Shown in pieces: positions 1-51,185 of a stretch of 51,185 nt of DNA. The position numbers and the translations under genes are program-made. Each line of letters starts with the position of its first letter. Within the stretch, counting starts at the first letter, position 1. The stretch covers positions 8,507-59,691 of the forward strand of contig CAZOFP010000002.1 of the NCBI GenBank assembly GCA_964579475.1, written 5' to 3'. The notes beneath the pieces are model-generated. The model searched no databases. It saw only the letters and a program-made list of their open reading frames with translations, and was not told the DNA's origin. Source of the DNA: an uncultured Candidatus Saccharibacteria bacterium. Its GTDB lineage: Bacteria; Patescibacteriota; Saccharimonadia; Saccharimonadales; CAYOYH01.

Positions 1-247
1 CTGAAACTGAATTAGACTCATTGGCAACACCCGGTACGTCTGCCATCCCTGGTACGACAGTTTGTGGCCTTGTGGAGGCATCGTCTGAGGCGGCGTTAGA
101 GACTGCTCTGGGTGGCTCACTGGATGGCTTATTAAAAGTAACACCATTTATTCCAGAACCCTCAATTCTTTCGCGTGTTCCGTCTGGATTGTCTGAAACT
201 GAATTAGACTCATTGGCAACACCCGGTACGTCTGCCATCCCTGGTAC
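1..247. repeat. 55-bp exact direct repeat (1-55 and 193-247; period 192 bp = 64 aa) inside the large ORF
   Basis: ctgaaactgaattagactcattggcaacacccggtacgtctgccatccctggtac occurs twice. Confidence 0.95.
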
Positions 248-1333
248 AGAGCCGGAAGGGTCACCCATGAAACTAATACCTTTAGTTGAAGGTGTTTTAA
301 ATAAATTGATAGGTTCAATTCCTGTATCATCGGCAGGGTGTGGAGCACTGCGCCCCGATGTAGCATCACGCATTATTTGTCGTTGCTCGTCCGTCAATCC
401 TGCTTCTGAAGAACCAGGTGTTGAGGTGTCACGCCCTGATGTAGCATCACGCATTATTTGTCGTTGCTCGTCCGTCAATCCTGCTTCTGAAGAACCAGGT
501 GTTGAGGTATCGTCTTTTACTATACCTTTGCTTGTCTCAACAGCCCTGTCGAAAATAGGGTCTCCAGATGACCCATCGATGCCAACTGGGTCAATACCGG
601 CAATAATTCCATTCAACTCGTCTTCTTGCTCTGGATTAATAGCTTTGTTGCCGTCGTAAATCTGCAGAAACCCATTTTTCTGTTTGAAGCCAAAATTCGT
701 ACCATTTTCTTCGTTGTATTTATCTAAAGCAGCCTGTATAACCTCTTTCTCGCTCCCAGCCTGGACTTCTTTCGCTACAGCCCATGGTCGACGATCGTCG
801 TTATGATCTACGTTTAAGTTACCGCCAGATTGTGTGCCGCCGAACACTGATTCAAGCGCCACATTTATACTAGTCTGGTTGCCTTTAGCTCCAGTCTGTT
901 TAGTGATCTCTTTAAATGATTTATTAATGCCTTGTTCTAGAGCGCCTACTGAGAACTCTTGCTCGGTACCGTTAATTGCTACGGTCGTTTTCTTATTTTT
1001 GGGCATATCTGCGCCTTTTTCGCTACTCTCAAAGAGCTCGGTAGCTTCTCCGTATGATGCCTGCAAGCTGCCGGCAAGCTCAAATGCTTTGCGTGCATCG
1101 TCTTTTGACATAGCACCAATACTTATAGAGCCTTGACCATCTCCTTCGCGGTATTTACTGGTTAAATCTTTTGATTCTGCTACTAGGTTTAGGAGCCCTT
1201 CATTAGCTTTACTAACATCACCTCCGTCATTCCCTAAAAAAGATAGCCGAGCCGAAACTATCTTCTCTATTCCCTCGTACACTGAGGTCAACGCTTCGAG
1301 TAGACTCTTGAAATTATTAGTAGATAAATCCAT
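1..1333 (-). CDS. Large hypothetical protein with internal repeats (3'-truncated by window edge)
   Basis: ATG at 1333-1331 preceded by GGAG RBS. The frame reads MDLSTNNFKSLLEAL... and stays open to position 1 (absent from the ORF track because there is no stop). The + ORFs 21..659 and 834..1136 are its antisense shadows. Confidence 0.85.
   Translation of the reverse strand, partial: MDLSTNNFKSLLEALTSVYEGIEKIVSARLSFLGNDGGDVSKANEGLLNLVAESKDLTSKYREGDGQGSISIGAMSKDDARKAFELAGSLQASYGEATELFESSEKGADMPKNKKTTVAINGTEQEFSVGALEQGINKSFKEITKQTGAKGNQTSINVALESVFGGTQSGGNLNVDHNDDRRPWAVAKEVQAGSEKEVIQAALDKYNEENGTNFGFKQKNGFLQIYDGNKAINPEQEDELNGIIAGIDPVGIDGSSGDPIFDRAVETSKGIVKDDTSTPGSSEAGLTDEQRQIMRDATSGRDTSTPGSSEAGLTDEQRQIMRDATSGRSAPHPADDTGIEPINLFKTPSTKGISFMGDPSGSVPGMADVPGVANESNSVSDNPDGTRERIEGSGINGVTFNKPSSEPPRAVSNAASDDASTRPQTVVPGMADVPGVANESNSVS
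351..512. repeat. Tandem 81-bp duplication (27 aa, DTSTPGSSEAGLTDEQRQIMRDATSGR x2)
   Basis: Units 351-431 and 432-512 are near identical. Confidence 0.95.
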
Positions 1334-1462
1334 TTTGTTCTCCTAATTTTTGTTTTTGACGATATGTCTATCGTAAACATTAGCATGATAATTATATAAA
1401 AACAAACAAAACAACCTCTCTTAGCACTTGACTTTTTATTCTTTTTATAGTTTTATAGGTGT

Positions 1463-2293
1463 ATGTCAAGATATAGAGAGTTTGCAGCTGGAGTTTCTTT
1501 AGCATTAGCTTTGAGTTCGTGCTCAGCAGTAACGGCAGAAAATGAAGCAATAAACAATCCCACTACAACCATAGAAACTAACTCCGCTACGACAAACGAG
1601 AGTGCTGCTTCGATAACTCAGACTACACAGCCTGAGGCATTGCTTAGTCCTGAAGAAAAAGCAAACGAACGTGTTCAAGAGCTTTTTGAAGAATATGTCG
1701 GTAAATTAGCTTGCGCTACCTCTGCTATTAATTCAAGGGAGGATGAAGATTTGGGTTTTAGTGAACTCGGAGATGTTATTGTTGCTCGCACCGACACCAA
1801 TACCACTCCTCCAGAAATCCAAATGTCTGAATGGTTAATAGAAGAAGCAACAAACGATGAGTTTGCAAGGTATATTACTCATGAAATATTTCACGCCTGT
1901 GCCCTGGGTCTTCTCACTCCTGACCCACCGATAACTTTACCCTCTGGAGATGTAATTATTAGTTATGAAGGCTTTACAATAAAATTTGATTCAATAACCA
2001 TCTCCGGCCCAGACGTCACTAGTTTTGGTTTGCCAGAGGAAGGTGCAGCTGAATTGGTGACTAAAGTGCTTAAGGGTGATACTTCCAGCGAGACCAAGTC
2101 ATATAAAGCAATCTACAATGTTACGAAAAAAATAGTAGAAGAATCAGGGTTGTCACTTGAAGAAGTAGCAATAATGGCAGCTGAAGGTAAATTACCTACA
2201 TTTTTTGCAGATTACTATGGCGTTACTGAAGCTACGCCAAGTCAGATCCTAGATGTTATCTTAGAATATCAAGATGCATACTTCGAACAGTAA
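1463..2293 (+). CDS. Putative lipoprotein, gluzincin-type zinc metalloprotease
   Basis: Lipobox LSSC, Thr-rich linker, HEIFH (HExxH) motif and downstream EEGAAE third-ligand motif. Confidence 0.65.
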   Translation: MSRYREFAAGVSLALALSSCSAVTAENEAINNPTTTIETNSATTNESAASITQTTQPEALLSPEEKANERVQELFEEYVGKLACATSAINSREDEDLGFSELGDVIVARTDTNTTPPEIQMSEWLIEEATNDEFARYITHEIFHACALGLLTPDPPITLPSGDVIISYEGFTIKFDSITISGPDVTSFGLPEEGAAELVTKVLKGDTSSETKSYKAIYNVTKKIVEESGLSLEEVAIMAAEGKLPTFFADYYGVTEATPSQILDVILEYQDAYFEQ

Positions 2294-2402
2294 GTTAATG
2301 TAGAATAAACTCACTGCTGGTTAGTTTTTATAATCTTACTTCTTGATATCTTAGGTGCGTGTTTCGGCGACGTCGATAGTAATACCTTGTTATACTTATT
2401 CA

Positions 2403-3476
2403 ATGAGTTTATCCGTCGGCATAGTCGGTTTGCCCAATGTTGGCAAGTCAACACTTTTCAATGCCCTAACCAAAAACAATGTTCTAGCGGCAAATTATCC
2501 CTTCGCTACTATCGAGCCAAACACTGGAATTGTTCCTGTTCCAGATGAACGCCTAGCCAAGCTTGGTGAAATGTTCAGTTCCGCGAAAATCATACCGGCT
2601 ACCGTGACCTTCATCGACATTGCGGGCATTGTTGAAGGTGCACATAAAGGCGAGGGTATGGGCAATGCATTTCTATCGCACATCCGCGAGACCGATGCTA
2701 TAGCACAAGTTGTTCGTGCTTTTGAAGACGACGACATCCAGCACGTTCATGAAAAACTCGACCCTAAAAGTGACATCGACACCATTAACACCGAACTCAT
2801 CCTAGCCGATCTTCAGACACTCGAAACTCATATGCCGAAGCTCATAAAGCAAGCCAAAGGCGACCCTAAAATGAAACCTGCACTTCAGGCACTCGAAGAC
2901 TTAAAAGTCGAACTTGAAGCTGGCAAATTAGCTATAAACACTACTGTTGACCTAGGTTTATTGAATCACCTGAGCCTACTGACTGCCAAGCCATTTATTT
3001 ATGTTTTCAACGTCGACGAAGAGACTATCGGCAACTTAGAAAAGAAGAAAGAGTTGGCATCTTTAGCTCCTACAAATAACGTGGTCTTTGTCAGTGCCAA
3101 ATTAGAAGCTGAGCTCAGTGAACTAGATGAATCTGACGCAACAGAACTTATGAAGGAGTATAGTATCAACAAATCAGGTCTAGAGCGATTAAGCCACGTT
3201 GGCTACGAAACACTTAAGCTGCAGAGTTATCTAACTGCAGGCGAGAAAGAATCCCGCGCCTGGACGATAAAACAAGGCTCCACTGCCCCGCAAGCAGCAG
3301 GTGTTATTCACGGCGACTTCGAAAAGGGTTTCATTATGGCTGATATCGTAAGCTACGCCGATTTAGTAGCTGCCGGAAGTTGGAATGATGCCAAAACCGC
3401 CGGCAAGCTCCGCATGGAAGGCAAGGATTATGTTATGCAAGACGGCGATGTTGTGGAGTTTAAGTTTAGCAACTGA
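2403..3476 (+). CDS. ychF: Redox-regulated ATPase YchF (Obg family)
   Basis: GIVGLPNVGKSTLFNAL, ANYPFATIEPN, DIAG, C-terminal TGS EGKDYVMQDGDVVEF; start refined to ATG 2403. Confidence 0.97.
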   Translation: MSLSVGIVGLPNVGKSTLFNALTKNNVLAANYPFATIEPNTGIVPVPDERLAKLGEMFSSAKIIPATVTFIDIAGIVEGAHKGEGMGNAFLSHIRETDAIAQVVRAFEDDDIQHVHEKLDPKSDIDTINTELILADLQTLETHMPKLIKQAKGDPKMKPALQALEDLKVELEAGKLAINTTVDLGLLNHLSLLTAKPFIYVFNVDEETIGNLEKKKELASLAPTNNVVFVSAKLEAELSELDESDATELMKEYSINKSGLERLSHVGYETLKLQSYLTAGEKESRAWTIKQGSTAPQAAGVIHGDFEKGFIMADIVSYADLVAAGSWNDAKTAGKLRMEGKDYVMQDGDVVEFKFSN

Positions 3477-3489
3477 GTTATATGATTAA

Positions 3490-4056
3490 TCATATAACTT
3501 TTAACTTATAAAAACGCTCTCTATTGCCTTTGTTACCGACGATTTTTGAATCAGCTTTGTTTACGATATTGAACAAGTTTTTTACCCAAGCTTCAAAGTC
3601 CTTCATCAACTCTCTGCGAATCGAATTATTTTTAATCACACCTCTGTTCTTCTGAGATTCTTTAGCTTCGAACTGAGGTTTGAACAATACAACGATTTCT
3701 GTATTTTTGTTGGCAATTTTAGCAATTCTCGGTAAAACTTTGCGTAGTGAGATAAACGATAAATCCATCAAAATCACATCAAAGTTTTCTGTCGGTTTGT
3801 AATTCAAAATATCTGTCTTTTCGTGCAGTTCTACTCGTGGATTATCACGTAATTTTGGGTGTAATTGGTTGGTTCCAAGCTCTACTCCAACAACTTTTAT
3901 TGCGCCGCTTTGCAGGGAGTAATCTGTAAACCCACCAGTCGATGATCCGACATCCAGAACTGCCTTGTTTTTAAGATTCAACTTTAAGTCAGCTGCTACA
4001 GAGGCAAGCTTGTCACCCGCCCTTGATACGTACTTAGCGCTTTTCTCTTTCGACAT
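3490..4056 (-). CDS. tlyA: TlyA family rRNA methyltransferase (no S4 domain)
   Basis: YVSRAGDKL, LDVGSSTGGFTD, DLSFISL, KPQFE and GNRE motifs. Confidence 0.9.
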   Translation of the reverse strand: MSKEKSAKYVSRAGDKLASVAADLKLNLKNKAVLDVGSSTGGFTDYSLQSGAIKVVGVELGTNQLHPKLRDNPRVELHEKTDILNYKPTENFDVILMDLSFISLRKVLPRIAKIANKNTEIVVLFKPQFEAKESQKNRGVIKNNSIRRELMKDFEAWVKNLFNIVNKADSKIVGNKGNRERFYKLKVI

Positions 4057-4594
4057 ATGATCCATCCCTAGTGTCTACAATTACATTGTCGCCTGTCTTG
4101 ATAAAGATTGGTACCTGGACGATTGTGCCTGTTTCCAAATCAGCTTGTTTCATAACGGTTGACTGGGTGTCTCCCTTGACCACATCAGGCGTGCTGAGTA
4201 CTTTTAACGAGATTTTAACTGGTAATTCGATGTTGATGACCTGACCACCAAACAGCTGCGCTGTAACGCTCATGCCGTCTTTTAGGAATTTCTCACCTAT
4301 AACATCTTCGCTCCCAAGTTCAAACTGCTCGTAAGAGGATTCGTCCATGAAATGTAGCGTAGCTCCGTCTTTGTATAGAAACTGCAATTTACTATTGCTT
4401 ACGTCAGCAGGTTCAACCTTGTCTTGTCCCTTAAATGTCTTCGGAATTACTGAGCCGTCCAGAAGATTTTTGAGCTTGGTATTTACAATAGAACCACCAC
4501 GACCCATCTGTTTTTGAGCGTAATCAACAACTTTATATGGTTTACCGTCTAGCTGAATTAAGGTTCCCTTTTTTAAATCTGTAACTCCGTACAT
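4034..4594 (-). CDS. efp: Elongation factor P
   Basis: KOW/OB layout, LQFLYKDG, FMDESSYEQ, LETG, VPIFIKTGD, VDTRDGSYVER. Confidence 0.95.
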   Translation of the reverse strand: MYGVTDLKKGTLIQLDGKPYKVVDYAQKQMGRGGSIVNTKLKNLLDGSVIPKTFKGQDKVEPADVSNSKLQFLYKDGATLHFMDESSYEQFELGSEDVIGEKFLKDGMSVTAQLFGGQVINIELPVKISLKVLSTPDVVKGDTQSTVMKQADLETGTIVQVPIFIKTGDNVIVDTRDGSYVEREKR

Positions 4595-4598
4595 GGCT

Positions 4599-4633
4599 TA
4601 GATAATAGACTCTAGATGACAGATTCCAGAGTC
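4599..4633. repeat. Degenerate heptamer array (YAGANNN x5) on the 3' side of the four-helix-bundle gene
   Basis: tagataa tagactc tagatga cagattc cagagtc. Confidence 0.65.
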
Positions 4634-5024
4634 AAACTCCTTTCGTTCTATTAGCTTTTCTTAGACCGTTCAGTACTTTATGAGCTTCTGTAGCTCGGCT
4701 GTACAGTTGGTCAAATAATTCTGTATCGATATAATTGACGTCTCGAGCTATCATTAGCTGGTTCTCAACTTCACTAAGAGAGCCTGAAGCAATGGAGAAG
4801 AACTGGTCTTTTTCTTTATTGTAGCTCCTGCCAAAACCTTCTGCTATATTCGAGGTAACCGACACTGATGCTCGCTCTAGTTGCGATATTAAGCCAAACT
4901 TTTCCTTGTCGGGAAACTTCTTAGTCATTTCATAGATTAAAACAACCAGTTCGTGACTCTTTTGCCAAGCGATTAAGTCGGTGAAATCTCTGATTTTATT
5001 TTTCGGCTCATCCTGTTCTGACAT
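4632..5024 (-). CDS. Four helix bundle protein (23S rRNA intervening-sequence protein / bAvd-like family)
   Basis: FTDLIAWQKS, FPDKEKFGLISQLERASVSVTSNIAEG, ASGSLSEVENQL motifs. Confidence 0.93.
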   Translation of the reverse strand: MSEQDEPKNKIRDFTDLIAWQKSHELVVLIYEMTKKFPDKEKFGLISQLERASVSVTSNIAEGFGRSYNKEKDQFFSIASGSLSEVENQLMIARDVNYIDTELFDQLYSRATEAHKVLNGLRKANRTKGV

Positions 5025-5061
5025 CTTTTCCTGTTGCTCCTTTTTCGCCTTTGTTGCTAAA

Positions 5062-5096
5062 TTGTCTGACGTCAGTTGTCGGTCGTCTGTCGTCTA
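5062..5096. repeat. Degenerate heptamer array (NNGTCTR x5) on the 5' side of the four-helix-bundle gene, inverted relative to 4599-4633
   Basis: ttgtctg acgtcag ttgtcgg tcgtctg tcgtcta. Confidence 0.7.
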
Positions 5097-5291
5097 TTTA
5101 ACTACGAACGGCAGGAGCCCTAGGTGTCGAGCCTTTTTAATAGCTGACGCTAGTTGTTTTTGCTGCTTTTCCTGTAACCCAGTTTTCTTGCGTGATTCAA
5201 TTCTACCTAGTGGTGTGATATAGCGCTGGAGAGTCTTGAAGTCTTTGTAGTCAAAATATTTAATCTCATTTTTTCGTCTGTAGTATGCCAT
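5094..5291 (-). CDS. rpsR: 30S ribosomal protein S18 (Cys-free form)
   Basis: FDYKDFKTLQRYI, GRIESRKKTG, AIKKARHLGLLPF; rpsF-ssb-rpsR synteny. Confidence 0.96.
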   Translation of the reverse strand: MAYYRRKNEIKYFDYKDFKTLQRYITPLGRIESRKKTGLQEKQQKQLASAIKKARHLGLLPFVVK

Positions 5292-5341
5292 GGAATATCC
5301 TTCCTAACTTATTTATCGGTTGTTAATATTATGGATGTAAG

Positions 5342-5467
5342 TTCTTGTGTTTTTTCATGAGTAAAGTTCGAGGAAAATCCGAGAAACTTACTGAGCTGTG
5401 CGCTACGGCACTGCGAGGGAGTATCGGAGGTTTTAACAAAGAAATTTACCATAAAAATACTCAAGAA
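5342..5467. mobile_element. ~126-bp imperfect palindromic element (MITE/RPE-like)
   Basis: Arms ttcttgtgttttttcatgagtaaagttc / gaaatttaccataaaaatactcaagaa; inner tccga..tcgga and gtgc..gcac pairings; abuts the ssb stop codon. Confidence 0.55.
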
Positions 5468-5944
5468 TTAGAATGGTATGTCACTCAGGTCTACCGGCTC
5501 GTCATCTATGTCTTCGATGACTACGTCGTCTGATTTCTTGTTGTCTGCTGGAGGGGAGCTGGTTTTTGCTGGAGCTGACTTGGTCTGCTCGTCCCTGCTA
5601 CCACTACCGCGAGTACCGTCGCTAATAAAATTGAAATCTTCCACTACGACGTCCACTTTGGAGCGTTTTTGACCATCCTGTTCCCAGGTGCGCTGGTTTA
5701 AGCGACCAGAGATTAGCAGGGCTTGGCCTTTTTGGGTGTACTGGTTGATTATTTCACCAGCCTTACCCCATGCAGTACAGTCGAAAAAGCTGACATCTTC
5801 TTGTTTCTCGCCCTGTTGGTTGTTCCATGTACGATTTACAGCTAGTGAAAATGAGCAAACAGATCGTCCACTTGGAGTTGTTCTGAGCTCTGGGTCTCTT
5901 GTAAGATTCCCAAGCAAAGTTACTTTGTTAAATCCTTTAGCCAT
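5468..5944 (-). CDS. ssb: Single-stranded DNA-binding protein
   Basis: NKVTLLGNLTRDPELR; C-terminal DIPF. Confidence 0.98.
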   Translation of the reverse strand: MAKGFNKVTLLGNLTRDPELRTTPSGRSVCSFSLAVNRTWNNQQGEKQEDVSFFDCTAWGKAGEIINQYTQKGQALLISGRLNQRTWEQDGQKRSKVDVVVEDFNFISDGTRGSGSRDEQTKSAPAKTSSPPADNKKSDDVVIEDIDDEPVDLSDIPF

Positions 5945-5945
5945 C

Positions 5946-6386
5946 TTAACCTTCTTTCTCGGTGGACTTGTCGTCCTTAGATTCTTTGGCTTTTGTTTCA
6001 GTAGCTTTTTTATCTTCTTTGGGTTCTTCGTCAGTTTTTTTCACTGTCTTTTTGGGGCTGTCTTTTGATTTATCATCTTCCGATTCTTCCTCGTCTTCCT
6101 CAACAGGTACAGGTGCAGTAATTAGATACCGAATAACCTCGTCGGTAATATTGAAAAGGCCTTCAACCTTGGCTACCGCCTCTGGTGGTAACTGTATATC
6201 AAAGTAGACATAAACCGCAAAATTCTCTTTTGCAATTGGGTAGGCAAGCTTTCTCTTGCCCCAAATGTCTTGGTTGATTACTTTACCACCACTGCCTGTA
6301 ATTACCTCTGAAACTTTTTTCAGTGGACTGTCTAGATTAAGTTCTAGATCTGGATGTAGAAGTACTACCAATTCGTAGTCTCTCAT
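5946..6386 (-). CDS. rpsF: 30S ribosomal protein S6
   Basis: MRDYELVVLLHP, WGKRKLAYPI, VIRYLI; acidic/Lys tail. Confidence 0.97.
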   Translation of the reverse strand: MRDYELVVLLHPDLELNLDSPLKKVSEVITGSGGKVINQDIWGKRKLAYPIAKENFAVYVYFDIQLPPEAVAKVEGLFNITDEVIRYLITAPVPVEEDEEESEDDKSKDSPKKTVKKTDEEPKEDKKATETKAKESKDDKSTEKEG

Positions 6387-6465
6387 ATGTTATTTCCTCC
6401 TTGGACAAACCGTTGTGGTCTGGCCTATTTACGTCTTCAGCAATAAGCTGAGGAATAATTATTAT
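6387..6465 (-). promoter_or_regulatory. Possible S6:S18 (rpsF) autoregulatory leader
   Basis: The 5' UTR ends ...ggccagaccacaacggtttgtccaaggagg, resembling from memory the CC..GUCCA..GGAGG end of Firmicutes rpsF leaders; small hairpin tcagc-ttatt-gctga upstream. Confidence 0.4.
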
Positions 6466-6509
6466 TTGTAGTCAAAAACTATAACCCACTCACCCCTGTT
6501 TGTAAAGGG

Positions 6510-8609
6510 TCACTCTTCTGAGCCGAATGCCTCGTCGAGACTACTGATAAGAACTTCGCGCGGTCTTGAACCTTTGGCTGGGCCGACAATTCCAGCTTCT
6601 TCCATGTAATCGATTAAACGCGCTGCGCGGCCGTAGCCGACTCTTAGGCGCCTCTGTAGCAACGATGCTGAGGCTTTGCCGCTCTCAACAACAACTCTGA
6701 CAGCGTCTTTATACAAGCTATCGTCTGCACCATCGCTAGCACCAGCTATGCCACCACCGCCAGGCATCTGTACTGGCTGCGTAACCACTTCTTCGTCGTA
6801 TTCAGGAGCGCTCTGCATTCGGATGTGATTTGTTACGGCGTCGACTTCGTTCTCATCTATAAACGCACCTTGGATACGTTTAGGCTTGGGTAGTCTTGGC
6901 GTCATAAATAGCATATCCCCCTGCCCCAGAAGTTTCTCAGCGCCGCCTTGGTCAAGTATGGTTCGTGAGTCGACTTGTTGCGCCACCGTAAAAGCAATTC
7001 GAGCAGGTATGTTAGCTTTGATTAATCCAGTTATTACGTCTACAGAAGGCCGTTGCGTTGCTAGAACCAAGTGAATACCCACCGCACGGGATTTCTGCGC
7101 CAAACGAACGATAAGGGCTTCTACGTCGCGAGCTGCAACACTCATTAGGTCTGCTAGCTCATCGATAACGATTACGATATAAGGCATGCCTTCTTCTTTT
7201 TTGAGTTTGTTGTAGGCGCCAATATTCCTCTTGCCGGCTTCTGAAAGCTTGTCGTATCGGCGTTCCATTTCTGCGACTGCCCATTTTAACGCTGAGATAC
7301 ATCTGTCCGGCTCTGTAATCACAGGCGTTAGCAGGTGAGGCATACCGTCATATAGTTTCAGCTCAACTTGCTTAGGGTCCACTAGTATCAACTTTAGATC
7401 TGCGGGTGAGTTGCGGTATAAAAAACTGGTCAGAAGCGTATTAATCATGACAGATTTACCAGAACCGGTGGCTCCAGCAATAAGTAAATGCGGCATATTA
7501 TCGAGATCAGCAATAACCGGCTCTCCGGCAATATCTTTGCCGACAGTAAATGCTAGTGGCGACCCCTCTGCGTCCCACTGCTTAGAACTGAGGAGCGAGT
7601 GCATTCGAACTGTCGCAGCTTTAACATTAGGAACCTCTATGCCAACTGCTTTCTTGCCTGGTATTGGCGCCTCGATACGAATATTTGAAGCCGCTAAATT
7701 AAGTGCAATATTGCTCTCAAGCGCAGTTATCTTAGACAGACGAACCCCGCTTGGTGGCTGAAGGGTGTACTGGGTGACTTTCGGGCCAACGTTGGCACCC
7801 TCCATGTTCACTTCAATATTGAAATCTTGAAGTGTGCTTTTGATTATGTCGGCATTGTTGTTGATGTCACCAGGGTCTGCCTTATCTTGTTTGTCGTTCA
7901 GCAAATCAAGCCCTGGTAGTTTCCAGTTCGGATCAGCCAATGTCGTTAGTGCTTTACCGCTAACTTCTTTTTTCTTTTCTTTGCTGCCGCCTTTTTGAAT
8001 AGGCACACCTTCATTTAGCTTAAACTCGCCCTTGGCTGGCGTTTCAGCCTTCGCAGTTTGCAAGTCTCCCTCGATGACTTTGGTTTTTCCAATGCCAAAT
8101 TTTGCAAGTAAATCTTTGAACGAAACTTTGAATATAAAAAGCGTCGACAAGATTATGATGAACAGCAAAACTAATACTGCTAGTGGCGTAATTAGCACAC
8201 TGTCAATAACTCCACCCAGTAGTCCCCCGAAGATGCCGCCCGCTGAATCATTGTTTGTCGAAAAGACTTCCTGCAGCGCACCGATTGAGCTAAGCAACAA
8301 GAACATTCCAAAATACACCCTAGCTTGCAGGCGATGATTTTCGCTTTTGAACAGACGAAGCGCCATGACTGCCAGAATAATCGGCACGAAAATTGCTCCT
8401 GCACCGAAAAGATACGAAGCGGCATCTGAAAGCGCTACTGGAAGTGTGCCACCAATGCCCAGTAAGCCTAGAGCAATAAGCGGTGCAACTATCAGACCAA
8501 GCAACACAGACAGTGCCTGAGGCCAAAAACCCGAGGGTAAGTCATGCGTGGAGTCAGTGGCCTTAGATTCTTTGGTTGACTTCTTTTTTGATTTTTTCTT
8601 CTTAGCCAT
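6510..8609 (-). CDS. ftsK: DNA translocase FtsK
   Basis: N-terminal TM segments, PHLLIAGATGSGKS, LILVDPK, IDELADLM, ATQRPSVDVITG, gamma domain LQRRLRVGYGRAARL. Confidence 0.97.
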   Translation of the reverse strand: MAKKKKSKKKSTKESKATDSTHDLPSGFWPQALSVLLGLIVAPLIALGLLGIGGTLPVALSDAASYLFGAGAIFVPIILAVMALRLFKSENHRLQARVYFGMFLLLSSIGALQEVFSTNNDSAGGIFGGLLGGVIDSVLITPLAVLVLLFIIILSTLFIFKVSFKDLLAKFGIGKTKVIEGDLQTAKAETPAKGEFKLNEGVPIQKGGSKEKKKEVSGKALTTLADPNWKLPGLDLLNDKQDKADPGDINNNADIIKSTLQDFNIEVNMEGANVGPKVTQYTLQPPSGVRLSKITALESNIALNLAASNIRIEAPIPGKKAVGIEVPNVKAATVRMHSLLSSKQWDAEGSPLAFTVGKDIAGEPVIADLDNMPHLLIAGATGSGKSVMINTLLTSFLYRNSPADLKLILVDPKQVELKLYDGMPHLLTPVITEPDRCISALKWAVAEMERRYDKLSEAGKRNIGAYNKLKKEEGMPYIVIVIDELADLMSVAARDVEALIVRLAQKSRAVGIHLVLATQRPSVDVITGLIKANIPARIAFTVAQQVDSRTILDQGGAEKLLGQGDMLFMTPRLPKPKRIQGAFIDENEVDAVTNHIRMQSAPEYDEEVVTQPVQMPGGGGIAGASDGADDSLYKDAVRVVVESGKASASLLQRRLRVGYGRAARLIDYMEEAGIVGPAKGSRPREVLISSLDEAFGSEE

Positions 8610-8627
8610 ACCCCTAGAGTATAAAGG

Positions 8628-10661
8628 TTACGCCGTTGATTTTAAACTGTTTGGTTTCGGTCGCACCCCGCCAGCACCTATTTCGTTCACCACAGAGATA
8701 ACCACTGGAGTACCTTTAGTCTCATCGAACAGAATATGCGCTACGTCTTCTCGTATCTCTTTTTTTAGAACATCTAGGTCTTTAGGAGCGCCTTTGCTGT
8801 AGGCTCTGGCGGCTTTTTGCTTGAGATACTGACGAATTTTGCCCATCAGTTTTTCGCTGTCTTTGAGGTAGATGAACCCGCGAGAAATTATGTCTGGGCT
8901 AGACGCTAGACGGCCAGTCTTTTTGTCTATAGTTAGGATAACCGTGAAGATCCCCTCTGTAGACATATGAAGCCTATCTTTTAGCACCACCTCTGAAACT
9001 TCACTCCCCGAGTCATCAATCATGATACTACCAACTTTAACTCTGCCAGTCTTTGCAGCAGCGTTTGCTGTAAGTTCAAGCACGTCGCCACCATCCATAA
9101 CAAAAGCGTTTTCAAGTTTCACGCCACCATCTTTAACTGCAAGCTCGGCGTTACGAACTAGCATATGGTACTCACCATGAATAGGCATGTAGAATTTTGG
9201 TTTAATAATCTTCAACAACTTTACGTGGTCGTCGTAATTACCGTGTCCACTAATATGAAGCGGGCCGCAACCATCAAGCTCTCTAGTGCGATTTTCAATT
9301 ACTTTTGAGCCTTCGCGCATTAACCCATCGACTGTTCGTACTACATTTTTCTCGTTACCAGGGATTGGGTTGGAACTAAACACTACAGTATCACTTGGTT
9401 TCACCTTAATGTGCCTATGTGAGCCAGTAGCCATGCGTGCTAAAACCGCGTTGAGTTCACCCTGCGATCCAGTACCAACCACCACAATCTTATTGTCCGG
9501 AAGCTTAATAATGTCGTCCATACGAACGATAGTATCTTTGGGAACCTTAATTACACCCGCACGCAGCGCTACTTCAAGATTCTGAAGCATGCTGTAGCCA
9601 GCGAAAGCCACTTTTCTATCATGCTTCTTGGACATGTCCAAAACGGATTGTATTCGATGAATCTGTGATGAAAAAGCGGAGATTATAACCCGGCCTTTCG
9701 AACTACCGATAAGTTTATCAAAGGTGTCAGCAATCTCTGGTTCACCAAATTCAATAGGTTTTTTATTTTCACAGTTAGTGCTCTCATTCATAAAGAGTAA
9801 TACACCCTCTTTGTCGGCAATTTCTTTAAAGCGATCAAAATCGAACTTTAAACCATCGGAAGGTTTTTCTTCAAACCTCCAGTCTCCACTATCGATAACC
9901 ACACCAACCGGTGTACGAATAACAACAGCTGTTGCGTCTGGTATTGAGTGGTTTACTCGTACAAATTCCAGGCTAAATGAGTCGCCGAGTTGCACTCTCT
10001 CGTGCTTCTCTGGGCTCATGACGTTGTACTGCGGTACGTAGCCAGAAGGATCTTCTGACATCTGTCGTTCCAACATACCTAAAGTAAATTTAGAACCATA
10101 AATTGGAGCTGGTAGTTTCTTAATAATGTGTTTTGCAGCGCCGATATGATCCAGGTGGCCGTGAGTAAATATATGCCCACGAATCTTGTGTTTTCTAGCT
10201 TCAAGGTACGATACATCTGGAATCATATAGTTGATTCCTGGGTAATCGTCTCCCGGAAAAAGCATACCCATGTCGATAACGATAATATCGTTGCCGTATT
10301 CTAGGGCTGCCATATTTTTGCCAATCCCCATTTCACCCAAACCACCCAATGGTATAACTTTTAAAGTCTTTTCCTTGGTGATTGGTAGCTTGTTGGCTCG
10401 TCTCATATCGCCAGTTGTAAACTGATGACCCTTGTAGCCATTATAAATGGATTTATTTACCGGAACATCCACGATGTGCTGTGATGCCATCTGATTTACT
10501 AAATCACTGTTTCGTCTAGCCGCCCTGAACACCTCGCCGCGACGCGTGTTAGTTGCTGCCATGATTGAAGTGTCTGGCTTTTTACGTTTATGTTGTTTGT
10601 TTGCTCCCTGCTTATACCTGGAGTCTTTGTTGTTATTGTTGCTGTTATTCTTTTTTTCCAT
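8628..10661 (-). CDS. rnj: Ribonuclease J (long N-terminal extension)
   Basis: PLGGLGEMGIGKN, THGHLDHIG, NHSIPD, GSQGE, HISGH, PIHGE. Confidence 0.96.
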   Translation of the reverse strand: MEKKNNSNNNNKDSRYKQGANKQHKRKKPDTSIMAATNTRRGEVFRAARRNSDLVNQMASQHIVDVPVNKSIYNGYKGHQFTTGDMRRANKLPITKEKTLKVIPLGGLGEMGIGKNMAALEYGNDIIVIDMGMLFPGDDYPGINYMIPDVSYLEARKHKIRGHIFTHGHLDHIGAAKHIIKKLPAPIYGSKFTLGMLERQMSEDPSGYVPQYNVMSPEKHERVQLGDSFSLEFVRVNHSIPDATAVVIRTPVGVVIDSGDWRFEEKPSDGLKFDFDRFKEIADKEGVLLFMNESTNCENKKPIEFGEPEIADTFDKLIGSSKGRVIISAFSSQIHRIQSVLDMSKKHDRKVAFAGYSMLQNLEVALRAGVIKVPKDTIVRMDDIIKLPDNKIVVVGTGSQGELNAVLARMATGSHRHIKVKPSDTVVFSSNPIPGNEKNVVRTVDGLMREGSKVIENRTRELDGCGPLHISGHGNYDDHVKLLKIIKPKFYMPIHGEYHMLVRNAELAVKDGGVKLENAFVMDGGDVLELTANAAAKTGRVKVGSIMIDDSGSEVSEVVLKDRLHMSTEGIFTVILTIDKKTGRLASSPDIISRGFIYLKDSEKLMGKIRQYLKQKAARAYSKGAPKDLDVLKKEIREDVAHILFDETKGTPVVISVVNEIGAGGVRPKPNSLKSTA

Positions 10662-10708
10662 ATTACCTTTCTAATAAGTACTTATGAGAATTATTTTTTA
10701 TAAACTAA

Positions 10709-11275
10709 TTAAATTAACTTGAGAATAGCTGGTATCTTTTTGAAATCGTCTATCAGAGTGCTTCGTAGCCCGCCGTTGTAAAGCGCTGCTGCTGGGTGAT
10801 AGAGCGGTAAATACACTATTCCCTTTTTACGTCTTGGTTGCCCGTGAACTTCGGATATTCGCATGCCCGGCAGGAAGTGTTCCATTGAGTGTCTGCCTAG
10901 TGTGACGATAATTTTCGGCTCAATGATTGCCAGCTGCTTATCTAAGTACGGATTGAACGCCTCTTTCTCGGCGGGTAGTGGGTCTCGATTATTTGGCGGC
11001 CTATATTTCACGATATTTGTGATGTAAACGTCTGAGCGTTCAAGACCTGCTTCGGCCAGCATTTCATCTAGAAATTTACCTGCGGCACCAACAAACGGCT
11101 TACCGGTTTCATCTTCTTTCTTTCCAGGGGCTTCGCCAATGAAAACTACATCGGCATCGACGTTTCCGTCGCCCATTACAAGTTGCTTGGCTGATTGAGC
11201 CAATTCTGGACAGACATTATCTTTCACAATGTCTGCCGCAAGCTGGTTCAAAGCTGCTTCTTTTTTTGCACTCAA
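10709..11275 (-). CDS. Uracil-DNA glycosylase, family 4-like
   Basis: IGEAPG, GKPFVGAAG, NIVKYRPPNNRDP, YHPAAALY. Confidence 0.92.
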   Translation of the reverse strand: MSAKKEAALNQLAADIVKDNVCPELAQSAKQLVMGDGNVDADVVFIGEAPGKKEDETGKPFVGAAGKFLDEMLAEAGLERSDVYITNIVKYRPPNNRDPLPAEKEAFNPYLDKQLAIIEPKIIVTLGRHSMEHFLPGMRISEVHGQPRRKKGIVYLPLYHPAAALYNGGLRSTLIDDFKKIPAILKLI

Positions 11276-11300
11276 GGGGTTATTAAACCCTTTCTGTTAG

Positions 11301-13412
11301 TTACTTTTTAGCGTCTTTCATCGAGAGATTTAATCGCCCTCGATCGTCTATTGCTGTTAGTTTAACATCAACTGCATCACCTTCGCTAACTATGTCTGAC
11401 ACTTTCTCGACTCTTCCTTCGCCCATCTCTGAAATATGTACCAGTCCGTCCTGTCCAGGAAGTATTTGCACGAATGCACCAAATTCCATCAGTTTAACTA
11501 CTTTGCCTGGGTAAGTCTTACCTACTTCAGGAACTGCGGTTAGGTCTTTTATCCATTTAAGAGCTGCGTCGATTGATTTCTTATCTACGGCAGAAACGTT
11601 GACTATTCCACCGTCACGAATATCGATTTCAGCACCGGTTTCGTCGATGATTTTGTTTATCATCTCACCGCCCTTGCCGATGATATCTCGGACTTTCTCT
11701 TCAGGAACTTCGATGGTTACTATTCTTGGCGCGGTTGGTGCAAGTTCTTTGCGTGGGCCACTGAGGGTCTCGAGCATACTCTTTAGTATATGGATACGAC
11801 CCTCGCGCGCTTGTTCAAGAGCCTCTTTGAGCGTCTTCGTGCTAAGACCATCCACTTTAATATCCATCTGCATAGCAGTAATACCCTTGGGCGAACCTGC
11901 TACCTTAAAATCCATATCGCCCGCAAAGTCTTCTGCTCCCTGAATATCAGACAGAACTACCATTTTTCCTTTGCCGTCACTCATGAGCCCCATGGCTATG
12001 CCAGATACTGGTCGTTTGATTGGCACACCAGCGTCCATAAGCGTCAAAACGCTAGAACAAACCGAGGCCATAGATGTCGAACCGTTAGATGTCATTAACT
12101 CAGAAACCAGTCGAATCGTATACGGAAAATCTTCTGTGTTAGGTAGCATCGGTCGAACTGCTCGCTCTGCCAGATATCCATGTCCAATTTCTCGTCGCCC
12201 CGGACTGCGTGGTCGTCTAACTTCACCGACCGTGAAGCCTGGCATGTTGTAGTGGTGCATAAATGTTTTTTCCTCGTCTCGTTCCATTGTATCCACCATT
12301 TGTGCGTAACTTAGGGGGGCTAGTGTTGCAATATTGAGTGCCTGGGTGGAACCTCTGGTAAATATTGAGGAGCCGTGAACGTTTGGCAATACTCCTACCT
12401 CTGAGCTCAGTGGTCGAATTGTTGTAGCGTCACGCTCATCTGGTCTTATACCTTCTTCTAAGATTGCTCGTCTGAGTTCTTTCTTAATAGCTGCGCCAAA
12501 AGCTTCTTTGTAAGCTCTAGCATCTTTCTCTTCGTCGTCCCCGACTAATTCTTCAAGCATAGCCTCTCTTAAGGTTGCCACTTTCTCGTCGCGCTCTAGT
12601 TTGTTCTTGCCACGCACCTTGTCGCCTAGCTTACCTTTCAAGAATTCGTCGACTTCTTCAGCGATAGTATTGTCTACCTCTGGTTCTTCGTATTCATCTT
12701 TGACGATTTTCATTTTTTTGGCGAGCTCTACCTGTAGGGCAATAGCTGGTTGCATCTCTTTATGGGCCAACTCCAGGGCTTCCACTATCTTTGCTTCGTC
12801 AACTTCATCGGCTCCGGCTTCTACCATCATCACCGCTTCGGCTGTTCCGGCAACTACTAGATCCAACTTACTCTCTTCCAATTGAGCTTTTGTCGGATTA
12901 GCAATGAGTTTGTCGTCAATAAGGCCAATTCGCATACTACCAATTGGGCCCCGGAAAGGAGCTTTTGTTAAGTTAAGTGCAGCTGAAACAGCAATCATAG
13001 CAATGATGTCTGGCTTCACCTCTTTGTCAACGGAAAGCACGGTTGCGATACCCTGAACTTCATTCATGTAACTGTCTGGGAACAGGGGTCGGATTGGCCG
13101 ATCGATTAATCTAGACGTAAGCACAGCATCGTCCGAAGGACGACCTTCTCGTTTTATGAAACGGCTGCCAGAGATTTTTCCAGCTGCATACATTTTTTCT
13201 TCATAATCTATAGACAGCGGGAAATAGCCTAGGTTTGGCGTGTCTTCAGAGACTCCTGCAACACCCATAATTACGGTATTGCCGCAGGTAACCATTACTG
13301 CTCCCTGAGCTAGGAACGCCAGGCGTCCAGTTTCCATTGTAAGCGTGCGTCCTGCAAACTGCGTTTCGACACGGATAATATCCTTCCCGAAGGGGTTTAT
13401 TGTTTGACTCAT
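11301..13412 (-). CDS. pnp: Polyribonucleotide nucleotidyltransferase
   Basis: RLIDRPIRPLFP, RREIGHG, SNGSTSMASVC, GDMDFKVAG, KH and S1 domains. Confidence 0.98.
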   Translation of the reverse strand: MSQTINPFGKDIIRVETQFAGRTLTMETGRLAFLAQGAVMVTCGNTVIMGVAGVSEDTPNLGYFPLSIDYEEKMYAAGKISGSRFIKREGRPSDDAVLTSRLIDRPIRPLFPDSYMNEVQGIATVLSVDKEVKPDIIAMIAVSAALNLTKAPFRGPIGSMRIGLIDDKLIANPTKAQLEESKLDLVVAGTAEAVMMVEAGADEVDEAKIVEALELAHKEMQPAIALQVELAKKMKIVKDEYEEPEVDNTIAEEVDEFLKGKLGDKVRGKNKLERDEKVATLREAMLEELVGDDEEKDARAYKEAFGAAIKKELRRAILEEGIRPDERDATTIRPLSSEVGVLPNVHGSSIFTRGSTQALNIATLAPLSYAQMVDTMERDEEKTFMHHYNMPGFTVGEVRRPRSPGRREIGHGYLAERAVRPMLPNTEDFPYTIRLVSELMTSNGSTSMASVCSSVLTLMDAGVPIKRPVSGIAMGLMSDGKGKMVVLSDIQGAEDFAGDMDFKVAGSPKGITAMQMDIKVDGLSTKTLKEALEQAREGRIHILKSMLETLSGPRKELAPTAPRIVTIEVPEEKVRDIIGKGGEMINKIIDETGAEIDIRDGGIVNVSAVDKKSIDAALKWIKDLTAVPEVGKTYPGKVVKLMEFGAFVQILPGQDGLVHISEMGEGRVEKVSDIVSEGDAVDVKLTAIDDRGRLNLSMKDAKK

Positions 13413-13568
13413 TGTTCTCCTTTCGAGCCATAAGAGACAGGGGTCAATCAGAGAAGATTTCTTGTTCTTTCCTAACTGAATCTCTACCGCTTATAACTCT
13501 AGTTGTTATTCGTAGCTAAATACTACTACCTGACCTTTATTCTACCGTAAAAGGGCGGCTACTAGTAT

Positions 13569-13835
13569 CTATCCGCGCAGCTTAAGCTTCTTTGTGAGCT
13601 TTTCGTGTGCAGCGAAATCGTTTTCTTTTAAGTAGCTGAGTAATCTCTTTCGTTTACCCACCATCTGCAGTAATCCACGGCGTGAATGGTTGTCTTTCTT
13701 GTGCGTCTTGAGATGCTCGGTAAGTTCAGTTATTCGTGCAGTAAGAATACCAATCTGAACCTCTGTTGATCCAGTGTCGTTTTTACCTTTTTGCAGGTCT
13801 TTAATAACCTTTGATTTTTCCTCAGTGCTTATCAT
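13569..13835 (-). CDS. rpsO: 30S ribosomal protein S15
   Basis: [34 protein letters not shown]; start refined to ATG 13835. Confidence 0.97.
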
Positions 13836-13866
13836 ACGGTGTCCAACTGTAGCAAAGTTTAACCCT

Positions 13867-14580
13867 TTAATCAAGGGGTGATAGGCCGTCTATAATCGTC
13901 TGGAAATCAATGTCCTCAACCGAAACAGCATCGATAACGTTAAATTTACCTATTTCAGTTCGTCGAAGACTACTCATGTAGGCACCCACACCCAAGTCTC
14001 TGCCGATGTCCTCGACTAGTGACCTAATGTAGGTACCACTGGATACTTTCGCGTCAAAATTCAGCTGTGGCCACCGATAAGACAGATCTTTAATTTCATA
14101 AATAGTCACCTTGCGTGAGCTTAGCTCCACTTTTTTACCAGCCCTAGCTAACTTGTACGCCCTGGTTCCATCTACTTTAACCGCTGAGAATTTGTGCGGC
14201 GTCTGATCTATTTCGCCGACAAACTTGGCTACCACGTCTTGTACTTCGCTTAAGGACGGCTGCTCGGCAGATTGATTAATAGTGATATCGCCCTCGCTAT
14301 CACCGGTAGTGCTAGTAGCTCCGAATAATGAACCAACTTCGTATGTCTTGTCGTTCTTAACAATTTTCTCAAGTTTTTTAGTCGCACTACCGATCGCTAG
14401 GACAAGCAAGCCTGTCGCCTTCGGATCTAGCGTACCGCTGTGGCCAACTTTAATCGATTTTGCTCTCACGCCTAAACCGCCAGCAAGCGTGTGTCGAACT
14501 TTGTTTACTACGTCGAACGAAGTCCAATCAACTGGCTTGTCTGCAAGCAAGAACCCACTTGGCACTATTGTTTGTTCCAT
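13867..14580 (-). CDS. truB: tRNA pseudouridine(55) synthase
   Basis: [42 protein letters not shown]. Confidence 0.96.
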
Positions 14581-14582
14581 TA

Positions 14583-16175
14583 CTAAAGAACGGTTGGTGT
14601 ATTTGGGTCTTCTGGTGGCTGCCCTGGAGCACCCGGCATACTAACCATGCCATTATCGTCTATGTTGATTTGTTGAGATTGTTCCTCTAGTGGCATAGGT
14701 TGGGAACCGATGTTCTCTGCTGGATTATTCGACGGGTTAAACGGCTGGCTATTTACGGCATTGCTTACTGCATTTCTCGCGGCATCGACATTAGCTGCAC
14801 CAGCTCCCTCTTCCTGCAGATAGCCGTTTCTGGGCTGTATCGACGGCGCTTGTGCTGTCGGGCTTGCTGGTTCTTGCGTGTCTCCGTCCGAATGGTGCAA
14901 AATTGTGCTTCTTAGTTCTTTTTGTCTTTGTTTTTCCGTCTCATCATGTGCATCTGATGATGTCGCATTAAATGTTCCACCCATCAATGGTTTTTCTTCC
15001 TGTTCTATGATATTACCCTGACCCTTAACATCGTTGATTTGAGGTGTGTCTGTAGCCAGCGGCATGGCTGAACTGACACCTTCAGACTCAGACGGTTGAA
15101 TAGATGGCAAAGATAACTCTTGCTTCGTCGGATTCGGCTCGGGCGGAGCTTTTGCACTGCCACTTATGGCTGCAATTTCGTTCTCTAAGTCTTTTAGGGA
15201 TTTATGCGATTGTTCGTCTGTTAACTTACTAGTATTAATTCCTGGCTCCGGTACTACCCTCGATGACGAGTCTATAGAGGCAGGAATGTCACTGGCTACA
15301 GGAGTAGGTGGCAACGGAGCTGATGAAGCGACATTTGGTCTTAACTTTACTTCATTCGCCTGCTCTTTTGATGGCTGGTTAGAAACACCCGTCTTTAAAC
15401 TTACTTCTGTTTCTGATTGAACCTTGGGCACTATTTGCAGTTCATTTGCGATTAATTGCTGGTTGGCACCTGCCGCCATTAACTGAGCTGACATCGTCAT
15501 AACCTTAGGAGATGTTTTGTTGTTACTAAACCGTTCTGTAGCTGCAACAATCCCCGTTAAGTAGGCTGTACTTATCTGCTGATCGAGCAGCCCAGAGCCA
15601 AACGACTCACTAACACTAACTAACATCTCGCAGAGCGAGCTAGCCGCATCGTCAGACCAGTTCACTGCACCGAGTTTACTTTTTGTAGCTCCAGTGTTCA
15701 CTGTCACTACTGTCGAATCGTGCAGTATTCGTCCATGCGCTTTAATCGCATTATCTAAATCTTCACGCTCCTCTACACCAAGAGCAACTACTACATCAAC
15801 GTTGAAATCGCCCTGTGAAAATTGAAAATCGTCTTTGGTAATTTTTGTCCTGTAGGGCGTGATGAATATTCTGACGACGTCATCTTCAACTTTATACCTA
15901 AGCTTATCGGCTTTCTCCTTGTCGAGTGCGATTATGAAATCTCGTAAGCTGTCTACGTTACTTTCTAGTGTCTTGTCAGGTTCGAGAAATTTAATTGCCT
16001 CTGGAACCATACCGCTAAAAACGGCCGTGGCGTGTTTTTCTAACTTTGAAAGCATTAATGTCAGCCCTAGAGCCGCAGAAAGTTGATCCACGGAGGGGTT
16101 TGAACTAACAGTAACTAGAACATTCGTTGCCTGTTTAATGCTCTCTACAGCCTGTTGTTTTGCAGTTTGATCCAT
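14583..16175 (-). CDS. DHH-family (NrnA-like) protein with degenerate motifs and long disordered C-terminus
   Basis: NPSVDQLSAALGL, ASSLCE and GIVAATERF align with DHH motifs; located upstream of truB. Confidence 0.7.
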   Translation of the reverse strand: MDQTAKQQAVESIKQATNVLVTVSSNPSVDQLSAALGLTLMLSKLEKHATAVFSGMVPEAIKFLEPDKTLESNVDSLRDFIIALDKEKADKLRYKVEDDVVRIFITPYRTKITKDDFQFSQGDFNVDVVVALGVEEREDLDNAIKAHGRILHDSTVVTVNTGATKSKLGAVNWSDDAASSLCEMLVSVSESFGSGLLDQQISTAYLTGIVAATERFSNNKTSPKVMTMSAQLMAAGANQQLIANELQIVPKVQSETEVSLKTGVSNQPSKEQANEVKLRPNVASSAPLPPTPVASDIPASIDSSSRVVPEPGINTSKLTDEQSHKSLKDLENEIAAISGSAKAPPEPNPTKQELSLPSIQPSESEGVSSAMPLATDTPQINDVKGQGNIIEQEEKPLMGGTFNATSSDAHDETEKQRQKELRSTILHHSDGDTQEPASPTAQAPSIQPRNGYLQEEGAGAANVDAARNAVSNAVNSQPFNPSNNPAENIGSQPMPLEEQSQQINIDDNGMVSMPGAPGQPPEDPNTPTVL

Positions 16176-16184
16176 AAAATTCCC

Positions 16185-16271
16185 TTAAGTAATGTCTTCG
16201 AGTAGACCTTTTATAAGGGTTTTCGACCTATCAAGCACTGCGGCGATAATGTCTTCTTCTTCGTATGTCAT
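16185..16271 (-). CDS. Possible 28-aa small protein (MTYEEEDIIAAVLDRSKTLIKGLLEDIT)
   Basis: ATG..TAA open frame ending 9 nt before the DHH start; amphipathic-helix pattern; no clear RBS. Confidence 0.3.
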   Translation of the reverse strand: MTYEEEDIIAAVLDRSKTLIKGLLEDIT

Positions 16272-16480
16272 TTTATCTTTTTGTTTTAATGGTGTTTGCT
16301 GTAAATAACGTTAGCACAATAACAGATGTCAGTCAAGTTGAATTATCTGCCAAACCACTTGATGCTGTTGCGTAGCAAAATCGTTAGGCTGCTAAGTTAT
16401 CCAGACATCTGTTGACCACTGATAACAAATCAGCTATAGTAACCCACCGATTCAACAATTGATTAATGGAGTTCTAGTAG

Positions 16481-16807
16481 ATGCCCATCATAAAATCAGC
16501 CGCCAAAAGAGTTAGACAAGCTGAAAAACGACAAAAGCGTAATTTGCAATTCAAGCGTTCTCTTCGCGAAAGCACTAAATCGCTAGAGGCAGCCGTTGCC
16601 GAGAAGCAGCCTAAGAAGAAATTAGACGAACTTCTTGCTAATATCTACGGCGCTTACGATACGGCCGTAAAAAAGAATTTGATTCATAAAAACAAGGCAG
16701 CTAGAAAAAAATCTAGTTATTCTGATTTGGTAAAGTCAGCGTCTACCGCCAAGACCAAGAAAACACCGGTTAAGAAATCTGTCACAAAAAAAGTTACTGC
16801 AAAATAA
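16481..16807 (+). CDS. rpsT: 30S ribosomal protein S20
   Basis: MPIIKSAAKRVRQ, DTAVKKNLIHKNKAARKKS. Confidence 0.96.
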   Translation: MPIIKSAAKRVRQAEKRQKRNLQFKRSLRESTKSLEAAVAEKQPKKKLDELLANIYGAYDTAVKKNLIHKNKAARKKSSYSDLVKSASTAKTKKTPVKKSVTKKVTAK

Positions 16808-16811
16808 ACTA

Positions 16812-17732
16812 CTACAACTTTACGATTAATTGTCTGACCAGTTGATCTGGGTCGACAGATTTAGTCTTTAGCTCTATATCGTATTCAAGAGTCAACAAAG
16901 CCATTTGTTTAATCCGCGAAAAGGAAAATTGCTTAACTATTTGTCGGGTTTTACTGATGGCGTACGGGTTCATACCAAGTTCTGAGGCTATCTCTCTGTC
17001 AGACTTCTTGTTGCCAGATTTTACTGCCAGAAAGTTTGCAACCTGCCAGCACAACATTACCAATATGTAGTGTGCATCAACCTGAGCTTCGGACAATTCT
17101 TCATATTTTTTGAGTGCACCCTTTTTGTCGTCACGTGCTACAAAATCTAGTAAATCAAAGATATTATCGTCGGGTGCCCTATCCACAAGCAGCTTGACTG
17201 ACTCTCTAGTAATCGTTTTGTCGTAGCCAACTAATTTGTCTAACTCCGATGCAATCTTGAGTTGATTACCTTTGGTCATTTCTATAAGTAATTTCGCACT
17301 GCCTGGTGCGAAGTTTGCCATCTTCTCACCTGCCCGCTCTATCATCCACTTGATGAGCTCAGGCTCGCTGAGATTATTAAACTCCTTCGTCGAGCTATGT
17401 TTCTTTATAATCTTGTACAGCTTCGAGCGTTTATCTATCTTTGGTTCGTAGATTATTAGTTGTGTTTCGCTTGGAATAGTTTTGATTAAATCTGCTAGCC
17501 TGTCTCTGAGCTCGTTATTTTTACCAAACCTTTTTATGGCAATCATTTGGTCGCCAGTACTAAAAAGTGATTGTGCGCTCAGTGATTCCTCCACTGTATC
17601 GACAGCTGCATTTTGACCATCAAAAACCTGAAGTGTCTGCTTGGAGTTAGCCGCCACAAAGTCTTTTAGTGCAGCCATATAAAATTCATTTGCACCGAAC
17701 TCGTTTTCGCCGTGGATAAGTAATACTGACAT
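16812..17732 (-). CDS. holA: DNA polymerase III subunit delta
   Basis: LLIHGENEF start, SLFS, IDKRSKLYK, ELDKL, NIFDLLD, DIELKT; adjacent to rpsT. Confidence 0.88.
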   Translation of the reverse strand: MSVLLIHGENEFGANEFYMAALKDFVAANSKQTLQVFDGQNAAVDTVEESLSAQSLFSTGDQMIAIKRFGKNNELRDRLADLIKTIPSETQLIIYEPKIDKRSKLYKIIKKHSSTKEFNNLSEPELIKWMIERAGEKMANFAPGSAKLLIEMTKGNQLKIASELDKLVGYDKTITRESVKLLVDRAPDDNIFDLLDFVARDDKKGALKKYEELSEAQVDAHYILVMLCWQVANFLAVKSGNKKSDREIASELGMNPYAISKTRQIVKQFSFSRIKQMALLTLEYDIELKTKSVDPDQLVRQLIVKL

Positions 17733-17775
17733 ACGTATGAGTATTGTATTGGCTTGCGGGATTAAATGAAATTGC

Positions 17776-18657
17776 TTATGTATCTTTTGGCGGTTTTTGG
17801 CATGTTGCGCAGAAATGAGTGCCCCGCCCAGCAACCTTAATTTTTCGTATTTTTTGGCCACATCGATGACAACTTTCGTCTTCTCTTCGAAAGACCTTGG
17901 CAAACTTCAAATAACTACCCTTCTTGCCCTGGGCGTCGACATAATTTTTGTCGGTCGATCCACCCGCTTCAATACCTATATTTAGTACCTCGACGATAGC
18001 CTTCCGGAGTTTGACTAGTTGACTATCGCTCAGTTGATAAACTCTGGTCTGAGGATGAATTTTCGCCGTCCATAGTGCCTCGTCTGCATAGATGTTGCCA
18101 ACCCCCGCTAGAACCGTTTGATCCAAGATGACTGGTTTAATCTGACTTTTGTTTCTTCGACGGACTTGTTTGATAAATACTTCATTTGTAAACGCTTTTT
18201 CAAGCGGCTCTGGTCCAAGTTTTTTTATAAACTCAAAATTCTCAATTTCGGGCGTGGGAATTAGTTTTATCCAACCAAAAACACGCTGGTCGTTAAAGAA
18301 TAACTTGCCCTTATCGAGCGTAAAGATAACTCGCGTTGTAGTGTCTGGCAACGACGAGATAAGGCTATCGTTTGGGTGCCCTGCACCAAATCTATCACCT
18401 TTTTCCGAACGATAAACTAACTGACCGGTCATTTTAAGATGAATCGCCATCGTGTAGTTGCTGCTGAGCTCTATGAGTAATAATTTTGCTCGCCTAGAAA
18501 CACTCGTCACTTTAGCGCCAATCAAAAAAGCATTCGCGCTACTCTTGTCGCTTTGAAACGACTTTTTTCTTAGCACATCGAGTTTAAGTATGCGCTGTCC
18601 AACCAAATAATTACTTAATCCTCGTTTTACCGTCTCAACCTCTGGTAGTTCGGGCAT
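17776..18657 (-). CDS. mutM: Formamidopyrimidine-DNA glycosylase
   Basis: MPELPEVET, RRAKLL, HLKMTG, GVGNIYADE, C-terminal CHRC..CATCQ zinc finger. Confidence 0.97.
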   Translation of the reverse strand: MPELPEVETVKRGLSNYLVGQRILKLDVLRKKSFQSDKSSANAFLIGAKVTSVSRRAKLLLIELSSNYTMAIHLKMTGQLVYRSEKGDRFGAGHPNDSLISSLPDTTTRVIFTLDKGKLFFNDQRVFGWIKLIPTPEIENFEFIKKLGPEPLEKAFTNEVFIKQVRRRNKSQIKPVILDQTVLAGVGNIYADEALWTAKIHPQTRVYQLSDSQLVKLRKAIVEVLNIGIEAGGSTDKNYVDAQGKKGSYLKFAKVFRREDESCHRCGQKIRKIKVAGRGTHFCATCQKPPKDT

Positions 18658-19236
18658 TTATATTACCCCTAAGTCCTTCAGGTCTACTCGTAGTTGCTCC
18701 ATATCACTAAATTTTATCGTTGTTAGACCTGCTTCTTTTGCACCTTTAATGTGACGGTGGCTGTCGTCAATTACCAATGTTGTACTCAAAGTACCACCTA
18801 GCTGCTTTACCATGAACAAAAATGCATTTTTGGCTGGTTTGATAAATTTTGTATCGGATGAAGACTGGACAACATCAAAATACGCCTGCACGCCACCAAC
18901 AGAAGCAAGTGCTTCGTCTATGGCCTGTCTTGAGCCGTTTGATAGCAAACCAACCTTATATTTTCCCCTTAGATTATCAATTAGCCCAAGTGCTGAATAA
19001 TTAATACTTGGCTCTACGTTAACTGCTAATTGCTCTGGATATTTTGAATCTTCTGCGAGCTCGCTGACCTGCGCCAGCAACTCCAGGTTAGTTATTTCGC
19101 CAATGTTTGCACTGCTAACGATTCTTCGGAACTCTTCGGCCTTTTTACTATCAGTTTTAATACGCTGGTCGACTACATCCCAGTTGAGATTACTATAAAT
19201 AACCCCGTAAAAATCGAAGATAATCGCTTCTATCAT
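18658..19236 (-). CDS. HAD-family hydrolase
   Basis: AIIFDFYGVI, LLSNG, KP, IDDS motifs. Confidence 0.88.
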   Translation of the reverse strand: MIEAIIFDFYGVIYSNLNWDVVDQRIKTDSKKAEEFRRIVSSANIGEITNLELLAQVSELAEDSKYPEQLAVNVEPSINYSALGLIDNLRGKYKVGLLSNGSRQAIDEALASVGGVQAYFDVVQSSSDTKFIKPAKNAFLFMVKQLGGTLSTTLVIDDSHRHIKGAKEAGLTTIKFSDMEQLRVDLKDLGVI

Positions 19237-19243
19237 TGCTGGT

Positions 19244-21901
19244 CTATATTTCACCCCAATTTTTACCAATGTCGGTATCTACTTTTAGCTTCACGTCCAA
19301 TTTATAGGCATTTTCCATAACGTTAACTAGCTGCGCAGCCACACCCTCAGCCTTGTCTTCCGGACATTCAACAATCATTGAGTCGTGTATTTGTAACAAA
19401 ATTTTACAATCCGCATCGAGTATTTTGTCGGCTTGAATCATCGCCAGTTTCATAATATCCGCAGCAGTGCCTTGTATGGGCATATTGATCGCAGCTCGCT
19501 TAGCTGCCTCGCGTACAATGAAATTGCTTGAGTTTACATCGGGAGTGGGTCGCCTTCTGCCAAGTAGAGTCTCAACGTATCCTTCGGTTTTAGCTTGTTC
19601 GCGAAGTCCGTCCAGGTAAGTTTTGAGATCCGAGCGCAATTCGAAATACCTATCAATAAAATCTTTCGCTTCCTGAAAATCCATGCCAGTGCCTTCGCTT
19701 AGACCATGCACGCCTTGTCCATACATCACACCAAAGTTTACTGCTTTAGCCGAATACCTCTGTTGTTTAGTGACTTCAGACTCGGCTATACCATACATAT
19801 GCGCCGCTGTTTGAACATGTATATCAACGTCCTGGTTAAAGGCTTCAATCATCCCCTTGTCTCCAGCCAGCACTGCCGCAATTCTAAGCTCAAACTGAGA
19901 GTAATCTGCAGTCACGAAAACATTCCCTGTGTCAGCTACGAACGCCCTGCGAATTTTACGACCCATCTCGCCTCGAACCGGAATGTTTTGCAGGTTCGGA
20001 TCGTGCGAACTAAGACGCCCCGTCGAAGTCGTAGTTAGGCTAAACGTTGTGTGTAGCCGACTTTCTTCGTCTGTTAGCTTCGGAAGTGCATCGACATAGG
20101 TGTTCTTTAATTTGGTCAGCTCCCTGTATTTGGATATGTGTTTAATTATCTGATGCTCGTCGGTTAGTTTGGCGAGTTCGCTTGCCGCAGTAGAATATCC
20201 GGTTTTGGTCTTCTTGATAGCCTTTGAGGGTAATTTTAAGTCGTCAAACAAAATGACGCTCAATTGTTTCGGTGAGGCAATGTTGAACTCTTTTTCAGCA
20301 TACCCATAGATCGATTGTTCGATGTCAGATATCAAACCACCAAGTTCTTTCGACATCTTCTTGAGGTAACCGGTGTCGAGGAGAATCCCCGTATCTTCCA
20401 TCTTGGCAAGCACGCTAATAACTGGCCATTCGACGTCTTTGGCTAGTTTCGACACTTTCGGCAGTAATTTTAGGTCATTAATCTGAGAGGCGTATACTGC
20501 CCATATTGCACTGCATATTATCGGAGCTTTTACCTCGATATCTTCTGGTGGCAACGAGTCAATGTCAGGTCCTCGGTAGTTAAGTTCTGTCCTCGCCAGT
20601 GTATCTAGCGACTTTTCTTTCTCGAGCGAATTAATCAAAAATGCTGCAACTTTGGTGTCGTGCCCCACGGGTCCGGCTACCACTCCGTCCACGGCAAAAG
20701 CTTTGATAAAGCGTTTCAAATCATGCCCAATTAGTTCAACATTACCAGCTTCTAAATGAGGTTTTAATTTCTTGGCGACATCATTGGAACTTAAAGCCGC
20801 GCTATAATCGAAAAGTATTGTCTCCTTAGTACTGGGACTTATCAGTGTGCTACCAGGTTTTAAGCCTTTGCTGTCCCATTTTACATTGTGAACCACTAAA
20901 TATTTGCCAACCTCAAACTGCAGGGCGTTGAGTGCCTTCTTATCACGAATTACTATTGTCTTCATAGATTTCCCAAGCTCTTCATTTTGGCTTGCCCTTT
21001 CAATGTCTTTTTCAGCTATAGCCATGCTTTTTGGCAGTTGCCGAAGTAAGGTTCTAAAGTTGAATCTCTCAAATACGTTCTTTACCTCTGTTGGGTTAAG
21101 GTTCTCAATTGCTGCCGCTTCAAAGTCTAGCTTTAGTGGCACATCGCTGTCTAGCGTGACCAGTTGTTTGGTCAAGTAGGCCATTTTCTTATCTTTTTCG
21201 AGCTTAGTCCGCAAACTTGGCTTGATATCGTTTAGGTGTTCGTAGACTTCGTCGATGCTCCCGTAGTCATTTATGAGCGTTGTCGCAGTCTTTTCACCAA
21301 CACCTGCTACGCCAGGAATATTATCACTGGGGTCTCCTCGCAAAGATTTGTAGTCAATGAATTCGGCTGTGGTCATACCCATAACCTCTTGTAGGTGTTT
21401 CCTATCAAAATTCTCTACATTGGTTAGGCCTTTTTTTAGTATGGCGACCGTTACGTCGTCCGTTGCAAGCTGCAATACATCTTTGTCGCTAGTAATAAGG
21501 ATCGATTCAATACCTTTATCGCTTGCCTGCTTTGCAAAAGTTCCCATGATATCGTCGGCTTCATGATCGTCTATTTCATATAGCGGCCAACTAAATGCTC
21601 GAAGCATTTCTTTGAGAAGTGGTATTTGCACGTAGAAATCAGGCGGTGCTGGCTTTCTGTTGGCTTTGTACTCTGGGTAGAGTTCACGTCGTCTGCGAAT
21701 GTTTGTTTTTGCTTTATCCCAAGCAACGCAAACATAGTCTGGGTTCATTTTCTTCACAATCTCCAGTGCCATCATCGCAAATCCATAGACACCGCCAGTC
21801 GGTGTTCCATCTGGCGCGGAGAGATTTGGCATAGCATAATACCCTCGATAGAAAACTGATTTGCCATCAATAACAACTAGTCGCTTTTTCGCCTCTGCCA
21901 T
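19244..21901 (-). CDS. polA: DNA polymerase I
   Basis: 5'-3' exo (IDGKS, EADD, GDPSDNIPGV), TGRLSSHDPNLQNIP, ADYSQFELR, AKAVNFG, QIHD. Confidence 0.98.
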   Translation of the reverse strand: MAEAKKRLVVIDGKSVFYRGYYAMPNLSAPDGTPTGGVYGFAMMALEIVKKMNPDYVCVAWDKAKTNIRRRRELYPEYKANRKPAPPDFYVQIPLLKEMLRAFSWPLYEIDDHEADDIMGTFAKQASDKGIESILITSDKDVLQLATDDVTVAILKKGLTNVENFDRKHLQEVMGMTTAEFIDYKSLRGDPSDNIPGVAGVGEKTATTLINDYGSIDEVYEHLNDIKPSLRTKLEKDKKMAYLTKQLVTLDSDVPLKLDFEAAAIENLNPTEVKNVFERFNFRTLLRQLPKSMAIAEKDIERASQNEELGKSMKTIVIRDKKALNALQFEVGKYLVVHNVKWDSKGLKPGSTLISPSTKETILFDYSAALSSNDVAKKLKPHLEAGNVELIGHDLKRFIKAFAVDGVVAGPVGHDTKVAAFLINSLEKEKSLDTLARTELNYRGPDIDSLPPEDIEVKAPIICSAIWAVYASQINDLKLLPKVSKLAKDVEWPVISVLAKMEDTGILLDTGYLKKMSKELGGLISDIEQSIYGYAEKEFNIASPKQLSVILFDDLKLPSKAIKKTKTGYSTAASELAKLTDEHQIIKHISKYRELTKLKNTYVDALPKLTDEESRLHTTFSLTTTSTGRLSSHDPNLQNIPVRGEMGRKIRRAFVADTGNVFVTADYSQFELRIAAVLAGDKGMIEAFNQDVDIHVQTAAHMYGIAESEVTKQQRYSAKAVNFGVMYGQGVHGLSEGTGMDFQEAKDFIDRYFELRSDLKTYLDGLREQAKTEGYVETLLGRRRPTPDVNSSNFIVREAAKRAAINMPIQGTAADIMKLAMIQADKILDADCKILLQIHDSMIVECPEDKAEGVAAQLVNVMENAYKLDVKLKVDTDIGKNWGEI

Positions 21902-21955
21902 AATACGATTATACCTTCTATGCACCTCCATTACACTCCGTGTATACTCGTTGCA

Positions 21956-22528
21956 ATGAAAGATGCGAAAATCATTGCCATCGTTGGTATGCCTGGAAGC
22001 GGTAAGGGAACAGTTTCTAGTGAATTAGAAAAACAAGGATATCCAGTAATCCACTTCGGGAATATGGTCTACGAAGAGGTTGAAAGAAGGGGTTTAGATA
22101 TAATCAAGGCCGAAACAATCGTTCGCCATGACATGCGACGCCTTGAAGGACCAGCAGTACTCGCAAAACGCGTTTCATCAAAAGTAGACGAACTCCTAGC
22201 AACCGATGAAAAAGTAATCGTTCTCGATGGTCTCTATACTTGGACTGAATATAAATATCTCGCAGCCAAATACGGAGAACAGCTTATAGTTGTTGCTGTG
22301 GTAGCGCCAAAAAGAACACGTTGGAAACGAGCCAGTGAACGAAAAGATAACCGCAGAAAATATACTATTGAAAATGTTATCGCTAGAGAGATTGACGAAA
22401 TAGAAAACATGGAGAAAGGTGGACCAATTGCCTATGCCGATTGGTACATCAATAATAGTGGTTCAATGAAAGAATTCCTTGTAAAGATAAAGACTACCTG
22501 TAAAAAGCTTGGCGTGGATATTACTTAA
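21956..22528 (+). CDS. P-loop nucleoside/nucleotide kinase (dephospho-CoA kinase-like, UPF0200/AAA family)
   Basis: [25 protein letters not shown]. Confidence 0.8.
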
Positions 22529-23630
22529 TATAATCGTGTAGTTTTTTAGAGTCTTTGTGTTTGCGTAGCTTCACTAATGACTTAGCTTCAATCTGTCTTA
22601 TTCGTTCGCGGGTAACACTAAACTCCTGACCAACTTCTTCGAGCGTATGGCTTTTGCCATCCTCAAGTCCAAATCGCATTTTTAGTATCTTTTGCTCTCG
22701 CTCGGTTAGTATGCCGAGTACTTTTGTTACGTGTTCTTTGAGTAGCTGCGTGGTAGCAGATTCATCTGGACTTGGCGTGTCTTCGTCTTCAATGAAATCA
22801 CCAAGCACAGAGTCTTCCTCGTCATCTCTAACAGATGCATCAAGTGAACTAATGTCCTGTTTAATCTTCATAATGTGCTCGACCTTGTCGATGTCTATCT
22901 CCATTTCTTTAGAGATTTCCTCGTGTGTTGGTTCACGGTTCAGCTCCTGAGTTAAACGACGCTGGGTTCTGAGTAATTTATTTATCGTCTCAACCATGTG
23001 AACTGGAATTCGAATAGTTCTAGCTTGATCGGCAATCGCTCGGGTAATGGCCTGTCGAATCCACCACGTTGCGTAGGTAGAAAACTTAAAACCTTTAGAT
23101 GGGTCGAATTTCTCGACCGCTCGCAGTAGTCCTGTATTTCCTTCTTGGATTAAATCCAAAAGGTCTAGCCCACGACCAACGTAGCGCTTAGCAATAGAAA
23201 CAACCAGTCGCATGTTTGCCTCGGCCATCTCGTCCTTTGCTTTCTTTTCACCATCAATCACTCGGTTTGCTATCTCTATTTCCTGCTCAGCGGTAAGCAG
23301 TGGAATTTTGCCTATTTCACGAAGATAAAGTCTGACTGAATCATCCGCCACATCATCAACAAATGCTGCGGCTTTTTCATTAGCTTGTTTAACTTCCTCT
23401 GACTCTTCTTCTTCGATACTTAGAATCTCGACATTTTCGTCGGCAAGTTCTGAATATAAAACATCAAGCATCTCGGCATTCTCAGTTGTATCCGAAATCT
23501 GAGCAAATATCTCCTGCTGATCGATGTAGCCTTTTTTCTTTGCGCCTTTCAGTAGCTCGGCTTTTATGTCTGCAAGAGCTTCAAAGCTAATACCTTTTTT
23601 TCTTCTAGTTCGTCTTTTCCTTGGCTTCAA
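22521..23630 (-). CDS. rpoD: RNA polymerase sigma factor RpoD
   Basis: [45 protein letters not shown]. Confidence 0.98.
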
Positions 23631-25372
23631 TTTCTTTCTCCTTTAAGCATCTCGCTGTATTTAGCTAATAATTTCTTCGCTCGCTCGGATTCGCCACTCT
23701 CTTCGAGTAGTCGAATCTTTTCGGTAAGCTCTTTTCGTTGTTTTTGTATGTTGTCTTGTTCGGCGCGGCGGGCGAGTCCGATAGCTTCCACTGTTCTATC
23801 TGACGAACTCCAGTCCCCGTACAATTCCTGCGCTTTCAGTGCAAGAATTTTTACATAATTATCTAAGGAGTGCAACTCCTGTTCGTGTGAACGAAATGGA
23901 TTCGAGCCAAGTCTCTGAATCAGTTCAAACATTTCACGTCTTTGGGCTCCGTCCAAAAACTCTATGGAAAGCTTTTTAAGGCTTACCCTGCCTTCAGGGA
24001 AATATAAGCATATAGCTAGTAGATTATCCTGATACGTATACTGGTCTGGTCCAGTTTTTTGCATGTCGCTCCGCATACGTTTCTTCGGTGAGATTGTCGA
24101 TTTCATTTTAGAGGTATTAGCAAGTTTAGATTTAACCGCATCATAGGATGTGCTGGTAGCTTTGGCGAGTTCACCTAGGTAATGATCTTGCTCAACGGAA
24201 TCATCAAGCATACTTAGTATTTTTAGAAATTTAGTCGTCATCTCTCTTTTGCCCTTTGCTGACTTAACGTCGTACTGCGATTCGTATCTTTTTATCAGCC
24301 AGTCCAGGGCATACTTCTGACTGTTAATCGCCTCCTTCCACAGCTTGGGGTCTCGACGAACTAGCTCATCCGGGTCTTTACCTTCTGGTATATCTATGAC
24401 GTAGAGGTTAACTTCTAACCCCTGTGACATCTCAATTGCTCGTTCAGTAGCGCGTATGCCGGCGGCGTCTTGATCAAAAGCCAGTCTTACTTCATTCCCG
24501 AGTCGACTCAGCATTTTAAGTTGCTGAGTGGTCAAAGCTGTACCCGCGGTCGCAACTACATTTTTTACACCGGCTTGATGCGATGAAATTACGTCAAGAT
24601 TACCCTCGACCATGACCGAAAATTTACTTGTGCGTATAGCTTCTTTGGCTTCGTGAAGTCCGAAAACGTGACGGCTTTTGTCGTAGACCAATGTTTGTGG
24701 CGTATTGATATATTTGGGTGCATTCGGGTTGTCTGCAAGCAACCTAGCTGTAAAGCCAATAACTCGCCCTTCTCTGTCTGTGAGCGGAATCATGATCCTG
24801 CCTCTGAACATATCGCTAAGTCCACCTCGCCGAGAAGACGTCAGCCCAGATGCTTTAATGTCAGATTCGTCGTAGCCTTTTTTCCTGAGGAACTTAGTTA
24901 GTGCTGTTCCGGTGTTCGGTGCATAACCAAGCCTAAACTCCTTAACTGTTTTCTTGTTAAAACCACGAGTTTTAACAACGTAGTCCAACGCCGTTTTATT
25001 CTTGACCAATGTCTGCTGGTAATACGTAGCTGAAATGTCTAGGATTTCGTAGATTTTCTTCTTGGTCTTTGCCGTCTTGCCGCCATCTCCGTATTGTTTT
25101 ATCTCAACTCCAGCTTTTCTGGCCAATATATTTAGTGCTTCACGAAAATCCACACCTTCCATCTCCATAACAAAGGTAAAGATGTCGCCGCCTTTATTAG
25201 AAGAAAAGTCGTGCCATATCTGTTTTTCTGGACTAACCACAAAGCTCGGTGTCTTTTCGTTGGTGAACGGCGATAAGGCCTTGAAGCTTCTGCCCGCCTT
25301 CTTTAGCTCCAGGTACTGGCCAACTACATCCTCAACACTAAGTCGCGCTTTAACCTCATCTTTTGCATCCAT
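23627..25372 (-). CDS. dnaG: DNA primase
   Basis: [40 protein letters not shown]; upstream of rpoD. Confidence 0.97.
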
Positions 25373-25460
25373 GCCTATAAGTTTAACCTTGAACCCGTCA
25401 AAGAGAAAAGATAAGCAAATTCATTCCAAATATATTGCTTATGCCTTTATACTTACTCTC

Positions 25461-26033
25461 ATGCAACCCGAACAACCGATTCAACCAATCTATTCACCCC
25501 CGCCAATGCAAAATAACACTGATGGATTTACCCTAAAGCAAAAAAGAATAATGCTCGGCACCGGTATACTAGTGGCGCTTTTTATCTTCATGATGATTTT
25601 TGCAGCGATCTTTGGAGGGCAAAAAAGTGCCACCGAAATTACCTTGACATCTGTTTCTGCACGTAACATTGAAGTATTAAGGTTAATCGAAGAGCTCGAG
25701 CCTGAGCTCACCACAACCGCCGGAAAAACATACGCTACCCAGGCAAAAATACTTCTAACAAGTGACGCTTTGGCAATTTCAAACTACACACTCAGCGTTT
25801 ACTCCAGCACGTACAGCGCGAAGCAGCTTGAAGATACCGAAATAACTTCTACTATCGCCAAGCTGACAGATAGGACTAATCAAAATGATTTCGACACAGT
25901 TTTCATCGATTCGATTCGTTTTGAGCTGAAGTTAAATGAAGCATTACTTGAGCAGCTGAACCCAGAGACCCAGCCCGAGCAGCTAAAGGAAATAACCAGT
26001 ACCGCGATAGCTAATTACGCTAGTTTACTTTAA
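25461..26033 (+). CDS. Hypothetical single-pass membrane protein
   Basis: Start refined to ATG 25461 (upstream part of the track ORF is antisense to dnaG); one hydrophobic segment followed by a helical domain. Confidence 0.75.
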   Translation: MQPEQPIQPIYSPPPMQNNTDGFTLKQKRIMLGTGILVALFIFMMIFAAIFGGQKSATEITLTSVSARNIEVLRLIEELEPELTTTAGKTYATQAKILLTSDALAISNYTLSVYSSTYSAKQLEDTEITSTIAKLTDRTNQNDFDTVFIDSIRFELKLNEALLEQLNPETQPEQLKEITSTAIANYASLL

Positions 26034-26387
26034 CTTTCCTTGTAGTTTTTCTTGGACGTTTTTGAGCAAGCTTTTTACTACCAAATCATACGAATGATTA
26101 ATTAGGTCGACAACTTCATCGTCGCTAAGCTGGCCACTTAGAACTACTGTAATCCAGTGTTTTTTGTTCAGGTGGTACCCTGGTAGAACTGACTCGTATT
26201 TTTCCCGCAATACTTCCGAGAGCTGTGGGTCGCATTTCAGGCTAATGTTTAGCGGCTGAGTACCTTCAGCAATTAAGGCAAACATCTTTTCGTGAACTTT
26301 GTATGTTGCGGCAGTCTCATTAAACGGATAATCTAGGCGGGTGCCGGGTTTTGCCAGTATTATATCTTCTAGTTCTTTTTGCTTCAT
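26025..26387 (-). CDS. MmcQ/YjbR family DNA-binding protein
   Basis: YKVHEKMFAL, LKCDP, PGYHLNKKHW, SYDLV. Confidence 0.93.
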   Translation of the reverse strand: MKQKELEDIILAKPGTRLDYPFNETAATYKVHEKMFALIAEGTQPLNISLKCDPQLSEVLREKYESVLPGYHLNKKHWITVVLSGQLSDDEVVDLINHSYDLVVKSLLKNVQEKLQGKLK

Positions 26388-26391
26388 AGGC

Positions 26392-26618
26392 TTAGTATCA
26401 AGCAGTAAGTATTAAGTATCAAGTGCTAACAACATCGTAATTTTACTTTTCCGTAGGCTCAACAATCACTAAAACATATACAACATAGTCATATAATTAA
26501 TCATATAATTTATAGGATATTCCCCTGTTAATAACCGTAACTTGACACCTAACATGGTTATATAGTTTTTCTATAACTCTTTTATGCTTGCTACTTAGTG
26601 CCTAATACTTAATACTGC
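26392..26618. repeat. Inverted pair of heptamer arrays (YAAGTAT x5 at 26392-26426; ATACTTA-like x5 at 26584-26618)
   Basis: ttagtat caagcag taagtat taagtat caagtgc ... atgcttg ctactta gtgccta atactta atactgc. Confidence 0.7.
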
Positions 26619-26625
26619 TTCTCAT

Positions 26626-27600
26626 ATGGTCTATATACTTTTCGTGCTGGGGTTTTTCGCACTGATTTTCGGAGCTGAATGGCTGGTCGACGGTGCTTCC
26701 AAGCTGGCCGAGAAAATTGGCGTTTCTGAACTAATCGTTGGACTAACTATTGTCGCCTTCGGAACCAGTCTTCCGGAACTTATTGTCAACCTATTTGCCA
26801 TAGGTGAAGGTGCCGACGCCTTAGCAGTCAGTAATATTTTGGGCAGCAATATCGCTAATACTCTACTAGTTCTTGGGGCAGCTGCGGTTATTGCCCCACT
26901 GGCAGTGCACCGCGCAGTAGTTTGGCGTGAAGTTATATTTGGTATCTTCGCTGCCGTGATGCTCGGCGTATTGGTGGCCGATAACCTGCTCGGTAATTCA
27001 TCTGGTTTCGTAGGACTTAGTAGGATTGACGGCTTGGTACTCATCTCTTATTTCATAATTTTTCTCTACTACACTTTCCGTAGAACTATTACAGCTAACA
27101 AACCAGAAAAGTCTGCCGACGAGAAAAAAACAATCTCTCAGATAAAAGTGTTCCCTACTCTTCTAAAGATAGTCGTCGGTTCTGTTGGTCTTTTCCTGGG
27201 TGGTAAATGGATTGTTGAAGGCGCTGTCAGCGTGGCTAGTAGTCTAGGAGTTAGCGACGCTTTGATTGGTATGACTATCGTTGCCATTGGCACCAGTTTA
27301 CCCGAATTAGCAGCGTCCATATCAGCGGTACGTAAAAAGAAAGTCGATATCGCTATTGGTAATGTTGTCGGCTCAAATCTCTTCAATATACTCTGGGTGT
27401 TGGGGTTTGGCGCTTCTCTTTCATCGCTAACTTTCGAGCCACAGCAAGTTTTCGATGTTGGTATTGTCATCGCCGTATCAATAATTCTATTTGCGGCCCT
27501 AACTTTTAGCCGTTATAAACACCAAATAAGTCGTTCCGAAGGTAAACTATTTCTAGCACTCTACGCAGCGTACATAGTTTTTGTGATAATGCGGGGCTAA
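26626..27600 (+). CDS. Calcium/sodium antiporter (CaCA, YrbG-like)
   Basis: Two alpha repeats GTSLPEL..GSNIAN / GTSLPEL..GSNLFN; ~10 TM segments. Confidence 0.93.
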   Translation: MVYILFVLGFFALIFGAEWLVDGASKLAEKIGVSELIVGLTIVAFGTSLPELIVNLFAIGEGADALAVSNILGSNIANTLLVLGAAAVIAPLAVHRAVVWREVIFGIFAAVMLGVLVADNLLGNSSGFVGLSRIDGLVLISYFIIFLYYTFRRTITANKPEKSADEKKTISQIKVFPTLLKIVVGSVGLFLGGKWIVEGAVSVASSLGVSDALIGMTIVAIGTSLPELAASISAVRKKKVDIAIGNVVGSNLFNILWVLGFGASLSSLTFEPQQVFDVGIVIAVSIILFAALTFSRYKHQISRSEGKLFLALYAAYIVFVIMRG

Positions 27601-28187
27601 GACTCCTCTAGAAGCTTGGGTAATTTCTTGAGATAGTAACGCAGTTCCTGGATTGATCCTCGAATGTCGCCGAGTGCTCGATGATCATCAGGTTTTTTAA
27701 AATCCATGCCGTATTTTCCCTGCATTAGTATTTTATAAGCCGTAACGTCAAGCATTCGATAGTGTAGAAGTTTCTCGACATTCGGCCACCAGTTGCGAAT
27801 GAATCTGCGATCCTGATGAATTGAACTACCAGCTAGAACTGCAAGGTTATCAAAATGCTTGCCGATAAGTTTTGCTATTTCAGCCTCTACTTCGGGTTCA
27901 GATCTTCCTGTCGCCACTCTGTCCACTAAGCCATTTTTTGATGCCATGTCATATACCGTACCAATTTTTTGGCGTTTGCCTCCAGGATATTCATACCAAT
28001 CCGATTTTTTTAAACGCTCCATAACCTTAGCTTCTTGAAAAATTACCGCCTCGAAGGTATCTAGTTCTTTAAACTCAAAATCGGTAATCACAATCCCAAC
28101 TTCAAGGATTCTGTCCTGTGCAGGCTCTAGCCCTGTCATCTCCAAATCCATCCAAATCAATTTGGTTGGAAAATTATTTTTAGCCAT
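27597..28187 (-). CDS. orn: Oligoribonuclease
   Basis: WMDLEMTGL, LAGSSIHQDRRF, HYRMLDV, HRALGDI. Confidence 0.93.
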   Translation of the reverse strand: MAKNNFPTKLIWMDLEMTGLEPAQDRILEVGIVITDFEFKELDTFEAVIFQEAKVMERLKKSDWYEYPGGKRQKIGTVYDMASKNGLVDRVATGRSEPEVEAEIAKLIGKHFDNLAVLAGSSIHQDRRFIRNWWPNVEKLLHYRMLDVTAYKILMQGKYGMDFKKPDDHRALGDIRGSIQELRYYLKKLPKLLEES

Positions 28188-28209
28188 TAAATCTTTTCCT
28201 CTAACCGTG

Positions 28210-29400
28210 CTAGTTTAGCAGATTATTGTCTGCGGGCAGTTGTTTCGCGGTTTGTCCCCAGTTCAAGCGAGTTAAGATGCTCTGGTAAATATCGGACGGG
28301 GCTAAACTCGTCACGTAATTAGTATTTAGCGAAGGAACAATCTTGTAGTTAAGTGTAAAATTTGGTTTTTCCAACTTTAAAAGCTTGGCTTGCTCCAAGC
28401 AGTTGTCTTTAAACTCTGTACAGGTTAAGTCTGCCGACAACCACTGAGTGAGTTTATTCCTGTCGCTAACTGAGATCTCTATATCTAGCGCTGCACTGCG
28501 GCGTACTTCAGCATCTTGTTGTTGGTCGAACATGAAGTTGCCCATAGAATACATAATTAATTTGCCCTTATAAACTTCTGTGTTTTGCACCCAATGCGGG
28601 TGCGAAGCTACCACCAAATCCGCACCACGGTCAATCATCCCGCGGTAAGTACCGGTCTTAAACTGATCTGCAGAAGCTACATACTCCTCCCCCATATGAG
28701 GACTGATAATTGTCAAAAAGTACTTCGAATACTGCTTTATTACATCTAACTGATCGGAAGTCGGCAGCTTGAACACATTATGATAGCCGCACATGGCTAC
28801 TGGAAACTCTTCTTTCGTTGTCGAAACAGGTAAATAGCTAATTTCAACCGGCAAACTCACTATTTCGCACAAATCATCAACTACGCTATTTTCAAAATGC
28901 CCATAATACTGGATGTCGTTATCTGCAAGGTACGCCCTTGTCTCGTCCAGGCCAGCTTGACCACCCATGTTGTCGGTGTGATTATTCGCCAAACTAAATG
29001 CATCGAACCACTTTGAAGCTTCTGCCAAAAATTCTGGTCGACAATTAAACGTCAGCGTAGCTTCTTGTTCCTTGGACGTTAGATTGTTATCGGTAATCGG
29101 ACACTCTAGCTGTGCAAACCAGGCGTTGTATTTATCTCTGTCGAAAGTGCTTAGACCAGAGAAAGGATATCCATAGCCTTCCTCGCTAGCCAAAGCTGCA
29201 TCGCGGGCGTATCTCCCCCAGAACACTTCGCCAGTCATTAGCATCTTGCTGCTCATACCTACGGCTATTGGCTTCTGCTCTCTAGCCTCAGGGATTTCTA
29301 AGCCGCCCGTCTCAATTGAAAGAGCAACCGTGAACACTACTAAAATACTAAGCAAACCCAGTAAAAAGATTTTAGCAACTCGACCAATGTCGCGCTTCAT
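28210..29400 (-). CDS. CapA/PgsA-family metallophosphoesterase, membrane anchored
   Basis: LANNH, HMGEEY, SHPHWVQ, YSMGNFMFDQ; N-terminal TM; start refined to 29400. Confidence 0.87.
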   Translation of the reverse strand: MKRDIGRVAKIFLLGLLSILVVFTVALSIETGGLEIPEAREQKPIAVGMSSKMLMTGEVFWGRYARDAALASEEGYGYPFSGLSTFDRDKYNAWFAQLECPITDNNLTSKEQEATLTFNCRPEFLAEASKWFDAFSLANNHTDNMGGQAGLDETRAYLADNDIQYYGHFENSVVDDLCEIVSLPVEISYLPVSTTKEEFPVAMCGYHNVFKLPTSDQLDVIKQYSKYFLTIISPHMGEEYVASADQFKTGTYRGMIDRGADLVVASHPHWVQNTEVYKGKLIMYSMGNFMFDQQQDAEVRRSAALDIEISVSDRNKLTQWLSADLTCTEFKDNCLEQAKLLKLEKPNFTLNYKIVPSLNTNYVTSLAPSDIYQSILTRLNWGQTAKQLPADNNLLN

Positions 29401-29424
29401 AGTTGCATTATAATATAGGTACTC

Positions 29425-30213
29425 ATGCGATTCATAGCTGCCATACCAAACTACAATCACAGTCGGTCCCTGCCGGCACTCCTCGACCAACTACTTAAAG
29501 AAGACTTCGACTCAATTTTTGTTCTAGACGACGCATCGACTGATGACAGCCTAGATGTGCTAAGACCTTACGGGAGCAAAGTTAAAGTCATAAAAGGTCC
29601 TTACAACGTTGGCCCAGGTGGTAACAGAAACCGCATCATCCCCCACTTAAAGCAAGGTGACATCGTTATGTTCGTAGACGCCGATATGCAACTACTCACA
29701 GCCGGCATAAGACCCACAATCATCAGCTTATTTGACGATAACCCCGATGTAGCCATGTTCGGCGGCGGTATTGAGGACAAAAAAGGTTATCCGATGACCT
29801 ACAACTACGGTCTACACCAAAGTCAATTCCGCCACGGCATTGGGTTAACTATAGAGAAAGTTACTAAATTCGTTCATTTTAAATTTTTTGCACAATTAAT
29901 TCGCCCCTTGGCTCTCAAATTCACTTACAATGTTGAGATTTTATTTTTCGAGCCTACCGAGCGTGTAGTTCATGGTTCGGTTTCGGAAGGCCATTTCTAT
30001 ATTCGTGGTGATATCTTTAAAAAACTAAACGGGTTCAATGAGAACCTGCGCTACCACGAGGGTGGAGAGTTTGCTTTTCGCTTGCGTCACGACGGCCATG
30101 TCATCAAATTCACTCCTAAAATCTGGGTAAAACACCTTGAAATTCATCCCAGACAGAAACTTCGCGCTCAAGAGGCGAAAAAACTAGATAAAATTATCGA
30201 TAACGAATCTTAG
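29425..30213 (+). CDS. Glycosyltransferase family 2
   Basis: IPNYN, VLDDASTD, FVDAD, GFNE. Confidence 0.9.
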   Translation: MRFIAAIPNYNHSRSLPALLDQLLKEDFDSIFVLDDASTDDSLDVLRPYGSKVKVIKGPYNVGPGGNRNRIIPHLKQGDIVMFVDADMQLLTAGIRPTIISLFDDNPDVAMFGGGIEDKKGYPMTYNYGLHQSQFRHGIGLTIEKVTKFVHFKFFAQLIRPLALKFTYNVEILFFEPTERVVHGSVSEGHFYIRGDIFKKLNGFNENLRYHEGGEFAFRLRHDGHVIKFTPKIWVKHLEIHPRQKLRAQEAKKLDKIIDNES

Positions 30214-30223
30214 AGGTCAATCA

Positions 30224-31435
30224 TCACCTGGTGAGCTCAGCTATCGCAACTTCGAAAGCTGCTTCTTTATAGCTAATGTTCTCACTCTCAGATCGTCTGT
30301 GCATTTCGTTTACCGCGGAAATCATTATTCTTTCTAGTTTTTTATTTACACGATCTTCGTCCCAGGTCTCGTTTTGTTTATTTTGTAGCCACTCCAGATA
30401 CGACACCACAACACCGCCAGCGTTAGCAATAATATCTGGTATGACTGTCACGTGTTTACTCACCAAGTAATCGTGTGCCTTCTCGCTGACTGGTCCGTTA
30501 GCCAACTCCAGTACCATTCTAGCTTTAATATCTTTCATGTTGTCTTCGGTAATGGCATTATCTAGCGCTGCAAGAACCAAAATGTCTACATCGAGTGTTA
30601 AAAGCTCTGCATTGCTGATGACTTCAACTTCGCGCTTGCCTTCGCCATAAGCTGAAATCGCATTGCCGTGTCTCTTAACATCTAGCGCTCTGGCAATATT
30701 TATTCCGTTTTCCGGATCGTACACTGCCCCCTTCGAGTCGCTTACAGCTACAATCTTCAGTGGCGTATCGGTCTCGGCAATTTTAGAGAAGAAATAGCCA
30801 ACATTGCCAAAACCCTGTACAGCAACTGTAAGCTCATCGTCAGCTTTGCCACGTTTCTTTAGCACTTCCGTCAGTGCAATCACACCACCGCGTCCTGTGG
30901 CTGCCTCACGACCAAGGCTTCCACCTTTGCCAAGTGACTTGCCAGTGAACGAAGCCTTAGTGGTGTCGCCAGTAATTTGTTCGAACTCGTCTACCATCCA
31001 GTCCATTATCTGAGCTGTTGTATTCACATCTGGTGCTGGCACATCTTTATCTGGTCCGATATAGTCTGCCAAATGTCTAACGTATTTTCTGGATAATTCT
31101 TCGAGCTCTTCTTCGGTCAACTCTCTGGGATCGACTACCACCCCGCCTTTGCCGCCACCAAGAGGTATACCAACGGCTGCGGTTTTAAATGACATCAGAG
31201 TCGCCAATGCTCGTACTTCATCTAAATCTACATCTGGGTGAAAGCGAATTCCACCTTTGTGTGGCCCGCGCTTGTTGTTGTGCTGAACACGATAGCCTTT
31301 AAATTTCTTACCGTTTTCTAGTTCTATCTCAAATATGTGTTCGGCTTTGGTTTTGATAAGTTCTTCGATGGTTTTATCGTCTAATCCCATCTTTTCTGCA
31401 GCTCTACGAATAGTGTTCTGTGCAGTCTCTAACAT
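30224..31435 (-). CDS. gdhA: Glu/Leu/Phe/Val dehydrogenase (glutamate dehydrogenase)
   Basis: RVQH, KGGIRFHP, GGGKGG, PAPDV, QGFGNVG, ELANGP, NAGGVVVSYLEW; GGAGG RBS. Confidence 0.93.
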   Translation of the reverse strand: MLETAQNTIRRAAEKMGLDDKTIEELIKTKAEHIFEIELENGKKFKGYRVQHNNKRGPHKGGIRFHPDVDLDEVRALATLMSFKTAAVGIPLGGGKGGVVVDPRELTEEELEELSRKYVRHLADYIGPDKDVPAPDVNTTAQIMDWMVDEFEQITGDTTKASFTGKSLGKGGSLGREAATGRGGVIALTEVLKKRGKADDELTVAVQGFGNVGYFFSKIAETDTPLKIVAVSDSKGAVYDPENGINIARALDVKRHGNAISAYGEGKREVEVISNAELLTLDVDILVLAALDNAITEDNMKDIKARMVLELANGPVSEKAHDYLVSKHVTVIPDIIANAGGVVVSYLEWLQNKQNETWDEDRVNKKLERIMISAVNEMHRRSESENISYKEAAFEVAIAELTR

Positions 31436-31562
31436 TTCATATCCTCCAGATTTTATAGGCAAAAATTATTATACACCCAGTTAAGTATAACTTGCGTTTC
31501 TTCTCTATTTTACAGGTAGCTCTGTCTATTTTCTGTAGCAAATTATATGATTAAAATATAAC

Positions 31563-32076
31563 TTATGTAGGTGGTAAAGTTGTATAGCTATCGTATATGC
31601 TTTTTGTGATAATTCTAAATTCATCAGGAATATGATCGATTCTTATCATATAAAATCTGTCGTGTGAGTCGACAAACTTACCTCGTCTTGCTAAAACTCG
31701 ATTGAAAGCTTCGCCGAACCCTACCCAAGTTTCGCCATTCAGCACTCGGTCAGCCCCCCCAAATCATTGCTATTCTCTTTAAGCCAAAAGCACCTCGATG
31801 GTATCCACCAGCCTCTCTGACGGGTTTGCTGTCATCAAAAATATTCCTCAATTGCTCCTTTATTGGTTCGTACGAGTAATCAAAGTCAAAAAATAGATTT
31901 GCTTTCAATTCTCTCGCATTATTTATTGCCATGTTTGCTTGATTGATTATTCTTCTATCACCCTCTCCGGCATCATCCTTAAAGCTGGTAATAGAGCTGC
32001 GAAGTTGTTCGGCGAAAAACGCCAGTTTGGGTTCATCTTCTGGAGATCCTAGTTCCCCGAGTTGCACCTGAGACAT
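31563..32076 (-). pseudogene. Hypothetical gene split by a 1-nt frameshift in a G7 tract (ORFs 31750-32076 and 31563-31745)
   Basis: ATT TGG GGG GGC TGA; removing one G gives ATT TGG GGG GCT GAC CGA GTG CTG..., fusing both ORFs into ~170 aa. Confidence 0.55.
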
Positions 32077-32103
32077 AGCAAATTACTTTCAAATTAATTT
32101 GTA

Positions 32104-32628
32104 TCAATTAGCGTCTATTCCTTCGTACAAAATCCCACCTTCTGTGATCCTGCCAGAGATTCTAAGAAGTTCAATTTCTGCTTCTTTGAGAATGAAACAC
32201 TCTAGTCCGCTTTTCAAATCTTCATACGTGATTGATTCATCAATAAACCTTTGGGTTAAATTCTCCATGACGCCGTCAATCTCGTCCGAAGTTAAAGTAA
32301 CTTTTGAATCAACATCTTCGGGTGAAGAGATAACTGTAGATGATCGAAAAATATTGCTTAATTTACTCTGTAAATAGCTAGTTTCCTTCTTGTCGCCAAG
32401 CTCAATAGGGAACATACCATAATACTGTTCATAACCTGTTGCGATTTTAAATAATCGGGATTGAAATCTCACACCCGCATAAATATTGATTAAATCAACA
32501 ATATCCTTGCGTTCGTCCAGGTTTCTAATCTTAAAAAATGCCTCATTGAAAATATTCATCAATCCTTCTTGATGTTCTGCCTGATGAACAGAATCCAGTT
32601 TTTCATATTCACTTTTACTAATAGTCAT
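32104..32628 (-). CDS. Hypothetical protein
   Basis: 174-aa AT-rich ORF; no motif recognised. Confidence 0.7.
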   Translation of the reverse strand: MTISKSEYEKLDSVHQAEHQEGLMNIFNEAFFKIRNLDERKDIVDLINIYAGVRFQSRLFKIATGYEQYYGMFPIELGDKKETSYLQSKLSNIFRSSTVISSPEDVDSKVTLTSDEIDGVMENLTQRFIDESITYEDLKSGLECFILKEAEIELLRISGRITEGGILYEGIDAN

Positions 32629-32679
32629 AACCGCGCGAAAGCATACCCTTTTTACTGTAGTTATGCAAGCATAAGCAAG

Positions 32680-34377
32680 CTACATTTTGTGGGGAATTTC
32701 TATTCCTAAGAGTCCTAGTGCATGTCCAAAATTCGATTTTAGCAAATACAGCAACTTCAATCGAGCCTCCCGTTCGGCCCCTTCTGATTTGCTAATTGAA
32801 ACGTTCTCGTAGTACTTACTAAACTCTTTGGCCAAATCATACGAATACTGCGCAATCTTATGTGGTTCATATTCTCTAGCTGCATCCTGAACTATTTTTG
32901 GATACTGAGCCAGCAGATTAAGTAGTGGTGCCTCCACTTCCCAGTCGTATTCATCTTCGCCGTCAAAGGGAACTTCAACTACTTCGAGTTTTGAGAGAAT
33001 AGAGTTGATACGAACCGCTGCGTACTGAACATAGGGCCCACAGAACCCTTGTAAATTAAACATCCTGTCCCAGTCAAAAAGTATATTCGTTCGTCTAGAC
33101 TGCGCGAAGTCCGCAAATTTTATCGCTCCGAGGGCAATCTTGCTTATATCTTCACCTGAAACACCTTCACCCTGAATCTTTTCCCTGGCTACAACCTCCG
33201 CCTTGTTTAGGAGATTTTCAAGTAACGCCGTGTTCTTTCTAGAACTCATTTTAGCTCGCTTACCACTCTCGTCGAGTTCGTCTATCGTTCCGAACCATGG
33301 ATGAGACAGCTTCATCGTGTACCCAAGTTTATCCGCCAAAGCAAAAACTTGTTTGAAATGAAATTGTTGTTCGGCGCCGACTGAATAAATAATTTCCTCT
33401 GGATTCCAAGTTTCTTTGCGGTGCTTGATTGTCTGAATATCGGTCGTCGCATAGAGTAATGAACCGTCGCTTTTTTGCAACAAAATTGGTGTTTCAATTC
33501 CATAATCGTCTAGCTGAACAATTACTGAACCGTCCTCTTGGGCTATGGCTACACCCGACTCAACTAATTCATCAATCAACTGTTTTGCCTCTGTTATATA
33601 GAAAGATTCACCAAGGTTTTCGTCTGGAGTAATTTTGAGTCGAGCAAGAACAGTGTTCATATGCTCAAGTGAAATCTTAGTAAAGCGTTCTTTGTATCCG
33701 ACAGCTTGTTCGTCACCTTCTTCGAGCTTCTTGAGCCAGGCTTTTGCTTCGTCCAGTAACGATTCGTCTTTTCTGAGTTCTTCTCGAAATTTAACATATA
33801 GGCGTCCTAGCTCGTACGCTCCGTCTTTTTCTAGCGCCTCGTCATTGCCCCATTTTTCAAAACCAACCACCCACATTCCGAAGGGTGTTCCCCAATCCCC
33901 CAGGTGGCTGTCGCCAATCACCGTATAACCAAGTGCTTTATACAAATTTATCAGAGCTGCACCCTGAACAGTTGGCCGCAGGTGGCCAACACTAAACGGC
34001 TTGGATAAGTTCAGGCCAATGTAATCAACAATGATTGTCTTATCTGTGCCCTCATCTGTTTCTCCGTAATTTTCACTCTTTTTTAAATCCTCGGCTAAAC
34101 CTTTTGCTGTGACACTTGGTTTTAACCAAATATTTAAATAGCCCAAGGTTGTTTCTGTTTTTACAATTGCTTCGTGTTCGATGGCACTCTGAGCGTCCTT
34201 GGCAATTTCCTGTGGTGACTTGGCTAGTTTTGAAGCTAGGGCATAAAAAGGCATAGCCAGGTCTGCTCCAAACTTCGGATTCGCTTTCTCTATACTCAAT
34301 TCTTCGGGCTCAACACCTAAATGTGTAGCCACTGACTTTGCCAGCTCATCCTCAACTCTTTGTAGAAAATATTTCAT
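32680..34377 (-). CDS. argS: Arginine--tRNA ligase
   Basis: NLSKPFSVGHLR, HLGDWG, KSDGSLLYATTD, KMSSRK, GPYVQYA, LGLLGIEIPHKM; start refined to 34377. Confidence 0.96.
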   Translation of the reverse strand: MKYFLQRVEDELAKSVATHLGVEPEELSIEKANPKFGADLAMPFYALASKLAKSPQEIAKDAQSAIEHEAIVKTETTLGYLNIWLKPSVTAKGLAEDLKKSENYGETDEGTDKTIIVDYIGLNLSKPFSVGHLRPTVQGAALINLYKALGYTVIGDSHLGDWGTPFGMWVVGFEKWGNDEALEKDGAYELGRLYVKFREELRKDESLLDEAKAWLKKLEEGDEQAVGYKERFTKISLEHMNTVLARLKITPDENLGESFYITEAKQLIDELVESGVAIAQEDGSVIVQLDDYGIETPILLQKSDGSLLYATTDIQTIKHRKETWNPEEIIYSVGAEQQFHFKQVFALADKLGYTMKLSHPWFGTIDELDESGKRAKMSSRKNTALLENLLNKAEVVAREKIQGEGVSGEDISKIALGAIKFADFAQSRRTNILFDWDRMFNLQGFCGPYVQYAAVRINSILSKLEVVEVPFDGEDEYDWEVEAPLLNLLAQYPKIVQDAAREYEPHKIAQYSYDLAKEFSKYYENVSISKSEGAEREARLKLLYLLKSNFGHALGLLGIEIPHKM

Positions 34378-34560
34378 TAACCATAAGTTTAGCTGGTTTA
34401 ACTGTTGCCTACAATTGGCCAACCACCTCTCTGTCTGTACTTTGTTGTGAACCACTGTCAAGTCAACAACTCTTTTGTGTTGCTTCTCCGATAGACAACA
34501 AAACAACGCCCTCAAGAGAAATTTGACTTATTTACGAATTTGTGTTACTTTCTATTTATA

Positions 34561-35607
34561 ATGACCGAGCTCATACCACGACAACTAGGGGATCCTATCT
34601 TTGACGAATACCCTGTCTCGCACGAAAAATTGGTCAGGAAAATGGATAGAATTGTAGAATTCACAGCACATTATGAAGATACATCAGGAAAACAAACAAT
34701 ATCGACCGCCTTCGTGCCTGGCGATGGTGTCAGTAAAGAAACTATCATAATTAATGTTCCATGGAGTGATTCGGCACATAGGGATTTCAACAAGCTAAGG
34801 CATGCTGCGCTAGCTGAACACACCGGTGCTGATGTAATTCTGATTGGATTTCCTGGTTATGATGAAGGTGTAGAGAATGGTCTTACCTCCTTACAGATAG
34901 AGGATCTTCAAAGAAAAGATGGTCACAGTTTTTCAGAAGTAGGTAAAGCACTAGCTAGCGCGGGGAAACAAATCTCCGATATCAAAGAAATTGGAGGCAT
35001 AAATTATTGGAACGACCGTCAAGTGACTGTCGCAGGTTGTTCCCAGGGAGCTTCTTCTCAAATGGGAATGCTAAAGCATCTAGATAAAATAATTGCCGAG
35101 AGGGTTTCAGACCTGTACATATGGGAGTCAGCCGACGCACTAAAAAAACAAGCTAAACCTATATTGGTAGGAAAATTTATCATAGATTCTCTATCAGCAG
35201 GAAGCTACTTCAAGGAAAATGAGCTAGTTTTTGGTCAGGAAAATGCTAGAAAACTTGGAATTCACGACAAAGGATTTGAAGGCGTAAAAGAACTTAAAGA
35301 CATGTTGGCAGCCAAGAAAGAATACTTACTTCATGGTGCAGCAGATGCAATCGCAGGATCAACAATAGTCCGTGATATAAAAGACGTCTATGACGAAGGG
35401 CGTTTACACGATGTACGTATTCACGTTATCCAGGGTGAGAAGGGGGTGGTGAGCCCCACGAGACAAAACCAGAAACTTCTGAAGATACTTATGAGTCAGG
35501 CCAAAGAAACAGGTGAAAAAATACATGTTATCCGCAAGGGCGATAAGCACCCGCACCAAGAGTCGTTTCCACGGTACACTTCAACAGTTGAAGAACTTAA
35601 AAAGTAA
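34561..35607 (+). CDS. Hypothetical protein, possible alpha/beta-hydrolase fold
   Basis: VILIGFPG, GCSQG nucleophile-elbow motif, HVIQG, C-terminal His. Confidence 0.6.
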   Translation: MTELIPRQLGDPIFDEYPVSHEKLVRKMDRIVEFTAHYEDTSGKQTISTAFVPGDGVSKETIIINVPWSDSAHRDFNKLRHAALAEHTGADVILIGFPGYDEGVENGLTSLQIEDLQRKDGHSFSEVGKALASAGKQISDIKEIGGINYWNDRQVTVAGCSQGASSQMGMLKHLDKIIAERVSDLYIWESADALKKQAKPILVGKFIIDSLSAGSYFKENELVFGQENARKLGIHDKGFEGVKELKDMLAAKKEYLLHGAADAIAGSTIVRDIKDVYDEGRLHDVRIHVIQGEKGVVSPTRQNQKLLKILMSQAKETGEKIHVIRKGDKHPHQESFPRYTSTVEELKK

Positions 35608-35708
35608 TTTATATTGCCGTAGAAACAAGTCCTCAATTTAACTACGATTTAATAAAATTATAAATGCGACTATCAAGACGAATAAGCTTCATAAGATTGT
35701 TTTGGAGG

Positions 35709-36131
35709 TTAAACTAAAATAAACGGATAGAGGCCAATGTCGCCACCACCGGTAAAGACGATGATCACCGCCATCAAAAACAACATCAAATCGTATTCCC
35801 AGCCACCCTTAGAGGCCCAGAATGGACTTTTCCATTTGAAAATATGGAATGACATCGAACCAATCATAAGTAACGCCAGACCTGCGGCTGCAGGTTGAGT
35901 TAAAACGCCGAATATCAACGCCAACCCGCCGGTAAGTTCTGCAAATGTTAGACCCCAGGCTACCGGTATTGGCAGTCCGTCGTTTTTAGCAAACTTAGGT
36001 ATGTTCTTTAGCTTAATTCGGGCTTCATTGACAAATATCAGTCCAACAAAAAGCCTCAGAATATACAGAGGGACGTCTTGGTTCTCTGTCAGTGTTACGA
36101 AAAAGTTACTTATTGTCTCTAGCACCGCCAA
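35709..36131 (-). CDS. DoxX family membrane protein
   Basis: LRLFVG, AELTGGLALIFG, GGWEYDL, GGG. Confidence 0.9.
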   Translation of the reverse strand: MAVLETISNFFVTLTENQDVPLYILRLFVGLIFVNEARIKLKNIPKFAKNDGLPIPVAWGLTFAELTGGLALIFGVLTQPAAAGLALLMIGSMSFHIFKWKSPFWASKGGWEYDLMLFLMAVIIVFTGGGDIGLYPFILV

Positions 36132-36172
36132 CCTTCTTTCGTTTAACTAGATTGTACCATTCAGTCGCTTGC

Positions 36173-36661
36173 CTACCTTGTTATTAGTGCTTGAGCAGTT
36201 TCGTCCCAGCACTCCGGCACCATACTTATTGGGAAATTGTATGGTTCGATATCACTACACATAACTGTTCCGTTGCCGTCTGCGACTACAACCCATTTAC
36301 TATCAACCTTTGCAGCCAACCACCAGCCACCGCCAATATCTCCCGTGAATTTAACCGAACCTTTGGCATGCTCGTCTGTTTTCTCGTCTATACTCAGCTC
36401 CACTTCGTTTTCGTTTCTTGAATGTCGCAATGCTAGCGCTTTTGTTATTTGTCCTTCATCATCGACAACATCAGTAAGTGGTTCCGACATGTAAGTCTCT
36501 GTTGGTTTAGAACTATTCTCGTCGACCATTATCTGTTTTGATACTTCTGTGCTAACTGCATCACCAGTGTTGCTTTGTTGCCAAAGATATACACCTCCAC
36601 CGGATAACAACGCCACTAGTGCAAGCGACAAAACTACGATTACTATATTTTTCTTATCCAT
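36173..36661 (-). CDS. Hypothetical exported/membrane-anchored protein
   Basis: N-terminal TM, GGGWWLAAK..W..DGNG..C..C domain. Confidence 0.75.
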   Translation of the reverse strand: MDKKNIVIVVLSLALVALLSGGGVYLWQQSNTGDAVSTEVSKQIMVDENSSKPTETYMSEPLTDVVDDEGQITKALALRHSRNENEVELSIDEKTDEHAKGSVKFTGDIGGGWWLAAKVDSKWVVVADGNGTVMCSDIEPYNFPISMVPECWDETAQALITR

Positions 36662-36704
36662 GTTGAACCCCTCAGCTAATATAAGTTTGATTATACGCGT
36701 ATTG

Positions 36705-37427
36705 TCAAAATCTGAGATGACCTAAAATTACAGCTACTGAAGTAGCCAGGTTCAAACTAGACACACCTGGTTCCATGGGGATACCAGCGACAACGTCGGC
36801 TTGTAATTTTATTTTCTCAACTACACCGGCGCGTTCGCTTCCGAATACAAATATTGAGGTTACACCTAGTGTTGCGTCTGTGAATGATGCCCCTGAATCA
36901 TCGAAAACATAGACACTTTTGTTAAACGCTGTTGGCAACTCTTCTGTTTTAATAACAGGTAGCGCGAAGTTCAAACCCGCCGCTCCGCGGAGCACCCCTG
37001 GATTCCAAACATCTATAGTGCCGGAAGCAACGACCGCGCCCGCACCAAGCCCGGCACTAAGACGAATTATCGCCCCAACGTTTTCATGGTCTTTTGGGTT
37101 ATCCAGCCACACGATTGGTTTTGTGGTGTCAGTTATTATGTCTTCCGAATATGCCTTCCTCTTAGCTATGGCCAGGACTCCTGATCTAATAGCTATCGGC
37201 GAAGAAGCCAGATATTCACTCTCTGACACTTCGCGCACCAGTTCCTCTATGGCAGTTCGTTCTTTGGGCGCTAATCGGTCGCAAAGTTTAAGCAGTTTCG
37301 ACTTGTCTGGCGTAATCGCCTCGATTATTTCTGCCTTGAAACGAATAGCATGCTTGAGCACATGCAGACCCTCTAAAACCACCTGGTTTTGGTCTCTGCG
37401 AGCTGCTATATATTGTTGTGGATTCAT
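36705..37427 (-). CDS. TrmH/SpoU family RNA methyltransferase
   Basis: LEG, NVGAIIR, FGSERAG, IPM..SSLNLATS. Confidence 0.92.
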   Translation of the reverse strand: MNPQQYIAARRDQNQVVLEGLHVLKHAIRFKAEIIEAITPDKSKLLKLCDRLAPKERTAIEELVREVSESEYLASSPIAIRSGVLAIAKRKAYSEDIITDTTKPIVWLDNPKDHENVGAIIRLSAGLGAGAVVASGTIDVWNPGVLRGAAGLNFALPVIKTEELPTAFNKSVYVFDDSGASFTDATLGVTSIFVFGSERAGVVEKIKLQADVVAGIPMEPGVSSLNLATSVAVILGHLRF

Positions 37428-37579
37428 CCAAAGTGCACGGATTGGTCATTCTCGCGTGCTGGTTCTGGTGTGGTATTTGCCTGATTAATTCTATATACCG
37501 CGAACCCGATGATAAACACTGCCACTGTAATCATGATTACAATCATTAGGATAAAGCCGCTCTGTTCGTTATTTCTCAT
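37424..37579 (-). CDS. 51-aa pilin-like peptide with class III signal (MRNNEQSG|FILMIVIMITVAVFIIGFAVYRINQ...)
   Basis: Below the track cutoff; Q-S-G|F cleavage-type motif then ~20 hydrophobic residues; stop overlaps the trmH start (ATGA). Confidence 0.7.
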   Translation of the reverse strand: MRNNEQSGFILMIVIMITVAVFIIGFAVYRINQANTTPEPARENDQSVHFG

Positions 37580-37600
37580 CGTGTTTATGTTACCAAAAAG

Positions 37601-38092
37601 TTAGGTTCTTCGCTCGTATATTCTAAATACATAGTCGCATGGATTATCTTCATCACTTTTATGTTTTTCTTCACTGGTTATTTCCCACTCGTTCTCGTCT
37701 ATTTCTGGAAAGAACACATCTGCTTCAAAATTTTCATCGATTAGCGTTATGTACAGTTTGTCTGCATAGTCAATCATCAGATGAAACACTCCGCCGCCAC
37801 CCGTAATCATCAAATCGTCTTCACCCTTACCAAGTTCTAGCACCTCTTCGAGTGAGTGTACCTGCCCTATGCCTTCTGGTAACTCCATTCTCTGCCTAGA
37901 AAGCACGAGGACGTTAGCCTTAGAGCGTGCGTGGTCTTGCTGCGCAAACGTTTTCGTACCTAAAACAATTGTTTTACCAGAAATAAGACCAGAATAGTGT
38001 CGAATGTCGCTTTTCATACTCTTACCCCACGGTAAACGCCCTTTAAAGCCAATGGCGTTGTTTCTGCCCATTGCCGCTACCATGCTTATCAC
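37601..38092 (-). CDS. folA: Dihydrofolate reductase
   Basis: ISMVAAMGRNNAIG, LPW, D27, GGGGVF, LYITLI, ADVFFP. Confidence 0.93.
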   Translation of the reverse strand: MISMVAAMGRNNAIGFKGRLPWGKSMKSDIRHYSGLISGKTIVLGTKTFAQQDHARSKANVLVLSRQRMELPEGIGQVHSLEEVLELGKGEDDLMITGGGGVFHLMIDYADKLYITLIDENFEADVFFPEIDENEWEITSEEKHKSDEDNPCDYVFRIYERRT

Positions 38093-38898
38093 TGTTTGGC
38101 CTCTTTAGTTGCATAGAGTAAAATCGGCTCTATGTCGTGATATAGCTTCAGCAGGAGTTTTTCGATATATTCTTCTGGATTATCTTGTTTCTGTAAGTGT
38201 GAATAGCCAAACCTTGCACCTGGCGCACTCCAGGTAGATTGCCATTTGCCACCTTCAGGCAGCTTCTTTGCGAGCATTTCTGGTGGAGTCGGCCAAGCAT
38301 AGAAATACAAATACGGTTCGTCCTCGGCTATCCCCGGCGAAAACCCAAAGTTCATGTGTGGGTCTTTCGTTTCATCGTGTCCATTCTTGAACCAAAGGAA
38401 AGACAAATCAAAACCGTGAGGCCACAGAGCTACCGCAGTCTTGTAGCCATTCATATGCCCCTGAGCTCGTGCTAAAACTGTGGATATACGATGCTGCACC
38501 TGAGCGTAGTTTTTTGCAATCTCGGGGTTAATATCAAAGGTTGTGGTTTCGGTTATCTTTTCACGGTCGGGCACAATATTACAATTGCTGTCGTCTAGAA
38601 GTTTGAACACTTTGTCGGACAAAGAGACTTGGTTCTCGCCTTCTAGGCCCACTGTAAAGACAAGTTCTCCATCTTTTTCATACCGAATCTCAGCTTTCAC
38701 ATAATCTAGTTGGAGTTCTCCATCAAAAGTTAGCTCACCAGTAGACGCGCCGTAAGGTCGCGAATGAACACTGTACTGAATTTTGTTTGGCAGTGGCGCA
38801 CAGCCAGCAAACCTCGCCGAGCGGAGCGGCTGCATAGCCTCGCGAAGAGATTCTAGAGTACGTCTCGAATTCGTGAGATTAGGTAGCTTCTTATTCAT
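38089..38898 (-). CDS. Hypothetical protein, DUF5996-like
   Basis: LWPHGFDL, FGFSPG, EPYLYFYAWP motifs recalled for that family; start refined. Confidence 0.65.
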   Translation of the reverse strand: MNKKLPNLTNSRRTLESLREAMQPLRSARFAGCAPLPNKIQYSVHSRPYGASTGELTFDGELQLDYVKAEIRYEKDGELVFTVGLEGENQVSLSDKVFKLLDDSNCNIVPDREKITETTTFDINPEIAKNYAQVQHRISTVLARAQGHMNGYKTAVALWPHGFDLSFLWFKNGHDETKDPHMNFGFSPGIAEDEPYLYFYAWPTPPEMLAKKLPEGGKWQSTWSAPGARFGYSHLQKQDNPEEYIEKLLLKLYHDIEPILLYATKEAKQ

Positions 38899-38939
38899 GT
38901 GTTTAAGTATACGCTTAAACATTTAATTTAGCAAGACAC

Positions 38940-39107
38940 TGGCGGAAGGAGAGGGGTGTCGGCTTCGCCTCTTCCGCTCGTTCGTTCTCGGAGTAAACTC
39001 CTGCGAGCTCAGTCGCTCCACCGAACCCCGCCGCTTCGCGGCAACGGGTTCAAATACCACCCAACAGCCAGAATTGAAGAACGACCCCATGGGTCGCTTC
39101 ACAATTC
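38940..39107 (-). mobile_element. ~168-bp tRNA-3'-associated element ending in a duplicated tRNA-Ser 3' end
   Basis: tggcggaaggagaggg at 38940-38955 repeats 39108-39123; internal hairpins; shares 24/26 nt with 39238-39263. Confidence 0.6.
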
Positions 39108-39199
39108 TGGCGGAAGGAGAGGGATTCGAACCCTCGGTACGTATTGCTACGCACACACGCTTTCCAAGCGTGCCTCTTCGGCCACTCGAGCATCCTTCC
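39108..39199 (-). tRNA. tRNA-Ser(GGA), intact, CCA encoded
   Basis: GGAAGGA/TCCTTCC acceptor stem, cacgc-TTGGAAA-gcgtg anticodon arm, long variable arm, GAGGG-TTCGAAT-CCCTC T arm, GCCA end. Confidence 0.96.
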
Positions 39200-39237
39200 G
39201 TGTGAACAATAATACGGGTTATCATGAATTATTAACA

Positions 39238-39393
39238 GAGAGGGATATCGGCTTCGCCTCTTCACTTCGCTCCTCGCAAAGTAAATACAAACACTTTCTT
39301 TACTTCAAGGGTTCGTTCATCGAACCCTTGAAGCGATTTGCACCGCTTACACCCTTTCCAAGGGTGCTCCTTCAGCCACTCGGACACCTCTCC
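39238..39393 (-). pseudogene. Second tRNA-Ser(GGA) interrupted in the T-loop (tRNA part 39319-39393)
   Basis: GGAGAGG..CCGAGTGGCTGAAGG, caccc-TTGGAAA-gggtg, variable arm, AAGGG-TTCGA, then foreign sequence; no CCTCTCC acceptor 3' strand. Confidence 0.8.
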
Positions 39394-39485
39394 AGCTCAG
39401 GTAATTATACCTGAGAGGTTCTGGGCGCATAGTAAAACAAAACTAGTAGACTATGTTCATGTGGTGTATTCGTATTAGAAAGTGA

Positions 39486-39540
39486 AAAACCCGCCCCGTC
39501 TAGTTGGTTGCAACCGTAAGGTTGCACTAGATGGGCGGGT
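39486..39540 (-). terminator. Intrinsic terminator after the FAD-dependent oxidoreductase gene
   Basis: acccgccc-atctagt..tgcaacc-ttac-ggttgca..actagac-gggcgggt followed by TTTT. Confidence 0.75.
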
Positions 39541-39549
39541 ATACTCACA

Positions 39550-41295
39550 CTATGGGACGTCTACGACCACACCAAGATCGATTAGCTCCTGACGAAGCTT
39601 CTGGGTGTCAACATTTCGAACAGGTGTAGCCTCTTCGGAAGCCATGGCCGCAAGCATTCCCGCAACCTGACCACCAATCAGCTCGGTGGGCTGCATGCGT
39701 AGACTACCCGCTACCAAACGATCCATCGACATACCGGCCAGGATGGCTGGCATGAATCCGTCAATCTTCTTTGGCACGAAGATTCCCGGATCTACATCGA
39801 AAGCGCCGTAAGACGAGAAGAAATCTGACAACTTCTCGCCATCTTCTAAGGGCTTCTCTGCTCCGGCGCAGCCATGCTGATCGGTCATATACCCTCCAAT
39901 CATGACTGAATCCGAGAACATATCGATACCTCTTCCTGGTAACCGATCTTTGATCATATCCCAGGTCATCCGGCTCACGCCTTCAATCCTAGGGTGCTCC
40001 CGAAAGTACGGCTGCACCGCAAAGTGCTGCTCTACCCTATCGGGAATACGATCCGACCAAAGCATCTGATCATACTCATCATAGCCTTGGTCAGTAGAAA
40101 TGCCCCAGTTCTCAATCCCGAGCACATAATATGCCCAGTAAAGATAGAAGTATGCTCGGTCTTTGGCCATGATGAACTCCTCGGTGAATTTCTCCCCGAA
40201 AGGCTCGGTCATTGCCTCGGCTGAAACTGGGCTGTCCACGAACCCATAGTTGTTGACAGTCCGAGTTATTCTTGGCTCTCCGAAGGGCAGTTCTCTGCTG
40301 TCAGCTAGACCACGATAACCTCTGGTAACTTCGACCGTCAGACCCTTGGAGCGATTTTTGTTGTACTCGCTCCAGCCTGGAAAGACATCAAAGCCGTCAG
40401 GCTTGATCTCTTTGTTGATGGCCTTTATCCAGCCGTCGACTGTCTCGTCACCATAGAAGCTTCTCATGAGCACCTCAGTGTTGCTCTCTGGTCGCAGTTC
40501 TGGAGGAACCGTACCGGAGAAGTATTCGTTCATGACCACGTTCCAGGTAGTCTTCTGAACGCAAACACCGTTGCCAACGCTGTACTCAAGCCCCTCGATC
40601 AGTGGATACAACTCCCCTGTCTCAGAACCATCGAGAACTACATCAGCAGTGATTTCGATCAACTCTTCACTGTCGACGTTCTGGACGATCAGTCCCGTTA
40701 CGGTAAAACCGGATTGCAACACATCAACGGGCGTGTAACCCGTCAGGATGTCAACTCCGGAACTTTCAAGCCAGGTTTCAAACGTTTGCCTGACTTTCAC
40801 CGGTTCGGGACAGAACGAATCGCTACTCCAGTAGCAACGACTCATGTCGGTGTCTTTGTATTCAACGAGCATCGCCTGATACAGTTCCCCATACAGACCA
40901 CTCTCGCGAAACACCGAGTTGAGTGGATACTCATCCATCGTCGACACGGCTCCAGCCGAGCTTTGTCCACCGACGTAACCAGTTTGAATCACCATCGTCA
41001 CTTGGCGACCACGGCGAGCCGCAGAAACTGCTGCTCCTGCTGCCCCCGTCGACTCGCCGTACACCAACACGTCCGTGCTAACATACGCAATCGGCGTAGT
41101 TGTAGTGGTCGTGGTGGTAGTGGTCAAGCTTGTTACTGTATTCGGCAGCTCAACCTTCTCAGTCGTTGTGGTGGTAGATTGCAACATGGTCGTTGTGACT
41201 ACCACTTCGTTCTCGCCCTCGGTGTTTTGCACCGAACTGCAGGCCGTTGCTACCACAGCAAAGACGACCACAATTAGCACTAGCTTGGCTGTCAT
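39550..41295 (-). CDS. FAD-dependent oxidoreductase lipoprotein (FAD_oxidored-like)
   Basis: Lipobox VATAC, poly-Thr linker, DVLVYGESTGAAGAAVSAARRG, GGQ, LDGSETGEL, PYFRE..RIEG, LRMQPT..GQVAG; AAGGTG RBS before ATG 41295. Confidence 0.85.
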   Translation of the reverse strand: MTAKLVLIVVVFAVVATACSSVQNTEGENEVVVTTTMLQSTTTTTEKVELPNTVTSLTTTTTTTTTTPIAYVSTDVLVYGESTGAAGAAVSAARRGRQVTMVIQTGYVGGQSSAGAVSTMDEYPLNSVFRESGLYGELYQAMLVEYKDTDMSRCYWSSDSFCPEPVKVRQTFETWLESSGVDILTGYTPVDVLQSGFTVTGLIVQNVDSEELIEITADVVLDGSETGELYPLIEGLEYSVGNGVCVQKTTWNVVMNEYFSGTVPPELRPESNTEVLMRSFYGDETVDGWIKAINKEIKPDGFDVFPGWSEYNKNRSKGLTVEVTRGYRGLADSRELPFGEPRITRTVNNYGFVDSPVSAEAMTEPFGEKFTEEFIMAKDRAYFYLYWAYYVLGIENWGISTDQGYDEYDQMLWSDRIPDRVEQHFAVQPYFREHPRIEGVSRMTWDMIKDRLPGRGIDMFSDSVMIGGYMTDQHGCAGAEKPLEDGEKLSDFFSSYGAFDVDPGIFVPKKIDGFMPAILAGMSMDRLVAGSLRMQPTELIGGQVAGMLAAMASEEATPVRNVDTQKLRQELIDLGVVVDVP

Positions 41296-41404
41296 TTTGT
41301 ACACCTTCTTGTCTTGTCGTAAGTAGTGTGAATGTTCATATCCAAACCAAAAAAGGCTTAGAATCTATCTAAAATAATAACATTTTTTTTATTTTTTTGC
41401 TAAT

Positions 41405-42262
41405 TTATGCTAAACGTGCATGAGTCAACTCTACTAGTTTTTTTTCTTCTTCGCCGACACTCTTTCCCTTTAATACGACGCTAATTATTGTTCGCCTAAA
41501 GTCTATGCTAGACAATCGCGCCAGTCTACCGGCTGTTACGTCTTCTTCTATCTTTAAATTCGGCAATAACGCCACACCATTGGAATTAAGAGCCATTTTA
41601 AGTATTAATTCTGGATTGGTTGAATAAAATTTTGGAAAATATGCGATACCTAGTTCTGTAAAATATCTTTTCATCCACTGAAAAGTAGTTGACGCCTTAT
41701 CGTATGTAAGCAAATTATCTATTGTTCGGTCTTCTTTTATTTTTTTCTGAGCACTAGTGGCTATATTGGATGCACATACAGCTGTAAATTTTTCTTCGCT
41801 ACTACCGAGTATCTTGTAGGAAGTGCCGATATTATTCAGTGGACTGACGATGAATGCTATGTCTAATTGATCGTGTTTAAGAGCCATAAGTAGACGAGAT
41901 GAATTATCAATCCTTACGTCTAGCTGACCGACGATATCCATTGAAGACGAAAATAATCTATCAGCCACACTATCGAGCATGCCAATTCGTAGTAGTTTAT
42001 TTTCATCAGACTTCATACCCAATTCGGTTTTTAGGTTCTTTAATTGAGTTCGCATTCTTACTCCACATTCATATGTTGATTCTCCAGCCTTAGTTACTTG
42101 AAAAAAGTTACCGTTGCGAATGATTAATTGGACACCAAAATTTTGTTCTAGTTTCTTTATAGCTACCGACAAGGCTGGTTGGGATACATGCAACTGTTTG
42201 GCGGCCTCAGTAAAGCTACTATGCTCCACCACTGCCATGTACTTTATTATTTTGTGATCCAT
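41405..42262 (-). CDS. LysR family transcriptional regulator
   Basis: SFTEAAKQLHVSQPALSVAIKKLE HTH; LDIAF; GVALLP. Confidence 0.95.
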   Translation of the reverse strand: MDHKIIKYMAVVEHSSFTEAAKQLHVSQPALSVAIKKLEQNFGVQLIIRNGNFFQVTKAGESTYECGVRMRTQLKNLKTELGMKSDENKLLRIGMLDSVADRLFSSSMDIVGQLDVRIDNSSRLLMALKHDQLDIAFIVSPLNNIGTSYKILGSSEEKFTAVCASNIATSAQKKIKEDRTIDNLLTYDKASTTFQWMKRYFTELGIAYFPKFYSTNPELILKMALNSNGVALLPNLKIEEDVTAGRLARLSSIDFRRTIISVVLKGKSVGEEEKKLVELTHARLA

Positions 42263-42274
42263 GCCTAACCCTCA

Positions 42275-42323
42275 TTATAGTATTATCTTATAAAGATATA
42301 CAGTTTATATATTAGATTTATAA
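42275..42323. promoter_or_regulatory. Two putative LysR boxes (TTATA-N9-TATAA at 42275-42293 and 42305-42323)
   Basis: ttatagtattatcttataa and ttatatattagatttataa, 30 bp apart, between divergent lysR and ino1. Confidence 0.55.
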
Positions 42324-42415
42324 CCAACAATTTCGTAGTCTTTCTACATGGATTTTGAACAAATTCTTCAAAATTAACTATTACTTTAATGTTCACAAAT
42401 GGAAAGCGAGGTAGC

Positions 42416-43510
42416 GTGGGGAAAATCAAAATAGCAATCGTCGGACTAGGCAACTGCGCCTCTTCCCTGATTCAGGGTATCGAATATTACAAAGACGCCA
42501 AGGACGACGGCTTCATTCCCGGCCTAATGCATGTGAATTTTGGTGGGTACCATATTAAGGATATCGAAATTGTGGCTGTTTTTGATGTAAACACCAACAA
42601 GGTGGGTAAAGACGTCTCAGAAGCCCTCTACGCAGCTCCGAACAATACGACGGTCTTTGCTAAAGTGCCGAAAACAGGGGTCAAGGTCTCCCGCGGCCCT
42701 AGACTTGACGGTGTGAACAAATACACCGAGGAGCTAGTTCCAGTAGACAGCAAGCAAAAACCCGTCGACGTAGTCAAAACCCTAAAAGACACAAAAGCCG
42801 ATATTGTAGTTAACTACTTGCCTGTAGGCTCACAAAAAGCTACCGAATTTTATGCCCAAGCAGCTATCGACGCTGGCTGTGGCTTTGCCAACAACATCCC
42901 CGTCTTTATCGCTTCCGATGAAAAATGGGCCAAGAAATTTGAGGAAGCTGGTCTGCCAATCATTGGCGATGACATAAAATCCCAAGTCGGTGCAACAATC
43001 GTCCATCGGAACCTTGTGAACCTTTTTATGGACAGAGGGATGAAAGTTGAAAAAACATACCAGCTCAATACTGGCGGCAATACTGATTTTCTCAATATGC
43101 TAGAGAGGGAACGTTTGCAATCAAAAAAAATATCAAAGACAGAGGCTGTAACTTCGATGATGGATAACAAAAACCATGAAGTTATTGACGAGAACGTCCA
43201 TGTTGGCCCTTCGGACTATGTCCCCTGGCAAAAGGATAACAAGATTTGCTTCATACGTATTGAATCAAAACACTTCGGCGACGTACCGATGAATCTCGAG
43301 CTTAGACTCTCGGTCGAGGACTCCCCCAACTCAGCTGGCGTAGTGATAGATTCTATCCGCTGCCTGAAGATAGCTATGGACAACAAACTCAGCGGACCTC
43401 TAGTGGCACCGGCAGCTTTCTTCAAAAAACACCCGCCAAAACAAATTGAAGACCGCCAGGCACGCGAACTAGTAGAAGAGTTTATTGTAAAGTACGGCCA
43501 GAAAAAATAG
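42416..43510 (+). CDS. ino1: Inositol-3-phosphate synthase
   Basis: AIVGLGNCASSL, NYLPVGS, GDDIKSQVGAT, QLNTGGNTDFLNM, SKKISKT, DSPNSAG; GTG start after GAGG. Confidence 0.95.
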   Translation: MGKIKIAIVGLGNCASSLIQGIEYYKDAKDDGFIPGLMHVNFGGYHIKDIEIVAVFDVNTNKVGKDVSEALYAAPNNTTVFAKVPKTGVKVSRGPRLDGVNKYTEELVPVDSKQKPVDVVKTLKDTKADIVVNYLPVGSQKATEFYAQAAIDAGCGFANNIPVFIASDEKWAKKFEEAGLPIIGDDIKSQVGATIVHRNLVNLFMDRGMKVEKTYQLNTGGNTDFLNMLERERLQSKKISKTEAVTSMMDNKNHEVIDENVHVGPSDYVPWQKDNKICFIRIESKHFGDVPMNLELRLSVEDSPNSAGVVIDSIRCLKIAMDNKLSGPLVAPAAFFKKHPPKQIEDRQARELVEEFIVKYGQKK

Positions 43511-43572
43511 CAACCTCATCTGTTGTATTGCCGCTTCGCTAGTAGTAAACTCTAGTAAAAGAAAAGGCAAAA

Positions 43573-44349
43573 ATGGCGGTTATTAGACTTTCGAATGTCA
43601 GTAAAATCTATGGTTTGGGTGACGCTACAACGATAGCTGTGGACGATGTTAATTTGTCGATAAACAAAGGTGAGTTTGTGGCGATTATGGGGCCGAGCGG
43701 TTCTGGTAAATCTACGCTAATGAATATTATCGGCTTGCTGGACACGCCAAGTCATGGAGACTACACTCTTGATTCTAAGCCAGTCTCTAGGCTCAGCAAT
43801 AACGCCCGTGCCAAAATCAGAAGAGATAAAATAGGTTTTGTTTTTCAGTCGTTTAATCTCCTCCCCCGAATGAGAGTCATTGAAAATGTCGCCCTACCTT
43901 TAATGTATAGCGGCAACGATCACACCGAAAGCCTCGAGAAAGCTTCTGCAGTGCTAAAAACACTGGACATGAAAAATCGTGAGTACTACCACTTAAACCA
44001 ACTGTCCGGCGGTCAAACACAACGCGTGGCTATTGCTAGAGCTTTGGTGAACAATCCCTCGATTATCTTAGCTGACGAGCCAACCGGTAATCTGGATTCT
44101 GCAAACGGAAAAATAATCATGGAACTGCTTAAAGATTTAAATGAAAAGGGTAACACCATCATTATGGTTACCCACGATACCAAGCTCGCTAATTACGCGA
44201 AGCGCGTTATTCAAATGATTGATGGCAAGATAGTTAACACCGTCCAGCAAACCGAAGAAGAGGCCGAAGAAGAGGCAGAAAAAAGTCCCACAGCTAAGAA
44301 AAAGACTAAAAAACCCAAAAAAAGGAAAAAGAAGGGTAAGAAAAAATGA
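43573..44349 (+). CDS. ABC transporter ATP-binding protein (MacB/LolD type)
   Basis: GPSGSGKST, GFVFQSFNL, LSGGQ, ILADEPTGNLD, VTHD. Confidence 0.95.
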   Translation: MAVIRLSNVSKIYGLGDATTIAVDDVNLSINKGEFVAIMGPSGSGKSTLMNIIGLLDTPSHGDYTLDSKPVSRLSNNARAKIRRDKIGFVFQSFNLLPRMRVIENVALPLMYSGNDHTESLEKASAVLKTLDMKNREYYHLNQLSGGQTQRVAIARALVNNPSIILADEPTGNLDSANGKIIMELLKDLNEKGNTIIMVTHDTKLANYAKRVIQMIDGKIVNTVQQTEEEAEEEAEKSPTAKKKTKKPKKRKKKGKKK

Positions 44350-45581
44350 TGCTATTTACAAACATTAAAATGGCTCTAGCTAGCCTGCGTAGCTCAAAAC
44401 TACGTGCAGCGCTCACTATGCTGGGAATTATCATTGGGGTGGTGTCTGTTGTGACTTTCATCTCCTTTGGTGAAGGTCTCAAGAACCAAGTAACAGATGA
44501 AATACGTCAGTTTGGTGATGACTTCTTGCAGGTAGCACCCGGCAAATTAGTGACCCGTGATGCAGAAGGCAACATTGAAGATTTTGATTTTGCTGCAATT
44601 TTTGGTGCAACACCTTTCACTGAAAAAGATCTTAGCGATATTAAAGCCCTAGATAGCATTGCCACCGCTAGCGGGATTATGATGATTTCTGGCAAGACTT
44701 CGGCCAACGGCAAGGTTGCAACCAGCTCATCTACTCTCGCCACAACCCCAGAAATGATAACTATTCTTAATCAGGAGGTTGAGGACGGGAGTTTCCTTGA
44801 CGACAACATTAAAAACGATTTTACGGTAGTTCTGGGCAAGAAGGTGGCCACCGATTTGTTCGGTGAAGTATCCTCAGCTATTGGGCGAACTGTGCAAATA
44901 AAAAACCGAGACTTTACTGTTATCGGTGTCATGGCACAGCATGATTCGATTCTTTCTAGCGGGTCGTTCGGTAGCGACTTAAATAGCTACGCCTACATTC
45001 CTTTTGCAGCCGGGAAACAACTGACTAACAATATCGTGCAAATGATAGAGATTGATGTCAAAGTAGTTGACATCAACAAAACTGACGAAGCTATTGAAGA
45101 TATTTCAAATGTTCTGATTGCTAACCGCGGCGATGACGACTTTTCCATCACTAAGCCTGAAGAATTTTTGACAATCACTGACAAGGTTCTGAGCCTGCTG
45201 ACTACGGCGGTGGTAGCAATCGCTTCGATATCTGTGCTTGTCGGTGGTATTGGGATTATGAATATTATGTTTGTAACTGTTAGCGAACGAACGCGCGAAA
45301 TTGGTATCCGTAAAGCCATAGGCGCAACCAACAATCAAATATTGTCGCAGTTTCTGATTGAATCGATTGTTATTACGATGCTTGGTACAGTTGCTGGTAT
45401 TTCCATTTCGGCGCTTATAGCACTACTGGTACGTATAACTACTGACTTTGCACCAGTAATAACACCTGGCAGTCTAATTGTTGCCTCTATTGCAGCTGTT
45501 ACCTTCGGTGTGGTGTTTGGAATAGTTCCAGCAATGAAAGCTGCACGCAAAAACCCAATCGAAGCCCTTAGGCACGAATAA
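44346..45581 (+). CDS. ABC transporter permease (MacB/FtsX type)
   Basis: LTMLGIIIGV, GGIGIMNIM, ERTREIGIRKAIGA, PIEALRHE. Confidence 0.95.
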   Translation: MMLFTNIKMALASLRSSKLRAALTMLGIIIGVVSVVTFISFGEGLKNQVTDEIRQFGDDFLQVAPGKLVTRDAEGNIEDFDFAAIFGATPFTEKDLSDIKALDSIATASGIMMISGKTSANGKVATSSSTLATTPEMITILNQEVEDGSFLDDNIKNDFTVVLGKKVATDLFGEVSSAIGRTVQIKNRDFTVIGVMAQHDSILSSGSFGSDLNSYAYIPFAAGKQLTNNIVQMIEIDVKVVDINKTDEAIEDISNVLIANRGDDDFSITKPEEFLTITDKVLSLLTTAVVAIASISVLVGGIGIMNIMFVTVSERTREIGIRKAIGATNNQILSQFLIESIVITMLGTVAGISISALIALLVRITTDFAPVITPGSLIVASIAAVTFGVVFGIVPAMKAARKNPIEALRHE

Positions 45582-45582
45582 T

Positions 45583-46611
45583 TTAGCTGTCTAGCTCTTT
45601 TTTGAATTTCTCAATGAGATCAACTGGAGTCGGGTTAATGCCATTTAGCAGCGCCAGGTAAAGAGTTACGAAGTCGCCAAGCATTATCGCCCATAGCAAA
45701 TGCTCTAGTTTCGTCGAACCCTCTGTCTGAACTTCGATAGCCTTTGGCATCATGCCACTTAGTAATCTGTTGGTAACTTCGAACCTCTTGTTGATTCGCT
45801 CGTGCTCAAGGTCAGAGAAAAGCTCAATCGGTTGAAATGGCTTTTCAATAGGGTGCGATGTCCAGCCTAAGAATTCGTTGTGGTTAAACTCTGGAAATTG
45901 ATTATAGAACGCTAGGTTTTTTGCATTCTCGTTAAAGCTAATTTTCCATTTATAGGCAGCTGCGCTAAGACCTGGGCCTGCGAAAATAACAGGGGTCTTG
46001 CCCATAACCTTCTCGGCTATTTGTTTGGCATAGTTGTCGCTGGTCGGCACATCTGCCCGCCACTGTGACGCTGCTTGCTGCAACAGCTCAGTCGTTGATT
46101 CTAGCTCATCCGTCAATCCAGTTTCCAGGTCTGCGGCCTCTAGAAGCTCAAGTAATGCACGATAATTGTACCAAGCGGCCATTCGTGGTTGCATACCGCC
46201 AGGAATTTTAGCCATCGGATAATCTTTTTCGTGCGCTATTTCCTCTAATCTACCGCCAGCAGTAATTATGAAAATCTGCGCTCCTGCCTCTTCTGCCTCT
46301 TCCAGTGAAGCTAGAGTTTCTTCAGTGTTACCGGAATAACTTGATGCAACGTACAGTGTGTCAGGGCCAACAAACGCCGGTATTGAATACTGCCTATTGA
46401 CTACGAAAGGAACTTTTGGTCCTGGCCAGGCAACAATCATACTTGCTGCGAGTGCTGAACCGCCCATGCCGCTAACGACAATATTGTGGATGTCTCCTTT
46501 TGGCTCGAAAGCGAAGTCAAACGAGAACTTCAGTTGTGACACCTGTCTTTCGGCCAGACCTAGCGCATCGTCAGCGTCTAATTGAGAAACTCTTCGTAGG
46601 TCATCAAGCAT
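45583..46611 (-). CDS. Bifunctional phosphoglucose/phosphomannose isomerase
   Basis: SGMGGSA, SSYSGNTEET, QPR, NENAK, PEFNHNE, PVDLIEKFK. Confidence 0.93.
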   Translation of the reverse strand: MLDDLRRVSQLDADDALGLAERQVSQLKFSFDFAFEPKGDIHNIVVSGMGGSALAASMIVAWPGPKVPFVVNRQYSIPAFVGPDTLYVASSYSGNTEETLASLEEAEEAGAQIFIITAGGRLEEIAHEKDYPMAKIPGGMQPRMAAWYNYRALLELLEAADLETGLTDELESTTELLQQAASQWRADVPTSDNYAKQIAEKVMGKTPVIFAGPGLSAAAYKWKISFNENAKNLAFYNQFPEFNHNEFLGWTSHPIEKPFQPIELFSDLEHERINKRFEVTNRLLSGMMPKAIEVQTEGSTKLEHLLWAIMLGDFVTLYLALLNGINPTPVDLIEKFKKELDS

Positions 46612-46725
46612 ATCTACCCCTCGTTTTTCTTATACATATCCTAAGTCTTTCAAGAGAAAAAGTACACCTTACACGACTACGAATGTTATACTCTTCTTCA
46701 AAGCATAATAACTTTCGGGGGTGGG

Positions 46726-47202
46726 ATGGATAACGACCAAATACAACAAACAAACTTAGTCACGGACGATGCAGTGGCAACAATGCCCGATGCTCCGCAA
46801 CCCGAAGCCCTCCAACCGGAGACACCAGTCACTGCGACTACTCCTGTTGATACCCAGCAATCTACTGAACCTCCAGCTTCTGAGCCAACTCAACCACCTC
46901 CTACACCAGACCAGGCTACCGCGCCTTCATCTACGACTACTCCAGCGAGTGATTTGAGCGACTTAGATGACATCAAAAAGAAAGCCCTGGACGAGCTTCA
47001 GCCACTTATTGAACATGTTGAACAATCGCCAGAGGAGCGCTACGAAACGGTCATGATGATGATCCGTTCAAACGATGACCCAAATCTCATCAGCCAAGCT
47101 TATGAAGCAGCCAAAGGTATCAAAAACGAGAAGGCTCGAGCCAATGCTCTGCTGAATATTGTTAGTGAAATAGAGTACCTAAAATCAAAGCAAAACAGCT
47201 AA
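46726..47202 (+). CDS. Hypothetical protein (Pro/Thr-rich N-terminus, helical C-domain)
   Basis: 158-aa ORF with GGGGTGG RBS; followed by a hairpin. Confidence 0.8.
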   Translation: MDNDQIQQTNLVTDDAVATMPDAPQPEALQPETPVTATTPVDTQQSTEPPASEPTQPPPTPDQATAPSSTTTPASDLSDLDDIKKKALDELQPLIEHVEQSPEERYETVMMMIRSNDDPNLISQAYEAAKGIKNEKARANALLNIVSEIEYLKSKQNS

Positions 47203-47213
47203 ACTAAATTTAA

Positions 47214-47258
47214 AGACTCGGCTCTGCGAGAGAAACCGAGTCTAGTCGACTTTTTGTT
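47214..47258 (+). terminator. Probable terminator
   Basis: agactcgg..ccgagtct stem followed closely by a T-rich tract. Confidence 0.5.
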
Positions 47259-47559
47259 TGTACATATATTGTACACAATTTTTATCTAAATCAACCTGTT
47301 TTAAAATAACAACGATTTTTGATTTCTCATCTGTTAAATTTTCATCGTGACAGATTGAAACGCCAATGTTGTGCATTTTACAAATATCGCATTGAATACT
47401 AGTTTGAATACTTTTATCAGCGATTTCAACTTTGCAAAAACTTCACAATTTATACTACTTAGACAAGGGGAAAATGACGTAGTTGTTGTTAATGAAAATG
47501 AACCGAAATGAATTCGGTTCATTTTATCAAATTGGGAGGGATCCAGGAGCGAAGCAACA

Positions 47560-47586
47560 TTAAAGGGAGGGGTCACCTCCCTTTAA
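47560..47586 (-). terminator. Hairpin downstream of groEL
   Basis: ttaaagggagg-ggtca-cctccctttaa perfect 11-bp stem. Confidence 0.7.
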
Positions 47587-47593
47587 AAGTGTT

Positions 47594-49288
47594 CTACATC
47601 CCCATCATTCCGCCGCCCATGCCACCACCAGCCGGCATAGCAGGCGCTTCTTTTTCGGGAATATCTACTACTAACGTACCCATGGTCATAGCTGTACCGG
47701 CAATCGATACGGCATTTTGAATTGCTTCTCGCACTACTCGTGTTGGATCAACAATTCCTGCCTTTTTCATATTAACAACTTTACCCGTAGAAACGTCAAC
47801 ACCGTTACCAGGATTATTAAGTACTTCTATGATGTATCCGCTCGCATTAAGGTCGGCGTTATCTAATAAGTGCTTAAACGGCTCGCTTAAAGCTCTTATC
47901 AATATGTCTACGCCTGCGTCACCAGTTATCATCGATTTGTTATTAGCAATTAGCTCAACAGAATCCTCGTTTTTCCCTTTGAGATGCTTGTTGACAAGCA
48001 CCATGCTCAATCCTACCTGCGTGACGCCTCCTCCAGGAACAATTCCTTCATCCAGCGCAGCTTTAACAGCTGCTACTGCATCGTCGACTCGAAATTTCTT
48101 TTCTTCGATTTCGGTTTCAGTGGCTCCACCAACTTTTATTACAGCAACTTTACCGCTTAGAGCAGCACGTCGTTTATCGAGGTTTTCTTTGTCGTATTCA
48201 CTAGTAGCTTGCTCGGCCTGAGCGCTAATCTGCTTAATACGGGCGTCGAGTTCACTAACTCCCCCAGCGCCTTCGATGATCGTTGTGTCGTCTTTAGTCA
48301 CAATAACCTTCCGCGCAGTACCCAGCATGTCCAGTGTTGCATTCTCGAAACTATGCCCCTGATCTTCAGAAATCACGGTAGCTCCTGTCAAAATGGCTAT
48401 ATCTTGCAGTACATCTTTGCGGCGGTCACCAAAGGCCGGAGCCTTGACTGCCACGGTGTTAAACACGCCTTTTAGTTTATTGAGCACTAGAGTTCCAAGT
48501 GCTTCACCTTCAACGTCTTCAGCAACAATCACCAAGTCTTTCTTACCAGCCTGAGCTGCTTGTTCTAGAATTGGCAGAAAATCTTGGACAGCCGAAATCT
48601 TCTTATCAGTTACCAAAATTAACGGCTTCTCATATGCAGCTTCCATTCGGGCTGCGTCGGTAACCATGTATGGGCTGACGAAGCCACGATCCATAGTAAA
48701 GCCTTCGACGACTTCACTCTCTAGCTCAAGTCCCTGCCCCTCCTCGACAGTCACCACGCCGTCTTTGCCAACCTTATGGATAACATCAGCGATTAGTTTG
48801 CCGATAATCTCGTCACCCGCCGAAATGGTTGCTACTTCAGCCACTCTTTTGCTATCGCCACCAATATCTTCAGACATGGTGGTTAGTTTCTTTAATACGT
48901 CGGCTCCAGCAGCTTCAACGCCTTTGCGTAGTTCCATTGGGTTGTGACCAGCTGCAATCAGTTTGTTAGCTTCATTTAGGATGTGGTAAGTCAAAACTGT
49001 AACAGTAGTCGTACCATCTCCAGCTACATCGTTCATTTTATTTGCGGCTTGTTTAATCAGCTCCGCTCCAACGCTATAACCTAAGGTTTCGTCATCGTCT
49101 TCAGGTAGCTCTATCGCCTTGGCGACTGTCACGCCGTCGTGGGTAACAGTTGGGCCGCCATAAGATTTACTAATTACTGCGTTGCGGCCCTTCGGGCCCA
49201 TGGTTACTTTTACTGCATCGTAGAGCGCCTGAGCCCCGCCAAGTACGCGAGTGCGAGCGTCTTCGTCATAAAATACTTTCTTTGCCAT
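47594..49288 (-). CDS. groL: Chaperonin GroEL
   Basis: TMGPKGRN, AGDGTTT, KAPAFGDRRK, GIVPGGG, GGM tail. Confidence 0.98.
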   Translation of the reverse strand: MAKKVFYDEDARTRVLGGAQALYDAVKVTMGPKGRNAVISKSYGGPTVTHDGVTVAKAIELPEDDDETLGYSVGAELIKQAANKMNDVAGDGTTTVTVLTYHILNEANKLIAAGHNPMELRKGVEAAGADVLKKLTTMSEDIGGDSKRVAEVATISAGDEIIGKLIADVIHKVGKDGVVTVEEGQGLELESEVVEGFTMDRGFVSPYMVTDAARMEAAYEKPLILVTDKKISAVQDFLPILEQAAQAGKKDLVIVAEDVEGEALGTLVLNKLKGVFNTVAVKAPAFGDRRKDVLQDIAILTGATVISEDQGHSFENATLDMLGTARKVIVTKDDTTIIEGAGGVSELDARIKQISAQAEQATSEYDKENLDKRRAALSGKVAVIKVGGATETEIEEKKFRVDDAVAAVKAALDEGIVPGGGVTQVGLSMVLVNKHLKGKNEDSVELIANNKSMITGDAGVDILIRALSEPFKHLLDNADLNASGYIIEVLNNPGNGVDVSTGKVVNMKKAGIVDPTRVVREAIQNAVSIAGTAMTMGTLVVDIPEKEAPAMPAGGGMGGGMMGM

Positions 49289-49315
49289 CTAATTACTCCT
49301 TTTTGTCGTTATTTA

Positions 49316-49371
49316 CTAATTCTCATTTTTCAATTTTCATTTTTTGGAAACTGAAAACTGCAACTGTTAAC
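49316..49371. repeat. Inverted pair of degenerate heptamer arrays between groES and groEL
   Basis: ctaattc tcatttt tcaattt tcatttt / tggaaac tgaaaac tgcaac tgttaac. Confidence 0.55.
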
Positions 49372-49633
49372 TAACAGTTGCTAAGATGTCTTCTTCTTTG
49401 ACTAATATATACTCGGTGCCGTCAATTTTTACTTCTGTGGTTGAGTACTCTTTATAAAGAATCTTCTCACCTTTTTTCAAGGTTTTAACATCCTTGCCGA
49501 CAGCTAAAACTGTGGCAACTTTTGATTTTTCTTTAGCATTGTCTGGCAGATACAGTCCGGAAGCTGTCTTGGCTTCGGTCTTTAGCCCTTCGGCTACTAC
49601 CCAATCTGCTAGGGGGTTAATGTTTAAGCCCAT
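49367..49633 (-). CDS. groS: Co-chaperonin GroES
   Basis: INPLADWVV, KTASGLYLPD, VLAVG, EEDILA; GGAGG RBS before ATG 49633. Confidence 0.96.
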   Translation of the reverse strand: MGLNINPLADWVVAEGLKTEAKTASGLYLPDNAKEKSKVATVLAVGKDVKTLKKGEKILYKEYSTTEVKIDGTEYILVKEEDILATVS

Positions 49634-49667
49634 ACGTTCCTCCAAAAATTATTATTCTTGCCCAAAC

Positions 49668-49703
49668 AATTATAAATTAGCACTCTCATACGTCAAGTGC
49701 TAA
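49668..49703 (-). promoter_or_regulatory. CIRCE (HrcA operator, 49677-49703) overlapping the groES sigma70 promoter
   Basis: TTAGCACTC-N9-AAGTGCTAA (1 mismatch to consensus); on the - strand TTGACG-16-TATAAT. Confidence 0.92.
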
Positions 49704-49800
49704 TTTACTCTTTTGCCACTCAAAGCTAGGCTTGCTGTGTCAAATATACCGCCTATGACTTCTTGCGGGGCAACTGGCTTATCAGCCGGAACCGGGTGAA

Positions 49801-50238
49801 TTATGATAGGGCCGGCTTTAACAGTTCTTCCATTTTTTCGTCGTAGTTATTAACAAGTAAAGCAACTCTCGACAAATAGCTGCCGTTCTCTCCAATAACC
49901 TCCTCAAGAACTACCTCATATCTTTTGTCTGATGTTGCTCGAGCTATCCCAATGTCTGCTAGGTTTATGCTGTTGGCGACTTTCTGTGATGGTTGTGTAA
50001 CTTCAACTCTTAACGTGTACTTGTTCTGAGTTCCCTCTTCAGTTTCTTTCTGATTGCGCCGAAAACTGTACTTTAAACTTGAGTTTCTTCCTCCGCTAGG
50101 AGTAATTGCAAAGGTCGGAAACACGTTCTGATGCACTTCTTGTTTAGTCAGCCGCTTCGAAAACACTCCGAGCAAAGCCTCGTAGAACTGATTCCACGGC
50201 GTGAATGTCTCAACTTCTTTACTTTCTGGTCCAGTCAT
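49801..50238 (-). CDS. Hypothetical protein
   Basis: 145-aa ORF; no motif recognised. Confidence 0.7.
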   Translation of the reverse strand: MTGPESKEVETFTPWNQFYEALLGVFSKRLTKQEVHQNVFPTFAITPSGGRNSSLKYSFRRNQKETEEGTQNKYTLRVEVTQPSQKVANSINLADIGIARATSDKRYEVVLEEVIGENGSYLSRVALLVNNYDEKMEELLKPALS

Positions 50239-50306
50239 GACATTGATAGTATACCAATACTATATCTATCAGAACATGTTTCTGGACATATTCGCAATTT
50301 AATTGC

Positions 50307-50335
50307 TTGACATTTATGCTTACTCCTAGTACTGT
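50307..50335 (+). promoter_or_regulatory. Sigma70-type promoter P1
   Basis: TTGACA(50307-12)-17 bp-TACTGT(50330-35). Confidence 0.6.
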
Positions 50336-50340
50336 TACAG

Positions 50341-50795
50341 CCCGAAATCGAACCTTTGATGTCGGTTGGTCACAATAGATGTAGTGCGCGCTAAAGTGTT
50401 TATGCACTCACAGTGCATCTAGTGAAGTCCGTACTAAACCCGACCTAATGGTCGCAAGCATCGATTGAACATTAAGTTTTGAATTCCTGGGAGAGGTGGT
50501 TCCAAGGGGCCTCCCTCAGGAGCGCTGGCGAGAGACTCTGCGGTCTCATTGACCTGGCGTGGCTGCCGATTGCGGTAACACCGTGACTTACACTTAGCGA
50601 ATATCGTTTCCTCTCGAGGAGCGAACACTCGCCCAACAGTCACAGTCGTAATCGGCAGCCCATTCTTGTTTCCTTCCTATGTGATTTATTCGTTTATCGC
50701 ACGCCCCGAAGTAGAAACAAGCATCACATCTCGAGTAGTAGCTCATAACCTCACTCCCACACTTTATGACTACACCACTACTCGAGATTTTTCTT
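50341..50795 (+). ncRNA. Candidate structured non-coding RNA, family unknown
   Basis: ORF-free on +; multiple stems including a ~100-nt nested rod at 50560-50660; bounded by promoter P1 and a T-tailed hairpin. Confidence 0.5.
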
Positions 50796-50796
50796 T
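50728..50796 (+). terminator. Long hairpin with T-tract
   Basis: atctcgagtagt / actactcgagat perfect 12-bp IR plus inner tcataa/ttatga, followed by ttttcttt. Confidence 0.6.
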
Positions 50797-50823
50797 GACA
50801 TTATTCGATTAAAGTTGTACATT
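50795..50823 (+). promoter_or_regulatory. Sigma70-type promoter P2
   Basis: TTGACA(50795-800)-17 bp-TACATT(50818-23). Confidence 0.6.
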
Positions 50824-51053
50824 AGCGTTTAAGTGAAGGTACTTAAGTCTCAAGTAGAGCTTTGCTTTCGCACATTCACAAACAAAGGAGATAATCATCG
50901 ACAGGAGACCTTACAAGTCTCCCGACAAAGTGACTCGTAGACGTTTGAATTTCCGAAAGGAAGTCGTGCGTTTGAAACGGGTACTCGGCAGTAAATCTGT
51001 CCCGAAAGCCGACTGGATTCGGTAGAAAAAACCCTACCGAGAGAGGAAAACCC

Positions 51054-51185
51054 TTGGAACTATGCACAGTCGAGTATCTTCTTGATGACGGCACAATCAT
51101 TGTCGTATCAGGAGGAAAAGCAAAACCTGTGACACCTTCCGCAGAGGCGGAAGACAAGAGTTCAATCGACGACCCTAGCGCAGAT
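51054..51185 (+). CDS. Start of a hypothetical protein (MELCTVEYLLDDGTIIVVSGGKAKPV...), truncated by window edge
   Basis: TTG start 6 nt after GAGAGGA; frame open to the end; the - ORF 50876-51157 is partly its shadow. Confidence 0.5.
   Translation, partial: MELCTVEYLLDDGTIIVVSGGKAKPVTPSAEAEDKSSIDDPSAD

Follow-up and report, generated by a model that had tools for sequence, protein, structure and literature searches.

The DNA between groES and a small orphan ORF in an uncultured Saccharibacteria genome may hold a species-specific noncoding transcription unit on the + strand, which would run from a promoter-like site (P1) to a U-tailed hairpin, with termination abutting a second promoter-like site (P2). 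We put this interpretation forward tentatively, giving it slightly less than an even chance. A sigma-70-type P1 would start an RNA at ~50342 that contains no translatable frame. The 5′ 220 nt of the RNA would be only loosely structured, while its 3′ part would fold into a rod of 35 bp, a small hairpin and a hairpin of ~20 bp followed by UUUUUCUUU. Most transcripts would end at ~50796, yielding an RNA of ~455 nt, and P2 would drive a 225-nt leader together with two translationally coupled ORFs, ORF A (55 aa) and ORF B (99 aa). We infer that the RNA could be released as a stable, 3′-structured small RNA and that its transcription and termination could affect the amount of polymerase that reaches or occludes P2, and thereby the expression of ORF A and ORF B. 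The noncoding unit is favoured because the stretch lacks an ORF or a known family, folds with a strong z-score, lies in a genome where its promoter motif is enriched in gene-free DNA, ends in a U-tailed hairpin and forms more G-U pairs on the + strand. It is weakened by the lack of conservation, by a −10 box of P1 that agrees with the consensus at only half of its positions and by 5′ stems near chance. A rod that is at least as good on the − strand, the frequency of strong z-scores among ORF-free stretches of this genome and a neighbouring segment that is GC-rich as well also count against it.

The DNA analysed (the window, 51,185 nt in all) corresponds to positions 8507–59691 of contig C2 in a genome (G000) of 872,510 bases that is assembled in 25 contigs and 98% complete. 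The closest relatives of its GroEL are found in metagenome-assembled genomes of Saccharibacteria/Saccharimonadales (66–75% identity). The window ends at a scaffold gap, represented by a run of 100 N, and two metagenome contigs of the same sequence (L020 and L021) bridge it with a true gap of 308 nt. Annotation of the genes beyond the window, proposed in the preliminary description of this DNA, was thus possible, and it added ORF B, a possible 102-aa frame, a 174-aa gene and a dimethylargininase-like gene (Table 1). The stretch is present in four metagenome DNA runs from three studies, whose contigs show no difference over 49539–51185; among the public runs, no RNA run was listed for it. Elsewhere in the genome, scaffold N runs lie inside the ORF-free stretches C2:7549–9312, C2:58766–59829, C5:32763–34390 and C10:15116–15973. 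A separate local fold signal was seen on both strands directly upstream of groES (49651–49800, z −3.2 and −3.0), which we presume could be a CIRCE-type heat-shock operator palindrome.

Table 1. Features of the candidate RNA locus and its surroundings, in window coordinates unless another sequence is named.
Feature	Position	Strand	Remarks
groEL	47594–49288	−	
groES	49367–49645	−	
145-aa orphan gene	49801–50238	−	divergent from the candidate RNA; from the ORF list
Gene-free interval	50239–51053		815 nt, between the start of the 145-aa gene and the TTG of ORF A
P1, promoter-like	50307–50335	+	TTGACA (50307–50312), 17-nt spacer, TACTGT (50330–50335)
5′ half of the putative transcript	50342–50560	+	weakly structured, z −2.22
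Rod	50561–50661	either	101 nt, 35 base pairs, 14-pair outer stem; inverted repeat I5
AU-rich hairpin	50665–50722	+	between rod and terminator-like hairpin; z −3.35
Terminator-like hairpin	50728–50796	+	perfect 12-bp outer stem and inner stem, then UUUUUCUUU; z −6.99
P2, promoter-like	50795–50823	+	TTGACA, 17-nt spacer, TACATT; 10 of 12 consensus positions; found by the consensus scan
Putative 5′ leader of ORF A	50830–51053	+	~225 nt; fold z −2.29, 3 of 200 shuffles equal
ORF A	51054–51185, running 33 nt beyond the window end	+	TTG start, 55 aa
ORF B	L021 1634–1930 (− strand of L021), in the scaffold gap	+ in window orientation	99 aa; ATG overlaps the stop of ORF A
Possible convergent frame	beyond ORF B, before the 174-aa gene		102 aa
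174-aa gene	beyond ORF B and the 102-aa frame	−	own promoter-like site and hairpin terminator
Dimethylargininase-like gene	beyond the 174-aa gene	+	NCBIfam E 2e-63, under the curated cut-off

About 800 bp of this region had been described as devoid of a convincing gene, and the description is accurate: the longest start-codon ORF within the gene-free interval has 69 aa. The stretch also resembles no RNA family, as had been concluded by eye from the missing signature motifs. At gathering score, Rfam has no match in it, the sole match of the window being a tRNA elsewhere, and a search of 50150–51185 with 4227 families at E≤10 returned two junk matches only (E 1.6 and 10). RNase P RNA and tmRNA are both encoded on another contig, C20.

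The stretch was then assessed for folding. On the + strand, the 455 nt at 50341–50795 reach −155.9 kcal/mol with a z-score of −5.49 (0 of 100 shuffles equal), against a z of −3.04 on the − strand. Block shuffles (3, 5 and 9 blocks), which control for the local rise in GC content, gave z-scores of −6.5, −5.4 and −6.6 on the + strand and about −3.6 on the − strand, and thus agree that the stretch is heavily base-paired, as first proposed. Two known RNAs of the same genome served as positive controls and scored similarly (RNase P RNA, z −6.14; tmRNA, z −5.42); 42 random 455-nt segments averaged −0.88, and the 3 of them at −5 or below all fell on ORF-free stretches. The GC peak of the stretch (0.55) lies between the 95th (0.52) and the 99th percentile (0.555) of 200-nt genome windows, confirming that it is GC-richer. 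Because the adjacent part of the islet is likewise GC-rich (0.575), this rise may stem from a foreign origin rather than from RNA structure. Moreover, when the 27 largest ORF-free stretches without N were folded (15 shuffles each), 10 reached a z-score of −5 or below on some strand; 4 of these hold rRNA, tRNAs, tmRNA or a group I intron, and 6 hold no known RNA or nearly none. A z of −5.5 is therefore shared by a whole group of stretches here, does not single out a unique object and is no proof of function by itself.

Where does the fold signal come from? When elements were folded separately, it was traced to the rod (50559–50663, z −6.91 on the + strand, 0 of 200 shuffles equal; −5.39 on the − strand) and to the U-tailed hairpin (50726–50798, z −6.99 on the + strand, 0 of 200 shuffles equal; −4.99 on the − strand). 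The small hairpin between them (50663–50727) was matched by 1 of 200 shuffles on the + strand. The 5′ half (50341–50560) is weak, with 2 of 200 shuffles equal on the + strand and a z of −1.29 on the − strand, and it forms 12 G-U pairs on the + strand against 4 on the − strand. The stretch is thus not a chain of equal stems. The successive stems listed in the preliminary description all exist, but three of the four small ones in the 5′ half are near chance level when folded alone: z was −1.56 for 50376–50424 (13 of 200 shuffles equal), −0.96 for 50484–50523 (40 of 200; −0.75 on the − strand) and −2.16 for 50522–50560 (8 of 200), all on the + strand unless noted. The nested rod of ~100 nt is as described; its largest internal loop measures 8 by 5 nt, leaving no large central bubble. 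The outer arms of the U-tailed hairpin form a 12-nt inverted repeat (I8) of 100% complementarity. A consensus terminator scan made no calls in the stretch; it missed this hairpin because its loop exceeds the 8-nt limit of the scan.

The + strand is the better reading, because it has the stronger z-scores, forms 19 G-U pairs over the whole stretch against 12 on the − strand and alone carries a U-tract 3′ of the terminator-like hairpin, and also because of the promoter motif discussed below. A + strand RNA had been proposed on other grounds, namely that the mismatches of the rod are G-U wobbles only on that strand. This argument fails because the rod is more stable on the − strand (−50.3 kcal/mol, against −45.0 on the + strand) and has more G-U pairs there (4 against 2). 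The choice of strand therefore stands, but the reason first given for it does not.

P1 had been singled out as a TTGACA-17-TACTGT promoter. We searched the whole genome for the corresponding class, TTGACA-N16–18-TANNNT, and found 48 sites, 24 of them in the ORF-free fraction, defined as the 9.1% of the genome that lies outside any 90-codon frame. Among 179 control motifs made by permuting the −35 hexamer, the mean was 23.2 hits, with 3.4 in ORF-free DNA and a maximum of 12. The class is thus enriched ~7-fold in ORF-free DNA; many hits precede an ORF by 20–130 nt, and one stands ~230 nt before the 5′ end of 16S. These distributions indicate that the motif is a real promoter signature in this genome. 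Because the class is so strongly enriched in gene-free DNA, both P1 and P2, which are two of the 24 ORF-free sites, are probably real promoters. The motif reported for P1 is therefore present and belongs to an enriched class, but its −10 box agrees with the consensus at 3 of 6 positions only, and P1 went unreported in the consensus scan. The distance from P1 to the next + strand ORF of at least 60 aa is 719 nt, which fits a noncoding transcript. At the other end, the −35 box of P2 starts where the U-tract of the hairpin ends.

Is the stretch conserved? A blastn search with 50300–51185 found no match in the other genome of the family, which belongs to the same genus, and six matches of 23–40 nt in 400 other genomes of the order (E 0.001–0.007, one of them in an unpublished genome, G342), none of which is real. 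Of the homologues that had been suggested for covariation analysis, these genomes of the order yielded none, and the only copies obtained, from metagenomes, are identical. A covariance model of the rod (R1) likewise recognized a single copy in G000 and none in 150 other genomes of the order. As a control of sensitivity, the same blastn procedure was run with RNase P RNA, which it recovered in 138 of 151 genomes, counting the unpublished genome G033. Because the stretch is absent from the same-genus genome while RNase P RNA is found this widely, it does not behave as a housekeeping RNA and appears to be a non-conserved, accessory element.

The genomic slot that holds the stretch is variable as well. 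In 18 of 80 relatives, a dimethylargininase-like gene stands divergently upstream of groES, and the spacer of 0.5–2.3 kb between them carries unrelated genes; in the same-genus genome, the slot holds a different ORF of 172 aa and no structure signal (z +1.07). From these comparisons, the slot between groES and the dimethylargininase-like gene is lineage-variable. In the same-genus genome, the dimethylargininase-like match itself (G001:C22:649–1004, L022) lies at a contig start and falls into four pieces that use different frames and include one TGA, so that the gene may be broken or the assembly wrong here.

These results bear directly on the most serious alternative, that the stretch is the nonfunctional spacer of a recently acquired or decaying islet, without a dedicated RNA gene, in which the two long hairpins would be left over from earlier use or would simply insulate or terminate, the remainder folding by chance. 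The lack of conservation even within the genus, the orphan status of all neighbouring genes and the unrelated contents of the slot in relatives are what a spacer would show, as are 5′ stems at chance level and a z-score that 10 of 27 large ORF-free stretches attain. A spacer, however, would not be expected to carry two sites of the enriched promoter class whose order and strand both suit the U-tailed hairpin, and the + strand is favoured in z-score under four null models. Nor is there an upstream + strand gene for the hairpins to terminate, and the − strand provides no U-tail. We consider the spacer unlikely, though it is a possibility to be taken seriously.

Alternatively, the stretch could be a long cis-acting leader: transcripts from P1 would be attenuated at the U-tailed hairpin and would read through into ORF A and ORF B upon a signal, as in a riboswitch or attenuator, while P2 would provide basal expression. 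The order of promoter, structured RNA, terminator and ORFs on one strand suits such a leader. So does the heptamer TCTCGAG, which occurs in the apex of the rod and in both arms of the terminator; with 90% complementarity (I18), the apex could pair with the 3′ arm instead. These three copies are part of eight in the window, against 5.35 expected, and the heptamer is thus not enriched. Moreover, no riboswitch, T-box or leader family matched at E≤10, P2 provides a separate good promoter after the terminator, and there is no conservation against which an aptamer could be judged. An attenuated leader is, on this evidence, improbable.

What might ORF A, ORF B and their neighbours contribute? The 145-aa protein has no Pfam family, was found in its own genome only among 61 genomes and had no match but itself in a search of 5.8 billion proteins. 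Neither ORF A nor ORF B could be placed in a Pfam, PADLOC or PHROGs family, and ORF A gave one sub-threshold NCBIfam line (E 0.05); the neighbours as a whole have no Pfam, PADLOC, NCBIfam or PHROGs family of note. AlphaFold2 models of the 145-aa protein and ORF B were unusable (pLDDT 44 and 43), and the best scores in a protein atlas (0.81 and 0.91) came with low recognition and gave no lead. No reverse-transcriptase domain, which a retron or another reverse-transcriptase-associated RNA would have beside it, was found in the neighbours or in six-frame pieces. The sole relative of ORF B in 1.84 billion representative proteins is P0003 (48% identity), and a HMMER search with alignment A1 returned only P0002 and P0003, plus two repetitive chance matches. 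The 174-aa protein also has one relative (P0005/P0006, 72% identity). Because P0003 and P0006 both lie on contigs, the longest of which has 4920 nt, a related islet probably exists in another organism. Further searches for homologues gave nothing: queries of IMG/VR with three proteins (145-aa, 174-aa and ORF B) and alignment A1 were negative, searches of GTDB species genomes with P0003 and alignments A1 and A3 gave a single chance match of 18 residues, and alignment A1 had no match in 401 genomes of the order, where G000 itself went unmatched because ORF B lies in the N gap.

Two observations concern the region between P2 and ORF A. A possible frame with a perfect AAGGAG (50885–50890) placed 6 nt before an ATC at 50897 runs for 43 very basic codons to a stop at 51025, or for 31 codons if counted from a GTG at 50930; it has no family in Pfam or PHROGs. 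In addition, 50499–50508, at the apex of the 50486–50521 hairpin, is a perfect 10-nt complement of the start of ORF A (51051–51060). An antisense action on the ORF A start was considered and dropped, because 19.5% of 3000 random genome windows equal the energy of its best duplex (−36.9 kcal/mol).

The preliminary description had offered, as one outcome, the RNA part of a system whose protein starts at 51054. What starts there is a 55-aa orphan coupled to a 99-aa orphan, neither of them assignable to a Pfam, PADLOC, NCBIfam or PHROGs family, and such a protein partner thus finds no backing. In a related form, the ~455-nt RNA could be the RNA component of a so far unseen RNA–protein module with ORF A and ORF B, possibly including the 145-aa orphan, which would occupy the variable slot next to groES and would be shared with at least one related organism (P0003, P0006). 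We regard such a module as a long shot. Of the broader proposal, that the stretch is a new or strongly diverged noncoding RNA, the part that stands is an ORF-free, strongly paired stretch outside the Rfam families; the diverged housekeeping RNA and the system protein do not.

The hairpins might also act in DNA, as a single-strand origin or a recombination site, for example, of an integrated mobile element. Both strands fold well (z −6.9/−5.4 for the rod and −7.0/−5.0 for the 3′ hairpin), the stretch sits in an islet of orphan genes missing from relatives, and the assembly broke beside it. The neighbours, however, include no replication, integrase or transposase family, blastn against phage records and the IMG/VR searches gave no match, and the stretch is single-copy in G000. 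Iterons and tandem repeats are lacking: Tandem Repeats Finder returned no rows for the stretch, which contains only two-copy direct repeats of 10–15 nt. A DNA-level element therefore seems quite unlikely. A replication origin was rejected, the nearest DnaA box being at 48775, outside the stretch; a CRISPR-like array or a TIGR-like one (TIGR-Tas; PMC12045711) was rejected for want of repeats in the stretch.

That the stretch is a protein gene which has decayed or uses an unusual code, or several very small genes, is less probable still. An orphan micro-ORF would be compatible with the protein searches, and one minus-strand frame extends over 80 codons from stop to stop. Against this, none of the 22 stop-to-stop frames of the stretch matched Pfam below E 0.1 and none of 5 frames tested matched PHROGs. 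Reading the sequence of 50342–50796 by eye, we saw no combination of a Shine-Dalgarno motif and a start codon. An alternative genetic code was ruled out: code 25 opens no longer frame, and its best, of 122 aa, requires three TGA read-throughs.

A last question is whether the stretch is a housekeeping RNA in disguise, since no SRP RNA (RF00169, RF01854) was found in G000 even at E≤10, nor in the stretch. This absence says nothing about the locus, because RF00169 was undetected in all 31 genomes of the order (G000 and 30 relatives), while the same search succeeds in 12–13 of 14 control genomes; either the SRP RNA of the lineage is too diverged for the Rfam models or it was missed by the first-look filter. 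A strongly diverged 6S-like or SRP RNA, although 6S is seen only weakly and elsewhere in the genome (28.7 bits, against a threshold of 46.4), is the least credible reading, given that the stretch matches neither model at E≤10, that its rod has only 101 nt and that such an RNA would be expected in the same-genus genome, where RNase P RNA retains 79% identity and the stretch is absent.

Returning to the noncoding transcription unit, we note that the genome offers other candidates of the same kind. The ORF-free stretch G000:C3:935–1695 (L029 200–960) starts at a TTGACA-N17-TAGGAT, reaches a z of about −4.9 on the + strand and has no Rfam match at E≤0.01; it lies between a gene that is presumably DprA-like, judging from its residues, and the next gene. 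This stretch is conserved: the same genus has 565 nt of it at 80% identity, and 14 other genomes of the order, counting the unpublished G033, have segments of 50–130 nt. As a candidate for a conserved unknown RNA, it is preferable to the stretch beside groES. Six more large ORF-free stretches reach a z of −5 or below on at least one strand, down to −8.5 (C1:55642–56096, C16:7367–7821, C21:10871–11325, C3:38652–39106, C3:13343–13797 and C5:5276–5730); none has an Rfam match at E≤0.01 except for one tRNA at the edge of the C1 stretch. On contig C8 (L037 184–451), a group I intron (67.8 bits) adjoins a weak tRNA match, and the pair is probably an intron-containing tRNA gene.

Saccharibacteria are episymbionts with minimal genomes, and to our knowledge their accessory, strain-specific functions are essentially unknown. 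If transcribed, the candidate would be among the very few candidate regulatory RNAs described for this group of the CPR. We found no relevant account of CPR noncoding RNAs, or of SRP RNA, in the literature accessible to us. The candidate itself is of limited practical value: it is not conserved and has no partner of known function. The by-products of the analysis are more useful, namely (i) the promoter motif of the genome, (ii) the other structured, Rfam-negative stretches, one of them conserved in the genus, and (iii) the observation that SRP RNA goes undetected in 31 genomes.

How does the candidate compare with known RNAs and systems? 6S RNA is a rod of about 150–200 nt (about 180 nt) with a large central bubble, and it binds RNA polymerase holoenzyme. 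The candidate shares with it (RF00013) a rod-like fold and a promoter-to-terminator layout, but its rod is 101 nt long, with an 8 by 5 nt loop as the largest, and is not conserved. The 6S model has no match at E≤10 in 50150–51185. The proposal of a strongly diverged 6S-like RNA thus fails on the missing model match, on the short rod without a central bubble and on the absence from the same genus.

In type III toxin–antitoxin systems of the ToxIN-like kind, a promoter, a noncoding RNA, a terminator and a downstream ORF follow each other on one strand. The candidate locus has this arrangement, yet it lacks the tandem direct repeats that form the antitoxin RNA, and neither ORF A nor ORF B matches a family of toxins or defence proteins. 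The large orphan noncoding RNAs of Rfam (OLE, ROOL, GOLLD, raiA and HEARO) are, like the candidate, long and highly structured bacterial RNAs; they are defined by conservation and covariation, whereas the candidate is not conserved and matches no Rfam family. Compared with a generic small RNA gene, consisting of a sigma-70 promoter and an intrinsic terminator, the candidate is long at ~455 nt and has no homologues and no supported target. It resembles such a gene in its promoter-like site, its lack of an ORF, its structured 3′ end and its hairpin and U-tract on the same strand.
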